Source: Phaeosaccion multiseriatum (taxonomy: Eukaryota; Protista; Ochrophyta, other classes). Taken from it: a DNA stretch of 64,000 nucleotides. How positions within the stretch are numbered: the stretch's first letter is position 1; each line of letters opens with the position of its first letter. Positions 1 to 64,000 of the stretch are shown here, in pieces. Below the pieces are notes generated by a model. It ran no database searches. It was not told the origin of the DNA and saw nothing but the letters and a program-made list of their open reading frames with translations. The stretch lies in assembly GCA_965112735.1 (NCBI GenBank), contig OZ218964.1, forward strand, positions 2,232,001-2,296,000. Direction: 5' to 3'. The position numbers were made by a program, and so were the translations under genes.

Positions 1-324
1 GTGAAAATGCGCTTGGGAGGGGGCCCAATTAGATGGGGGGGGGGGAGGGGGGCGAATGAGGAGTAGTGCCCCGTTTACGGAGAGCGATTCACTTACTTAG
101 TGAGTGAAGACGCTCACGTCATTCTGTTCTTGCGTGTGTGTGTGTGTTTGTGTGTGTGCATGTGTGTAAAGCCGTCTCCCTCCCTCATCTCACCCCCTCA
201 CCCTCCACTGCCATCTCTCTCCATGCTCATCCTGCTCCTCTTTGCTGCCCCTCTGCCATCCTTCCGCCCACCCATCCACTGCCATCCTTCCGCCCACCCA
301 TCCACTGCCATCCTTCCGCCCCAG

Positions 325-3300
325 ATCCTGAAGGTGCATGGGTCCTCTGTACAAGAGGGCCCCTCTTTGCCCTGCGCGTCTGCCGTGCCCGTGCGTGTGC
401 TCGTGTGCTGCCCCTCCGACGCGGCGGCCGATCTCGTGGTGTCTCGCCTTGCCCCTCATCTCACCCCCTCCGTCATGCTCAGGCTCAACTGGTGGCAGAG
501 GCCGGTCGGCTCTATGCGTAAGTGCACTCCCTCCTTCGTGTGGTGTTGGCAGCGTGTGGTGTTTTTAAATGTCGAGTGTCAGTCAGTGGCTGATGTCAAT
601 CAGAGTCTAATGTCGGTCAGGGCCTTGTGTCTTTAGTCAGATGGCAGCACACGGTGTCAGGCAGGCAGGAGTCAGTCAGTCAGTCCGCTAAGAACACCGT
701 TGGTACTGGCCCCTCTCCCCGTCTTCCCCCCCCCCCCCCCTTGTCAGCCCCTGCCCTGCTGAAGTACAGCGTCATTGACGAGCTTCGCTCTCTCTTCATG
801 CCCCCCTCCAAGGCCCAGATACAAGCCGCCCAGGTAGGGAGTAGGCTGCCATTGGATGGGGGTAGGTAGGGGAGGAGGATGGCAGTGGATGGATGGGTCG
901 GTCGAAGATTGAAGATTGCGGTCGTTGGCACTCCGGGATGGCAGTGGATGGACGAGTGGGTCGGGGAATGACAGCGGATGGCAGTGAAGAGGGAAGAAAG
1001 AAAAGGGACTAGCGGTGACGTAGGCACCCTTCAAGGGAAGCACCGAAGCTCTCGCCCCCTCGCCTGCCTGTGCACCCCCTGTATCACCAACTGCTCGGCC
1101 CTTCGCCTGCCTCTACCCTCCCTCTCTTGCCATGGCCATCACACCCTCCCTCAAATCCTCCGTCCACTGCCATCCACTGCCATCCCTCTCCTCTCCTCAG
1201 GTGGTTGTGAGCACTTGCGGCGGAAGCGGCGTGCTCCTCCCCTGGTGCCCCTCCCCCCCCTCCTCTTCCTCCTCTTCCTCCTCCTCCCCCCCCTGCGACG
1301 CCCTCTTCTCTCACGTGATAGTGGACGAGTCGTCCCAGGCCCTAGAGCCGGAGCTCCTTGTGCCCCTTGCACTCGCGGGACCGAACACGCACATCATGCT
1401 CGCAGGTAGGGGGCGCGAGAGGGGAGGGGGGAGGAGGGAGGAGGGAGGAGAAGGGTGCAGGGTGGGGAAGGGTGAAGCGTGCTCCTTTCGATACACACGA
1501 TACAGGGGGGGGGGGCGTGAGGGGAGTATGCGGGTGCAGCTTCCTTCCTTCCTTCCTTCCTCCCTCCCTCCCTCCCTTCCTTCCTTCCTTCCTTCCTTCC
1601 TTTCCTTCTTCCTTCTTCCCTTCCTTCCTCCCTCTCTTCATTCCTCCCTTCCTTCCTTCCTTCCTTCCTCTCTCTTCGCCTGTAGCTACCGTACTCCATG
1701 AGAGGTGCACACTCCTCCCATGCCCTCCCGAGGCCTCTATGAGCAGCTGATGACCCATATGCCTCTCTAAGCAGCTGGTCGATCACCCCGTAATCCTCTG
1801 ATGCCGCCCCCTCCCATCTGCTGCCATCTGAACTTTCTTCACTTCTCAGGTGACCCGAAGCAGCTCGGAGCCGACGTGCGCTGCCGAGCGGCACACCACA
1901 TGGGCCTTGCAGTGAGCCTGCAGGTGAGACAGACTGTCAGTCAGCCAATCTGTCAGTCAGTCAGTCAGTCAGTCAGTCAGTCAGTCAGTCAGTCAGTGAG
2001 TGAGTGAGTGAGTGAGTGAGTGAGTGAGAGAGTGCGGAAGTGCGCGCGTGAAGGGGTGAGTGTGTGAGTGTGTGCGTCGATGCGAATGTGCATCGCATTG
2101 TCGTTACGCGCTTTCCTCTCTTCTCCTTTTCCTTTCCTTCTCCCTCTCCCCTGACACCTCTTCCCCTCCTCCCCTCCCTGGCTTGCCCTGCCCTGCCCAT
2201 ATGCCTCTACCCGGCCCTCGCACGTTGATTGACTTAAAGGAGCGCCTCATGTCCAATCCCATCTACGGCGTCGCCAGCCTGCTGCCCTGCAAAACCAAGT
2301 GAGTGTCAGGACAATGAGTAGTGAGGACATTGAGCAGTATGCCGTACGGAATGCACAGTGGAATCTTCCTTCCTTCCTTCCTTCCTTCCTTCCTTCCTTC
2401 CTTCCTGCCTGCCTTCCTTCCTTCCTCTCTCGTACCTCCATCCCTCTCTCCCCCGCCCCCTTCCTCCCTCCCTCCCTCCCTCTCTCCCTCCCTCCCTCCC
2501 CCCCTCCCTCTCCCTTCTTCCCTCCCTCCCTCCCTCCCTCCCTTCCTCCCTGGCTCTTCGCCCCGACGCGGTCAGCACAACTTGAAAGTAACAGAGGATG
2601 GCAGTGGATGCCGGTTGTCTCTCCACCCCTACTCCTGACCCTCTCCCTGCCCCCCCCCCCCCCTGTCACTCACCCCACCAGCCTGACTCAGAACTACCGC
2701 TCGCACAAGGCGCTTCTTGAGCTCCCCTCGCGTCTGTTCTACGCCAGCGCCTTGGAGGAGTGCGGAGAGAGGGACGTCATTGACAGCATGCTCAAGTGAG
2801 TGGGCATGAGTGGGTATCGATAGAGTGGGCATGAGTGGGTATCGATAGAGTGGGCATGAGTGGGTATCGAAAGAGTGGGCATGAGTGGGTATCGAAAGAG
2901 TGGGCATGAGTGGGTATCGATAGAGTGGGCATGAGTGGGTATCGATAGAGTGGGCATGAGTGGGTATCGATAGAGTGGGCATGAGTGGGTATAGAGCGGG
3001 CATGAGTGGGTATCGATAGAGTGGGCATGAGTGGGTATCGATAGAGTGGGCATGAGTGGGTATCGATAGAGTGGGCATGAGTGGGTATGGATAGAGTGGG
3101 CATGAGTGGGTATGGATAGAGTGGGCATGAGTGGGTATCGATAGAGTGGGCATGAGTGGGTATCGATAGAGTGGGCATGAGTGGGTATCGATAGAGTGGG
3201 CATGAGTGGGTATCGATAGAGTGGGCATGAGTGGGTATCGATAGAGTGGGCATGAGTGGGTATCGAAAGGGTGGGCATGAGTGGGCATGGGAGGGTCTGC

Positions 3301-5780
3301 TTCTCTCCTCATCCTCTACTCTCCCCCCCCCCTGACTCATACTCGACGGAGATCCTCGTCCTTTCCCCTTCCAAAGAAACAACGTTCTATCCCCTCCCCC
3401 CCTCCCTCGTATGCCTCCAACGCACCCCCACACCCCCCTACTCAGGTGGGAGATGCTCGCCTCCCCTGCCCGCAGAGTCAGGCCTTTCCCCCTGCTGTTC
3501 CACGGCGTGCGGGGGTCTGACCGGCACGAGCTTGACTCCTCCTCCTTCTTCAACCCCATTGAGGCAGCACAAGTCGTGAACATTGTGGAGGACTTGCTTA
3601 GCAGCGACAGGGTCCAAGTCGGCACAGGTCACTGGCAGGGGTGTAGAGAGGGGGGGGTGGGGTGGACATGTAGTAGAGAGAAGGTTAAGTGTCGACAATC
3701 TATGTCGAGGCTCGATATCTCCCGTCGAGGGAGGGAGGGAGTTCGATTGTCAAGAGTGTGAGTCTTTTCCATCTAACGCTCCTTCACCCTATGCGTGTGT
3801 GTGCGTGCGTGCGTGTGTTCGTGCGTGTGTGTGCGTGTGTGACTGTGTGTGTGCGTGTGTGTGTGCGTGTGTATACATACTTCAGGAGACATCGGTGTGA
3901 TCTGCGCCTTCCGGAAGCAGGCGAGTGGTACAACTGAGTACGAGTGTTGAGTCGTCAGGAAGGGCACTGAGGAGGAGCAGCAGGGACAGGGAGAGAGGGA
4001 GAGTGGCAGGACGGGTGATGAGGGGGAGCAGCAGGGACAGGCAGAGAGGGAGAGTGGCAGGACGGGTGCTGAGGAGGAGCAGCAGGGACAGGCAGAGAGG
4101 GAGAGTGGCAGGACGGGTGATGAGGAGGAGCAGCAGGGACAGGCAGAGAGGGAGAGTGGCAGGACGGGTGCTGAGGAGGAGCAGCAGGGACAGGGAGAGA
4201 GGGATAGAATGGGTGCTGAGGAGGAGCAGCAGGGACAGGCAGAGAGGGAGAGTGGCAGGACGGGTGCTGAGGAGGAGCAACAGGGACAGGGAGAGAGGGA
4301 TAGAATGGGTGCTTAGGAGGAGCAGCAGGGACAGGCAGAGAGGGAGAGTGGCAGGACGGGTGCTGAGGAGGAGCAACAGGGACAGGGAGAGAGGGCGGTC
4401 CTTGAGACCGACAAGTAGTGCCTCATCGAGAGGAAGGAAGGAGTTGAACGAGGAGGAGCGAAGGACGTGTACATGTTGATTGAAGGGCTCGCGAAGCTCT
4501 GCGATGGCAGCTGATGGTCCAGCCGCGCTCCCGAAAGTATTGTGATCGGCTCAGGGTGACGTTGGCTGGCCTCTATCCTCATCCTCCTCCCCCCCCCCCC
4601 CTCCCATCCACTGCCATCCCCCCCTCCAGGTGATCAAGCTGCGAAGCGCTCTTCGGCTGAGGAACTTGGGCAGCATCGACGTCGGACAGGTGCGAGGCAT
4701 GACATCACAGTACCGGGTGTCAGCTGTCGGGTGTCGGATGTCTGTTATCTGCCTGTGTGTCTCTCCGTCTCTCTATCCCTCTGATCTTCGTCTCCAATGA
4801 CCCCCTCCTCCTCCCCCCCCCTCCTCTCCATCTCTCTCTTGGTCTCCTTCTCCTTCTCTCCGTCTGTCTGTCTCTCTCTCTCTCCATCTGCCAACCCTCC
4901 CTCCCTCCCTCCCTGTGCAGGTGGAGGACTTCCAAGGCCGAGAGGCGCGCATCATCATCATCTCCACAGTCCTCAGCAGAGACCACCGCCTCGACAAGGT
5001 CCGTAAGCTCTTATCACAAGCCTGTCTGAGAGTTCCCTCTCCCTCTCCCCCCCCCTTTTTTCTATCTCCCTCTCTGTCCCTCTCTCTTCTCCTGCCCCCC
5101 CCCTCTTCTGTCTCTCTCTCCCTGTCCGTCTCTCTCGCTCTCTCTCCGCCTGCTCTCTCCATCTCCCCCTTCCTCTCTCCCTCTCTGTCTTTCTCTCTCG
5201 CTTGCGGTCTCTTCTCTTTCTTGCTCTCTCTCGTTCACATTTCCTCACCACCCACCCGCCCACCAACCCCCACACACAACACGACATTACATCGAAGGGC
5301 TCGAGTTTCCTGGAGGACCCCAAGAAGTTCAACGTGGCCCTGACCCGAGCAAGGGCCCTGTGCATCGTGCTGGGCAGCCCCTCCCTGCTCTCTCGCATGC
5401 CCTACTGGAGGGACGTGCTCGCCTTCACCGTGCGGAACAGGGCCTATCGGGGCTGCGCGGTCGAGGCGCTGGGCCTTAGATGCAGCGTCGGTGTTGGCGC
5501 TGCTGTATCACCAACTGCTGGGGCTGGTGCTGCTGCTACTGCTGCTGGTGATGCGGGCGAGGCGGAGGAGGAGGGGGCCGAAGAGGAGGAGGCGGAGGAG
5601 GAGCAGGAGGAGGAGGAAGGGGACTACTACAGCGAGTATCGTGACGGAGACGACTTGGTGGAGAACCACTTGCTGCTGGAGAGCTCGCTGCTCGGGGGCG
5701 GTCAGATAGACCACATATACCCCACGGAGCTCAGCAGCAGTTTCTTCTCAGACGATCAGGGCTGGCGGGTCATGCTCTAA
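325..5780 (+). CDS. MOV10/SDE3/Armitage-like UPF1-family (SF1) RNA helicase, 3' part, multi-exon, 5' end outside window
   Basis: Spliced exons 325-517, 748-833, 1201-1405, 1850-1923, 2240-2298, 2682-2795, 3446-3627, 3886-3920, 4630-4689, 4921-4998, 5298-5780 give SF1 motifs in order: RVLVCCPSDAAAD, FSHVIVDESSQALEPE, LAGDPKQLG, SLQERLM, LTQNYRSH, FHGVRGSDRHELDSSSFFNPIEA, DIGVICAFRKQV, VEDFQGRE, FNVALTRARAL. The FHGVxGxD..E..SxFN segment is MOV10/SDE3-like. Confidence 0.85.
2796..3290. repeat. 25-bp intronic minisatellite (GAGTGGGCATGAGTGGGTATCGATA), about 20 copies
   Basis: Directly visible tandem array that starts at the splice donor of a helicase intron. Confidence 0.95.
3966..4395. repeat. 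51-bp (variant 45-bp) intronic minisatellite, about 8 copies
   Basis: Unit GCTGAGGAGGAGCAGCAGGGACAGGCAGAGAGGGAGAGTGGCAGGACGGGT repeated inside intron 3921-4629. Confidence 0.9.
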
Positions 5781-6002
5781 TAAGCTCAGCAGATTGTGGG
5801 CAAATTGGGTGCTTTGCACATTCGGGTGAATACAAGCAATACCATATCCATTGCAAGCCGCGTCGGGCTCGAGCGAAGGCAGGGGCTTCGAGCTCGATCT
5901 GGACAGGTGAGGTGGGCGACGAGCGCAGCAGAGGAGCAAGGCCTCCAAGACCTCCAGAGAGAGAGAGGGAGCGCTCTGCTGGTTTGCGCTTGATTGTTGG
6001 TG

Positions 6003-6043
<41 letters not shown>

Positions 6044-6732
6044 CTTTCTTGCTTGCCTGGTAGAGTCGCTGCGCTTCGTGAGAAGAGAAAGGAGAGCAAA
6101 AGCGAGCGACAAAGAGAGAGACAGAGAGAGAGCAAAGAGAAAGCAGAGAGCGCAAGAGAGAGAGGGTCGTTTGAATCGCTCGACCCGCCCCCAGCACGCT
6201 TGACCTGATCCCCTTTCCTCTGCTCGCTACCCATATGCCCCTCCCCCCATCTACTGCCATCCCGCCTCAGCATCCTTCTCGACGGAGAGAAGGAGGACGC
6301 CTTCTGGGACGGCTTGGCGGTGGAGGGCTTGGCGGTGGAGGCACAGGTTTCCGAGGCTGCACGGATGCACATCTGGAGCACTCACAGCAGTGTCAGCCCT
6401 CAGAGACGAGCAGCGCTGCTGCCCCTCTCATGGCCGCTTCCCACGCAGTTTCTTCTGCTGCATCATCCCCCCGGGAGAGCTCTGCTGCGTCCCCCCGGGG
6501 CCTGCAGCGGCCTCAGCTTTCTCCTCCGCCGCCGGGTATCAGTTTCCCTATCGGGCCCAGGGGGGCACCCGCAGCGGTACCCCCCCCCCCCCCCGGGGGC
6601 GCAGTAGTCAATCGCCATTCGCCTGTCGATAGTCGTGGCTTGGCGGCCCCAGGGGTGGAGGGCGGCGGCGAGGAGTGGGAGAGAACATGCAGTGAATCCT
6701 CACAACCCCTCCCCATCGGAGGCATAACGTAA

Positions 6733-6861
6733 CGGGTATTACCCACGTATACTCTCTGCTACCAGGCGTTACGGGCGTTGCGGGCTTTACCCATCTATAC
6801 TCTCTGCTACCAGGTAGTATAACATATCGGGTATTACCCATCTATGCTCTCTGCTTTCAGG
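6733..6861. repeat. Three 34-bp direct repeats separated by unique 14- and 13-bp spacers
   Basis: Consensus CGGGTATTACCCATCTATACTCTCTGCTACCAGG at 6733-6766, 6781-6814 and 6828-6861; internal dyad GGGTA-T-TACCC in copies 1 and 3. Confidence 0.8.
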
Positions 6862-7279
6862 CAGAACATAACGTTGCAGTCAGATAAGCTGCTGAGGGAG
6901 ACTTCTAGGTATAGGGAGAAGGGACGCCAAGTTCTGTGGTAAAGAGTGAGTGATATTCTTTTATCGCCTGATGAGGGTTTCCGTCCTGATATCACTCCAC
7001 AACTCCTTGACCAACAACAGCTGGCTCCTCCCGCTCCTGCTGTGGATCACCAACGCGCCCCCTCCGAACCACCCGTCGCTCCCGCCCCTGAGCCGCAGCG
7101 TCGTACCTCACAGCGCCTCTTCTTCCCGTCTCTCAAGCCTCACACGCTGCTCCTCGGCAACTTCTCTGTGATCGTCTGGAGGCCTCGGCAGAGGAGGATG
7201 TGGACGACGAACAGGAGGAGCAGCCGGGATGTCCTCCTCATCACCCGTGTACAGCCAAACACGGTTCCCATGCACCCAT

Positions 7280-7319
7280 AAGTCGTACTTTTGCTAGACT
7301 GATACCTCCCGGTCTGAAT
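7280..7319 (+). mobile_element. Truncated copy of the terminal inverted repeat of the 14399-14487 element
   Basis: AAGTCGTACTTTTGCTAGACTGATACCTCCCGGTCTGAAT matches 14405-14444 at 37 of 40 positions but lacks the outermost TGTTAG. It lies about 200 bp beyond the 3' end of the integrase relic. Confidence 0.7.
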
Positions 7320-7515
7320 CCCTCAAACGCTGAACAACACGATTGGGACAAAACCATCGCAGAGGATCAAGCTTGGCCTTGCGGCAAGGACGCTGGCGGT
7401 ACCGGTGCACCCACACCCTCTCTCCATTCTCTTCACCACAACCAAACTCCGGTACCTTTCCCTGGCGCCATCAGTTGTGGATATCTGCCAGCTGAGGCAG
7501 AGTGTGCGCTACCAT

Positions 7516-8331
7516 CTACTGAATCTCGCTGACTCTGTCTGTCAAGTCTTCCACAACGTGACTCACGTCCACCCGGCGCGAAGGCAACCTCAACCCCCTG
7601 CCCAGCATGCACTCAAGCGGGAGAAGAGGCTCCTGACCATTCAACAAGGCTAACGGGGCCATGCCCAGGAGCCGCGTCGGGCTCCAGCGAAAGCAGAAGA
7701 GCGCCTGAGGCAAAACCACTTGTCATCACGCTGGTGCTCTGCAGCGAAGGAGGAAAGGAAGCGCACCAAAGTACCATTCGCCCGCTCCGTCAGACCGTTA
7801 CTCTCCGAATAGTATGGGGTTGTGAAGCGTTTGTCGATATTCAGCTGTTGAGTGACGACTCCGAGGAGACGGCTCCGAAACTCCGGCCCGCTGTCCGCGA
7901 GCAAAACACGAGGACAGCCATGACGCGGGAGTATCTCCCTTACCAGAAGCTCCGCAATCACCTCCGCTGTGTGCTGCTTCACTGCAAAGGCCTCCAGCCA
8001 CCGTTTCACTTTCCCTGACCACCATACACTTGTTGCCTTCGCTCCTCCGTGAGCGAGAGGTCCACCACGTCTACCCCCTCATCCCGAATCTCAACATCCC
8101 CTCCGTCGGTGAGGATACCCACAGCCTGGTGCAACCGCTTCCGACGGCAACGATGACATTGAGCTCACTACCTTTGGCAATCGGCCGCCTTCGGAGCTGC
8201 TGGGGCACCACCGTTTGGTCATCAGTCCTCACATGCCGACGCTGCTGAAGGCGAAGAGCTGAGTGAAACAAGGTTCCATCCACCACGTAGTAGCCCGCTC
8301 CTTTCGCCTTCACAAGCTCGATTCGCTCCAC
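7516..8331 (-). pseudogene. Degenerate Gypsy/Ginger-type DDE integrase (rve) relic
   Basis: Three fragments read in different frames: YYVVDGTLFH...DQTVVPQQLRRR (pre-zinc-finger region); RWLEAFAVKQHTAEVIAELL...RHGCPRVLLADSGPEF...TTPYYSESNGLTERANGTL (core with second D and E); and, after a frameshift, LPQALFCFRWSP...GMAPLALLNGQEPLLPLE. The HHCC finger and first catalytic D are not recognisable. Confidence 0.85.
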
Positions 8332-8467
8332 CTACGTGAGGCCCTGCGGAGCACTCTATCCTTCTCCCACAGCTGCAGAAAGCGCAGCATTCGACTGCAC
8401 CATGCATCGGCCCTCTGAGCTGTCTTTACCTCCTCCACCACGAAATACAAGAAGAGATACTACTCAG

Positions 8468-11400
8468 ATGTCTAGCGTCCTCCAAGAGCAGCGTATTATA
8501 CTCAAAGCCCTCTTTGACGCCACGAGCGGATCCGCTTGGTCTAACAAGGTTGGATGGAACACTTTTTGGGAGTATTGGTTCGGATTGAGCCTGGAAAATG
8601 ACTTTGTGGTGAAGATTGACCTCACAAACAACGGCCTCAGAGGTGAGAGAGGTGTGCTTATGGTTGTTGCGCCCTACGTTCTGAAGAGTATTTAACATAC
8701 AAGTACTCGAAGTCTTTCCAGAGTGTTCGAAGAAAATTGTGAGGGAGCGGCATGACGCGTTCGCGTCCCTTTTACTTGATATTAGTATGACGAAAGAACT
8801 TCCCTCCGCTCCGCAGGGAGCATTCCGCCGCAGCTTGGACAGCTTTCGAACCTTCGAAAGCTTTGGCTCCCAGAGAACGATCTAGAAGGTAATTCCCTTC
8901 CCCTTTCCCCTTTCCCTTCATATCAGTATGACCAGAGAACTCACTCCGCTTCGCAGGGAACATTCCACCAGAGCTTGGGCGTCTGCACAACCTGGCCGTG
9001 CTGAACCTGGAGTCCAACAACCTCAGCGGTGAGTGGTACGCACACCCGTTCGCATCCCTTTCACTTGATAGTCGTATGAAAAAGACCTTCCCTGCGCTCC
9101 GCAGGGAGCATTCCAAGGGAGCTTGGAAGTCTGGAGAAGCTTGAGGATTTGGACCTTTCCAACAACGAGCTCACTGGTGAGTGGTACGCGTACCCCTTCG
9201 CGTCCCTTTCACTTGATATGAGTATGATCAAAGAACTTCCCCCCGCTCTGCAGGGATCATTCCACCCGAGCTTGGAAGTCTTCAGAACCTTGAGAGACTA
9301 CGCCTCGGCCGTAATAAACTCACTGGTGAGTGGTACGCGAACCCGTTCGCGTCCCTTTGACACGTTTGTGTCTAACCCAACATCTCCCCTCCTCCCTTAG
9401 GGCCCTTTCCCGCTGCCCTCATCGGGCGATTGCAAATCAGGTTCGCGGATTACAGTTTCCGTGGTAACAGCCTCAGTCTCCCAGAAGACATCAACACCCA
9501 GACCGATCTGACCAAGCTCAATTTGTCGTTTCACACCCTTGTAGGTAGGTGGTACGCACACCCGTTCGCGTCCCTTTCACTTGATATTAGTGTGGCTGAA
9601 GAACTTTCCCCACATCTCAGGAAACATTCCGCCGCAACTTGGAGAGCTTTCGAACCTTCGAGAACTTCAGCTCAACAAGAACAGTCTAGAAGGTAGTGGG
9701 TACGCACACCCGTTCGCGTCCCTTTCACTTGATGTTAGTGTGACCAAAGAACTTTCCTCCCATCCGCAGGGAACATTCCACCCGAGCTTGGAGGGCTTCA
9801 GAACCTTGAGAATCTACACCTCCACAGCAACAAGCTCACTGGTAAGTGGTACGCACACCCGTTCGCATCCCCTTGACCTGATATTAGTATGGCTGAAGAA
9901 CTATCCCACATCTCAGGGAACATTCCGCCGCAACTTGGACAGCTTTCGAACCTTCGAGAACTTCACCTCTTCTACAACAAGCTCACTGGTAAGTGGTACG
10001 CACACCCGTTCGCGTCCCTTTCACTTGATGTTAGTGTGACCAAAGAACTTTCCCCACATCTCAGGGAACATTCCGCCGCAACTTGGAGAGCTTTCGAACC
10101 TTCGAGAACTTCACCTCTCCAACAACAAGCTCACTGGTAAGTGGTATATATATATATATATATATATCCCCTTGACCTGATATTAGTTATGGCTGAAGAA
10201 CTTTCCCCACATCTCAGGGAGCATTCCGCCGCAATTTGGAGACCTTTCGCACCTTCGAGAACTTTGGCTCAGCGGGAACAATCTAGAAGGTAGGTGGTAC
10301 GTGTGCCCGTTCGCGTGTACCCGTTCGCGTCGCTTTAATCTGATATTAGTGTGATAAAAGAGCTTTGTCTTGCTTCGCAGGGCCCATTCCCAATGAGTTG
10401 GGGCAGCTGACCAACTTGATGCAGCTGGACCTCTCCAACAACGACCTCAGTGGTAAGTGCCCGTTTAGGTGCTTTCAAATTGCTGACAAGCGTGTGTGAG
10501 TAAAGATGCTGCATCGCTCTGGACCTCCCCCAACAAGTTTCAAGGCCAGCTCCGTGGCACAAAGTGACGCGTCTGTTGACAAGCTACTTCCGCTCGTTCT
10601 TTTTTGATCTAAGCATCGTCCTCGCTCCTCTCTTCCTACCATGTTATAGGCTTTCCCGCCGAAGTGGCTGAGGGACTGTCTGAGCCCGAAGTCTCTTTGG
10701 CTGGGTACCCCTGGGTGCATCCTCCTGCGGCTTATGTTTGCTTGGGCCTTGGAGCGATACGGGCCTACTTCCGGGATATTGCAGCTGGGAGCTCCCGCTC
10801 GCCTTTCTTGAAATTGGTTCTGCTTGGCCAACCGCTCGCTGGAAAGACCCTGACGGTGAAGCGCCTAATAGGGGAGACAGTCGAGGAGCTGTCCCAAGAA
10901 GGAGACCATCATTGCCCGCGAACGGTGGGAATCAACATGATACCATCTTGGACGCCAGATTGCGGATATCCCTTGGACGTGACAATCTTGGACTTTGCGG
11001 GACAGGAGGACTACTTTCCTTTCCACCAGCTGTTCCTGACGTCACAGGCGTTGTACTTGCTTGTGGTAAACTTGCACGCGTTCAGTCAAGATTCGCCCGG
11101 CTTCAGTGAGTATGACCACATGTATAGGTGGTTAGACGCACTGGATTTCAGAGCACCCGACAGTACCATTATTGTGGTGGGGTCTCATCTTGACCTCTTG
11201 GAGGCAGAAAAGGCAAGGGAAGTCTTGTGTACGGTTGTGGACCGCATTCAAAGTCACCTGGAGAAGTGCGGCCATCGTCCCTCTCCGAGTGAGAACCGCG
11301 ACCCCACTGGCTCTTCTGGAAGTGGCGCACGTTCGTTGCGCGTAGCGGGCAAGTGTGCAGTGAGCACTGTAAGCGGTATCGGCTTCGAGGCCTTGAGACA

Positions 11401-13693
11401 AATTCTTTTTGACGTGGCCAGACCGAAGGACGGTTACACGGAGGAAGGAGAGAATGTGCTCGTTGGTCCTGGAGAGTACTGCGGCACCGTGGGGGTGGAC
11501 GTTCCGACGAACTACCTGAGGGCATACAACGCGATGACTGCAGTCCGAGAGGGATGTGGCATTGAAGCCGCAGAGCGCTCAGCGAGCAGTCTTGAGCCCT
11601 GCTCTCCCGCAAGCAGCGAAGATACTCGTGTGCTCTATTTGAAGAAGGAGGATGCACTACATAGATGGCGGCAAGCTTGCCAGAAGCATGAGGGGGAGTG
11701 GAATTTGACCGGGCACTTCGATGAAGTGCTCTACAGTGCACTAGAGTTCTTCTCCTTGTCTGGCAAAATGCTCGTCACCCCGCGTCTCATCCATTTGGAT
11801 CCGTCGTTACTGAACGAGCTGCTACGGCGGCTGGCTGACCACAACGTCTGCATGTCTGATGAGCTTACGAAGGAAGTCAGAGCCTGGGCACAAGGAAGGA
11901 ACGGTGGGGATACCATCCAGCTACAAGAAGACCATGAGAGATTCTGCTCGTGGGGGGAGGTGACCGATGAGTACTTGCACTTCTTGTGGCAGAGAAAGTG
12001 CTCGGATGGCGGGGGGGAAGTGCCTAAGATGAGCCAGGAGGGCAAGGAGCGCTGGGAGGGCACGGAGCTCTTCAAGCGAATGGTCGACGCGATGATTGTG
12101 AACAATGCCTTGATTCCCGTGGTGCGGAGGAAGGCGCCGGGAGACGGGAGAAGGAACACCTACGTCGCCCCTGTTCGCCTCCCGCCTATGGTGAGTGCAG
12201 ACGAGTTGACGAACCTCCCGTTCTTCAACTTGTCCAGTGGTGAAGCCATTGACCAAAAAAGGCTCTTGTTAGAGACTGGACATGACTTTCTGCCTATAGG
12301 CTTTCTGGACCAGTGCATCTCAGCAGTTGTGGGAGAGATGCGAGCCGAGGTCCAGCGGATTTGGAGGGGTGGCATCTGGCTCAAGCTTGGCCCCAATGAT
12401 GGCACTTTTTGCTGCGATGCAGACCTGCTTCTGTTGGAGACTCGACCACAAAGCTGCGGTGCTGGAGTTCTACTTGCGGTCAAGTCCATGAACCACTTCA
12501 CCAACAGCTACATTAGCGTGGCTTGGGAAGGGATGCGCAAGGTTCTAAAGGAGACCGTGTTCTATGACCGATACTCGTTCATCCTAGGCGACGCGAGCAA
12601 GACTGTGCACAACATTGCGGATGACCTTGAGCGGCACGTGGTGAGAGGTGTGAGTGAGGTAACGTCCGCGCTGACCGCGCTGGCCTATGAGATGGGCCAG
12701 TTGAAGAGTTCACTCTCGAGCGGAGTGACGGCTCAGTTAGGGGAATTGCTCGGGAAATTGGAAGCCCTTCACTGGCGTGAGGAGGGAAGGCTACAGCGAA
12801 TGTTGCTCGACCGCCGGGACGTGGAGAAGCTGATGGCGGAGCTTCGAAGTATGAAAAGGCTGATGCTTGACGAATTCTCTGCCCAAGGCCAACTCTTGCA
12901 GGACCTGTCACAGGAGGGCGAGGGGAAGGACAACGAGGAGAGCGAGGATGAAGGGAGTAAGAGGCTTGCTGCGACGATCCGACTCGCTGAAGACGTCGAA
13001 GACGTTTACAGCCTTGTAGTGGGGCTTCACAAGCCTTTCAGCTACCCAGATATGGTGGTGCTGCTGCCCCTGTGGGACTTTGCGGAGCAGGGGGGCGGGC
13101 TAAGCGACGATGAGAGGAAGGAGGAGGGGTGGAAGACACGATTAGATGCTAGCCCAACGAAGAAGGACTGGAAGGGAACAAAGGAGTACAGGCTGTTCAT
13201 CCGCTGTGCTTTTGACAACACTCTCGTTCCTTCCGGCATCAAGGAGCAAGGATATCCCATCATACTGGAGCGGCAAAAGCACAAGGTGGTCGTGAAGATG
13301 GGCAAAGCTTTACTGTTTGCTGCGAGTGTGGCTGTTACTGCTCCGGCACTAATGGTAGGGGGTTCGCTGCTGGCCGGTCTACTTCTGGGTACTCTTCGAG
13401 AGGTTGGGTCCGGCATAAAGGACCAAGGGTGCAAAGGGGTCGATGCTCTCCGGCGGGGTCAGAATGAGGGCGCCGTTCACACGAAGATCATGGCCGGGAG
13501 CGGTACCGTACGTGCCTTACTAGAGCAGCTGGAGGCGGAGCTGGAGGCGATCAGCACAGACGACGTGTCTTTTGTTAGTTTTAAGGGTAAGATGCAGAGG
13601 TTCGTGAAGGGCGCCCACGCCACGGCAGTATGGGTGCTGAACGAAAATGCCGCCGAGTTTGAGCGGAAGTACCCAGACTGGAGGAAGGTATGA
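8468..13693 (+). CDS. LRR-Roc-COR (ROCO family LRR-GTPase), 13 exons, 1360 aa, no kinase domain; candidate immune receptor
   Basis: Exons 8468-8642 (LRR N-cap, LKALFDATSGSAW..W...W), 8817-8888, 8957-9028, 9105-9176, 9254-9325, 9401-9544, 9621-9692, 9770-9841, 9917-9988, 10065-10136, 10218-10289, 10381-10452 and 10650-13693. All introns are GT-AG phase 1 and the exons join into one open frame of 4083 nt. Roc motifs: KLVLLGQPLAGKT, RTVGI, LDFAGQEDY..HQLFLT, VVGSHLD. Confidence 0.92.
8757..10452 (+). repeat. Tandem exon+intron cassette array (~148-bp period) encoding the LRRs
   Basis: Ten 72-bp exons (GxIPxxLGxLxxLxxLxLxxNxLx) and one 144-bp exon, separated by 68-91-bp introns sharing GTRAGTGGTACGCACACCCGTTCGCGTCCCTTTCACTTGATRTTAGTRTG...AAGAACTT...CAG. 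Confidence 0.95.
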
Positions 13694-14398
13694 GCCCATT
13701 CCCGCCCAGCGTAGGACAAAACGAATGAGTGACACTTTCACATGAACTCTTCCACCAGACGCTGCCATTGCTCCTCTTGCAGCTGACGCTGTCTCTCGTG
13801 CTCCTTCGCCTGCAGTCGCTCTCCTCCTTCAGCCGCTGTTCCTCCTGCTGCTGCGCTCTCGCCTTGCTCTCCTCTTCAAAAGAGCGGAAGATGCTCGCCA
13901 GAGAAGACGCAGGGGCAAAATCGCCAGAGGGACAGAGGAGGGCAAGGAGGACGCGGCTGCCTTGCTTCTCGTGTGCGCCTCGACTCACCGTAAAGTCCCC
14001 GTGCGCCGCTCCTTCTACAGCGTCCCCAGCAGGCAGTCCAGCAGGGGTGGTGGGCAAACATGCGCACGGCTGAGGGGCGGAGGCAAGAAAGCGGAGCAAG
14101 AGGACGCCAGTTTTTGGCCCATCTGGCTGCACCTTAATTCCAGAGAACTTTTGGTGTGTGGTCCTGGCTGTGCCCCTCTCCTTCACTCGCCGCTGTTTCC
14201 CCTCCCCTGTGGCTTACCGACGAACTCGTAGTTTGCGCCCGCCTCCCCGCAGCGTGTGCGTTCATTCACCAACACCAGAGGCCATGAGACAACTCATCAC
14301 AGCCCGCTGCCCCGCCGTCCTTGGCACTCTCAGTCTCCCTTCGTAGTAGCCAAGTCAAAATTTGCATCACGTCCGTCCAATACGCTCTGTGAGCGACG

Positions 14399-14487
14399 TG
14401 TTAGAAGTCGAGCTTTTGCTAAACTGATACCTCCCGGTCTGAATTCAGAGGATAGGTATCAGTTTCGCAAAAGCTCGACTTCTAACA
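14399..14487. mobile_element. 89-bp palindromic non-autonomous element (MITE) with TGT...ACA ends and 4-bp TSD, Ginger-like
   Basis: 34-bp terminal inverted repeats with one mismatch (TGTTAGAAGTCGAGCTTTTGC[T/G]AAACTGATACCT), central palindrome TCTGAATTCAGA, and GACG at 14395-14398 and 14488-14491. Confidence 0.8.
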
Positions 14488-15130
14488 GACGCAAAGCGTT
14501 GACTGTTTGCGGCCAGAAGGCATTGGATCGCTGCTACATCGCTGAGCCTACGGCCTCTGACCAGAGCCATTGCCAGTGAGGTCCTTGCTGAGAGCCGCTC
14601 AAGGGCGTGCCAAGGGAACTGCCGCCCCCATTGTCAGTATCAGCCCCCTCGCAGACACACACTGCCACATAGCCCCACTCGCAGCATGAAACAAAGCGAT
14701 GCGCCCCCTAACAGACCGCACCTTCCTGAGATGAGTTCCTCCGCGACACGAGCATGGCCATGGGCATAGGCCACGTGCGTCGCTCAGTATCCGTCGCCAC
14801 TGATCGCATTCACCTCGGCACCAGCCGGGAGCAGCTTTCGCACAACACTTCCGTGTCCTGCCACAGACGCTGCCATCAACGCAGTTTTCTCCCCTGCCCA
14901 TTCCTACGCTACCGAGATGCTGCTGCAGCCCTCGCATAAGCCACCGCCCGGATGTGGCCCTCAACGCCACCCCCCACGCTCGTCCCCTCCCCAACGGAGC
15001 TGCACAGCCCAGGCACGCATAGCCGCTCGGCACCGCAAGCCATGCACGCCAGCTACGCCGAGCTGCCAGCAGCTGCAGATGGTACCCTAAGGCTCTGAGC
15101 CCGTCCCTGCAGATGGCACCATAAGGCTGT

Positions 15131-18100
15131 TCATCTTTCCCCACCCTCCCTGAGCAGCTGCAGACGCTTGAGGGCGGCCTTGGCCTGCTCATGCGCCCCG
15201 TCGAAGCTGTACACCCCGACGGCAGAAACCTTTATGCTCTTGCTGAGAGCCTTTCCCAGCCGACGCCTGCAGGAGGAGGAGGAGGAGGAGGAGAGCGGGG
15301 TGGGGATAAGGAAGGTTGAGGGCGATTTCGAGTGAGAGCATTTCTCGGTCTCATGGATGGATCAGGATCATGGCATCCCCCACAAGCAGCACTTGGGCCT
15401 GTGGGACTCCCAACCCCTCCCCCCCCCTTCCTCCCCTACGGCAAGCACTCACTTGCTGAGGGCGAAGGCGGTGGGGATGCCCATCTCTTTCGCGCTGAGG
15501 ATGATCTCCGCCACCTACAGGCCAGTGCAGGGTTTGCAGTTGGTGGTACAGAAAGGCATGTGGTAAGGCAGTTGGTCAGTTAGGGCGGGCCAGTGAGCTA
15601 ACCATCGCCAGTTGGAGGAGTGTATGTGGTGTGTGGGCAGAGAGAGACAGAAGGAGAAGGGGCTGTGCATTGATTCGTCGCACCTTCTCGTCCACAGGGG
15701 CCAACTCGCCCGCCTTCGAAGGAGTTGAAGGAGGGGCGCCAGAAGGGCCATTCTCCCCCTTTGAAGGAGGGGCACCAGTAGGGCTCAGCTCCACTTCAGC
15801 ACCGCCGGGCAACAGCGGGGAAGGTGTTGGTGGTAGTCTCGCGCTCTCACCCACATTCGGAGCGACGATCAGGAGCTTGACCTGACACCAGAGCAGTTGG
15901 TGATACAGAGCAGAGTGAACTAAGAGAGGTTTGGTAATGAATTGGCAGGCCGGAAAGGACTGAGGCGCGAGGATGAGACGTTGAGCCCCATGCGCCGCCC
16001 CGCCCCGTGTGCGCGTTTGCGCATGTATTTGTGTGTGTGTGTGTGTGTGGGTGCGTGTGCGTGTGCGCGTCTGTGTATGTATGTCAGTGCTTGTATGCGT
16101 CTGTCTCTGTGTGAGTGGCGCTTCAGTGACTTCCTCTTCCTCCCTGTCAGTGACTTACTCTTCCCGCTTGTACGCCCCTGAGCACCTCTCTCAGACCGAA
16201 CACGAGACGCCGCCGAGCCTTAGCCTTGAGGGGCTCTCGCAGACGCTGCCGCTCCTGGAAGCGGAACAGCTCGGAGAGCATGCCCTTGACGAAACCGTCG
16301 AGCGTTTCGTCCAAGGGGTGCGCTCCGAAGGCGGCGAGGTGCGGGGAGGGGCCCTGGCAGGGGGGGGGGCGGGGCAGGGCATGCAGGGCCCTTGGAACAA
16401 GCAATGGGGGAAAGGGGGGCGTAGGGATGGATGGATCGATAGATGGGTGGGTGGATGGATGGATGGATGGATGGATAGATGGATGGATGGATAGATTGAT
16501 AGATGGATGGATGCATGGATGGATGAATAGATGGATGGATGGATGGATGGATGCATGGATGGATGGATGGATGGATGGTTGGATGGTGGATGGATGGATG
16601 GATGGATGGATGGATGGATGGATGGATGGATGGATGGATGGATGGATGCATGGATGGATGGATGGATGAATGGATGGATGGATGAATGGACGGATGGATG
16701 AATGGACGGATGGATAGATTTATGGACGGATAGAGAGATCGATAGATAGACAAGGGAGAGAGGACAGAGAGGACAGAGGAGGAAGGGTCAGGATTGGGTC
16801 TGACGGTCAGGCTGAGCATGAATTGCGCCCCGCACTTAACATCCACATCGACTCATCGACACGATATCGGCATCATCGACATTGATATCGACATCATCGA
16901 CATTGATATCGGCACCATGACATTGATATCGGCATCATCCACTCTTGCCCCTACCCTATATAACTAAAAAAAAACAATACCCAATACCCACTACCCAATA
17001 CCCAATACCCAATACCCAATACCTGTATTTGGGGGCCACCTCCACGAGAGAGGAGGGTGTGAGGGGGGCCTTGAGCCTGCTCCGGGGGGGGGCTGCTGAC
17101 TCTGATTGGGCCCCAGACACCCACTCGTGCAGGCGCTGCAGAGTCTGCCGATTATTGTTCTGAGGCGCCGAGTACCAAAAAGGCAAACGAAAGAGAAGCA
17201 TTTTTTGTGATTCGGAGGAGAGGACAAGATGGGGAGTGCGAGGGGGGGGTAGGGAGAAGACATGAGGGGGAGAGGGCTCAGCGAAGGCGAGAGAAGGGAA
17301 GGTGGAAGGGAGGGGAGAAGGCGGGGGTTGCTCACTGGGGAAGCTCACTGGGGTAGTTCATTCATTCACTTCAGTCATGAACACAATCTCTCGCGCGCTC
17401 ACTCTCCGACATACTCAACTCACTCACTCACTCACTCACTCACGCACGTACTCACTCACTCACTCACTCGCGCGCTCACTCCCTCAACTCACTCACTCAC
17501 TCACTCACTCGTTCACTCACTCACTCACTGACTCACTCACTCACTCACTCACTCACTCACTCACTTACTCACTTACTCACTCACGTTCTTGCTGGCCCTG
17601 GCCTTCTCGAAGGCTTGCTCCGCGTTCCACTGCTGCTGGGGTTGCGCCTCTCCCCCTGGGGAACCGGCCTCACCCCCCAGGGTACCTTCCACGGTTTCAG
17701 TTCCAGCTGCCGCGCCCGCACCCCCCCCCTCCCTTGCTACCTCAGCAGTTGGTGGTACGGCATCTCCTCGCCCCTCGGTGTCCAAGGTGTCCAAGGTGTC
17801 CAAGGTGTCCAAGGCGGGGAAGTGATGGCAGTGGATGGTCCTCCCCCCGACCCTCCTCCCCTCCAGCCCTTGCACCGCCGCCTCTGCCTCCTCCAAGGAG
17901 CCGTACAACACAGTCACCGTCACCGTCGCATCCCCATCCCCGTCTGGCGCCGCCGTATCACCAACTGCTGACGCATCTCCTCCTCCTTCTCCCCCTCCTA
18001 TGCGCCGCTCCGCTTTTCTGGGCACCCTAAGGTCCCTCACCACCCCGAACTTTGCCGCCATTTCTGTAACGTCTGAAACGACTTCTTCGTACTCGTCGTC

Positions 18101-19266
18101 GTCGCACACCTCGGACTCCGACACGAGGTTGTGCAGCACCACAGCGAAGGTCAAGGCCTCATCTCCCCCCCCCTCTTGCTGCCTCGCTTCATATTGACCA
18201 CTGCTACTGCTACCACTACTTGTGCCGTTGCGGTTTCCGTCCTGCCCCTGCCCGTTCCCCTGCCCCTGCCCATATGCCTTGACCAGCCTCCAGGTGGCCC
18301 TGACAGTCTGCCCAGCGACTCTCCTCCCCTCGAAACCGCGCACCGCGGCCTCGGCCTCCGCAGCAAGGCCGTACACAACCGTCACCTCCAGCCCCTCCTC
18401 TTCGCTCCCTTCGTCCCCCGCCCCTTCCCCTCCCCTTCCCTCTCCCTCTCCCCCTCCTCCTCCCTTCCCCCTCGGAATGACCCTGCTCAGCACGTGCCCG
18501 TACTGCTCCGCCATGTCCTCCACATCCCTGCACACCTCTTCGTACTCCTCCTCCTCCTCCACGTCCTCCTCGCACACGAGATGCAAAAGCGACACAACAT
18601 GGTGCTGTATCACCAACTGCTTCCCCCCCCCCTCCCCCTCCCCCTCCTCCTCCTCGACTCGGAGACAGTTCGCCTGCTTACCCTCCACCACCCTCCCCGA
18701 GAAGCCCTTCACCGCTGCCCGCGCCCCCTCCTCCTCCGCATACCGCACCTCTACTTCAATCCCTCGCTCTTGCACTTGCACTTGCACTTGCACTTGCTGG
18801 GAGCATTGTCCTTCTTCCTCTCCCCCTCCTCCTTTGCCCACGCAACGGGGGACGTGCACACAGTCGATTTGTCCAAAGCGCTCCGCCATTTCTGTAACGT
18901 CCTTGACGACTTCTTCGTACTCATCATCGTCCACAACGTCCTCCTCCTCCACAAGGTGCAACAGACGCACCACCCGTCCTACAGCAGTTGGTGATACAGC
19001 AGCAGTTGGTGATACAAGACCAGGCCCTGCAGAGGCGCCTCCTCCGTCCTTCTCGCCACCAACATGCTGCGATCCGGGCAGGGGGAGGGGAGCCCCCGGG
19101 GTGGGGGTTGGCTCTCCAGGGGGGTGCGCCGCTACTCGTAGCTCCCCCGGCGGTCGGCCCAAGAGGGCCTCCCACTTGGCTTCTCTGTCGAGGAATATCC
19201 TCTTCCAAGATAAGAGGATAAAGACAGGACGGGAGAGGGGAGGGGGGGGCGTAGCTATGAGTAAAG

Positions 19267-19302
<36 letters not shown>

Positions 19303-21459
19303 GTGTGTGTGGGAAGAGAGGCGCCGTGAGCACCGTTCGGCTCTCTGCGGAGGGAGCGCCACCGTACTGCTCTGCACTGCACTTGGCCATCATCAGAGCT
19401 TCCTTCAGCTTCCTTCGGGGAGAGGGATTGGACGCCACACACACGCACACACACACCACACACACGCACATACAGACACATGCACACGCATATACATTTA
19501 CACACAACACACACACACATACACACACACACCTTCTTGAGGCTTGAGAGTTTGCGCTTCTTGGGCCTGCCTGAGAAGGCGGCCTTGTCGTAGGCACGCA
19601 GCTGATGCACGGAGGGTGTGGGGGGGGATGGCGCTGGAGGGAGGGGGGGGGACGTCGCTGTGGCACGGACGGCAGACCGAACCTGCGGAATAGATACACA
19701 AACGTACACGCACGCACGCACACGTATGTCAGCGACAAGAGAGACAAGTAGCGAAACTCTTTGAGCCTTGGCGGTCCCCGAACTGGTGAAGTAAGAACAT
19801 CTACAGCCTTCCTGAGGCTCCCCGCCCTCCGATTCATATCGCCATCCTTATAGCCGGTCAAGCTACGTCACTCACCGTAAGCTGCTGCTGCTGTACCACC
19901 AACTCCTGCAGCTGCACCTCGTGCTTCTGCTTCTGCTTCTGCTTCTGCTCCTGTTCCTGCTTCCGACTCGGGTCCTTGACCTTGTCTGCCTGCTTCTTTT
20001 CCCGTTGTTGTAGCTCCTTTCTCTTGTCGCACTCCGTCTTCCAGTCTGGCGAGCGTACCACCACTACTCTCTCCCCTCCTGCTCCCCCTGCCCCCCCTGC
20101 TCTTCCCGCCTTCTCGCCCTCTCCTCCTGCACCGCTATGGGGATGATGACCGACAAGCGCTGGCCACGCCTTGTCATAGCCCTTCCTGTTGCCCCCAGTG
20201 AGCGGCTGCACCACCCCCTCCTGCTCCTCCTCCTCAATCTGTCGCTTCTTCTGCCCCTGCTGCAGCAGCTGCCTCGAAGTCAACTGCACCGCCAGCTCCC
20301 GCCGCTCCTGCTTTGGTTTCTTTCGCTGCTTTGGCTGGAGCCCTGACTGCTCCATTGGCTCCTCCCCCAGACCCTGTGACTCTAACTGCAGCCGTTGATG
20401 GTCCTGCTCCTCCTTCCGATGTTGCTTCGCCCTCCAGGGATCCAACTTCACCTCCAAGGGGTCCTGCCTTAGGTGGGGCCTCAACTGTCCCCCTACGTTC
20501 TCTGCTGCAGCCCTCCCTCCCCATACCCCTTTCCCTCCTCCTGAAGTCTCTCCGCTGCCAATACGAGCACCAGCACCAGCACCAACGCCAGCAGCAGTAG
20601 CACCAACGCCAGCAGCAGTAGCACCAGCAGCAGTAGCACCAGCAGCAGTAGCACCAGCAGCACCAGCAGCAGTAGCACCAGCAGCAGTAGCACCAGCAGC
20701 AGCAGTAGCAGTAGCACCAGCACCAGCAGCGGTAGCACCAGCAGTAGTAGCACCAACACCAGCAGCAGTAGCACCAGCAGCAGTAGTACCCCCTCCTGGG
20801 ATAAACGGCCTGGCCAAGATGCTGATGCCTTCTCTACTTGCGCTTCGTGTCCAGGGCGAAGGAGGAGCAGCCACGTGACCGACCAAGGCGCCAAGCGGTC
20901 TGGCCTCGAGCCCGAGAGGAACCGCAGCAGGGGCATCGCTTGGGGCTGGGGCAGGTCCAGCAGCGGCACCAGGTAATGCCTTTTCGTCGACTGGCGGCGG
21001 TCCGAGGGAGGGCCATTCAAGCCAACCACTCAGGAGGCCGGGAGTCAGCTCTGCATTTGGGCCTGTGCCACGTCCATGCTCGGATTCCTTCCTCCCTGTC
21101 GACAGGCCAGCAGCGGGGCCAACAGGCGGTCTCGGCCCTCCCACTGTCAGAGCTACTGCGGCTGCTGCTGCGGCGGTCTCATCTCCCCCCTCCCCTCCCC
21201 TCCCCCCGGCATTCCCTCCCTTCGTCCCACGTCCTCCCGAGAACTTCCCCCTCCCTCCAGCCCCACTTGGCCCCTCAGGCCGCGTGACACCTCCCCCCCT
21301 GCCCCCCCTGCCCCCCCTGCTGCTGCTCTTGGACCCTTGGCTTCCTCTCCCCCTCCCCCCCTCCCTGCCCCGCGACCCCCGCCCACCTCTATGGAATCCC
21401 CTACCTCTGCCGCGCTCTGTTCCTGCTGCTCCAACAAATAAAGTCACATTGTCGGCCAT
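15131..21459 (-). CDS. SECISBP2: SECIS-binding protein 2-like (SBP2) with three inserted U2AF65-like UHM/RRM domains, about 1371 aa
   Basis: Exons 21459-19876, 19682-19533, 19201-17585, 17159-17023, 16390-16159, 15881-15684, 15514-15453 and 15266-15131 join in frame (4116 nt). K-rich motif [19 protein letters not shown]; SBP2-type L7Ae domain [33 protein letters not shown]...VKLLIVAPN...[34 protein letters not shown]. Confidence 0.85.
16425..16732. repeat. (GGAT)n intronic microsatellite
   Basis: Visible tetranucleotide tract inside an SBP2 intron. Confidence 0.95.
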
Positions 21460-22032
21460 CCCGTCCCTTGGCGCGTTGGACTTTCCCCTTCAGTCTCAAA
21501 AGGAGCCACGAGATGCTGGTGGACGAGAGTGACACGTCCAAGAGAGGCTCCCCGCTACCCCATAGAAGCATTCATTGCATCGAATAGGTCTCTGCGAGGG
21601 AGACGGAAGTGGACGGGACGGAGAGGGAGCGTGAGGCCAAGCTTTGCGTGTTGGTCCTCCAACTGGCGACGAGGTGGGTTTGATCTTTTTTCTTTTTTCC
21701 TCCCGCCCTCTCCCCCTATTCAATAAATACATCCCTCTCCCCCTAGATCGCTCTTCTTTGTTACGAGCTGGAGCTGGGCTGGAGCTGGCATATTTCCCCC
21801 TTCCATCTTCTGCTCCTTTAGAGCTCTCATGTGCTCTCGTCTCCACATGGAGAAGGCAGAAACAAGGGTCATTCCTTCCTTCCGTTGTGTTGATGAAACC
21901 TACGCTTCACCGCTCCTTAGCACCAAGCCTTCAGGCGGGGCGTGAGAAGCGAGTTCAGAATTGTTTTCAGCCCGTGTCAACAGCATCAGGGGGCAACAGT
22001 CACAGTGTGCCATTGCCGTAAGGCTTTGATAC
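21460..22032. promoter_or_regulatory. Probable bidirectional promoter between SBP2 and the glycosyltransferase
   Basis: Divergent start codons (21459 minus, 22033 plus) with 573 bp between them. No specific elements were identified. Confidence 0.5.
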
Positions 22033-23862
22033 ATGCCTTCGGGCACAACCAGCGAGGGCGATGCTCCAGCAAGGGACACCCTTGTCATGGGTACGTTAGA
22101 ACCCTCGACGACACAGACAGCACACGCTTCTGACTGTGCTTGGGTGTGCTGCTTTGCTGCTTGTGTCCTGCGTGGGCTGACTGCTTGTGCCGACGAATGC
22201 TGTGCTCTGCCCTGCGGCCTCTCTCCCTCCCTCCCTCCCTCTCTTTCTCACTCACTTACTCACTCACTCACTTACCCATTCACTCACTCACTCGCTCACT
22301 CACTCACTCACTCACTCATTCAGTCACTCCCCCCTTCCCTCCCTCACTGACACACTCACTCACTCCTTCACTCGTTTTCACCCCCCCTCCCTCCCTCACG
22401 ACACACTCACCCCCTCACTCACTCACTCACTCACTCACTCACTCACTCCCCCCCTCCCTCCCTCAATGACACACTCACTCCCTCACTCGCTCCCCTTCCC
22501 AGTGGCCAAGGTGCCCACCAAGGGCCGCTCTAAGACGCGCCTCATCCCCACTTTCGGAGAGGAAGGAGCGCTGCGCATAGCTCGAGCCCTGCTGCGGGAC
22601 TGTCTCAATACCTTCGGACACTCGGTAAGCCGCCCCCGCTGGCTTTCTCGAGGGAGGGAGGGAGGGAGGCAGGGAGGGCAACAGTGTGCAGACCCTCCTC
22701 CAGTGAGCTGAGCTGAGCTTGATCGCTATTTGTGTATATGCCTTGTGCCTTGTACCTTGTGCATTCAGACCGACTTGGCAGCGGTCCGTAAAGTTCTCCT
22801 CTTCGCTCCCCGAGAGGCCGAGGCCGAGCTGTGGGCCCTCCTTGACACTCTAGGTGGGTGAGTGGTTGAGTGGGTGAGTGGGTGAGTGGGTCGGTGGGTC
22901 GGTGAGTGGGTCGGTGGGTCGGTGGGTCGGTGGGTCTGTGGGTGGATGTAAGAGAGAGGGGGGGGGCTAGTGTGCCAGCACAGGGGGTGGTGGGGGTGTT
23001 CTGTTTGACATTCTATGCATTCAGTGATGCGTGTCAGGACACAGGATAGGTGTGCGTGTTGAGCTTGACACTTGAGCTTGACACTAAGGCTCTGCCGCCT
23101 GCTTGACACTTGAGCACTGCCGCCTGCTTGACACTAAGGCTCTGCCGCCTGCTTGTCACTAGGGCTCTGCCGTCTGCTTGACACTAGCTCTGTCGCCTGC
23201 TTGACACTAGCTGTGTCGCTTGCCTACGCCCAAAACACTTCTTCGCAGGCCTGAGCGCGGCGTGGGAGGCACGACCCATGCTTTCCTCCTCCCCCCCTGG
23301 GGCCTCTTCCCCGGGGGCGCTGACTTCGAGCGACTTATCGGACATTCTCGAGGATGCACTCGCGCAAGTTCGACAGGTTGGGGGGAAGTGGAGGCATACG
23401 GGGAGGGAGGTGGGAGATATTAGAGGCATATGGGCGAGGGGTGGAGGGGGGGGAGGAACAGGAGCTGGACATTCCTCATTCGAGGCACCCCCCTCCCCTC
23501 CCCCCGACAAGCCCCCCCGTCACGCTCCTCCCTTCGCTCTACCCTTCCTCTTCCTTCTCTCTCTCTTCTCTCATCTCCCGCTCCCTCTCCTCTTCTCTGT
23601 TTCTCCCTGTCTCTCTCCTCTATCTCTCTCTCCCTCTCCCTCTCCCTCTCTCTCTCTTTGTGTGTGTCTCTCTCCCTCTCTCTCTCTCTCAGACCAGCGC
23701 TGGGCCGATTGCCTTTGTAGGCATGGACACCCCCGAGCTCCCCCCCCGGGAAGTGCTGACGTCACTGTCCTGTGCTGGCAGGGGCCATGCCTACATCAGC
23801 CCCGCGGCGGACGGGGGGTATTCGCTCCTCGCCCTGCCGGAGGGAGTAGGGGAGGGCGCCTT

Positions 23863-23922
<60 letters not shown>

Positions 23923-25129
23923 CGAGTGCGGACTGTTGGTAATGCCCAGCGGAGGAGACATACAGACACTCCCAGGGGGTTACGGAGGCACGAGGGGGTT
24001 ACAGTCTGCCCACAGTCTGCTCACAGTGTGGTCACAGTCTGGTCACAGTCTGGTCATAGTCTGGTCCCAGTCTGGAAGTATCATTGTCCGTTGCGCCTTA
24101 AGCTATAATGGGCTCTAGACAGCGTTCGTTCTCGTCTAGCGCAAGCAAATGACGCCCCAATCAAGATAGGCCTGTCGTCTTTTCTGAAACGCCTGAAACG
24201 CTCGCATGCCCATTCCCTTCCCAGGGGAGTGGTGTGGTCCGACGCGTGTACGTGCGTGTCGCAGATGCAAGCACTGAGCAAACAGGGGCTGCTTATGCAG
24301 GCAAGTGGCAAGGCTGAGGAGGGAGGGGGTGAGGGGGGTGAGGGAAGGGATGGGCGGGTGAGGGGGGTGAGGAGAGAGAGGGAGGTGGAGAAGGGAAGAG
24401 TGGGGCTGCCCGTTTGAGGGAGAAGCGGGAAGCGGACGTTGCCCCGCTCCTGTTTTGCGGCTGTATTGTCTCTTCTGGTGTTTTTCGTGTTTTTGGCTCT
24501 CTACTACTGCCGTTGGGTCTCGCTGGTGCTGCTGCTGCTGTAGCGGTTGGCTCTCCCCTTTGTACGCCAACCCTCAGTTCAATGCCTTGCTGTGGACACA
24601 CACATGCTACACAAGTGCGTGCGTGGGTGCGTGCGTGCGTGCCTTTCCCTGACGCGTTCATTGCCATCCCCTGCCATCCCCTGTCCAGGTGGGCGCCACT
24701 TTCAATGACATGGACACCGCCGCCGACCTCGCGGGGCTCGTACGCCGTCTCACAAAGGATGGAGCCCTCAGTGGGGGTGGGGCCCTCAGTGGGGGTGGAG
24801 CCCTCGGCCAAGACAGCCAAGAGCGCAAGCCGAGGGGTGTGGCGGGGGGCGAGGACGAGGACGAGAAGGACGAGGACAAGGAGCAGGACGAGGACGATGA
24901 TTTGCCTTCGCCAGCCCACATGGGGTCCTCTCCTGCCCCCTGCACGCTCGAGGTCGGTCTGACCCACTCAGTCGCTAGTTGGGGTCCCCAGCTGACACGC
25001 TCACTCCAAGACCGAGTGCTCCACTTCCTCTCTTCTCTTCTAACCCCCTCCCTCCCCCACCCCCACCATCCACTGCCATCCCCTTCCTTCTCCTCCCTGC
25101 CCTCTTCAGGCCGCGACGGCCGCCATTGA
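22033..25129 (+). CDS. DUF2064 / TIGR04282-family CofC-like glycosyltransferase (arsenosugar/rSAM-selenodomain-associated type)
   Basis: Exons 22033-22090, 22503-22624, 22769-22853, 23249-23376, 23693-23865, 24225-24300 and 24689-25129 give TLVMVAKVPTKGRSKTRL, FVGMDTPELP, ISPAADGGYSLLAL, FRGVVWS and FNDMDTAADL, the hallmark motifs of this family. Confidence 0.82.
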
Positions 25130-25653
25130 GGAAGCTTGCGCAAGAGGGAGTTTTGCTGTTAGAGAAGTGTAGACCTTAAGCTGACACTCCTTCGTGAGCG
25201 CACGCGGCGGCATTTGCGAGCATACGACTCGTCAGCTCCAGCAGGGTAACCAAGCTTGTGTGCGTGTGTGCGTGTGGACGGCAGGGGACAAGACACCATA
25301 CACAATATCAACATCAGTGCCTTTTACTATACATTGAACACATCGCCATCCATGCTCTGTTCCCATATGCCTCTTCTCTGCTCCAGCTCCAGCAGTGCCG
25401 TACCCTGTCTATATACCTCTACTCTGATCAGGCCTATGTGCCTCTTCTCTGCTCAGCAGCGCCGTTTCCTCCTGCTTCGCGACGACAGCCTCGCCCCTCC
25501 GTCCCTCCCCTCCCTCACTCTTTGAGCGAAAACAGGAGCAGATCAAAAGCGCTGGAAAGGGGCGTGGCCAGCGTCAGGCACTCACGCATTCACGAATCAC
25601 GCACGCACTCACAAAGCGCCTTATCGTATGGTGCCATCCTTGCCCCCCCTGGG

Positions 25654-28600
25654 TCACGCATTGGGCCCTGCCTGCCCTCCTCCCCCGCCAGGCAGAGCGG
25701 CTCCCCCTACCCACAGCCCTTGACTCGTGGTGGCGGCCTGCCCAGAGAGCGTCACTCTGCCCTCCGCCTTCCTCAGCTCCGTGAGGACGAAGCCTCCACT
25801 AGCAGAGGCCTGGAACCCGACAAGAGACGTCCTGTGTGTGTGTGTGTGTGTGTGTTTGGGGGGAGGGGGGGGGGCACAGAAAGCGGGGCGGTCGCGGTGG
25901 AGGGGGGTGAGATGGAGGGGGGGAGAGGGGAAAGGAGGGGGGGGGGTGGGGGAAGGAGAGGATAGGAGAGGACAGAAGGGGAGGGGAGGGGAGGAGAGAA
26001 GGAGAGAGGAGGGGAGACGAGACGAGAGGGGAGGAGACGAGAGGAGAGGGGAAGAGACCCAGAGGCCTCTCCCGCTCTGTCCCCACCCCTCCTCTCTCTC
26101 TCCCTCCCTCGTTTCCTCCTCCCCACTCTCTCTAGTCCTGCCTCTCCTACCCCCCCACCCACCCACCCACCCACCTATCCACCCGCCCACCTGCCCACCC
26201 ACCTACCTACCCACCTGCCTAACTTGGCTGCCCAGTACGGACAGAGGCCGCAATGAGCCGATCCCGTCACCGGGTCCTCGTCGATGCCGAAGCGTGGGAA
26301 GAAGCAGCGGCTCAAGAAGTCCGCCCCTGTGCCCCTGCTGCTGCCGCTGTACGCCCCCCCTGCCTCCTCTGCACCCGCCCCCGAACCCCCTCCCTCACAG
26401 GTCACGACGATGCCCCGGCTCACCACCTTGCCCAGCACCCCAAACGACGGTTTCAATCCTCGCATAAACGAGTCTCTAGAGACGTGCACGAGCATATCGA
26501 GTCTGTTCCGCCCCGCGAAGAGGATGTCTTGCGCCTGCAGGCCCAGCCCAAGAGCAACGGTTTCCACGTCCTCGTGGCCGCTCGGAAGGGCCTCTCCCAC
26601 CTCTTCTGCGGGGAAGTCCAATTCGATCCACCACACCCCTTTCTCTCCCTCTTTCCCTTCCTCCTCCTCCTCCTCCTCCTCCTCCTGCTCCGCTTCTCCC
26701 TCCTCCTCCTCCTTCTCCTCTCCCCCCTCCTCCTCCGCCCTCCTCCTCCTCCTCCTCCGCCGCCGCCGCCTGCAGGTGAGCACACCGCTCAGTGTGTGGA
26801 AGCGAATCGACTGTGCCGATCCCACTCGCCCGCTCGTCCATAGAGCGTGGGCTGCAAACAGATGGCAACAGATGGCAGCAGATGGCAGTACGCACACGCA
26901 TACACACACACACACGCGGTAGAACATGGTGTCAGCAGGCAAGCGCTTGGTGTCAGGTCTCAGGTCAGCGCACCGTGGCGAGAAACGAATGCCCGTGTGA
27001 GCAAAGCATGTACTAAGTACTTGGTGTCAGCAAAGCATGTATTTGGTGTCAGCAAAGCATGTCCTTGGTGTCAGCAAACCATGTGCTTGGTGTCCATCAG
27101 GTTCCCAGGCACCGCACGTACCTGCGGCGAGCGTCGCGTGTCCACAGAGGTCCACCTCCGCAGCCGGCGTGAACCACCGCAGCCGATAGCTCTGACTACT
27201 GCTACTGTCACCACCACCACCGCCACTGCTGCTGCTGCTGCTGTGCTTTGCGAGCTCCTCATCGTCCTCCTGCAGGCCGGGCACGAGCAGCTGCAGGAAG
27301 GCAGTCTCACTGAGCTTCATCTCGGCAGCCACACGCTGCATCCAGCCGCTCTGGTCAGCGCTGGGTAGAGGCATATGGGGGGGGGGAGGGGTCCTTGAGG
27401 CACCCACCAGAGGGGAGGGCGGGGGAGGAGGATGTTGACATGTTCGGGCCGCCCTCCCCGTCCCTTCCCTTACGTATCCTTCCTCTCTAAAGATAAGGAG
27501 TCAGAATGCTTACGAATGCTTACATACCGTCCGCTCCTCTCACTGACTTACTCTAAGCGCTACTATCACGGACTGCTTGACTTGTCACTGACTTACGCGC
27601 TTGCGTGTCCGCTTCCATGGGAGAAGAAGACAGCCGCTTGGTTGCCCTCGAAAGCCCTCTGCGCGAAGGCGTCCACCTAGGCCCGACCAGGAGGAGGGTG
27701 GGACAAAGCGTGAGGGCGAGGATAAACGTGAGGGTGAGGATGAGGGCGAGGGTTAAGCGAAGGTTTAAGCGAGGGGCTTCAGTGTAAGCGAAGGGCTAAG
27801 TGAAGGGGAGGGCATCGACGTGTGACGGAGGCAGCTTCGACTTCTAACACACACACACGACAAACATACACAGAGAGAGACAGAGAGACCGAGACAGACA
27901 CCCCCCCCCCCCCCCCCGAAACATGGAGGTAGAAAGAGAGAGACAGAGAGTAGCGTTTGGTCAATGCGTACCTGCATCCACTCCAGCGCTCTTGGGGGCT
28001 GCTCGTGAAGCGACATCTTCATCTCAAACCAAGGGTCTCTGTCACGGATAACAAACCAGGGGTCAGTAAGTCAGGGAGGGAGGGAGGGAGGGTGACGGTG
28101 ACGGTGGGGGTGAGGGTGAGGGTGAGAGTGGGGGTGAGTGTGAGGGTGAGGGTGAAGGAGGGAGGGAGGGTGAAGCGGAGGGTGAGGGAGGGAGGGAGGG
28201 AGGGAGGGAGGGAGAGGGACGTACGGCACTTAGCGCGCGATGTGCCCGCACCGTACTGCACCCCCACCTCCTCGTCTCGTCGCGCCTTCCCATATGACTC
28301 TAATGTACCCTCTCCCGTACGCCTCTCGTTCCCCTCCCTCCCTCTCTCCCTCTCTCTCTCACACACTCTCTCTCCGTCCCTCTCCCTCTCTCTCTCTCTC
28401 TCCCTGCCTCGCTCCCTCCCTCTCCCTCCCTCCCTCCCTCCCTCCCATATGCCTCTAATGTAATGCGGGCACCCACCTGCCATGCACGACGGAGCTGAGG
28501 CCCACGAGTCGGAAGCCGCATTGGGCGTAAAAGCCCAACAAGGGGGCCTTGGCGATGAGTAGAATCCGGTCCAGCCCAGCCATCTGTGAACAAAGAGATG

Positions 28601-29973
28601 GGAGGGCACCCACGCACGCACGCATGCCCACACGCACAGGGTGGGAGGGAGGGAGGATGGTAGGGATATTAGAGGCATATGGCAAGGTGGGGGGGGGGGG
28701 GGTGGCTTGAGAGTGTGACCCTCCGAGCCGCTTGGAAGGGGGTTGACCATTGAGCATTGCATTGCATGTGCATGGGCCCACGCCGACTTGGAGTCCGCCC
28801 CACCCCTATTAGGCTTTGGCCGCCACGTACACACTTGGGACGAGCGCCTCTCCTTCAATCTTCATGTGTTGGGGGCATGTATTGGGTACCCCACACAAGG
28901 CCCCCAAGCCCACATACCTGTGCCATGGTCTCGATATAGGCCCTCATGAGTCCCGTGGCCTGTCCGCCCCTTCGGCGGTCCTCCCTGGTGACTACGGAAT
29001 GAATGCACAGGGTGCGCCCCCCGGGGGAGTGCGTGGCCATGGTGTCGTGCGTGAGGGTCGATCCAAAGCACAGCGTGCCGCAGATATAGGCGACCAGTGG
29101 GGCGTCTCCCGGGGAAGGGGTGGTAGAGGCAGGAGAGTCAGTAGAGGAGCTTTGGGTTTGCTCGAAGGCGCCAAGGAAGTGCTCTCCCTGCAGCAGAGGC
29201 GTTGGTCGACGGCATCCGGACATGTGATGCAGAGGTGTGTGTGTGTGTTTGTGTGGAGAGTGAGAGAGAGTGAGAGACTTCAGAGGCACTTCGGGTGCAT
29301 GCAGGGGTGTTCAGAGCAGCTGGATCGATCCAACGGAGTCTGAGCCGTGCCCTCTGTGGATGACAGCTTGTGCTCGTGCCCTTCCCGGTAGGGGGTTTCA
29401 CGGCTCAAACGCTGTGAACGCGATGGTGAGGGACTCAGACTGAGTAGCGAGCGCTACATGCCGCATGCGCTTCCAATCGACTGAGTAGGTGCAGAAGTAG
29501 TAGGAGAAGAGTTGACTGCACTGTCCTCTGACACTGTCTCTACTCTCACCGCGCTTTGTTGTCTCAAGGTGAGCGCGTCCAGGGAGGCCGCCTCGTCCTC
29601 TGGATAAGAAGCCTTCTCCATAGCAAAGGCCTCCTCCAGGCGACTCGCTGGGAGGCGCCGCACACATACCTGTAGTGCAGCACAATACGAGGATAGTTGT
29701 AAGCAGAGGGGGGGGGGGGCAAAAAAGACAAGAGAAGGTGGCCGGGTGTGTTTGTGGGGGGGTGAAAGGGGGGGTACAAGGTAGGTTTTCCGAGAAGGGG
29801 AGTGAGTGGGCATCTGACCCTTTGGGACTCGCTCTTTCCAATCAAGTCTTCCTCCTTCCTTGCGAGTGGGAGCTTCCATTTTTTTCTTCCCACCTCACCT
29901 GCAATCGCCGGAGGTCGCGCAGCACCTCTCGAGAGAGGTTCAAGGAGGAAGCTGAGTCGCTCGCAGCAGCCAT
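25654..29973 (-). CDS. Fusion of an AANAT/PAA1-like GNAT acetyltransferase and a PhzF/PBLD-family isomerase
   Basis: N-terminal exons: MEKASYPEDEAAS, TLCIHSVVTREDRRRGGQATGLM, LLIAKAPLLGFYAQCGF, HGRDPWFEM. C-terminal exons: QVDAFAQRAFEGNQAAV, AAEMKLSETAF, LRWFTPAAEVDLCGHATLAA, FPRFGIDEDPVTGSAHC, GFQASASGG...RVTLSGQA. No stop lies between the two domains in the spliced model. Confidence 0.8.
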
Positions 29974-31334
29974 AATCTTCGATGTTTTTGATGTTTTTTG
30001 TGTGATTCACACCTCGAAGTATCCTCCGCGCGGAAAATGGCGACGGCAGATTACAACACGCTTGGATGGCAGTGTATGGCGCTCTCCTCCTTTTAAATCC
30101 TCTCTCTGCTCTCGGGCCTTGCTGCTTTCGTCATTGTTTTCGCTTTCTGGGCTGACCAAAGAGGTCCACGCTTGCCCCTCCGCCATCAAAACTGTCGCGC
30201 GATCCCCCGGGCGGTGAGGGGGGAGGGGAAAGAGGACTGAAATAATTTGTCACATTCTATTGTTGCATCCTCCCTCCATGATGGACCCTCTTTTCTCTTC
30301 TCTTCTCTCTCATAGGGCAGCTCTGCAGCTCCTCACTGACTGACAAGTCGGCGACGGTTTCGTTTCCTCTCCGCTGCGCCGTCTGTCTTTCCTGTCTATC
30401 GGTACATTCCTATCGGCGCGCGCGCGTGCGTGCGTGCGTGCGTGCGTGCCCCATGCCCACCTGTTGGCCGTCCGTCTCACCATCTGTGTGGGTATACTCC
30501 CTGTGATATCTCTCCCTTCCCCTTCCCATGGCAGCGTTACCTTGGCTGCCCCCGTCCTCCCCTCCGCCCACCGACATGAACTACTCGATCACTTCAACCA
30601 CTTCTAGCGTACAGTATGCAAGTGCATTGCCTTACAAGGAACACCCCACAGCACCATCAGCAGCAGCGAACACTGACTGCACAACGAACAAAACAAAACA
30701 AAACAGAACAGAACAGAACAGAACAGAACAGAACAGAACAAACGAATAGAACATAAAAGAACAAAGAAAAGAACAAATACAAAAATATTACAAAAGAAAG
30801 AGTGGGTCCGTCCGGCTGGCTGGGTCCGAGGGGTGTGTCGAGTCAAGTCCAGCAGTGACGGGTCCCGATCGCGACCTCGCCCTCCCTTCGGGGTCCATAG
30901 TCTTCCTGCTCCACTCGACGCTCTGCTTGACAGCTCTGCTTGACTGCTTCGCTCCCAAGCCGTCTGACACAAGTCAGCCGGAGCGAGGCTACCCCTTCAA
31001 AGCAAAGTGAAGCTGAGCAATGGCAAAGTTGTCAGCTGCCCCCAGCTGCCTAGGAGCCAACTAAGCCCCCGAGACGACCGCAAGTGGGTGGGCTTGACGG
31101 TGGTGGTGGCGGTAATGGTGATGGTGATGGTCATGGTGATGGTGATGGTCATGGTGGCCATGATGATGTGATGGTGGTGGTGGTGATGATGATGTGACGT
31201 CGGCAGGGTGTTGGCTGTGCGACGGACGGACGGACGGACGGACGTGCCTTCGCTGCCTGGCCCTGTATACCGTGCTCGGCCCTCCGAATCTCTCTGGCTG
31301 AGGCCAAGTGGGTGAGTCTCTTCCTTTCTGGCAG

Positions 31335-34300
31335 TTACTGGCCGTCGCACATGATGACGTGAGCCTTGTAGAAGTCGCTCTGTGTGCAGGCAGGCGGGCA
31401 ATGGAGGAAGGGGGAGATGGAGGGGGGGCAGGCATAGAGGAGGAGAGAGAGAGAGAGAGAGAGAGGAGCGGAGCAAGAGGAGGGCAGGGGGGGTCAGGCC
31501 GTTGAAGGCGGAGGCGAAGGCGAGGCCTCCAAGCACAGATTGTGAAAGAACCAAGTCCAGACAGGACGAGCGAGTGCGATCTGACTCACACACACACACA
31601 CTCACACACACACACACGCACACACACACACCGTCGGAGAAATGGACCTCTCTCTCGCGACCCCCCCTCCTCTTCGCTCAACCTCTGCCTCCCTCCCTCT
31701 GCAGTACCAACCAATCCCACCCCTGTCCTTCTCTCCTTCTCTCCTCCTCTCCTCTCCTCCTCTCCTCCTCTCCTCCTCTCCTCCTCTCCTCCTCTCCTCC
31801 TCTCCTCCTCTCCTCCCTACTCACCTCCCTCGTGATGCCCTTATCGGCAAGCGCCTTGTTGGTCCAGCACGTTCGACAGTCTTGCTCGACCCCAAAGATG
31901 TTGCATTCGTAACCGTTCTTGGTGGGGGGGACGGCAGAGCAGCCGGGGTCGCACAGCATCTGAGGGACGGAGAGGGTAGGGAGGGAGGAGGGGTGGAAGA
32001 AGCGTATGTACGTATGTAGTGTCAGACGAAGGTGCCAGATACTCAGTAAGTCAGTGAGCCTATCAGTCACTCACTCAGTCAGTCACTCACTCAGTCACTC
32101 AGTCACTCAGTCACTCACTCAGTCACTCACTCAGTCAGTCAGTCAGTCACTCAGTCACTCACTCAGGCAGTCAGTAAGTGAGTCAGGCAGGAAGGCAGTC
32201 AGTCGGTCAAACCGCACACGCGCAAGTACTCGCAGAGGGCGGAGGGGAAGTGGAGGGAGGCGAAGGATGAAGGACACCATACGACAAACGACCAAAGCCA
32301 TCCCCTCGTCTACGCCACCCCCTTGTAAATTACATGGATTGGTCACTGCATACGATAGGGCCGAACAACGAAGGGTAAGGGAGAGGACTGTGGCGTCGAC
32401 TCACCTCCTTGCCCCAGATGTTGAGTGCGTGAAGATCGGCGCTGCGGATCTTCTGCACACAGTCGTCGGCAGTTGTGCAGGAGCCGCCGCCACCGCCGCC
32501 ACCGCCGCCACCGCCACCACCGCCACCGCCGCCCCCGCCGCCCCCCGCTGGGCCAGGGGCACCAGGGCCGGAAGGACGGGCAGGAGGAGGAGAACGAACA
32601 GGGGCACTGGGCGGCACAGCGGCGACGGGGGGAGCCGTGGGTGGAGACGTGGGTGGCGGGGTGGACGGTGACGTGGGTTGAGGGGTGGGCGGTGACGTGG
32701 GTTGAGGGGTGGGCGGTGACGTGGGTTGAGGGGCCGGGGCGGGGGCGGGAAGGGTCACAGGCCCCAGGGGGGCGGAACTGGGGGAGGCCGTGGTCATCTG
32801 AGAGGTGTATGGGTACGGGCGGAGGGGCAGTTGAGGGGAGGAGCTGAGTTGCCGGGGTGGACGACGGGAGGGGAAGTGAGGGGAAGGAGCGTGAGTTTGA
32901 TTGCGTGCGTGCGTGCGTCTGTGCGTGCGTGCATGTGAGCATGCCTGCGGTGCATTTCTCCCTCTCTCTCCCCTTCTCCCTCTCTCTCCCTCCCTCGCCC
33001 CCTCTTTCACGCCGTCTCCCTCGCCACACTTCCCTACCTGGTTGTAGAGCTGCTTGGCTTGCTTGTGCTTGAGTTTCTTGCCCGCCTTCGCCAGGACGGC
33101 TTCCGACTCGCCGTTCTCGAGGCTGCGAATGATGGCGCTTAGATCGACGTCGTGGCTTCGGCTGCCATCGTCGGCATGCGCTGGGCACACAATGCAATCG
33201 TCCTCAGAGTCTTCAGTACAGCCTGTTGGGTTCGGTTATGATGGATGAAGGCGTGTGGGGTGTGGGGAGGGAGGCAGGGGCAGAGGGAGAGAGGGAGGGA
33301 GAGGAGGGGAGAGGAGAGGAGAGGGAAGCAAGGACAGAGGGAGAGAGAGGGGGGAGGGGAGAGAAGGGTGTGAGAAAGAGAGCAGAGCACTGATCATCCC
33401 TACACGAGCTTCTGCAATGGACGAAGAGCTGAGGAGGCCAACAGAAAGGAGAGCACTCATACATACATCGTTCTTCTCCCTCATCACTCCCGCTCGTGCG
33501 TGTAAATGTGTACATACGTGCATGTGTGTGTGCATATGTGTGTATGCGTGTGTGCGTGTATGTGTCAGTGCGTACCTTCTCCACAGGCGGTGCAGCCGAA
33601 CAATTTGGTCTCTCCGAAGGTGCACTGGAAGGGATCGCCGAACTCGTCGCACTCCGTGTCGCACACAAAGAGGAGCTTCTCCACATTGAGCTGGTCCAGC
33701 GTGCTGTCAGAGGCCTCTCCGTAGCAGTCCAGCGCAGTGTGGCAGGCGAACTCTGTCGGGAATGGAGTAAGGGAGGGAGGGAGGGAGGGAGGGAGGGAGG
33801 GAGGGAGGGAGGGAGGGAAGGAGGGAGGGACGATATGAGCTGGAGCACACTGAAGGGGATGCTTGACGAGAGCGGGAGGCGTTGGTGGATGGCGATGCTG
33901 AGTGGTCCAGGACTAATGGACGCCTGGTCCGCCCATTGAGATGCTGAGTGGTCCAGGACTAATGGACGCCTAGTCCGCCCATTGGGTGCCTCTATTTTCT
34001 TCTTCTCTACTCGCTCTCCGCCACATTTCTCTCGTCTCTCTTTTCTCTCTGACCTCTGCTCGCTTCGCTATTTTATTGTTCTATCTGTTAATCCTGTCAT
34101 ATATTCCTTCTCTCCGCTCTCTGCTCTCTATCTCTCTCTCTCTCTCTCTCCGTCTCTCCCTCTCAATCTCTCCGTCCTTCTCTCTCCCTCCGTTTCTCTC
34201 TCGCTGTTCCCTCTCTCGCGCTCTCTCCCGTTCCTTTTGACTCTTGCTCTCAGAGTGGCAAATTCTTCCATATTGTTACTCCTGCAGCAATATGGAAGAA

Positions 34301-34412
34301 TTCATCGCTGCTGCTTGCCGCGACGAAGCTTGAAGGCTTGCTTACCTCTCGCCCGAAGGGCCGCAACCTGATGGGCCAGCGCCAAGCTGAGGAGGAGGAG
34401 CGCACGCACCAT
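31335..34412 (-). CDS. Secreted cysteine-rich protein with two CDPxC...CRxC-type domains and a Pro/Thr/Gly linker
   Basis: Signal peptide exon MVRALLLLSLALAHQVAA (34412-34346); domains ACHTALDCY...FVCDTEC...FGCTACGEGC...CIVCP and SCTTADDC...MLCDPGC...YECNIFGVEQDCRTC...MCDGQ*. Confidence 0.7.
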
Positions 34413-35343
34413 CTTGCAGGGTCCGCGTCGATTGAGCTGGCGAAGGGGACGGATTAAAGCGTATTGGCCGTATTAGTGTCCGACACATGGAGCAGTAGCG
34501 GCAGCAGTAGCGGCAGCAATGAGCCAAGGGTGGGACCAGCCAGAGGAGTGGACGCCGTGGATGCTCTCTCCTGCTCCACCTTTTCTCCCTCGCTCTGTCC
34601 CTCCCTCCTCCCCTTCCCCTCCCATTCGAGATCGGCCATCTACACCGAGTTTTCCGTCCGTCCTGAATCTTTCCACGCCAAACTTACCTTGGAAAGAGGG
34701 GATTATCGTCTGACGAGTAAGTGGGGGTTGGTCTAACAAGCACTGCCACTACCACTCACGACTGTTGTGTCACGATTGTGGATGGGGTATAGGGTCCTCA
34801 ATTAACTATTCTACAGCGTTTTGCGTTCTCCTATAAGCGTTACGCCCTCCTTTCAGTCTATTGGGGGGGGGGGGGGGGGTCGATAAGAGAACAATTTCTG
34901 TAACCGTTTCAGTATGTCACTGAGGATGCCCCCCCCCCCCCCAGGAGACGCATGGGCAAAAGAGGAAGAACGGATCGTTGAAAGGGTCCTGCTGCTGCTC
35001 CACTGTGGCTAGCCGCCGTAGCGCTGCGCCTGTTCTCTTGCAGAAGGGCGGGCAAGCTGCCCATGAGCGATTTCCGTGGCGTGCACATGCATCCCCCTTC
35101 TCCCCCCCCCGGGAAGGGGGTGCTGCTGCGGAAATGCTGACAACTACGGAAGGGAAGAGGCGATGAAAGCCGAAAGACCATGGATCGGTGGGCATCTCAA
35201 AGAGCTACACGAAGAGCTATTAGCGCTCCCAGCGTCATTTTCCGAAGAACGTGCAAAAAAAATGGGGGGGAAATCCGATTCTTACGCAAATCGAGTGTTA
35301 ATTAATATAATCAAATGGTCACCGCACTGGGGGCAACAAGCTT

Positions 35344-35383
<40 letters not shown>

Positions 35384-35985
35384 TTATAAGCTACCCGCCC
35401 GAGCGAGAGGAAGCCCTGTAGGTGTTTGATGTCTCACTCCAAGGGTGAGGTCATCATCGCCTTTGCTTGGGGCCTCCTTCCTTCCCCCTCCCAACTATAC
35501 TACACACGCACATGCGCACGCGCTCACACCACATTGACATGAAGAACATAGAATATCCCTATAAAAGAGACACATCTTGACAAGAATCTCCCCTATGAAA
35601 GAGACATATCTAGACTAGTCTAGACGAGCCGGCACCTCAGGGTGGCAAGGCACACCATTCAATGGTGCATTTCCATGATTCCGTGGAATGCCGTTCCAAA
35701 ACTGTGTGGATCCTTTCCCTCAGCCACTTCAGCTCTCGTAAGCGGCGCTCGACGGGGATGGCAGTAGACGGGTATCCCACCCACCCACCCACATACACAC
35801 CAGGCCCGCCCGCACGCCCTCCTCCCTTCCCCGTAATGTATACTATGGTACCTTACGTAATGTATACTATGGTACCTTACGTAATGTATACTATGGTACC
35901 TGGTGCAGGGGCAGCCCTCTCTCTCTCTCTCTCCTCGCTGCTTCTGCACCACCAACTGCTTTTGTTGCAGTTTCAGTTGGTTTGC

Positions 35986-37021
35986 TTAGTTGTCGTCTGG
36001 GCACACCTGGATGTTCTCCCTCACGAACTCGGACTGCGGAGGAGGGGGCGCAAGAGGGGGGGGGGAGAACAGGCAGAGAGTCAGAGGAGAGAGTATAGTG
36101 CAGACACCAGGTACTGAGGAGATCCCGGAAAGCGAGAAGGGGGTGGAGAAGACAGGCAGAGTGACACACACGCAGAGAGCTGGAACTGCTCCTTCCTTCC
36201 TTCCTTCCTTCCTTCCTTTCTTTCTTTCTTCCTCCCTCCCTCCCTCCCTCCCTCTGCATCACCAACACACTCACCTCGACGGTAAGGCCGTGGATCCTGA
36301 CGGCCTCCCTCGTCCAGCAGGCTCGGCAGTTCTGCGCCACTCCGAAGAAGTTGCACTGGTAGCCGTTGAAGGACGGGGGCGTGGCGGAGCAGCCCGGATC
36401 GCAAATCATCTTCTTGTGCCACGTCAGCAAAGTGCTCTGTGCCACGTCAGAGATGAGGTCGTAGCAGTCCGCGTCCGACACGCAGGTACCGCCGGACGAG
36501 GGAGTGGAGGGGGTGGAGGGTGTGGAGGGTGTGGAGGGGGTGGAGGGTGTGGAGGGGGTGGAGGGGGTGGAGGGGGTGGAGGGGGTGGAGGGGGTGGAGG
36601 GGGTGGAGGGGGTGGAGGGGGTGGAGGGTGTGGAGGGTGTGGAGGGGGTGGAGGGGGTGGAGGGGGTGGAGGGGGTGACGCTCTCGATGGTGGAGGCGGA
36701 TGGCTGAGGAGTGGGGGCTGGCTGAGGAGTGGGCGCGGCGGTTCCTGCAGGGACGCGTTCGGGCGGCGTTACGAGGATCTCGGGCTCCTCAAAGGGGGAA
36801 GGGGTGGGCGCGGCGGACGGGACCTCAGTGAAGACGGCGAAGGGGACTTCGTTAGGGCACACCACGCAGCCAGACTCGGTGGCGGTCTCCTCCGTGCACT
36901 CCTGAGGGAGGGAGGGAGGGAGGGAGGGAGGGAGGGAGGGAGGAGGAAGGGTAGGGGGTGTGAGTGCGTTGGTTCGAGCGTAAGCGACACATGCGCGGCG
37001 AGGGTAGTGAGGGGCATCAAG

Positions 37022-37066
<45 letters not shown>

Positions 37067-40000
37067 GTGTGTGTGGGTGTGTGTGTGTGTGGGTGCGTGT
37101 GTGTGTGTGTGGGTGTGTGTGTATGTGTGTATGTATGGGTCCGTGTGTGTGGGCGTGTGTGCTCAAGAAGCTAACAAGAGGAAAGCTACAAGACGGAATG
37201 ACTGACTGACTGACTGACTGACTGACCTCGTCGCACACGGTGCACCCGAACATCTCAATGTTCTCGTACTGGCAGTTGTAGGGGGAGGCTTCTGCGTCGC
37301 ACTCGGGGTCGCACACGAACAGGCGCTGGTGCTCCGCGATGAGGTCAAGCAGTCCAGTGCAGGCTGATGGGGAGGGGGTGGAGGGGGAGGGACGGGGTTA
37401 GAGGCAGGCAGAGAGGGAGGGAGGGAAGGAGGGAAGGAGGGAAGGAAGGAAGGAAGGGACAGGCAGCCTGCCTCAGTGTCTTCACACGCAAACACTTTCT
37501 CATAAGACAACAGACACACACTCTCTCTCTCTCACTGTGTGTGTGCTTACTCTCTCTCACTGTGTGTGTGCTCTCACTGTGTGTGTGCTCTCACTGTGTG
37601 TGTGCTTACTCACCTGTGGCATAGCACTCCAGGGGCTGCGAGCACACAGGCACTGTTGGGGCGGGGTTGGTGACCTCGGGCTCGGGGGAGGGGGAGGGGG
37701 AGGGGGAGGAAGGAGTAGGGGAGGAAGGAGTAGGAGAGGAAGGAGTAGGGGATGAAGGAGTAGGAGAGGAAGGAGTAGGAGAGGAAGGAGTAGGAGAGGA
37801 AGGAGTAGGGGATGAAGGAGTAGGAGAGGAAGGAGTAGGAGAGGAAGGAGTAGGGGATGAAGGAGTAGGAGAGGAAGGAGTAGGAGAGGAAGGAGTGCTC
37901 GGGGTAGGCTCGGGGGCCTTGCCGGTGGAGGGGGTGGGGTTTGGTGCTACCGGCGAGGGGATGAAGCTGGGGATGGGAGGGTTGCCGATAGTAGGGGGGG
38001 GGTTGGTAGGAGCGGTCGGAGTGGGGTTGGGCGAGGGAGCGACAGGGCTGGCGATGGTCGTCGTAGGGGTAGGACTTGAGTTCCTTGGCGTGGGGGCGGG
38101 GGGCGGGTACAGCGTGGGGTCGATGGTTGGGCAAGGCACACACAGGCCCTCGGCGATGAGGTCTTCTGTGCACGACTCGAAGCATCCACGGCAGTTCTTC
38201 ATTCCGAAGAAATCGCACATGAACTGTGCGGCGGGTCGGTGGGTAGAGGTATGTGGGGGTTTGGGGTGGGTGGAGGGGTGGCAAGGAGGGAGGGAGGGAG
38301 GGAGGGAGGGAGGGAGGGAGGGAGGGAAGGAGGGAGGAAGGGAGGGGGGCGAAAGTCAGGGAAGGTAGGCGACAACAGAATGGGCTTCGACTCCAGCACT
38401 TGCTTCTCCTTCGCGCAGTTCCCTGTGGGAAAGAGCTAACTGCCACGCGGGGTTCAACGGACACGAAGCAGAGAGAGAGAGAGAGAGCGGTGTCAGGGCG
38501 CGAGCACTCACGTTGTCCATGTAGTTGGAGTTCTCGTTGCTGCACGTGGGGTCGCAGAACAGTTTCTTGCCCGCGCGGTGTAGAGACTCCTTCTCAACGT
38601 CCTGATTGATTCATGAGCGGGCGGGGCAGGAGGGGCAGGAGGGGCAGGAGGGGAGAGGCAAGCTGAATGAGAGGGAGGGAGGGAGGGAGGGAGGGAAGGA
38701 AGGAAGGAGGAGGACGCTCACTGAGAGGAGGGAATGAAGGAGAGCGGCACAGGGAATGGAAGTCCAGAAGCTGCTGGTACATTCTCAGACTTTAGGCGCG
38801 GTCTGAGTTGATTCATCCTTCCCTCCCTCCCTCCCACTCACCGTGGTCTGGTACTCGCAGTCGATATCGGTCACGCAGCCGAATTCCTCCATCAGCACGA
38901 TGTGGTTGCCGTCGGTGGGGGCGAGGGGGCGGAGGATGTCCGTGGTGCGCAGGCAGGAGATGCAGGACAAGTCGTCCGCGGGGCACCAGTCTTGCACACA
39001 GGCGCGGCACACGGCACCGGCACCCATGTAGTCACACTGAAGGGACTCATAAGGGTCGAACCCGCTGCGAGGGATGGAGGGACGGAGGGACGGAGGGACG
39101 GATGGCAGTGGAGGTGGTGAGGTGGATGGGTCAGGGGTGGGCGAAAGCGCTCAGAAGGGAGGTGGGAATGAGTGGTGCGTGTAGGTGTTGTTGGTGTTGT
39201 TGTTGTTGGTGGTGGTGGCAGCAGAGGCATGGCAAAGTACCCCATTCACTCACCTGCTGGCCCCGCATCCCGGATCGCACTGGAGCACGAGCGAGTTCTC
39301 CTCGAGGGCAGTGAGCACTTCGTCTGCGATGCCATCCATGCAATCGCAGCCCTTGTCGGGCACGGGACAGCGCACGCAGTCCTCTCCCTGCAAGCAGCCG
39401 CGGCAGCAGCGGTTGGCGATACGGCGGTAGACAGGAGGAGGGGGGCGGGGCAGGGAAAGGAAGGGAAGCGAAGGGAGGGATTGACTTTAAGGTACTGGTA
39501 GAAGGAGGGGTGGCAGGGCCAGGCTCGTGTGTGTGTGTGTGTGTGTGTGAATGCGAGAGAGGGGGACGGAGGAACTCTTCGCTATCATGGGCTGAGAGGA
39601 GCAGATGAGAGGACAGGCAGACAGGCAAACGCGAGGAACAGTGTGCCACCCTATCGCTGTGTGCTCATCGCTCCATGGCTGTAGACAAGAGTGAGGGTGG
39701 GAGAGAACCGTTTCGTGCCGCGTTGGCCGCGTTGGGAGCAGAGCAGTAGCGCTCCGCCATTGGCGTAACGGTGAACACACGTCATGCTTTCTTCCTTCCT
39801 CCCCTTCCATGTCCCATCCCTCCAAGCCCTTCTACTCACCTCGGCCTCGATGAGCTCACACGCCTCCTCCTCCATGCAGAAGCGGCAGTCGGCCGCCCCG
39901 TGCACCCCGCACCATGGCAGGCCGGTGGGTGCTCCGCCGTCCGTGACGCACGCTGGGTCATGGTACACGAAATTGGCCGCGGCCAAATCGGTGTACGTCC

Positions 40001-40124
40001 ACATGGACTGGCAACAGGCCAGAGGGTCTGCCTCATTGGCGCAGATCACCTCCTGTGCCTGGACTGTCCTGCCTCCAGAGAGGAGGAGTGCGGCCAACAC
40101 GACCACAGAGGAGGGCGGTGCCAT
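35986..40124 (-). CDS. Secreted cysteine-rich protein with about five CDPxC...CRxC domains and mucin-like (PSSPT)n/(TPS)n stalks
   Basis: Signal peptide [23 protein letters not shown]; repeated domains ([17 protein letters not shown]; [18 protein letters not shown]; [17 protein letters not shown]; CDPEC..FGCTVC; [18 protein letters not shown]); ends QVCPDDN*. Confidence 0.75.
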
Positions 40125-40912
40125 GCTAAACGCTCTTACTGCAACGACTGTGAGGCTACTACTGCTGTTTGTTCTGGCTCTCGCACTGCTAAAGCTGGAC
40201 AGAAGGAGGAAAGGAACAGAAAATGGACTACTTTCCGACTGATGAGGAGTGTTGGCCTGAAAGTGGTGGGATGGTGCTCGCTTTGCCCACGTTTCTCTTC
40301 TATGCTCCTCTCTCCCTCTCGGTCAGTTACTGGGGGTATGAGGGTCTGTGTGAGCAAACAAGAGCAAGCCGCGTGAGAGGAGAGTAGTTCTCCCCTTCCT
40401 TTGTCTACCACCCGCAAAAGCAGCAGTTTCGAAAGGGCAAAAACGTAACTGTATTTGGGAGCGTATGGGGAAAGTAACTGTCATTTGGGGGCATATTGAG
40501 GCCCCAGAAACAGCACTCATATGGTAAACGAAGGGTGGTCAGCCGGCCCTCGGCCCTCGTCGTCGGTGTGGAATGGGCAGAGGGACGGCTGCCACTTCCC
40601 TCTGCCCATTCCCCCCCCCCTTCTTTGTCGAGGGGGTCTATATTCATATTAGACCCCCCACATGTAAAAAAAAGTCTCCTTCCTCTCCTCTAGGGTGGTT
40701 CCTACACTCTTCTATTCCTCCCCCCTGCTTCTAGACGGAATGTAAGATACCTTCCAGACTCGACCAGATATCTATCCGAAGTGCTTTTGTATGTCTGTGT
40801 GCTTGTTCTTTTGATGGGTCCAATGGTATGGGTCTTCCCTCATGCTTAGGTTCTTATCGTGTACTCTTGCCTCTTTACGCTACTGCCCTTTACGCAAGCT
40901 GAGAGTGATGAG

Positions 40913-41475
40913 TCCTCCCTCCCCCCCTCCCTCCCTCCGTCCGTCCGTCCTTCCTTCCCTCCCTCCCTCCCTCCCTCCCTCCCTCCCTCCCTCCCTCCCT
41001 CCCTCCCTCCCTCCCTCCCTCCCTCCCTCCCTCCCTCCCTCCCTCCCTCCCTCCCTCCCTCCCTCCCTCCCTCCCTCCCTCCCTCCCTCCCTCCCTCCCT
41101 CCCTCCCTCCCTTCCCCTCCCTCGCTCACTCCCTCCCTCCCTCCCTCCCTCCCTCCCTCCCTCCCTCCCTCCCTCCCTCCTTCCCTCCTTCCCTCCCTCC
41201 CTCCCTCCCTCCCTCCCTCCCTCCGTCCCTCCCTCCCTCCCTCCCTCCCTCCCTCCCTCCCTCCCTCCCTCCCTCCCTCCCTCCCTCCCTCCCTCCCTCC
41301 TCCTCTCCCTCCCTCCCTCTCTCTCCCTCCCTCCCTCCTCCTCTCCCTCCCTCCCTCCTCCTTCCCTCCTTCCCTCCCTCCCTCCCTCCCTCCCTCCGTC
41401 CTTCCCTCCCTCCCTCCCTCTCTCCCTCCCCCTCTCTCACTTATTCCCTCCCTTCCTCCCTCCCTCCCTCCCTCC
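40913..41475. repeat. ~560-bp (CCCT)n microsatellite, intergenic
   Basis: Visible polypyrimidine tract. Confidence 0.95.
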
Positions 41476-41697
41476 CGCACAGGGTATCGAGAGCCGAGGT
41501 GATAGCCTCCGAGCCAGGGCAGTGACGACCCTTCCCGGAACAGCCCTCAGTAGCCTCCTAGAGGCCTACCGCTCACTCCAAGATATATATGTGTTGGACT
41601 AGTTGAGTAGAGTGTGTATATTCGCTAGACGTTGCTAATGTCTAATACTACCCCCTCAATGATGTCCTGTCCTCTCCCTTGTCCCAATGTCCTGTTT

Positions 41698-41952
41698 TCG
41701 GCCCTGGAAGAGGTTACAGTATTCGCCGACCATAATCAGTAATCAGGCCGGCTTGCGCCAATAATCAGTAATCAGGCCGGCTAGCGCCCGTCATAATCAG
41801 TAATCAGGCCGGCTGGCGCCGGTCATAATCAGTAATCAGACCCGGCTGGCGCCGGCCATAATCAGTAATCAGGCCCGGCTGGCGCCATAATCAGTAATCA
41901 GGCCGGCTGCGCCGGCCGTAATCAGTAATCTGATAACCTCTTCCAGGGCCGA
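41698..41952. mobile_element. 255-bp MITE with 19-bp perfect TIRs, 6-bp TSD and internal tandem repeats
   Basis: TCGGCCCTGGAAGAGGTTA (41698-41716) and its reverse complement (41934-41952); CTGTTT at 41692-41697 and 41953-41958; seven copies of the CATAATCAGTAATCAG(GCCGGCTGGCGCC) unit inside. Confidence 0.8.
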
Positions 41953-42787
41953 CTGTTTCCCTTTTCCCTTGTCTCCTTTTGCCTACTCCACGGCCTTGTC
42001 ACTGACCCGATAACCTCCCGCCCACCTCCCCGAATTAGACCGATGTCGACCTTCTCGATACCCAATGTCGATGTCCTGACCATACACCTACAGAGGGGTC
42101 GGAGCGTGGGCGCGTGTGGGGACCCCGAGGGGGTACTAGTGCTGAGGAGGGGGAACATTCAGAGTAGGAGTAAGTGATTGGAGTGGAAGGAAGGGGGAGG
42201 GGGGGGCGGACATGCATTTGACATTTGACCGCGACACTAAATATCGAGCTCTAGCTGGTCATGTAAAAGAGAGTATAGAGTTATGGAGCCCAGAACCAGG
42301 ATCGGCCTTCATCATTGCCTTATTACATGGCTTTCCCCCAGAACCTGGAACCTGTGGAGAAAAAAAAACCTGGCCGGCTGGCGCCGGCCAGAAGCAGGAA
42401 CCAGCGTCGCCTCAGAACCGTTTCCAGGGGCCGACTCCATGCTCTAGGCTCTAGGTCGCACCCGAACTGCTCGCGAGGGGCGAGGGGCCCGACGTTGCCG
42501 TCAACTGCACAGTGGCACCCCAAAAAGGGCAAAAATGGAAAAAATTGATCGAAACGGAACCAACCGATTTCTGGAAATTTGCCATGCTGGGAATGGCGCC
42601 TCATTTAAGGTGGGGATGTGACCACATCATGCTCTCCAGCGAACAGTGGGTGGCACAAGTAGGAGGGTAGGACCGGGGGGGAGCCCAGTAGCAAGCAATA
42701 GGAGTAGGGTAGAGCGTGGCCGTGGCGGGAGGGGGGTAGAGCACAAGTAGGAAGGGGGGGTGGTCCCCAAAGGCCAGCGTAGGAGCC

Positions 42788-44588
42788 ATGCTCCGGAGAA
42801 AGCAGCAGTGGCGGCGCTGTCCTCTTCCCAGGAGGGAGGGGCATCCGGCGGTAGCTGCCGCGGCGGTGCGGGGCGTGGCCGCGGGGGTTGTGGCGGCGGC
42901 GGCCGCGGCGGTGGCGGGCGCAGGAGGGAAGGACGAGATGCACTGGGGCAAGGAGGTGAGGCAATAGGGCCGGGGCCACACAGAGCGCCCCCCCCGGGCC
43001 GTCGTGGGTCTTCGCTGTGGGGAGGCAGGTGCTCGCGCTTGCAGTGTGTAGCTGATTCCTTGGCTGCTGCGAATGCATCATGCGCAACCCTACTGCAAGT
43101 CGGGGCCTGTGGCCGGTCAAGCCATTGTTTTCTTGTGTGGGGGGGAGTTGGCTGGGGTGCTGGGGTGGGGGAAATGCCTCCACCGGTTTCGGCCGAGGGG
43201 AGGGGTGCTGCGACTGTGCTTGGCTAGGCTAGGGTGTGTCATGGATTGGTGCTGCTTTGCAATGAGTCGGAAAGGGCATGGTGGGCCGCAGCATGAGAGA
43301 GAGTCGTTTTGTGCTGCACTGTGCTGCTGTTGCTCATCATCATTGCGCAAGGCTCTTTACTGACTCTCGTCCGCCCTGCGTCTCCCCTCGGAGCAAGCTT
43401 GGGCTGGGGTGTGGCATGGATTGGTGTTGCCTTGCTTGCAAAGAGTCGGCGGAGGCACGCAGCGCGATAGAAAGAGGAAGGAACTTCAGACCGGCCAAGG
43501 AACATTAGACCGTCCACCATCATGCGCAAGGCTCCTTGCTGAAGTTCGCCCGCCGTACTTATCCCTCTTGCCCCCCTGTCATCCTACTTGTGTGTCCCGC
43601 AGGCGTGTGCGGATGTTCAGACCAACAATGTCGCCGCCTCTGATGCTGGAGAGGCCTCTCCCCAGCTCGAGGCTCGGAGCCACGACTTCGCCTCTGAAGA
43701 CATATCACAGGAGGAGCAGGTACAGCAGGGCTCGCAGTGGTTCCGCAACTGGCGCAACGGCTCGCACAGCAGCAAGCACCGATCAGGGACACGCCACCAC
43801 CACCACCATCACCACCATCACCACCGCAGCCATCAGCAGCACGGCGGCGGCCACAGCAGTAGCCACAGCAACAGCCACAGCAGTCACAGTAGTCACAGCA
43901 ATAGCCATAGTAGTCACAGTAGTCACAGTAGTCACAGTAGCAGTCATAGTCACCGGGAGTCGCATGCCCCACATCAACACCACCACAGTCACTCGATGCG
44001 CTGGGCGCCAGAGGAGCAGCATCACCGGCAGCAACAACAGCAGCACCAGCAGCACCATCAACACCATCCGCAGCAGCAGCAGCAGCAGCAGCAGCAGGGA
44101 GGCAACTCCGCCTTCGCTCCCAGGCGGTCCACGCAGTTTCTCTTTCGGCGGCCACAGCGGCAGTCTCACTCTCACTCTCCCCCCGGGGCGGCCCTCTATC
44201 TGGAAGGTCAGGACGCAGCTCGTGGCTCACCGGGTACGCACGGCAGCGCGAGGCTCAAGGCTCGGGTACGGCGAACCGTTTCCTTCAGCAGACACGTTCG
44301 CGCCGTCCTCATCCCTGCCCGCTCCGACATTGACGAAATCTCCAAGCGGCGCATGTGGTGGCGCCATGAGGACTACCTTCTCTTTCGCAGCTGCTTCCTC
44401 GCCCACGTCCGGCGGGGCTGTGTGGCAGGTGCCCCCCCTGTGGCTGTCCCTGCGCCTGATCCTTCGTCGCCTGCACGCTCGCCTTCGCCGATGACGTATG
44501 CAGCAGCAGGAGGAGAAGAGCAAGAGGAGGAGGACAAGAGAAGAGTGGCGCCTAGCATGACCTCACAGGGGGATGATGAGGCAGCAGC

Positions 44589-44628
<40 letters not shown>

Positions 44629-45909
44629 GCAGAAGCAGAAGCAGAAGCAGCAGCAGCACTACAGGCCACGCGTCAAGCGCAAGCGGCGGCGGAGGCGGCA
44701 GCAAAGGCCAAGGCCGGCGTACTTGTGGCAGTGAGAGCAGCGGCGGACGCTGCCATCGCCGCTGCCCAGGAGCGGAAACGAGCCAACTTGCGAGGCGAGG
44801 ACGGCGGCAGCTCCACGGCCACCGCGTCGCCCTCTCCCTCGCCCCCTTCCTCCTCCGCCTCCCCCATACATTCCCCTCCTTCCTCGACAGCCTCCTCACC
44901 GAGAAGCTCCAGCTCCTGCTCGGGCTCTACATCCGACTCCACTGGGTCGTCGTCGTCATCTGATTCGTCGTCCGAGGCGTCCTCGGAGTCCGAATCCTCG
45001 GGCAACGGCTGCCTCAACATGGACGTTTCGCTCGAGGGCATTGAGGGCATGGACATGTTGAACATGTTCGACCTCGATCCCCATGTCGAGAATGACGAAG
45101 AGGACATGTGCAAGTCAAACAGCAGTCGCTCGGCCTCGTCGTCTTCTTCCAGCGGCTCCGACGGCGGCGCCACCTCAGGGGAGAGCTCCTCGGATAACAG
45201 CAGCCCCGTGCTGGAGCCACTAGCGTGCAGGCACCCCGGCGGGCGAAAGCAGCCGAAGCAGCAGCAAGAACAGCAGCAGCAGCAGCAGCAGCAGCAGGAG
45301 GAGGACCTAGGCACCTCCTCCGACGACGACGGCGGAGACGGCGACGACGAAGGCGAGGACGAGGACGAAGAGGAGAAGATGACGCGGCCCTCGGAGGACG
45401 ACCTCCTCTTCGCCGCCGCATCTCCGGGATCTGTTCGAAGCGCGGGCGGCAGGTGCTCCCTCCCCGGGGGGGTGAGCGCCTTTGCCCATGAAGCCCCTCC
45501 CCTGTGGGCAAACTCTTACCCCGTGCCGTCGGCCTTCCTGCTCCAGGGGGGCACCACCCAGGGGGGCAGCGGCCAGCAGCGCCTCTACGGCTCGAATCCG
45601 CGCTTTAACACCATTTGTGAGCTCATCTCCTCTCATCGAGCCAAACAGGAGGAGCACCGCCGCTACCAAACCGAGTGCCAAGGATTGGGCATTAGTCCAG
45701 GAGGGCGGGGGGGTGGCTCGCTTGGGCTGCTGGACTTCGAGACCCCCAAGTGCGACCTCTTGCAGAGCCTGCAGCGGTTTAGCGTAGGGGGGGGGGTGGA
45801 GCAGGGCACACAAGAGGCAGAAGAAACAGTGGTGGAGGCAGCGGCGGAGGGGGGGCAGGCGAGGGGGCGAGACAGCAGGGACGCAGAGGCTCTGTGTGTC
45901 AGGGCATGA
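42788..45909 (+). CDS. Low-complexity (His/Gln/Ser/Ala-rich) hypothetical protein with a VSF...V.LIP...WW...DY..F motif
   Basis: Long ORF ending at 45909. An acceptor at 43602 is phase-compatible with a tentative first exon 42788-42955. The only ordered-looking segment is RRTVSFSRHVRAVLIPARSDIDEISKRRMWWRHEDYLLFR. Confidence 0.6.
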
Positions 45910-47171
45910 CAGAGGGCTTGCTGGAGGAGGCGCGCACACACACACATACATAGCACAGACACAGATACAAAAGGACGAAACAAGAGAGATAGTGACACAA
46001 GGCGGAAGACAACACAAGACCACCGGCGTCGGACAAGGACGAGAGCCAGGGCGGGCAGCACATAGCGCTTCATTACTACTGACTTTAATGTGTACGTAAG
46101 AGTACGTAAGGATGGACAGACAACACGACGACGGCCGCCGGGCGGGTGAGGGATATACGACGAATGAGGGGGGAGGGAGAGGGAGAGGAAGGGGAGGGGG
46201 AGATTTACTTGATGGGGAGTGAATGAAGGGGTTGATTTACTTTACAGTGAGTGGATGAATGAAGATGGTGCGTGCCTTGTGTGACGGTCATCGAAGAGGG
46301 GCAAGACATAAGAGGAGGAGGAGGAGAAAGGGAGAGAGGGTGGAGGGTGACGAACATAGGTCCCCCCGTAATTAGATTCTCTCGAAAAGGGGGATGGAAT
46401 AGACTAGACTACAAGCGAGAGAGCGGCGAGCAGGGGAATAGAGGAGAGAGGAGAGGAGCGAGCGAGGGGCCGCAGGAGAGGAGGGACGAAAGGCGCAGAG
46501 AAGATGGGCGAAGCGCCCTTTGGTTGAGGCCGTCGGGGGGGAGACGCCGACGGCATCATATCACATCACAGACAGAGATAGAGTGATAGAGTGTCAGAGA
46601 GAGAGAGAGAGAGACAGAGAGAGAGTGCGAGGGGAGGGGAGGGGAGGAGCCTTCTCATCAACATGAATAGCACGAGTCAGAGCTAGGCAGTGCGAGGCGA
46701 GGAGAGGAGAGCGAGGGGCACACACATGTTCCCGAGTCTCCTTCTCATGTATGATGCTCATGTATGAGTGACGCACATGTCCCCCCCGAGTCTCCTTCTC
46801 ATGTATGTGTTTTTACGCGCTGCATGGCGGAGCGTGTACGCATGGGGGGAGGGGGGATGGAGCGCTCGACGCGCCCCGTAGAGGGCTTTTTACAGTTACA
46901 GAACGGTTGCTTGGGGGCTTTCATCGTAGAATTAGAGCCCCCGCACCCTTCGGTGCGGTTTCGTTTCTGGTGCTGCGTTATAGTGTTGCACTTGCTTGCG
47001 TTGGAGCAAATAAACAAAGCACCTTTCTTTTGCTTTTTTACTGGCACAGTTGATATTTCGTTATATATCAGTGAACGATTGTCAACACCACGGAATGAAC
47101 TGAACACTGTGGCGTCCTAGTGAGTGCGTTCGAGCCTGGCTCATCGGTCGCTGCTACACAAGTGAGGCATG

Positions 47172-47205
<34 letters not shown>

Positions 47206-47649
47206 TTTCTTTTTCCCCTGCCTTACTTCGTCTCTTCCCCTCCCTCTGTATCCCACACCCCAAGGAGAGGGGCGGCGGTGGCGGTGAGAGGCAGGAAGGC
47301 GACAACAGGGCAGCTCTGCTCGGCCTGTCCTCCTGCCTCCTGCCTCCTCCCTCCTCCCTCCTCCCTCCTCCCTCCTCCCTCCTCTAGCAGCAGCACAACA
47401 GCGCAACACCAGTCCAGTCTCACTCTCACTTCATTGAAATATAATCTCTCTCAAGCCCAAGTTTGGGACCCAAGTGTGACACCTCTCCCTCCCCTCGTAC
47501 AGCAGGCGTGCTGAGCCCCCCCCCTGCACCACTGCAATATGTCGGTCGGTCGTTCGGTCGGTCGGTGGGTGTGTCGGTCGAGTCGAGGTGCCTCGGGTCG
47601 TCGGGTCGTTGCCTCGTCAGCCCACGGCCAGCAGCAAAGCAAGAGAATG

Positions 47650-49720
47650 CTATGCTCTGGGGGTGGAGGGAAGGATGGAGGGGATGGTGGTGACGATACG
47701 GCCCGGGTTGCCCTTGACCTCCCTGGCCTCTAGACCGAATGTCTCTCTCATGAAGCTCACAATGTAGGGCTTCAGCACGCTGACCCCCCGCTCCGAACTG
47801 TGCCGTCCCCACCCCGTCACCAGCTCCACCTCGCCCGTCACCTTCGTTGCACATACACGCGCACGCACACGCACACACACGCGTACACAAACCCACGTGC
47901 GCACACACACAAGAGAGAGGTTAGGTGTGCCGCAGATGGGGCGGGGCGTACAGGGTATGTAAGGGAATGTAAGGGTACGTAAGGGGGAGGGCGTCAGCAG
48001 AGCTGAAAGGCGGCAGCAAGAGAGAAACACAATAGCGAGGGCGTGAAGGACAAGGGCGTGTCTTCTCTCCTCTTTCTCCTGTCCTCTCCTCTCCTTCTCC
48101 TCTCTCTCCTCTCCTCTCCTCTCCTCTCTTCTTCCCTCATCTCTCCTCCCCTCTTCTCCTCTGTTCCCCATGCCCCCTTGACAAGAGCCTCATCATCTCC
48201 AACCCCCACAGCCCCCGTCAAACTCAAACTCAAACTCTCCTCTGTGTATCTCCCATTCCTTGTCATACACGCACATCGCGTGGACGCACACACACGCACA
48301 CGAAGCAAACAGATCAGATAAGACACGCAAGCAGGCAAACAGGCCGAATGGATAGGAGGGAGCGAGGGACGCAGAAATACAAAGGCACACCGTAACAGAG
48401 GGAAAGACATCCATACACAAAGACAGCGAGAGAGAGAGAGAGAGGAGAGCAAGACAGACAGAGCGCAGACACAGAGAGAGAGAAAGAGAAAAAGAGGCCT
48501 CCCTAGGTCAAGGTCTAGGTCCTCACCTTCTCCTCTCTAATGACGTGCGTGAGGGCCGCACTGGCGACGCTGGTGTGCAAGTGGTGGAAGTCCACCGCGC
48601 GTTTCCCCTCCGACATGCTCCTCCAGTGATTAGGGAACTGCCCAGAGGCCAGGCCCTCTCGGTACAGGCCCTGGGCAGGGCAGAGGTATATGGGCAGGGC
48701 GTTGGGGTGTGTGGTTGGGTGGTTGGTAAGTGGTGATACAAACGAAAGAGAGGGAGGGGATGGAGGGGATGGAGGGGAAGGAACGAGAAGCTCTCCCCTG
48801 GAAGGACACGCACGCACGCACGCACGCACGCCTGCAGTTTTCAGTTCTCAAGTTATGTGACATTATTGAATATCGAACACCATAAACGGGATCGAGATCG
48901 AAGCTTCTGTGTTTACTCCACAATAGAGCAGCCTCTGAAGACTCAGGAGGATCCAACCGTGCCGTGATAGGCCCTGCTTCCACTCAACACTCAACTTTTC
49001 CTCCCTCTCTCTGAGACTCTCTCTCTCTCTGTGGTTACTCTCCCACTCACTTCTTGTTCCTTACACTATTCATCCCCACTTTTTCTGCTGTTGCCTCAAT
49101 ACCTTCGTCCCTCCCCGTCTTCCATTTTCTTTCTTTTCCGCGTGTTTCCAAGCTATGCTACTCCTACTACATTCACTGACTTACTCACCTGCGCGGCGTC
49201 GATGTCTCCCAAGTCAGTGAATGCCGTGATGGCGTACTGCAGCACGGGAAAGAGCAGCTCGCCCTCCTCACGGGCGATGGCGAGGAGTCTCTGCACCTGT
49301 TGGTGGTACGGCGGGGGGGGGGGGCACCGAGACAGAGCATAGAGACGGAGAGTCAGCAGCAGAGCAGCAGCGCGAGTGGAGAGTCAGTGGCCGGGGGAGG
49401 GAAGGAGGGCTGAAAGGAAAGGATGAGTGTGCGAGTGGGTGAGTGAGTGAGTGAGTGAGTGAGTGAGTGAGTGAGTGAGTGAGTGAGGGAGTGAATGAGT
49501 GAGCGAGTGAGTGAGTGAGTGAGTGCGTGAGTGAGTGAGTGAGTGAGTGAGTAGTGAGTGAGTGAGTGAGTGAGTGAGAAAGTGAGTGAGTGCGTGAGTG
49601 AGTGAGGCAGTGAGTGGGTGAGTGAGTGTGAGTGGGCCCTTCATTCCTTCCCTTGTTCCTTCCTTCCTGAGTGCGCAAGAAAGACCGGCACCCCCTTTCT
49701 TTGCATATATACACGCACAC

Positions 49721-49762
<42 letters not shown>

Positions 49763-52271
49763 GCGCACGAATGCTTCCACCTACTGTGGTCTAATCCACA
49801 ACTCCAGACACCCCTTAGACACTCCTCAGACACCACTCAGACAACCCTCGGGCCAAGTCACTCCCTCCTCGCTCTCGACCCACCCCTCTGGTTGCAGTTC
49901 CAGTTGGCGTTCCAGTTTGAGTTGCAGTTTGCGTTCCGCCCCCCCCCCCCCCCCCTCACCTTGTCAGGCTGCTCGGTCTTGGCGTATACGCTGAAGAGGC
50001 TGGCCATGATCATGCCCGTGGAAGTGTTGTCCGCTTCTTCCTGCATTTGCACCGGCAAGACCCGTCCTTGCTTCTGTGGCGGCATGGGTCGGCTGGTGCT
50101 CTCCTGTAGCTGCGGGGCCCAGTGCGCTCCCTGATCAATGAAAAGAAGCCTCGACGCCGAAGCCGACAAGCCCTCCTCGCTCTCTTCGGCCTGAGCAGCA
50201 GCGCCAGGCGTCACTGCAGTTGGTGGTACAGTTGGTGGTACAGCAGCAGCACCAGAGCCCTCCTCCATTTGTAAGCGCTGTGCCCACTTGCCCGCCTCCC
50301 ACAACCCCTCCATCTCCCGCACTAGGCTCAGGGCCTCGGCCGACGAGCGCTCCTCCCACAAGCTCTGCACCGCGCAGCAGAATCTGAGAGAAACAAGGCA
50401 GTTTGTGTGCAGGTGTGTGGGCGCACTTTATCCACACTACTGTACTTCAGCAGTCTCAGTTTTGCAGGCCCCCAACAAACCCCAACAAGCCCATGAATGA
50501 ATGTACCTGACCGGGTCAGGCAGCACGCCCCTCGCTCGTATGTGGTCGAACCAGTGCAGGCTCTTGGTGTGCTGGCCCGTCTTGGACAGGCCTGACACAA
50601 GCGCAAACAAGGCTCTCTGGTGGGGGGGGGGGGATGGCAGCAAGTGGCAGTAGATGGTAGTAGATAGTGGTAGATGGCAGTGGATGGTAGTGGATGGTAG
50701 TAGATGGCAGTGGATGGTAGTAGATGGTAGTAGGTGGTAGTAGATGGTAGTGGATGGTAGTTGATGGTAGTAGAGGGTAGTAGATGGAGGAGAAGGCAGT
50801 AGACGGCAGTAGACGGCAGTAGACGGCAGTAGATGGTAGTGGATGGTAGTAGATGGTAGTGGATGGTAGTGGATGGTAGTAGATGGTAGTAGATGGTAGT
50901 AGACGGCAGTAGACGGCAATAGATGGTAGTAGACGGTAGTAGATGGCAGTAGATGGCAGTAGATGGCAGTAGATGGTAGTAGATGGTAGTAGATGGCAGA
51001 TACATGGCAGGTACATGGCAGCAGCAAGGGGCGAGGGCGAGGGGTGGGGGAGAGGGCCCGGCATGGCGGTGTGTGTCCGGGGCGCGGTGTGTGAGCGTCC
51101 GTCGGCCTTTGGCTCGCCGGCTGACTCAGAGGGGCATTCACTGTGTCTTACGCTGACTCAGAGGGGCATTCACTGTGTCATACGCTGACTCAGAGGGGCA
51201 TTCACTGTATCATACGCTGACTCAGAGGGGCATTCACTGTGTCATACGCTGACTCAGAGGGGCATTCACTGTGTCATACGCTGACTCAGAGGGGCATTCA
51301 CTGTGTCATACGCTGACTCAGAGGGGCATTCACTGTATCATACGCTGACTCAGAGGGGCATTCACTGTGTCATACGCTGACTCAGAGGGGCATTCACTGT
51401 GTCAGGGGCATTCACTGTGTCATACGCTGACTCAGAGGGGCATTCACTGTGTCATACGCTGACTCAGAGGGGCATTCACTGTGTCATACGCTGACTCAGA
51501 GGGGCATTCACTGTGTCAGGGGCATTCACTGTGTCATACGCTGTCATGCGGAGTCACACGGGCCGGCAGGCACACGAGCAGGCACCCAGGCATAGTGGGC
51601 GTACGGGGCAGGCAGCGGGTAGACAGGGCGGTATACATCCGCCTCCACCGTACCTCCTCCCCCTCCTCCACCACCACCACCTCCTCCTCCTCCTGCTCTC
51701 CTCCTCCCCCCCTCTCTCCTCCACCTCCTCCTCCTCCACCTCCTCCTCCTCCACCTCCTCCTCCACCACCACCTCCTCCTCCTCCACCACCACCACCACC
51801 ATCACCACCTCCTCCTCCTCCTCCTCCTCCTCCTCCTCCTCCTCCTCCTCCTCCTCCTCCTCCTCCTCCTCCTCCTGCTCTCCTCCTCCTCCTGCTCTCC
51901 TCCCCTGCCCCCATCTCCTACCTTGTGTCCCTCGTTGATGCCCGAGTCACCCTCTTTGTCCTCCTTCTCTTGCACGATGCCCTCGGCTTGTTCGAAGGCC
52001 CCTGCAGAGCAACACGCCACGACGGCCACTTCGTACGTAATCTCGTTGGGGGCCACCCCCTGACACCAGGCACCAGAGGAAGGCACCAGGACAGGCATCA
52101 GAGACAGGTACCAGAGGAAGGCACCAGAGGGAGTGGGACGGACCAGAAATTGGTGTCAGGCGCCAGTGAGTGAAACGGACCGGTGGTGTCCAGCAGGAAA
52201 GTCGTTACGGGGGGAGGGGCATTGGTGGGAGGGGCATGGATTCAGATGCCCGTCCTCGCCTCTCTCTCTCT

Positions 52272-52306
<35 letters not shown>

Positions 52307-55300
52307 CTCTCTCTCTCTCAGTCCTTCTCCGCAGACAAGGGTTTGTATCGCTGCGCTGCTCACACACACGCCGCGTATAACACTCGGCACAGTTGACAAC
52401 ATCCATATCACTTCTTCCCCTCCTTGATAAGCAAGAGCCAGGCAGACAGGCAGGCAGACAGCAGGCTGGCAAGTAAGCCAATCACCCAGGAATCAACTAA
52501 TGACACACGCCAGACAGACGACACTGACGGAAAACTCAAGCTTCTCACCTTCTCCTCCATCTCCCTCAGCACCTCCACCACCTTGTCCGCCCTCCCCACA
52601 CGCCCCCACGCTTCAATGAGGGCCGTGTAGGTGAGCACATTTGGCTTACACCTGCCTCCTCTCCACATGTCCGCCACCACCTCCGCTGCTTCAGGGGCCA
52701 GCCCTGCCTTGGAGAAGGCGTCGGCCGCTGCGGTGTGTAGGTACACCTCACTGCCCCAAGACACTTTGTCGAGCAGACCCGAGGCCTTCATGTCGCGTAC
52801 AAGCTTCACTGTCTTGGTGGTTTGGCCTGTGGGCAGGGGAGGGGAGGGGGGAAGGGTGGGGGGGGGGGGGCAGGACAGTGGCCAGACCAGAGAGGTGAGA
52901 GAGACGAAGGGATCAGAAGGAGAGGAGCAGTTGGGGAGAGCGGAAGTAAGACGACAGATAAGATGACAGAAAGACTACAGTAAAGAGACAGTAAGAGGAG
53001 AGGTTCATGGACAAGGGCAAAGGAGGCACAAGCGCAAGAGGAGAGAAGGTGGGCAGTTGGTGGTACAGCAGCGCCTCAGTAGCGCCTCGGCAAGGTGTTC
53101 GGTTTGCAGACTTGTACAGTGGAGCATGAGTGGAGCAGCCCGGCCCGTCTTAAGACGAACACCTACTCGACCTCTTGCTCCCTCCCTCCCTCCCTCCCTG
53201 CCTGCCTCACTCCCTCCCTCCCTCCCTCCCTCCATCCCTCCCTCCCTCCCTGCCTGCCTGCCTGCCTGCCTCCCTCCCTCTCTCCCTGCCTCCCTCCCTC
53301 CCTGCCTCCCTGCCTGCCTGCCTCCCTGCCTCCCTGCCTCCCTGCCTCCCTCCCTCCCTCCCACCCTCTCACCCATCTTGGCGCACACGGTAATCGCTGC
53401 GCTGAAGGCCGCCACCAAGTCCTCAGTGTCCTTCTCCTTGCGCCTCTCGGCGGTTTCATCTCCCCTATCCAATGGCAGGCTCCTCCTGCTCTCCTCCTGG
53501 CAGGCGCGCAAGTCCTCCAGCAGCCCCACTGCCTTATTCGGCAAGCCCATATGCCCGTAAGCTGAGATGGCCAGGGTATATACATATGCGTCTCCCCTCA
53601 CTCCTTCCTCCCTCATGAGGTGGAAGATCCCGATGGCCTCTTTGTGGCGCCCGTTCTTGGCCAGCGCCGACATAAGGGAGGAGTACGTGATGGCGGTGGG
53701 CCTCACGTTGGCAGCCCGCATCTGTGAGGCCCATGCACGCACGCACGCACGCCCACGCGCACACACATGCACGCACACACACACACACATATTGGAGGAC
53801 GGGAGGCAAAATGTCAGTGGCACAGACACACGCTGCGAAGCGAAGGACAACACGAGTGAGCCAAGCTAAGCTAAGCCCCACTGCCCTTTGCGCCAAGCTA
53901 CGGACAGGGAAAGCGCACACCGCCGCAAACGGTGGGAGGGGGTGGGAGCTCACTCACTCACTCACTGACTCACTCACTCATTCACTCACCCACTCACTCA
54001 TTCACTCACCCACTCACTCACTCACTCACTCACTCACTCACTCACTCACTGACTCACTGACTCACTCACTCACTCACTCACTCACCCACTCACTCACTCA
54101 CTCACTCATTCATTCACTCACTCCACTCACTCACTCACTCACTCACTCACTCACTCACTCACTCACTCACTCACTCATTCACTCACTCACTCACTCACTC
54201 ACTCACTCATTCACTCATTCACTCACTCACTCATTCACTCACTCACTCATTCACTCACTCACTCACTCACTCACTCACTCACTCACTCACACACACACTC
54301 ACTCACTCACTCACTCACTCACTCACTCACTCACCCACTCACTCACTCACTCACTCACTCACTCACTCACTCACTCACTCACTCACGCATTCACTCACTC
54401 CACTCACTCACTCACTCACTCACTCACTCACTCACTTACTTACTCACTCACTCACTCACTCACTCACTCACTCACACACACACTCACTCACTCACTCACT
54501 CACTCATTCACTCACTCCACTCACTCACTCACTCACTCATACACACACACACACACACTCACTCACAGCCGCCCTCTCCCACCCTCCCCCTTCTGCCTCC
54601 TGCTCGGATGGGAAGGGGACACCTTACTCACTTACAAACCTCCTCAAGGAGCACTGCCAGGGCCTTGTCGGGCTCTCTCTCTCTTAGTGACTTACTAATC
54701 CCCCCATCTCTCTCTCTTAGTGACTTACTACTCCCCCCTTATATGTCTGTCGCTCTTCCCCATTGACTCACTAACCTCGTCCAGCAGGGCCAGCGCCTCG
54801 TCCGGCTGTCCACACTTCCCGAAGGTTTTCATGAGCGCCGAGTACGTCCTCACGTCGGGCCGCAAGCCTGCAGGGGATGGGGGGAGGAGGGAGGAGGGGA
54901 TGGGGGGAGGAGGGAGGAGGGGTGAAGGGGTGTCTTCTCTCATGTCCCCAGGCGACATTCGACATTCGACATTCGACATTCGACATTCGACATTCGACTT
55001 TCGACTTTCTCGACAGTCGACGACTGCGTCGGAGCAGGCGAAAGCCAGAACCAGACACATACTCCGTTCCCCTTCCCGTTCGCCCCGCCCGCCCCCTTCC
55101 CTCCCTGCCTCCCGTACCGTCGCTCTTTAGCTCCTCGAACAGTGCCGATGCCCTCTCTGCGCTGTCTTTTCCCCCTGCGGCTTGCATGGCCGCAGTATAG
55201 TGGATGACCGAAGGCCTTAGGCCCATCTGCTTCATCTCCTCCAGCAAGTCCCCCGCCCGCCTGTGCTGCTGCTGCTCCTGCTGCTCCTCGGGGCCCCTGG

Positions 55301-55486
55301 CCTTGGCGCAAGCGGAAATGGCCCCTCCGTAAGAGTACGTATCAGGCGTGAGCCCCACCTGGATGGGACGGAATGGGCCCGCAGACGGCAGCAGATGGTA
55401 GGAACATGGCAGCAGAGGGCCGACGATGGCAGCAAATGGCAGTAGATGGCCAAAGATGGCAGCAGAGAGTCCGAAGAGAGACAACA

Positions 55487-55531
<45 letters not shown>

Positions 55532-57816
55532 AGAGAGAGCGATTAAACCTATTGGTCCATCGCAAGACTTACCCTTGTTTTCAGTTCCTCCAACTCTAGT
55601 GCCCTCCTCCTCCTCCTCCTCCTCCTCTGCCCCCCCCCCCCCCTTACCTCCTGTATCTCTCTAAGGTAGTGCAGGGCCTTGTCAGCGTGGCCGGTCTTGG
55701 CGCAAGCGGCGATGACGCAATTATACGTCACAAGGTTGCACAGCATGTCCCCCTGGGCACCGCCTCTGCCCCCCTGGGCTCCGCCGCTGTCGCCCTGGGC
55801 CCCGCTTCTGCCCGCTCCGGCTGCCTTCATCTCTTCAAACAGCTCCAGCGCCTGTTCCAGCTGGGCAGGCAGGCAGTGGTGAGGTGAAGTGGGGGAGTGA
55901 GTGAGTGGGTGGATGGCAGTGGGAGGGTGGATGGGTGGGAGAGAAAAGTTCGCGTCGTTAGGCTCAGGCTCGATGCATTGTATAGTGCTGTACGCACAGA
56001 GACACACGTGCTCACTCACTCACTCACTCACTCACTCACTCACTCAACTCACTCAACTCACTCACTCACTCACTCACTCACCCACTCGCTGACTCACTCA
56101 CTTACTCACTCACTCACTCACTCACTCACTCTCACACTCACTCACTCACTCACTCATTCATTCATTCACTCACTCAGTCGCAGACTCACTCAATCGCTCG
56201 CTCCCTCCCTCTCCAACTCCCTCCCTCCCTCCCTCCCTCCCTCGGTCCGTCCCTCCCTCCCTCCGTCCCTCCCTCACCATTCCAGCCTTGCCATAGGCAT
56301 TTAGGGCGCAGGTGTAAGAGATAGAGGTGGGCTCTAGTGCCCCCCCCTTTTCTCGCATGGTCTGAAGCAGCTCCCCCATCTCCTTCAACCTTCCGCTCCT
56401 ACCGCATGCGTCCATAGCAGCGGTGTAGGCCCACACGTTGGAGCCGCCAGGGATGGCGGTGAGCTCGCGCAGGAGAGAGAGGGAGCGGCGCCACTCACCA
56501 CATCGACCAAAGGCTGCGGGGAGGGCAGGGCAGGGGACAGGAGGGGAGGGGAGGGGAGGGGAGGGGAGGGGAGGGGAGGGGAGGGGAGGGGAGGGGAGGG
56601 GAGGGGAGGGGAGGGGAGGGGAGGGCAGGGGAGGGGAGGGGAGGGCAGGGCAGGGGAGGGGAGGGGAGGGCAGGGGAGGGGAGGGGACAGGAGGGGAGAA
56701 TGGGGGGGGAGGGGAGGGGAGGGCAGGGGAGGGGAGGGGAGGGCAGGGGAGAATGGGGGGGGAGGGCAGGGGAGAATGGGGGGGGGGGGCAGGGGAGGGG
56801 AGGGCAGGGGAGAATGGGGGGGAGGGGAGGGGAGGGGAGATGTGAGGGAGAGACAGAAAGAGAGGACGAGATGGAGAGAGAGGCATGCATGATAATAGAG
56901 CGAGCATGAGAAGGAGAGATTGAAACGTCTCAGGGGACCACACAGGAGTGCATGCACGGGGCTGCTTGCCGGAAGCAGGTACTGTGAGGTGAGGAAGCCC
57001 CAGTGCTATTTGCAGTGCTATTCGCAGTGCTATTCAGTGGATAGGTGTCAGTCTAGCAAAAGGCAAAAGACGGATCTCAACAGCAGAGGCAGGATGGGAT
57101 GACTCTCAAAGACGCGCAGTCCCGCGGACGGCAGCAGATGCAGAGAGACACAAACGACAGGCACAGCGCCCGCTTCGCTCACCCGCGATGGCGGCACCGT
57201 ATTCCTTCACGCTGAGTCCCATGCTCCTTGTGCGGCTGTCAAGGAGCGCGGTGAGCTCTCTTCCCTTCATCTGCCGACCGAGGGCCTTGATCTGATCCTT
57301 CAGCGAGGCAAAGACCTCGGCATTGCCCGCGTTGGGCCCACGTTGCCCGGCACGAGCATGGGCGCTACCGCCGCCTCCTCGCTGGTGGCTTTCCCTCTCT
57401 CCAGTCTGATGGTGCCACATGTCCGGCGGTGCCCCCCTGCCTCTACCACGAGAGTCGCCCCTACTACTATTTCTATTGCTGCCAGGGCTACCATGTCTCG
57501 GGTGCGCTCCTGGGTGAGTCCCTGGCCCCTGAAAGCTCCCCGCCTCGCCACCACCCCCTCGACCCTCTGCACGCCGTCGTTGGTATGAAAGGTCTTGGGC
57601 AAGTCTCTTTCTCGCACGGTGAGTGTGGGGCCTCTCATGGGCCTGTGGGGGAGCTGCCCTTCCCTCAAGCTCTGCTCCATCCGCATCAGGCGAGGGCGAA
57701 GAGGCAGTGGACACGCGCGCCATCGCCGCCTCCCATCGTTCATGCAGGGAGCCCCGAAGTCTTCCTCTCCTGCTACGTATGTGTCTACCTCGCCGTTGTC
57801 CTATTCGCAACAGCAT
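47650..57816 (-). CDS. Pentatricopeptide-repeat protein with C-terminal Smr domain (PPR-SMR), probably organellar
   Basis: Many PPR motifs across exons (NVWAYTAAMDACGRSG, NLVTYNCVIAACAKTG, PDVRTYSALMKTFGKCG, PTAITYSSLMSALAKNG, PNVLTYTALIEAWGRVG) and Smr motifs VDFHHLHTSVASAAL...ELVTGWGRHS...NPGRI. Exact exon boundaries are not all resolved. Confidence 0.85.
50634..51019. repeat. 10-bp intronic satellite (AGATGGYAGT)n
   Basis: Tandem array of the same GATGGCAGT motif that is dispersed in many other introns. Confidence 0.9.
51120..51543. repeat. 32-bp intronic minisatellite (CTGACTCAGAGGGGCATTCACTGTGTCATACG), about 13 copies
   Basis: Visible tandem array. Confidence 0.92.
53949..54565. repeat. 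(CTCA)n intronic microsatellite, ~600 bp
   Basis: Visible tract in a PPR-gene intron. Confidence 0.95.
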
Positions 57817-58000
57817 CTTTTGTCTTTTTTTCTTTTTTTGATCCCGAAGGCTGTGTGGACTTGTATCAATTTTGTGGATTGTGGATTTGCCACCATGTCA
57901 ATGAAACGACAAACATATGGGAAACAGGGGAAGAGCCGAACCCGGCGAGACAGGACAAGGTCGACAACGGCGGCTCGATGAGGGCCTTCAACAACGTCGA

Positions 58001-58121
58001 GTCCTGGCCATGTAAGTGGTCCTGCCAGACCAAGCGAGTCCTGGTCCTGGCCATATAAGTGGTCCTGCCAGACCAAGCGAGTCCTGGTCCTGGCCATGTA
58101 AGTGGTCCTGCCAGACCAAGC
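58001..58121. repeat. 43-bp tandem repeat (2.8 copies) upstream of the PPR-SMR gene
   Basis: GTCCTGGCCATRTAAGTGGTCCTGCCAGACCAAGCGAGTCCTG at 58001, 58044 and 58087. Confidence 0.9.
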
Positions 58122-58257
58122 TTGGCGCCCATCTGGCGGTACAGTACAATACTGCACATGGAATGGCAGATGGCACTTGACGGAGCTCTGGGCAGATGGG
58201 CACTACGAGTACATGATCTTAGCAGATGGCACTTGACGGAGCTCTGGGCAGATGGCA

Positions 58258-63951
<5,694 letters not shown>

Positions 63952-64000
63952 CTGGGGGCGAGGAGGGCGGGGGGGGAGGGGAGGGGGAGGGGAGGTGGAG

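Follow-up and report, generated by a model that had tools for sequence, protein, structure and literature searches.

A transcribed LRR-Roc-COR gene of Phaeosaccion multiseriatum containing a tandemly repeated exon-intron unit

Introduction

Is an array of interchangeable leucine-rich repeat (LRR) exons, separated by short and nearly identical introns, a device for programmed receptor diversification or the product of ordinary repeat evolution in the germline? The question is raised by a locus within a stretch of 64,000 nucleotides from Phaeosaccion multiseriatum (GCA_965112735.1, contig OZ218964.1, positions 2,232,001 to 2,296,000, forward strand), hereafter the window. Two kinds of LRR genes illustrate the two possibilities. 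The VLR genes of lampreys and hagfishes are assembled somatically: a germline gene that is incomplete receives cassettes from its non-coding flanks by cytidine-deaminase-linked gene conversion. In the LRR regions of plant NLR genes and comparable repeats, unequal crossing-over and gene conversion place homogenised neutral parts beside diversified ligand-contact codons.

In brown algae and their relatives, the leading candidates for pathogen receptors are LRR-ROCO genes that devote one exon to each LRR, and the family as such has already been published. Exon shuffling and the 72-nt "type I LRR exon" have been in print for Ectocarpus since 2012, as has the hypothesis of cassette or somatic recombination, including the VLR analogy (Zambounis 2012, PMC3341825). 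A later study extended the work to four brown algae, reported positive selection and alternative splicing, and still calls somatic recombination unsupported (Teng 2024, PMC11378527). The original prediction for the present locus, made from the letters of the DNA, proposed that the introns act as recombination arms. Here we describe the gene, the genome-wide family of its 148-bp repeat unit, a compact parallel in Chrysoparadoxa, a comparison of intron with synonymous identity, and the mosaic histories of exons and introns, all of which are new.

Results

The locus is a transcribed and correctly spliced member of the LRR-ROCO family of the brown-alga type (Table 1). From the N-terminus onwards, the protein comprises a cap, 13 leucine-rich repeats, a Roc GTPase, a COR region, and, at its C-terminal end, a putative hydrophobic anchor, and its clean coding sequence of 4083 nt contains a single, terminal stop codon. 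Every intron of the gene is of the GT..AG type and splits a Gly codon after the first base, corresponding to phase 1 (the same intron phase is termed "phase 2", in the GFF sense, in Teng 2024, PMC11378527). Such introns flank all exons of the LRR array, namely ten of 72 nt, which fit the type I LRR exon pattern GxxPxxLxxxxxLxxLxLxxNxLx, and one fused exon of 144 nt. The array introns measure 68, 76, 77, 75, 76, 77, 75, 76, 81, and 91 bp in order. The exon lengths, the phase 1/1 symmetry, and the intron range of 68-91 bp, all anticipated from the sequence, were confirmed by the gene model together with RNA, and the layout of constant introns and variable exons is real. An assembly artefact was rejected because RNA confirms the splice sites and because parts of the array are matched perfectly by independent DNA contigs.

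Table 1. Coordinates of the LRR-ROCO gene and its parts in the window.
Feature	Position	Strand	Details
LRR-Roc-COR gene	8468-13693	+	13 exons, 1360 aa; gene model
Exon 1	8468-8642	+	ATG, N-terminal cap (LRRNT-like), first LRR; phase-1 end; gene model
Intron 1	8643-8816	+	174 bp; of the conserved intron family from 8757 on (last ~60 nt)
First sub-array	8817-9325	+	72-bp LRR exons 8817-8888, 8957-9028, 9105-9176, 9254-9325; introns of 68, 76, 77 bp
148-bp tandem units	8908-9358		3.0 copies; TRF
Intron 5	9326-9400	+	75 bp; 5' half family-type, 3' half diverged
144-bp exon	9401-9544	+	two irregular LRRs without intervening intron; gene model
148-bp tandem units	9543-10264		4.8 copies; TRF
Second sub-array	9545-10452	+	introns of 76, 77, 75, 76, 81, 91 bp alternating with six 72-bp LRR exons
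Exons of second sub-array	9621-9692, 9770-9841, 9917-9988, 10065-10136, 10218-10289, 10381-10452	+	gene model
Intron 12	10453-10649	+	197 bp; outside the intron family
Last exon	10650-13693	+	3044 bp; linker, Roc GTPase, COR, C-terminal region, stop codon
Roc GTPase domain	10811-11194	+	P-loop GQPLAGKT, switch II DFAGQE; Pfam PF08477
COR-like region	11195-12460	+	limits approximate; predicted-structure alignment
Hydrophobic C-terminal stretch	13301-13396	+	possible membrane anchor; Kyte-Doolittle 19-residue windows 1.7-1.9

The Roc domain was recognised by Pfam PF08477 (E 8.8e-12, 45.7 bits at a cut-off of 27) and by a match to the Roc domain of LRRK2 (E 8.5e-12), its best solved relatives being the Roc domains of LRRK2, LRRK1, M. 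barkeri, and C. tepidum. The Pfam models for COR and LRRNT found no match in the protein, and a COR invisible to Pfam has likewise been reported for brown-algal ROCOs (Teng 2024, PMC11378527). The AlphaFold model (pLDDT 61, pTM 0.67) aligns over about 470-684 columns with the Roc-COR structures of LRRK1 (E 6e-18), LRRK2, M. barkeri RocCORdC, and C. tepidum RocCOR (TM-scores of 0.67 by target for 4wnr and 0.54 for 3dpu), and only ROCO proteins stand at the top of the fold-search list. With moderate confidence, the predicted structure places a COR domain directly after Roc.

The nearest relatives are the ROCOs of Cladosiphon, Hapterophycus, Ectocarpus spp., Pylaiella, and Chrysoparadoxa. The Roc-COR identity to any brown-algal ROCO is only 30-36%, and the Roc-COR tree places the sequence on a long unresolved branch, with a ROCO of Ectocarpus fasciculatus giving the top identity (33%). 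Two protein libraries contained no identical or close protein. The hydrophobic C-terminal stretch matches the transmembrane-bearing ROCO group of Zambounis 2012 (PMC3341825). By analogy with these families, the protein is most likely a cytoplasmic sensor, possibly membrane-anchored, in which a ligand on the LRR arc would switch the Roc-COR GTPase. An immune role is suggested by the architecture and by the published argument.

The array is spliced in a single observed manner. In the RNA run X5, depth drops to zero over introns 5, 8, and 12. In one contig, the upstream LRR exons are followed by exon 13, with the junction exactly at 10649/10650. The depth pattern also fits the removal of intron 10. 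The sole assembled path is the constitutive one, from exon 10 through exon 11 to the last exon, as seen in contigs, in which minor isoforms are invisible. This result bears on the idea that the germline template is fixed and that most of the variety arises when interchangeable LRR exons are skipped in frame, the look-alike introns making splice-site choice flexible, as proposed by Teng 2024. The symmetric exons would preserve the reading frame after any skip, multiple isoforms have been reported for Ectocarpus ROCOs, and one RNA contig (8663-8844) retains the 3' part of intron 1 and is thus an unspliced or alternative 5' form. However, no exon-skipping joint at exon borders was found among the RNA contig joints shown, contigs being a form of data that hides minor isoforms. 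We consider splicing an unlikely main source of diversity, albeit one compatible with the explanation that we prefer below.

At the DNA level, one exon and its intron of ~76 bp form a 148-bp unit with the behaviour of a minisatellite that is spliced. As this length is not divisible by three, it is splicing that restores the reading frame. An open reading frame read through the exon-intron unit, used to look for paralogous arrays, had no match in a collection of 5.8 billion proteins. By k-mer depth, the unit belongs to a family whose members number a few hundred across the genome, where copy number is k-mer depth summed over short contigs of at least 90% likeness, with paralogous arrays counted jointly rather than read individually. 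In three DNA runs from one sample, word depth relative to single-copy sequence reached 126-511x at the intron positions and 514x in the exon framework, but only 3-41x in the hypervariable exon parts. Exon 1 lies at ~11-14x, which implies that other genes contain similar first exons, and the 144-bp exon is single copy in the genome (~1x).

Near-identical short introns occurring by the hundreds within a single genome could also suggest an introner-like element, in which introns spread by insertion and not by duplication of whole units. The intron core motif (seven matches at no more than three mismatches, against none expected) is, however, confined within the 64 kb to the LRR array and always occupies the identical codon position of the same repeat, and on these grounds the introner reading was rejected. 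Moreover, exon and intron repeat jointly as the 148-bp tandem unit, and the copy number of the exon framework is as high as that of the intron. A mobile intron is accordingly the least credible of all the explanations considered here.

The likeness of the introns is considerable yet uneven. Introns 9693-9769 and 9989-10064 share an exact run of 59 nt, precisely as first noted. The description of the introns as essentially free of microsatellites applies to most of them and fails for the two without the conserved core: (TA)11 replaces the core in intron 10, and intron 2 carries a CCCTTT-like run. The expectation that intron identity exceeds synonymous exon identity was not upheld, since the values of 0.72 for introns and 0.61 for strictly synonymous exon sites do not differ significantly (Mann-Whitney p 0.17). 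When different exon classes are compared, the likeness of the introns clearly exceeds that of the synonymous sites (e.g., 0.85 vs 5/9), so that the introns may have experienced some extra homogenisation or constraint.

This excess between classes could be taken as a sign of function, with selection keeping the core of ~35 nt as a hairpin controlling the splicing of micro-introns or as a source or target of small RNAs. The high genome-wide depth at intron positions, a small predicted ACGC/GCGT stem, and the reported Ectocarpus miRNAs against shuffled LRR exons would agree with such a role. Yet RNAalifold on eight introns gave a stem of only -4.2 kcal/mol without compensatory pairs, which we rejected as evidence of a hairpin or dyad signal. 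Microsatellites stand in place of the core in introns 2 and 10, of which intron 10 nevertheless appears to be spliced, judging from the RNA depth. The introns of Chrysoparadoxa share only splice sites with those of the window, and the Ectocarpus arrays work despite long and unlike introns. A functional intron core is thus a very doubtful explanation.

The exons tell a different part of the history. Exons 8 and 9 (9917-9988 and 10065-10136) differ at three nucleotides, all non-synonymous, in agreement with the original prediction, and another pair shows 10 non-synonymous and no synonymous differences. Within the closely related class A exons, pN/pS is ~1.5, a value from a small sample. The framework of this class is 91% identical and its synonymous sites are nearly unchanged, while its introns differ. 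The concave-face residues listed earlier for each exon were all correct, and, in line with the predicted excess of non-synonymous change at xxLxLxx, variation is concentrated at the xxLxLxxNx positions, most strongly at 13, 15, 17, and 18 (0-based), which are the positively selected sites 14, 16, 18, and 19 of Teng 2024 (PMC11378527).

Exon and intron histories are mosaic, the exons being the more alike within class A and the introns the more alike between classes. Unit 9 is a chimera of the unit 7 intron and the unit 8 exon (Fisher p 0.0009). Past recombination with break points inside introns is thus supported. Variant junctions in the three DNA runs of the one sample, as seen in Logan contigs, which drop rare variants, all have single-copy depth and foreign letters between their two sides, which marks them as paralogous loci and not as rearranged copies of this one. 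The locus contains no LRR exon that is inactivated or lies on the opposite strand.

Discussion

The locus resembles the Ectocarpus LRR-ROCO genes (PMC3341825) in its cap, LRR array, Roc, COR, and hydrophobic C-terminal segments, in having one LRR per 72-nt exon with identical consensus and exon borders, and in its hypervariable concave-face residues and evidence of exchange between units. The 72-bp in-phase LRR exons are also common to the four brown-algal ROCO sets of Teng 2024 (PMC11378527), a study that stresses alternative splicing and leaves intron sequence untreated. The introns set this locus apart: they are 68-91 bp long and near-identical, whereas those of an Ectocarpus sp. 6 gene (L001) are 344-485 bp long, unlike one another, and hold opposite-strand LRR exons. 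Owing to its short, near-identical introns, the array is a tandem repeat at the DNA level, and the locus thereby adds a compact form to the family.

Chrysoparadoxa shares this form. A ROCO gene of Chrysoparadoxa australica (P0002, L002, GCA_964200425.2) has at least nine 72-bp LRR exons and near-identical introns of 79-95 bp, arranged as a 164-bp unit in 9.4 copies. Its intron identity (0.79), exon identity, and four-fold-site identity (0.78) are all ~0.78, as expected of simple recent duplication, whereas the array of the window is more mosaic. The two intron consensus sequences are unrelated: their global alignment scored below most shuffles (443 of 500 reached the score). Homogenisation of intron sequence within a lineage, with replacement between lineages, speaks for ordinary concerted evolution rather than for a conserved recombination signal.

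We therefore regard germline unequal crossing-over and gene conversion, combined with diversifying selection, as the probable explanation. In the germline, units would be gained and traded through unequal crossing-over and through gene conversion of short tracts, both inside an array and from one array to another, and such exchange would keep introns and exon framework alike over the few hundred genomic copies. Diversifying selection would meanwhile hold the solvent-exposed residues of the LRR beta-strands different. The introns would be passive homologous tracts where an exchange can terminate harmlessly, rather than dedicated signals. Unequal crossing-over is here deduced from the pattern in one genome. 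Compared with the concerted evolution of plant NLR LRRs, the repeat unit of this array includes an intron, making each repeat a separate splice unit.

The more ambitious alternative is that the introns are cis-acting arms through which LRR exons are exchanged, deleted, or duplicated in a regulated and possibly somatic manner, generating an adaptive-like repertoire. Frame-neutral exchange of the symmetric phase-1 exons, exchanges that ended within introns, a genomic pool of a few hundred units, and identical intron runs as long as 59 nt would all suit such a system, and LRR modules as the unit of diversity together with a pool of donor cassettes recall the VLRs (PMC3341825). Nevertheless, the variant joints behave as fixed paralogues, the intron consensus is lineage-specific, its core is missing from two introns, neither structure nor dyad with covariation was detected, and intron identity does not significantly exceed synonymous identity. 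No recombinase is linked to the array, the sole enzyme remnant in its vicinity being a sub-threshold fragment of a retroelement-type integrase, and the literature does not report somatic recombinants. Unlike the VLR precursors, the germline gene is complete, spliced, and expressed, its RNA contig is spliced from genomic exons, and no somatic event was seen in the contigs. Programmed cassette recombination is hence highly improbable, and neither dedicated recombination arms nor somatic rearrangement find support here.

We assign an equally slim chance to the broader proposition that the homogenised short introns are the substrate of regulated cassette exchange, meiotic or somatic, in which a few hundred interchangeable exons of one LRR each would be shuffled among dozens of receptor genes. 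If true, a stramenopile alga would use intron homology to build an anticipatory receptor repertoire, and the novelty would lie in the demonstration and in the role of the introns. The compact arrays span only ~2 kb and can be covered by one long read or amplicon, which makes the somatic-recombination hypothesis easily testable in this organism.

Apart from the LRR-ROCO gene, the other open reading frames of the window matched nothing beyond a PhzF-like exon and, weakly, RRM and rve.

Gene structure and family

Reading of 8000-11500, combined with a scan for AG/GT-bounded 72-bp pieces translating to an LRR, gave a gene model of 13 exons on the forward strand; its 4083-nt coding sequence specifies 1360 amino acids. 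All introns are GT..AG and interrupt a glycine codon between the first and second base. Within the array their lengths are 68, 76, 77, 75, 76, 77, 75, 76, 81, and 91 bp, and TRF detected 148-bp tandem units in the array. Below, an intron takes the number of the LRR exon directly downstream of it, LRR exon 1 being 8817-8888, and the two form a unit.

Features of the ROCO locus and the rest of the window, with copy estimates (depth as a multiple of single-copy depth, run X1)
Feature	Position	Strand	Description	Depth
Exon 1	8468-8642	+	ATG, N-terminal cap, first LRR
LRR exons	after exon 1	+	ten, each exactly 72 bp
Long LRR exon	9401-9544	+	144 bp, within array
Last exon	10650-13693	+	single, 3044 bp, ends gene
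Hydrophobic stretch	13301-13396		near C-terminus
148-bp tandem units	8908-9358, 9543-10264
Intron positions	9196, 9592, 9734, 9759, 9990			126-511x
Exon framework start	9773			514x
Hypervariable exon parts	various			3-41x
First exon	8505, 8525			11-14x
144-bp exon	9440			about 1x
48-bp tandem repeat	6724-6864		3 copies, upstream of gene
(TGCC)10 run	6001-6041		upstream of gene
Integrase core relic	7650-8009	-	retroelement type, just upstream of gene
Long ORF	17573-19861	-	weak RRM_1 match (E 1.3e-5), acidic repeats
PhzF-like exon	26178-27026	-	PF02567, E 1.4e-13 over 40 residues

The feature is genuine and was accurately described in the original prediction: all ten concave-face strings quoted there and the 59-nt identical run shared by introns 7 and 9 were reproduced. 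The intron core, GGTACGCACACCCGTTCGCGTCCCTTTCA, has seven matches at up to three mismatches against zero expected, and none was found outside the array in the 64 kb. The introns had been called essentially free of microsatellites, which fails for two of them: a CCCTTT-like run replaces the core in intron 2 (8889-8956), and (TA)11 stands where it would be in intron 10 (10137-10217). Intron 11 carries a 14-nt core duplication (10300-10330). These natural variants suggest that the core is dispensable.

The last exon encodes a Roc domain (PF08477, E 8.8e-12); among solved structures, those most closely related to it are Roc domains from LRRK2, LRRK1, and bacterial and archaeal Roco proteins. The COR domain gave no Pfam match, and passages of PMC11378527 describe the same for brown-algal ROCOs. 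A structure model (pLDDT 61, pTM 0.67), for which 12 homologues had been aligned, was compared with the PDB using Foldseek; only ROCO proteins headed the list, aligned over 470-680 columns, far beyond the Roc domain alone (LRRK1, E 6e-18; M. barkeri RocCORdC, TM 0.67 by target; C. tepidum RocCOR, TM 0.54). Close to the C-terminus lies a hydrophobic stretch, consistent with the group of membrane-anchored ROCOs reported from Ectocarpus (PMC3341825).

The gene belongs to a published family, for which the diversification hypothesis has likewise been published. In Ectocarpus, each LRR is a 72-nt "type I LRR exon", GxxPxxLxxxxxLxxLxLxxNxLx (Zambounis 2012, PMC3341825). The structure was confirmed in four brown algae, with positive selection at LRR sites 14, 16, 18, and 19 and demonstrated alternative splicing (Teng 2024, PMC11378527); "phase 2" in that work is the exon GFF phase and equals intron phase 1 here. 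No identical or close protein was found in libraries of 5.8 billion proteins or 1.8 billion representatives. The best matches, 27-36% identical, are ROCOs of Cladosiphon, Hapterophycus, Ectocarpus spp., Pylaiella, and Chrysoparadoxa australica. In a Roc-COR tree, our sequence sits on a long branch and its placement is not settled. The source is therefore probably related to brown algae, with a proteome absent from these libraries.

Comparison with two relatives

The ROCO locus of Ectocarpus sp. 6 (L001) has 72-bp LRR exons but introns of 344-485 bp, which resemble each other by at most 0.52, and no tandem repeat was detectable in its array. Six intact-looking 72-bp LRR exons lie opposite to that gene (L001:9707-18289, minus strand), as described for E. 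siliculosus (PMC3341825); no LRR-like reading was found on the opposite strand of our locus. The locus of Chrysoparadoxa australica (L002:764-2290) is compact like ours: its array repeats a 164-bp unit 9.4 times, and every unit combines a 72-bp LRR exon with a near-identical intron of 79-95 bp. The intron consensus of Chrysoparadoxa, however, has nothing in common with ours beyond the splice sites. Intron sequence is not a subject of the intron-related passages of PMC3341825 and PMC11378527, and Chrysoparadoxa is not mentioned in the passages drawn from these papers, which treat Ectocarpus only and four brown algae, respectively.

Expression and splicing

Runs X1, X2, and X8 are genomic and come from one sample, whereas X5 belongs to a different study and shows the behaviour of RNA. 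Its depth is zero inside intron 12 and, in the bins with introns 5 and 8, no higher than their exon ends explain. A 2.4-kb X5 contig matches the last exon from 10649/10650 on and has 156 extra letters upstream, which correspond to LRR exons 11 and 10 together with 12 nt from exon 9 by arithmetic from depth bins rather than a printed alignment. This depth pattern and these contig joins show that the ROCO gene is transcribed and that its splicing follows the model, at least for the 3' junctions. Another X5 contig, 8663-8844, begins within intron 1 and extends into LRR exon 1, at a depth of 150 where the last exon has 508; intron retention or an internal start could account for it.

A genome-wide unit family with signs of selection

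Copy number was estimated by adding up the depth of every contig with at least 90% likeness. Single-copy word depth, set by a 3.4-kb contig spanning introns 11 and 12, was 89.5 (X1), 512 (X2), and 105 (X8). The pattern agrees among the three DNA runs of the one sample, and 1743 X1 contigs were placed on 3 kb. From the summed multiples and the contig count, the exon-intron unit is therefore a family of a few hundred copies over many genes, with constant introns and framework and variable ligand-face codons.

LRR exons 1, 6, 8, 9, and 10 form exon class A; over the 45-nt framework they are 91% identical and show hardly any synonymous change. The predicted excess of non-synonymous change at the concave face is supported in this class, in a small sample: pN/pS is about 1.5, and variability peaks at ligand-face residues. 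Between exons 6 and 10 there are 10 non-synonymous changes and 0 synonymous ones; for exons 8 and 9 the counts are 3 and 0, the latter pair exactly as originally reported. Variability is highest at residues 13, 15, 17, and 18 (0-based), which coincide with the sites on the concave beta-strand face already published as selected.

Mosaic history of the array

Intron identity had been expected to exceed synonymous identity. The array introns have a mean pairwise identity of 0.72 (67 columns, splice sites excluded), against 0.61 at third positions of nine codons whose amino acid never changes, a difference that is not significant (Mann-Whitney p 0.17). The comparison becomes significant only when every third position is counted (0.555, p 0.003), replacement changes included. 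The average conceals a mosaic among the units. Introns of class A units differ by 6-41%. When exon classes are compared, intron identity stands at 0.75-0.85, whereas the four-fold sites appear saturated (e.g. 1/9, 0/8, 5/9). Intron 7 is nearly identical to intron 9, and intron 8 groups with intron 10, yet exon 9 almost duplicates exon 8. The intron and exon of unit 9 have opposite affinities (mismatches to units 7 and 8, Fisher p 0.0009), with the switch point in the polypyrimidine tract of intron 9. The mosaic shows that exchanges of roughly exon size, ending inside introns, have happened.

Probable germline concerted evolution rather than a special signal

The original prediction saw the introns as recombination arms for possibly somatic diversification. 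We found no fold or covariation in the array introns, no conservation of their sequence across lineages, and no linked recombinase, so that nothing speaks for a dedicated signal. The compact, homogenised high-copy form, the different intron of Chrysoparadoxa, and the mosaic, which are our incremental additions to the published family, argue against the introns being a special recombination signal. Among the listed joints (83 in the DNA runs), depth is single-copy in all three runs and foreign letters lie between the sides; the joints are paralogous loci. They lend somatic change no support and, because assembler contigs cannot show rare variants, do not refute it either. Teng 2024 notes that neither somatic recombinants nor a recombinase had been reported (PMC11378527).

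The best-supported reading is that the array, a spliced tandem repeat, undergoes ordinary concerted evolution in the germline. Units would be spread and homogenised by unequal crossing-over and short conversion tracts, differences at ligand-contact codons would be preserved by selection, and the introns would serve as harmless homology in which exchanges can resolve. Germline concerted evolution would explain why introns are alike within a lineage and replaced between lineages, why the units form a mosaic, why two introns have lost the core, and why intron identity shows no significant excess over synonymous identity.

The sole enzyme relic nearby is the rve fragment of the integrase core (PF00665, E 3.6e-6; 27.6 bits, below the Pfam cut-off of 32.6), and nothing else of a transposon was seen near the gene. 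Also noted in the window were two short repeats upstream of the ROCO gene, a long ORF, and a PhzF-like exon.
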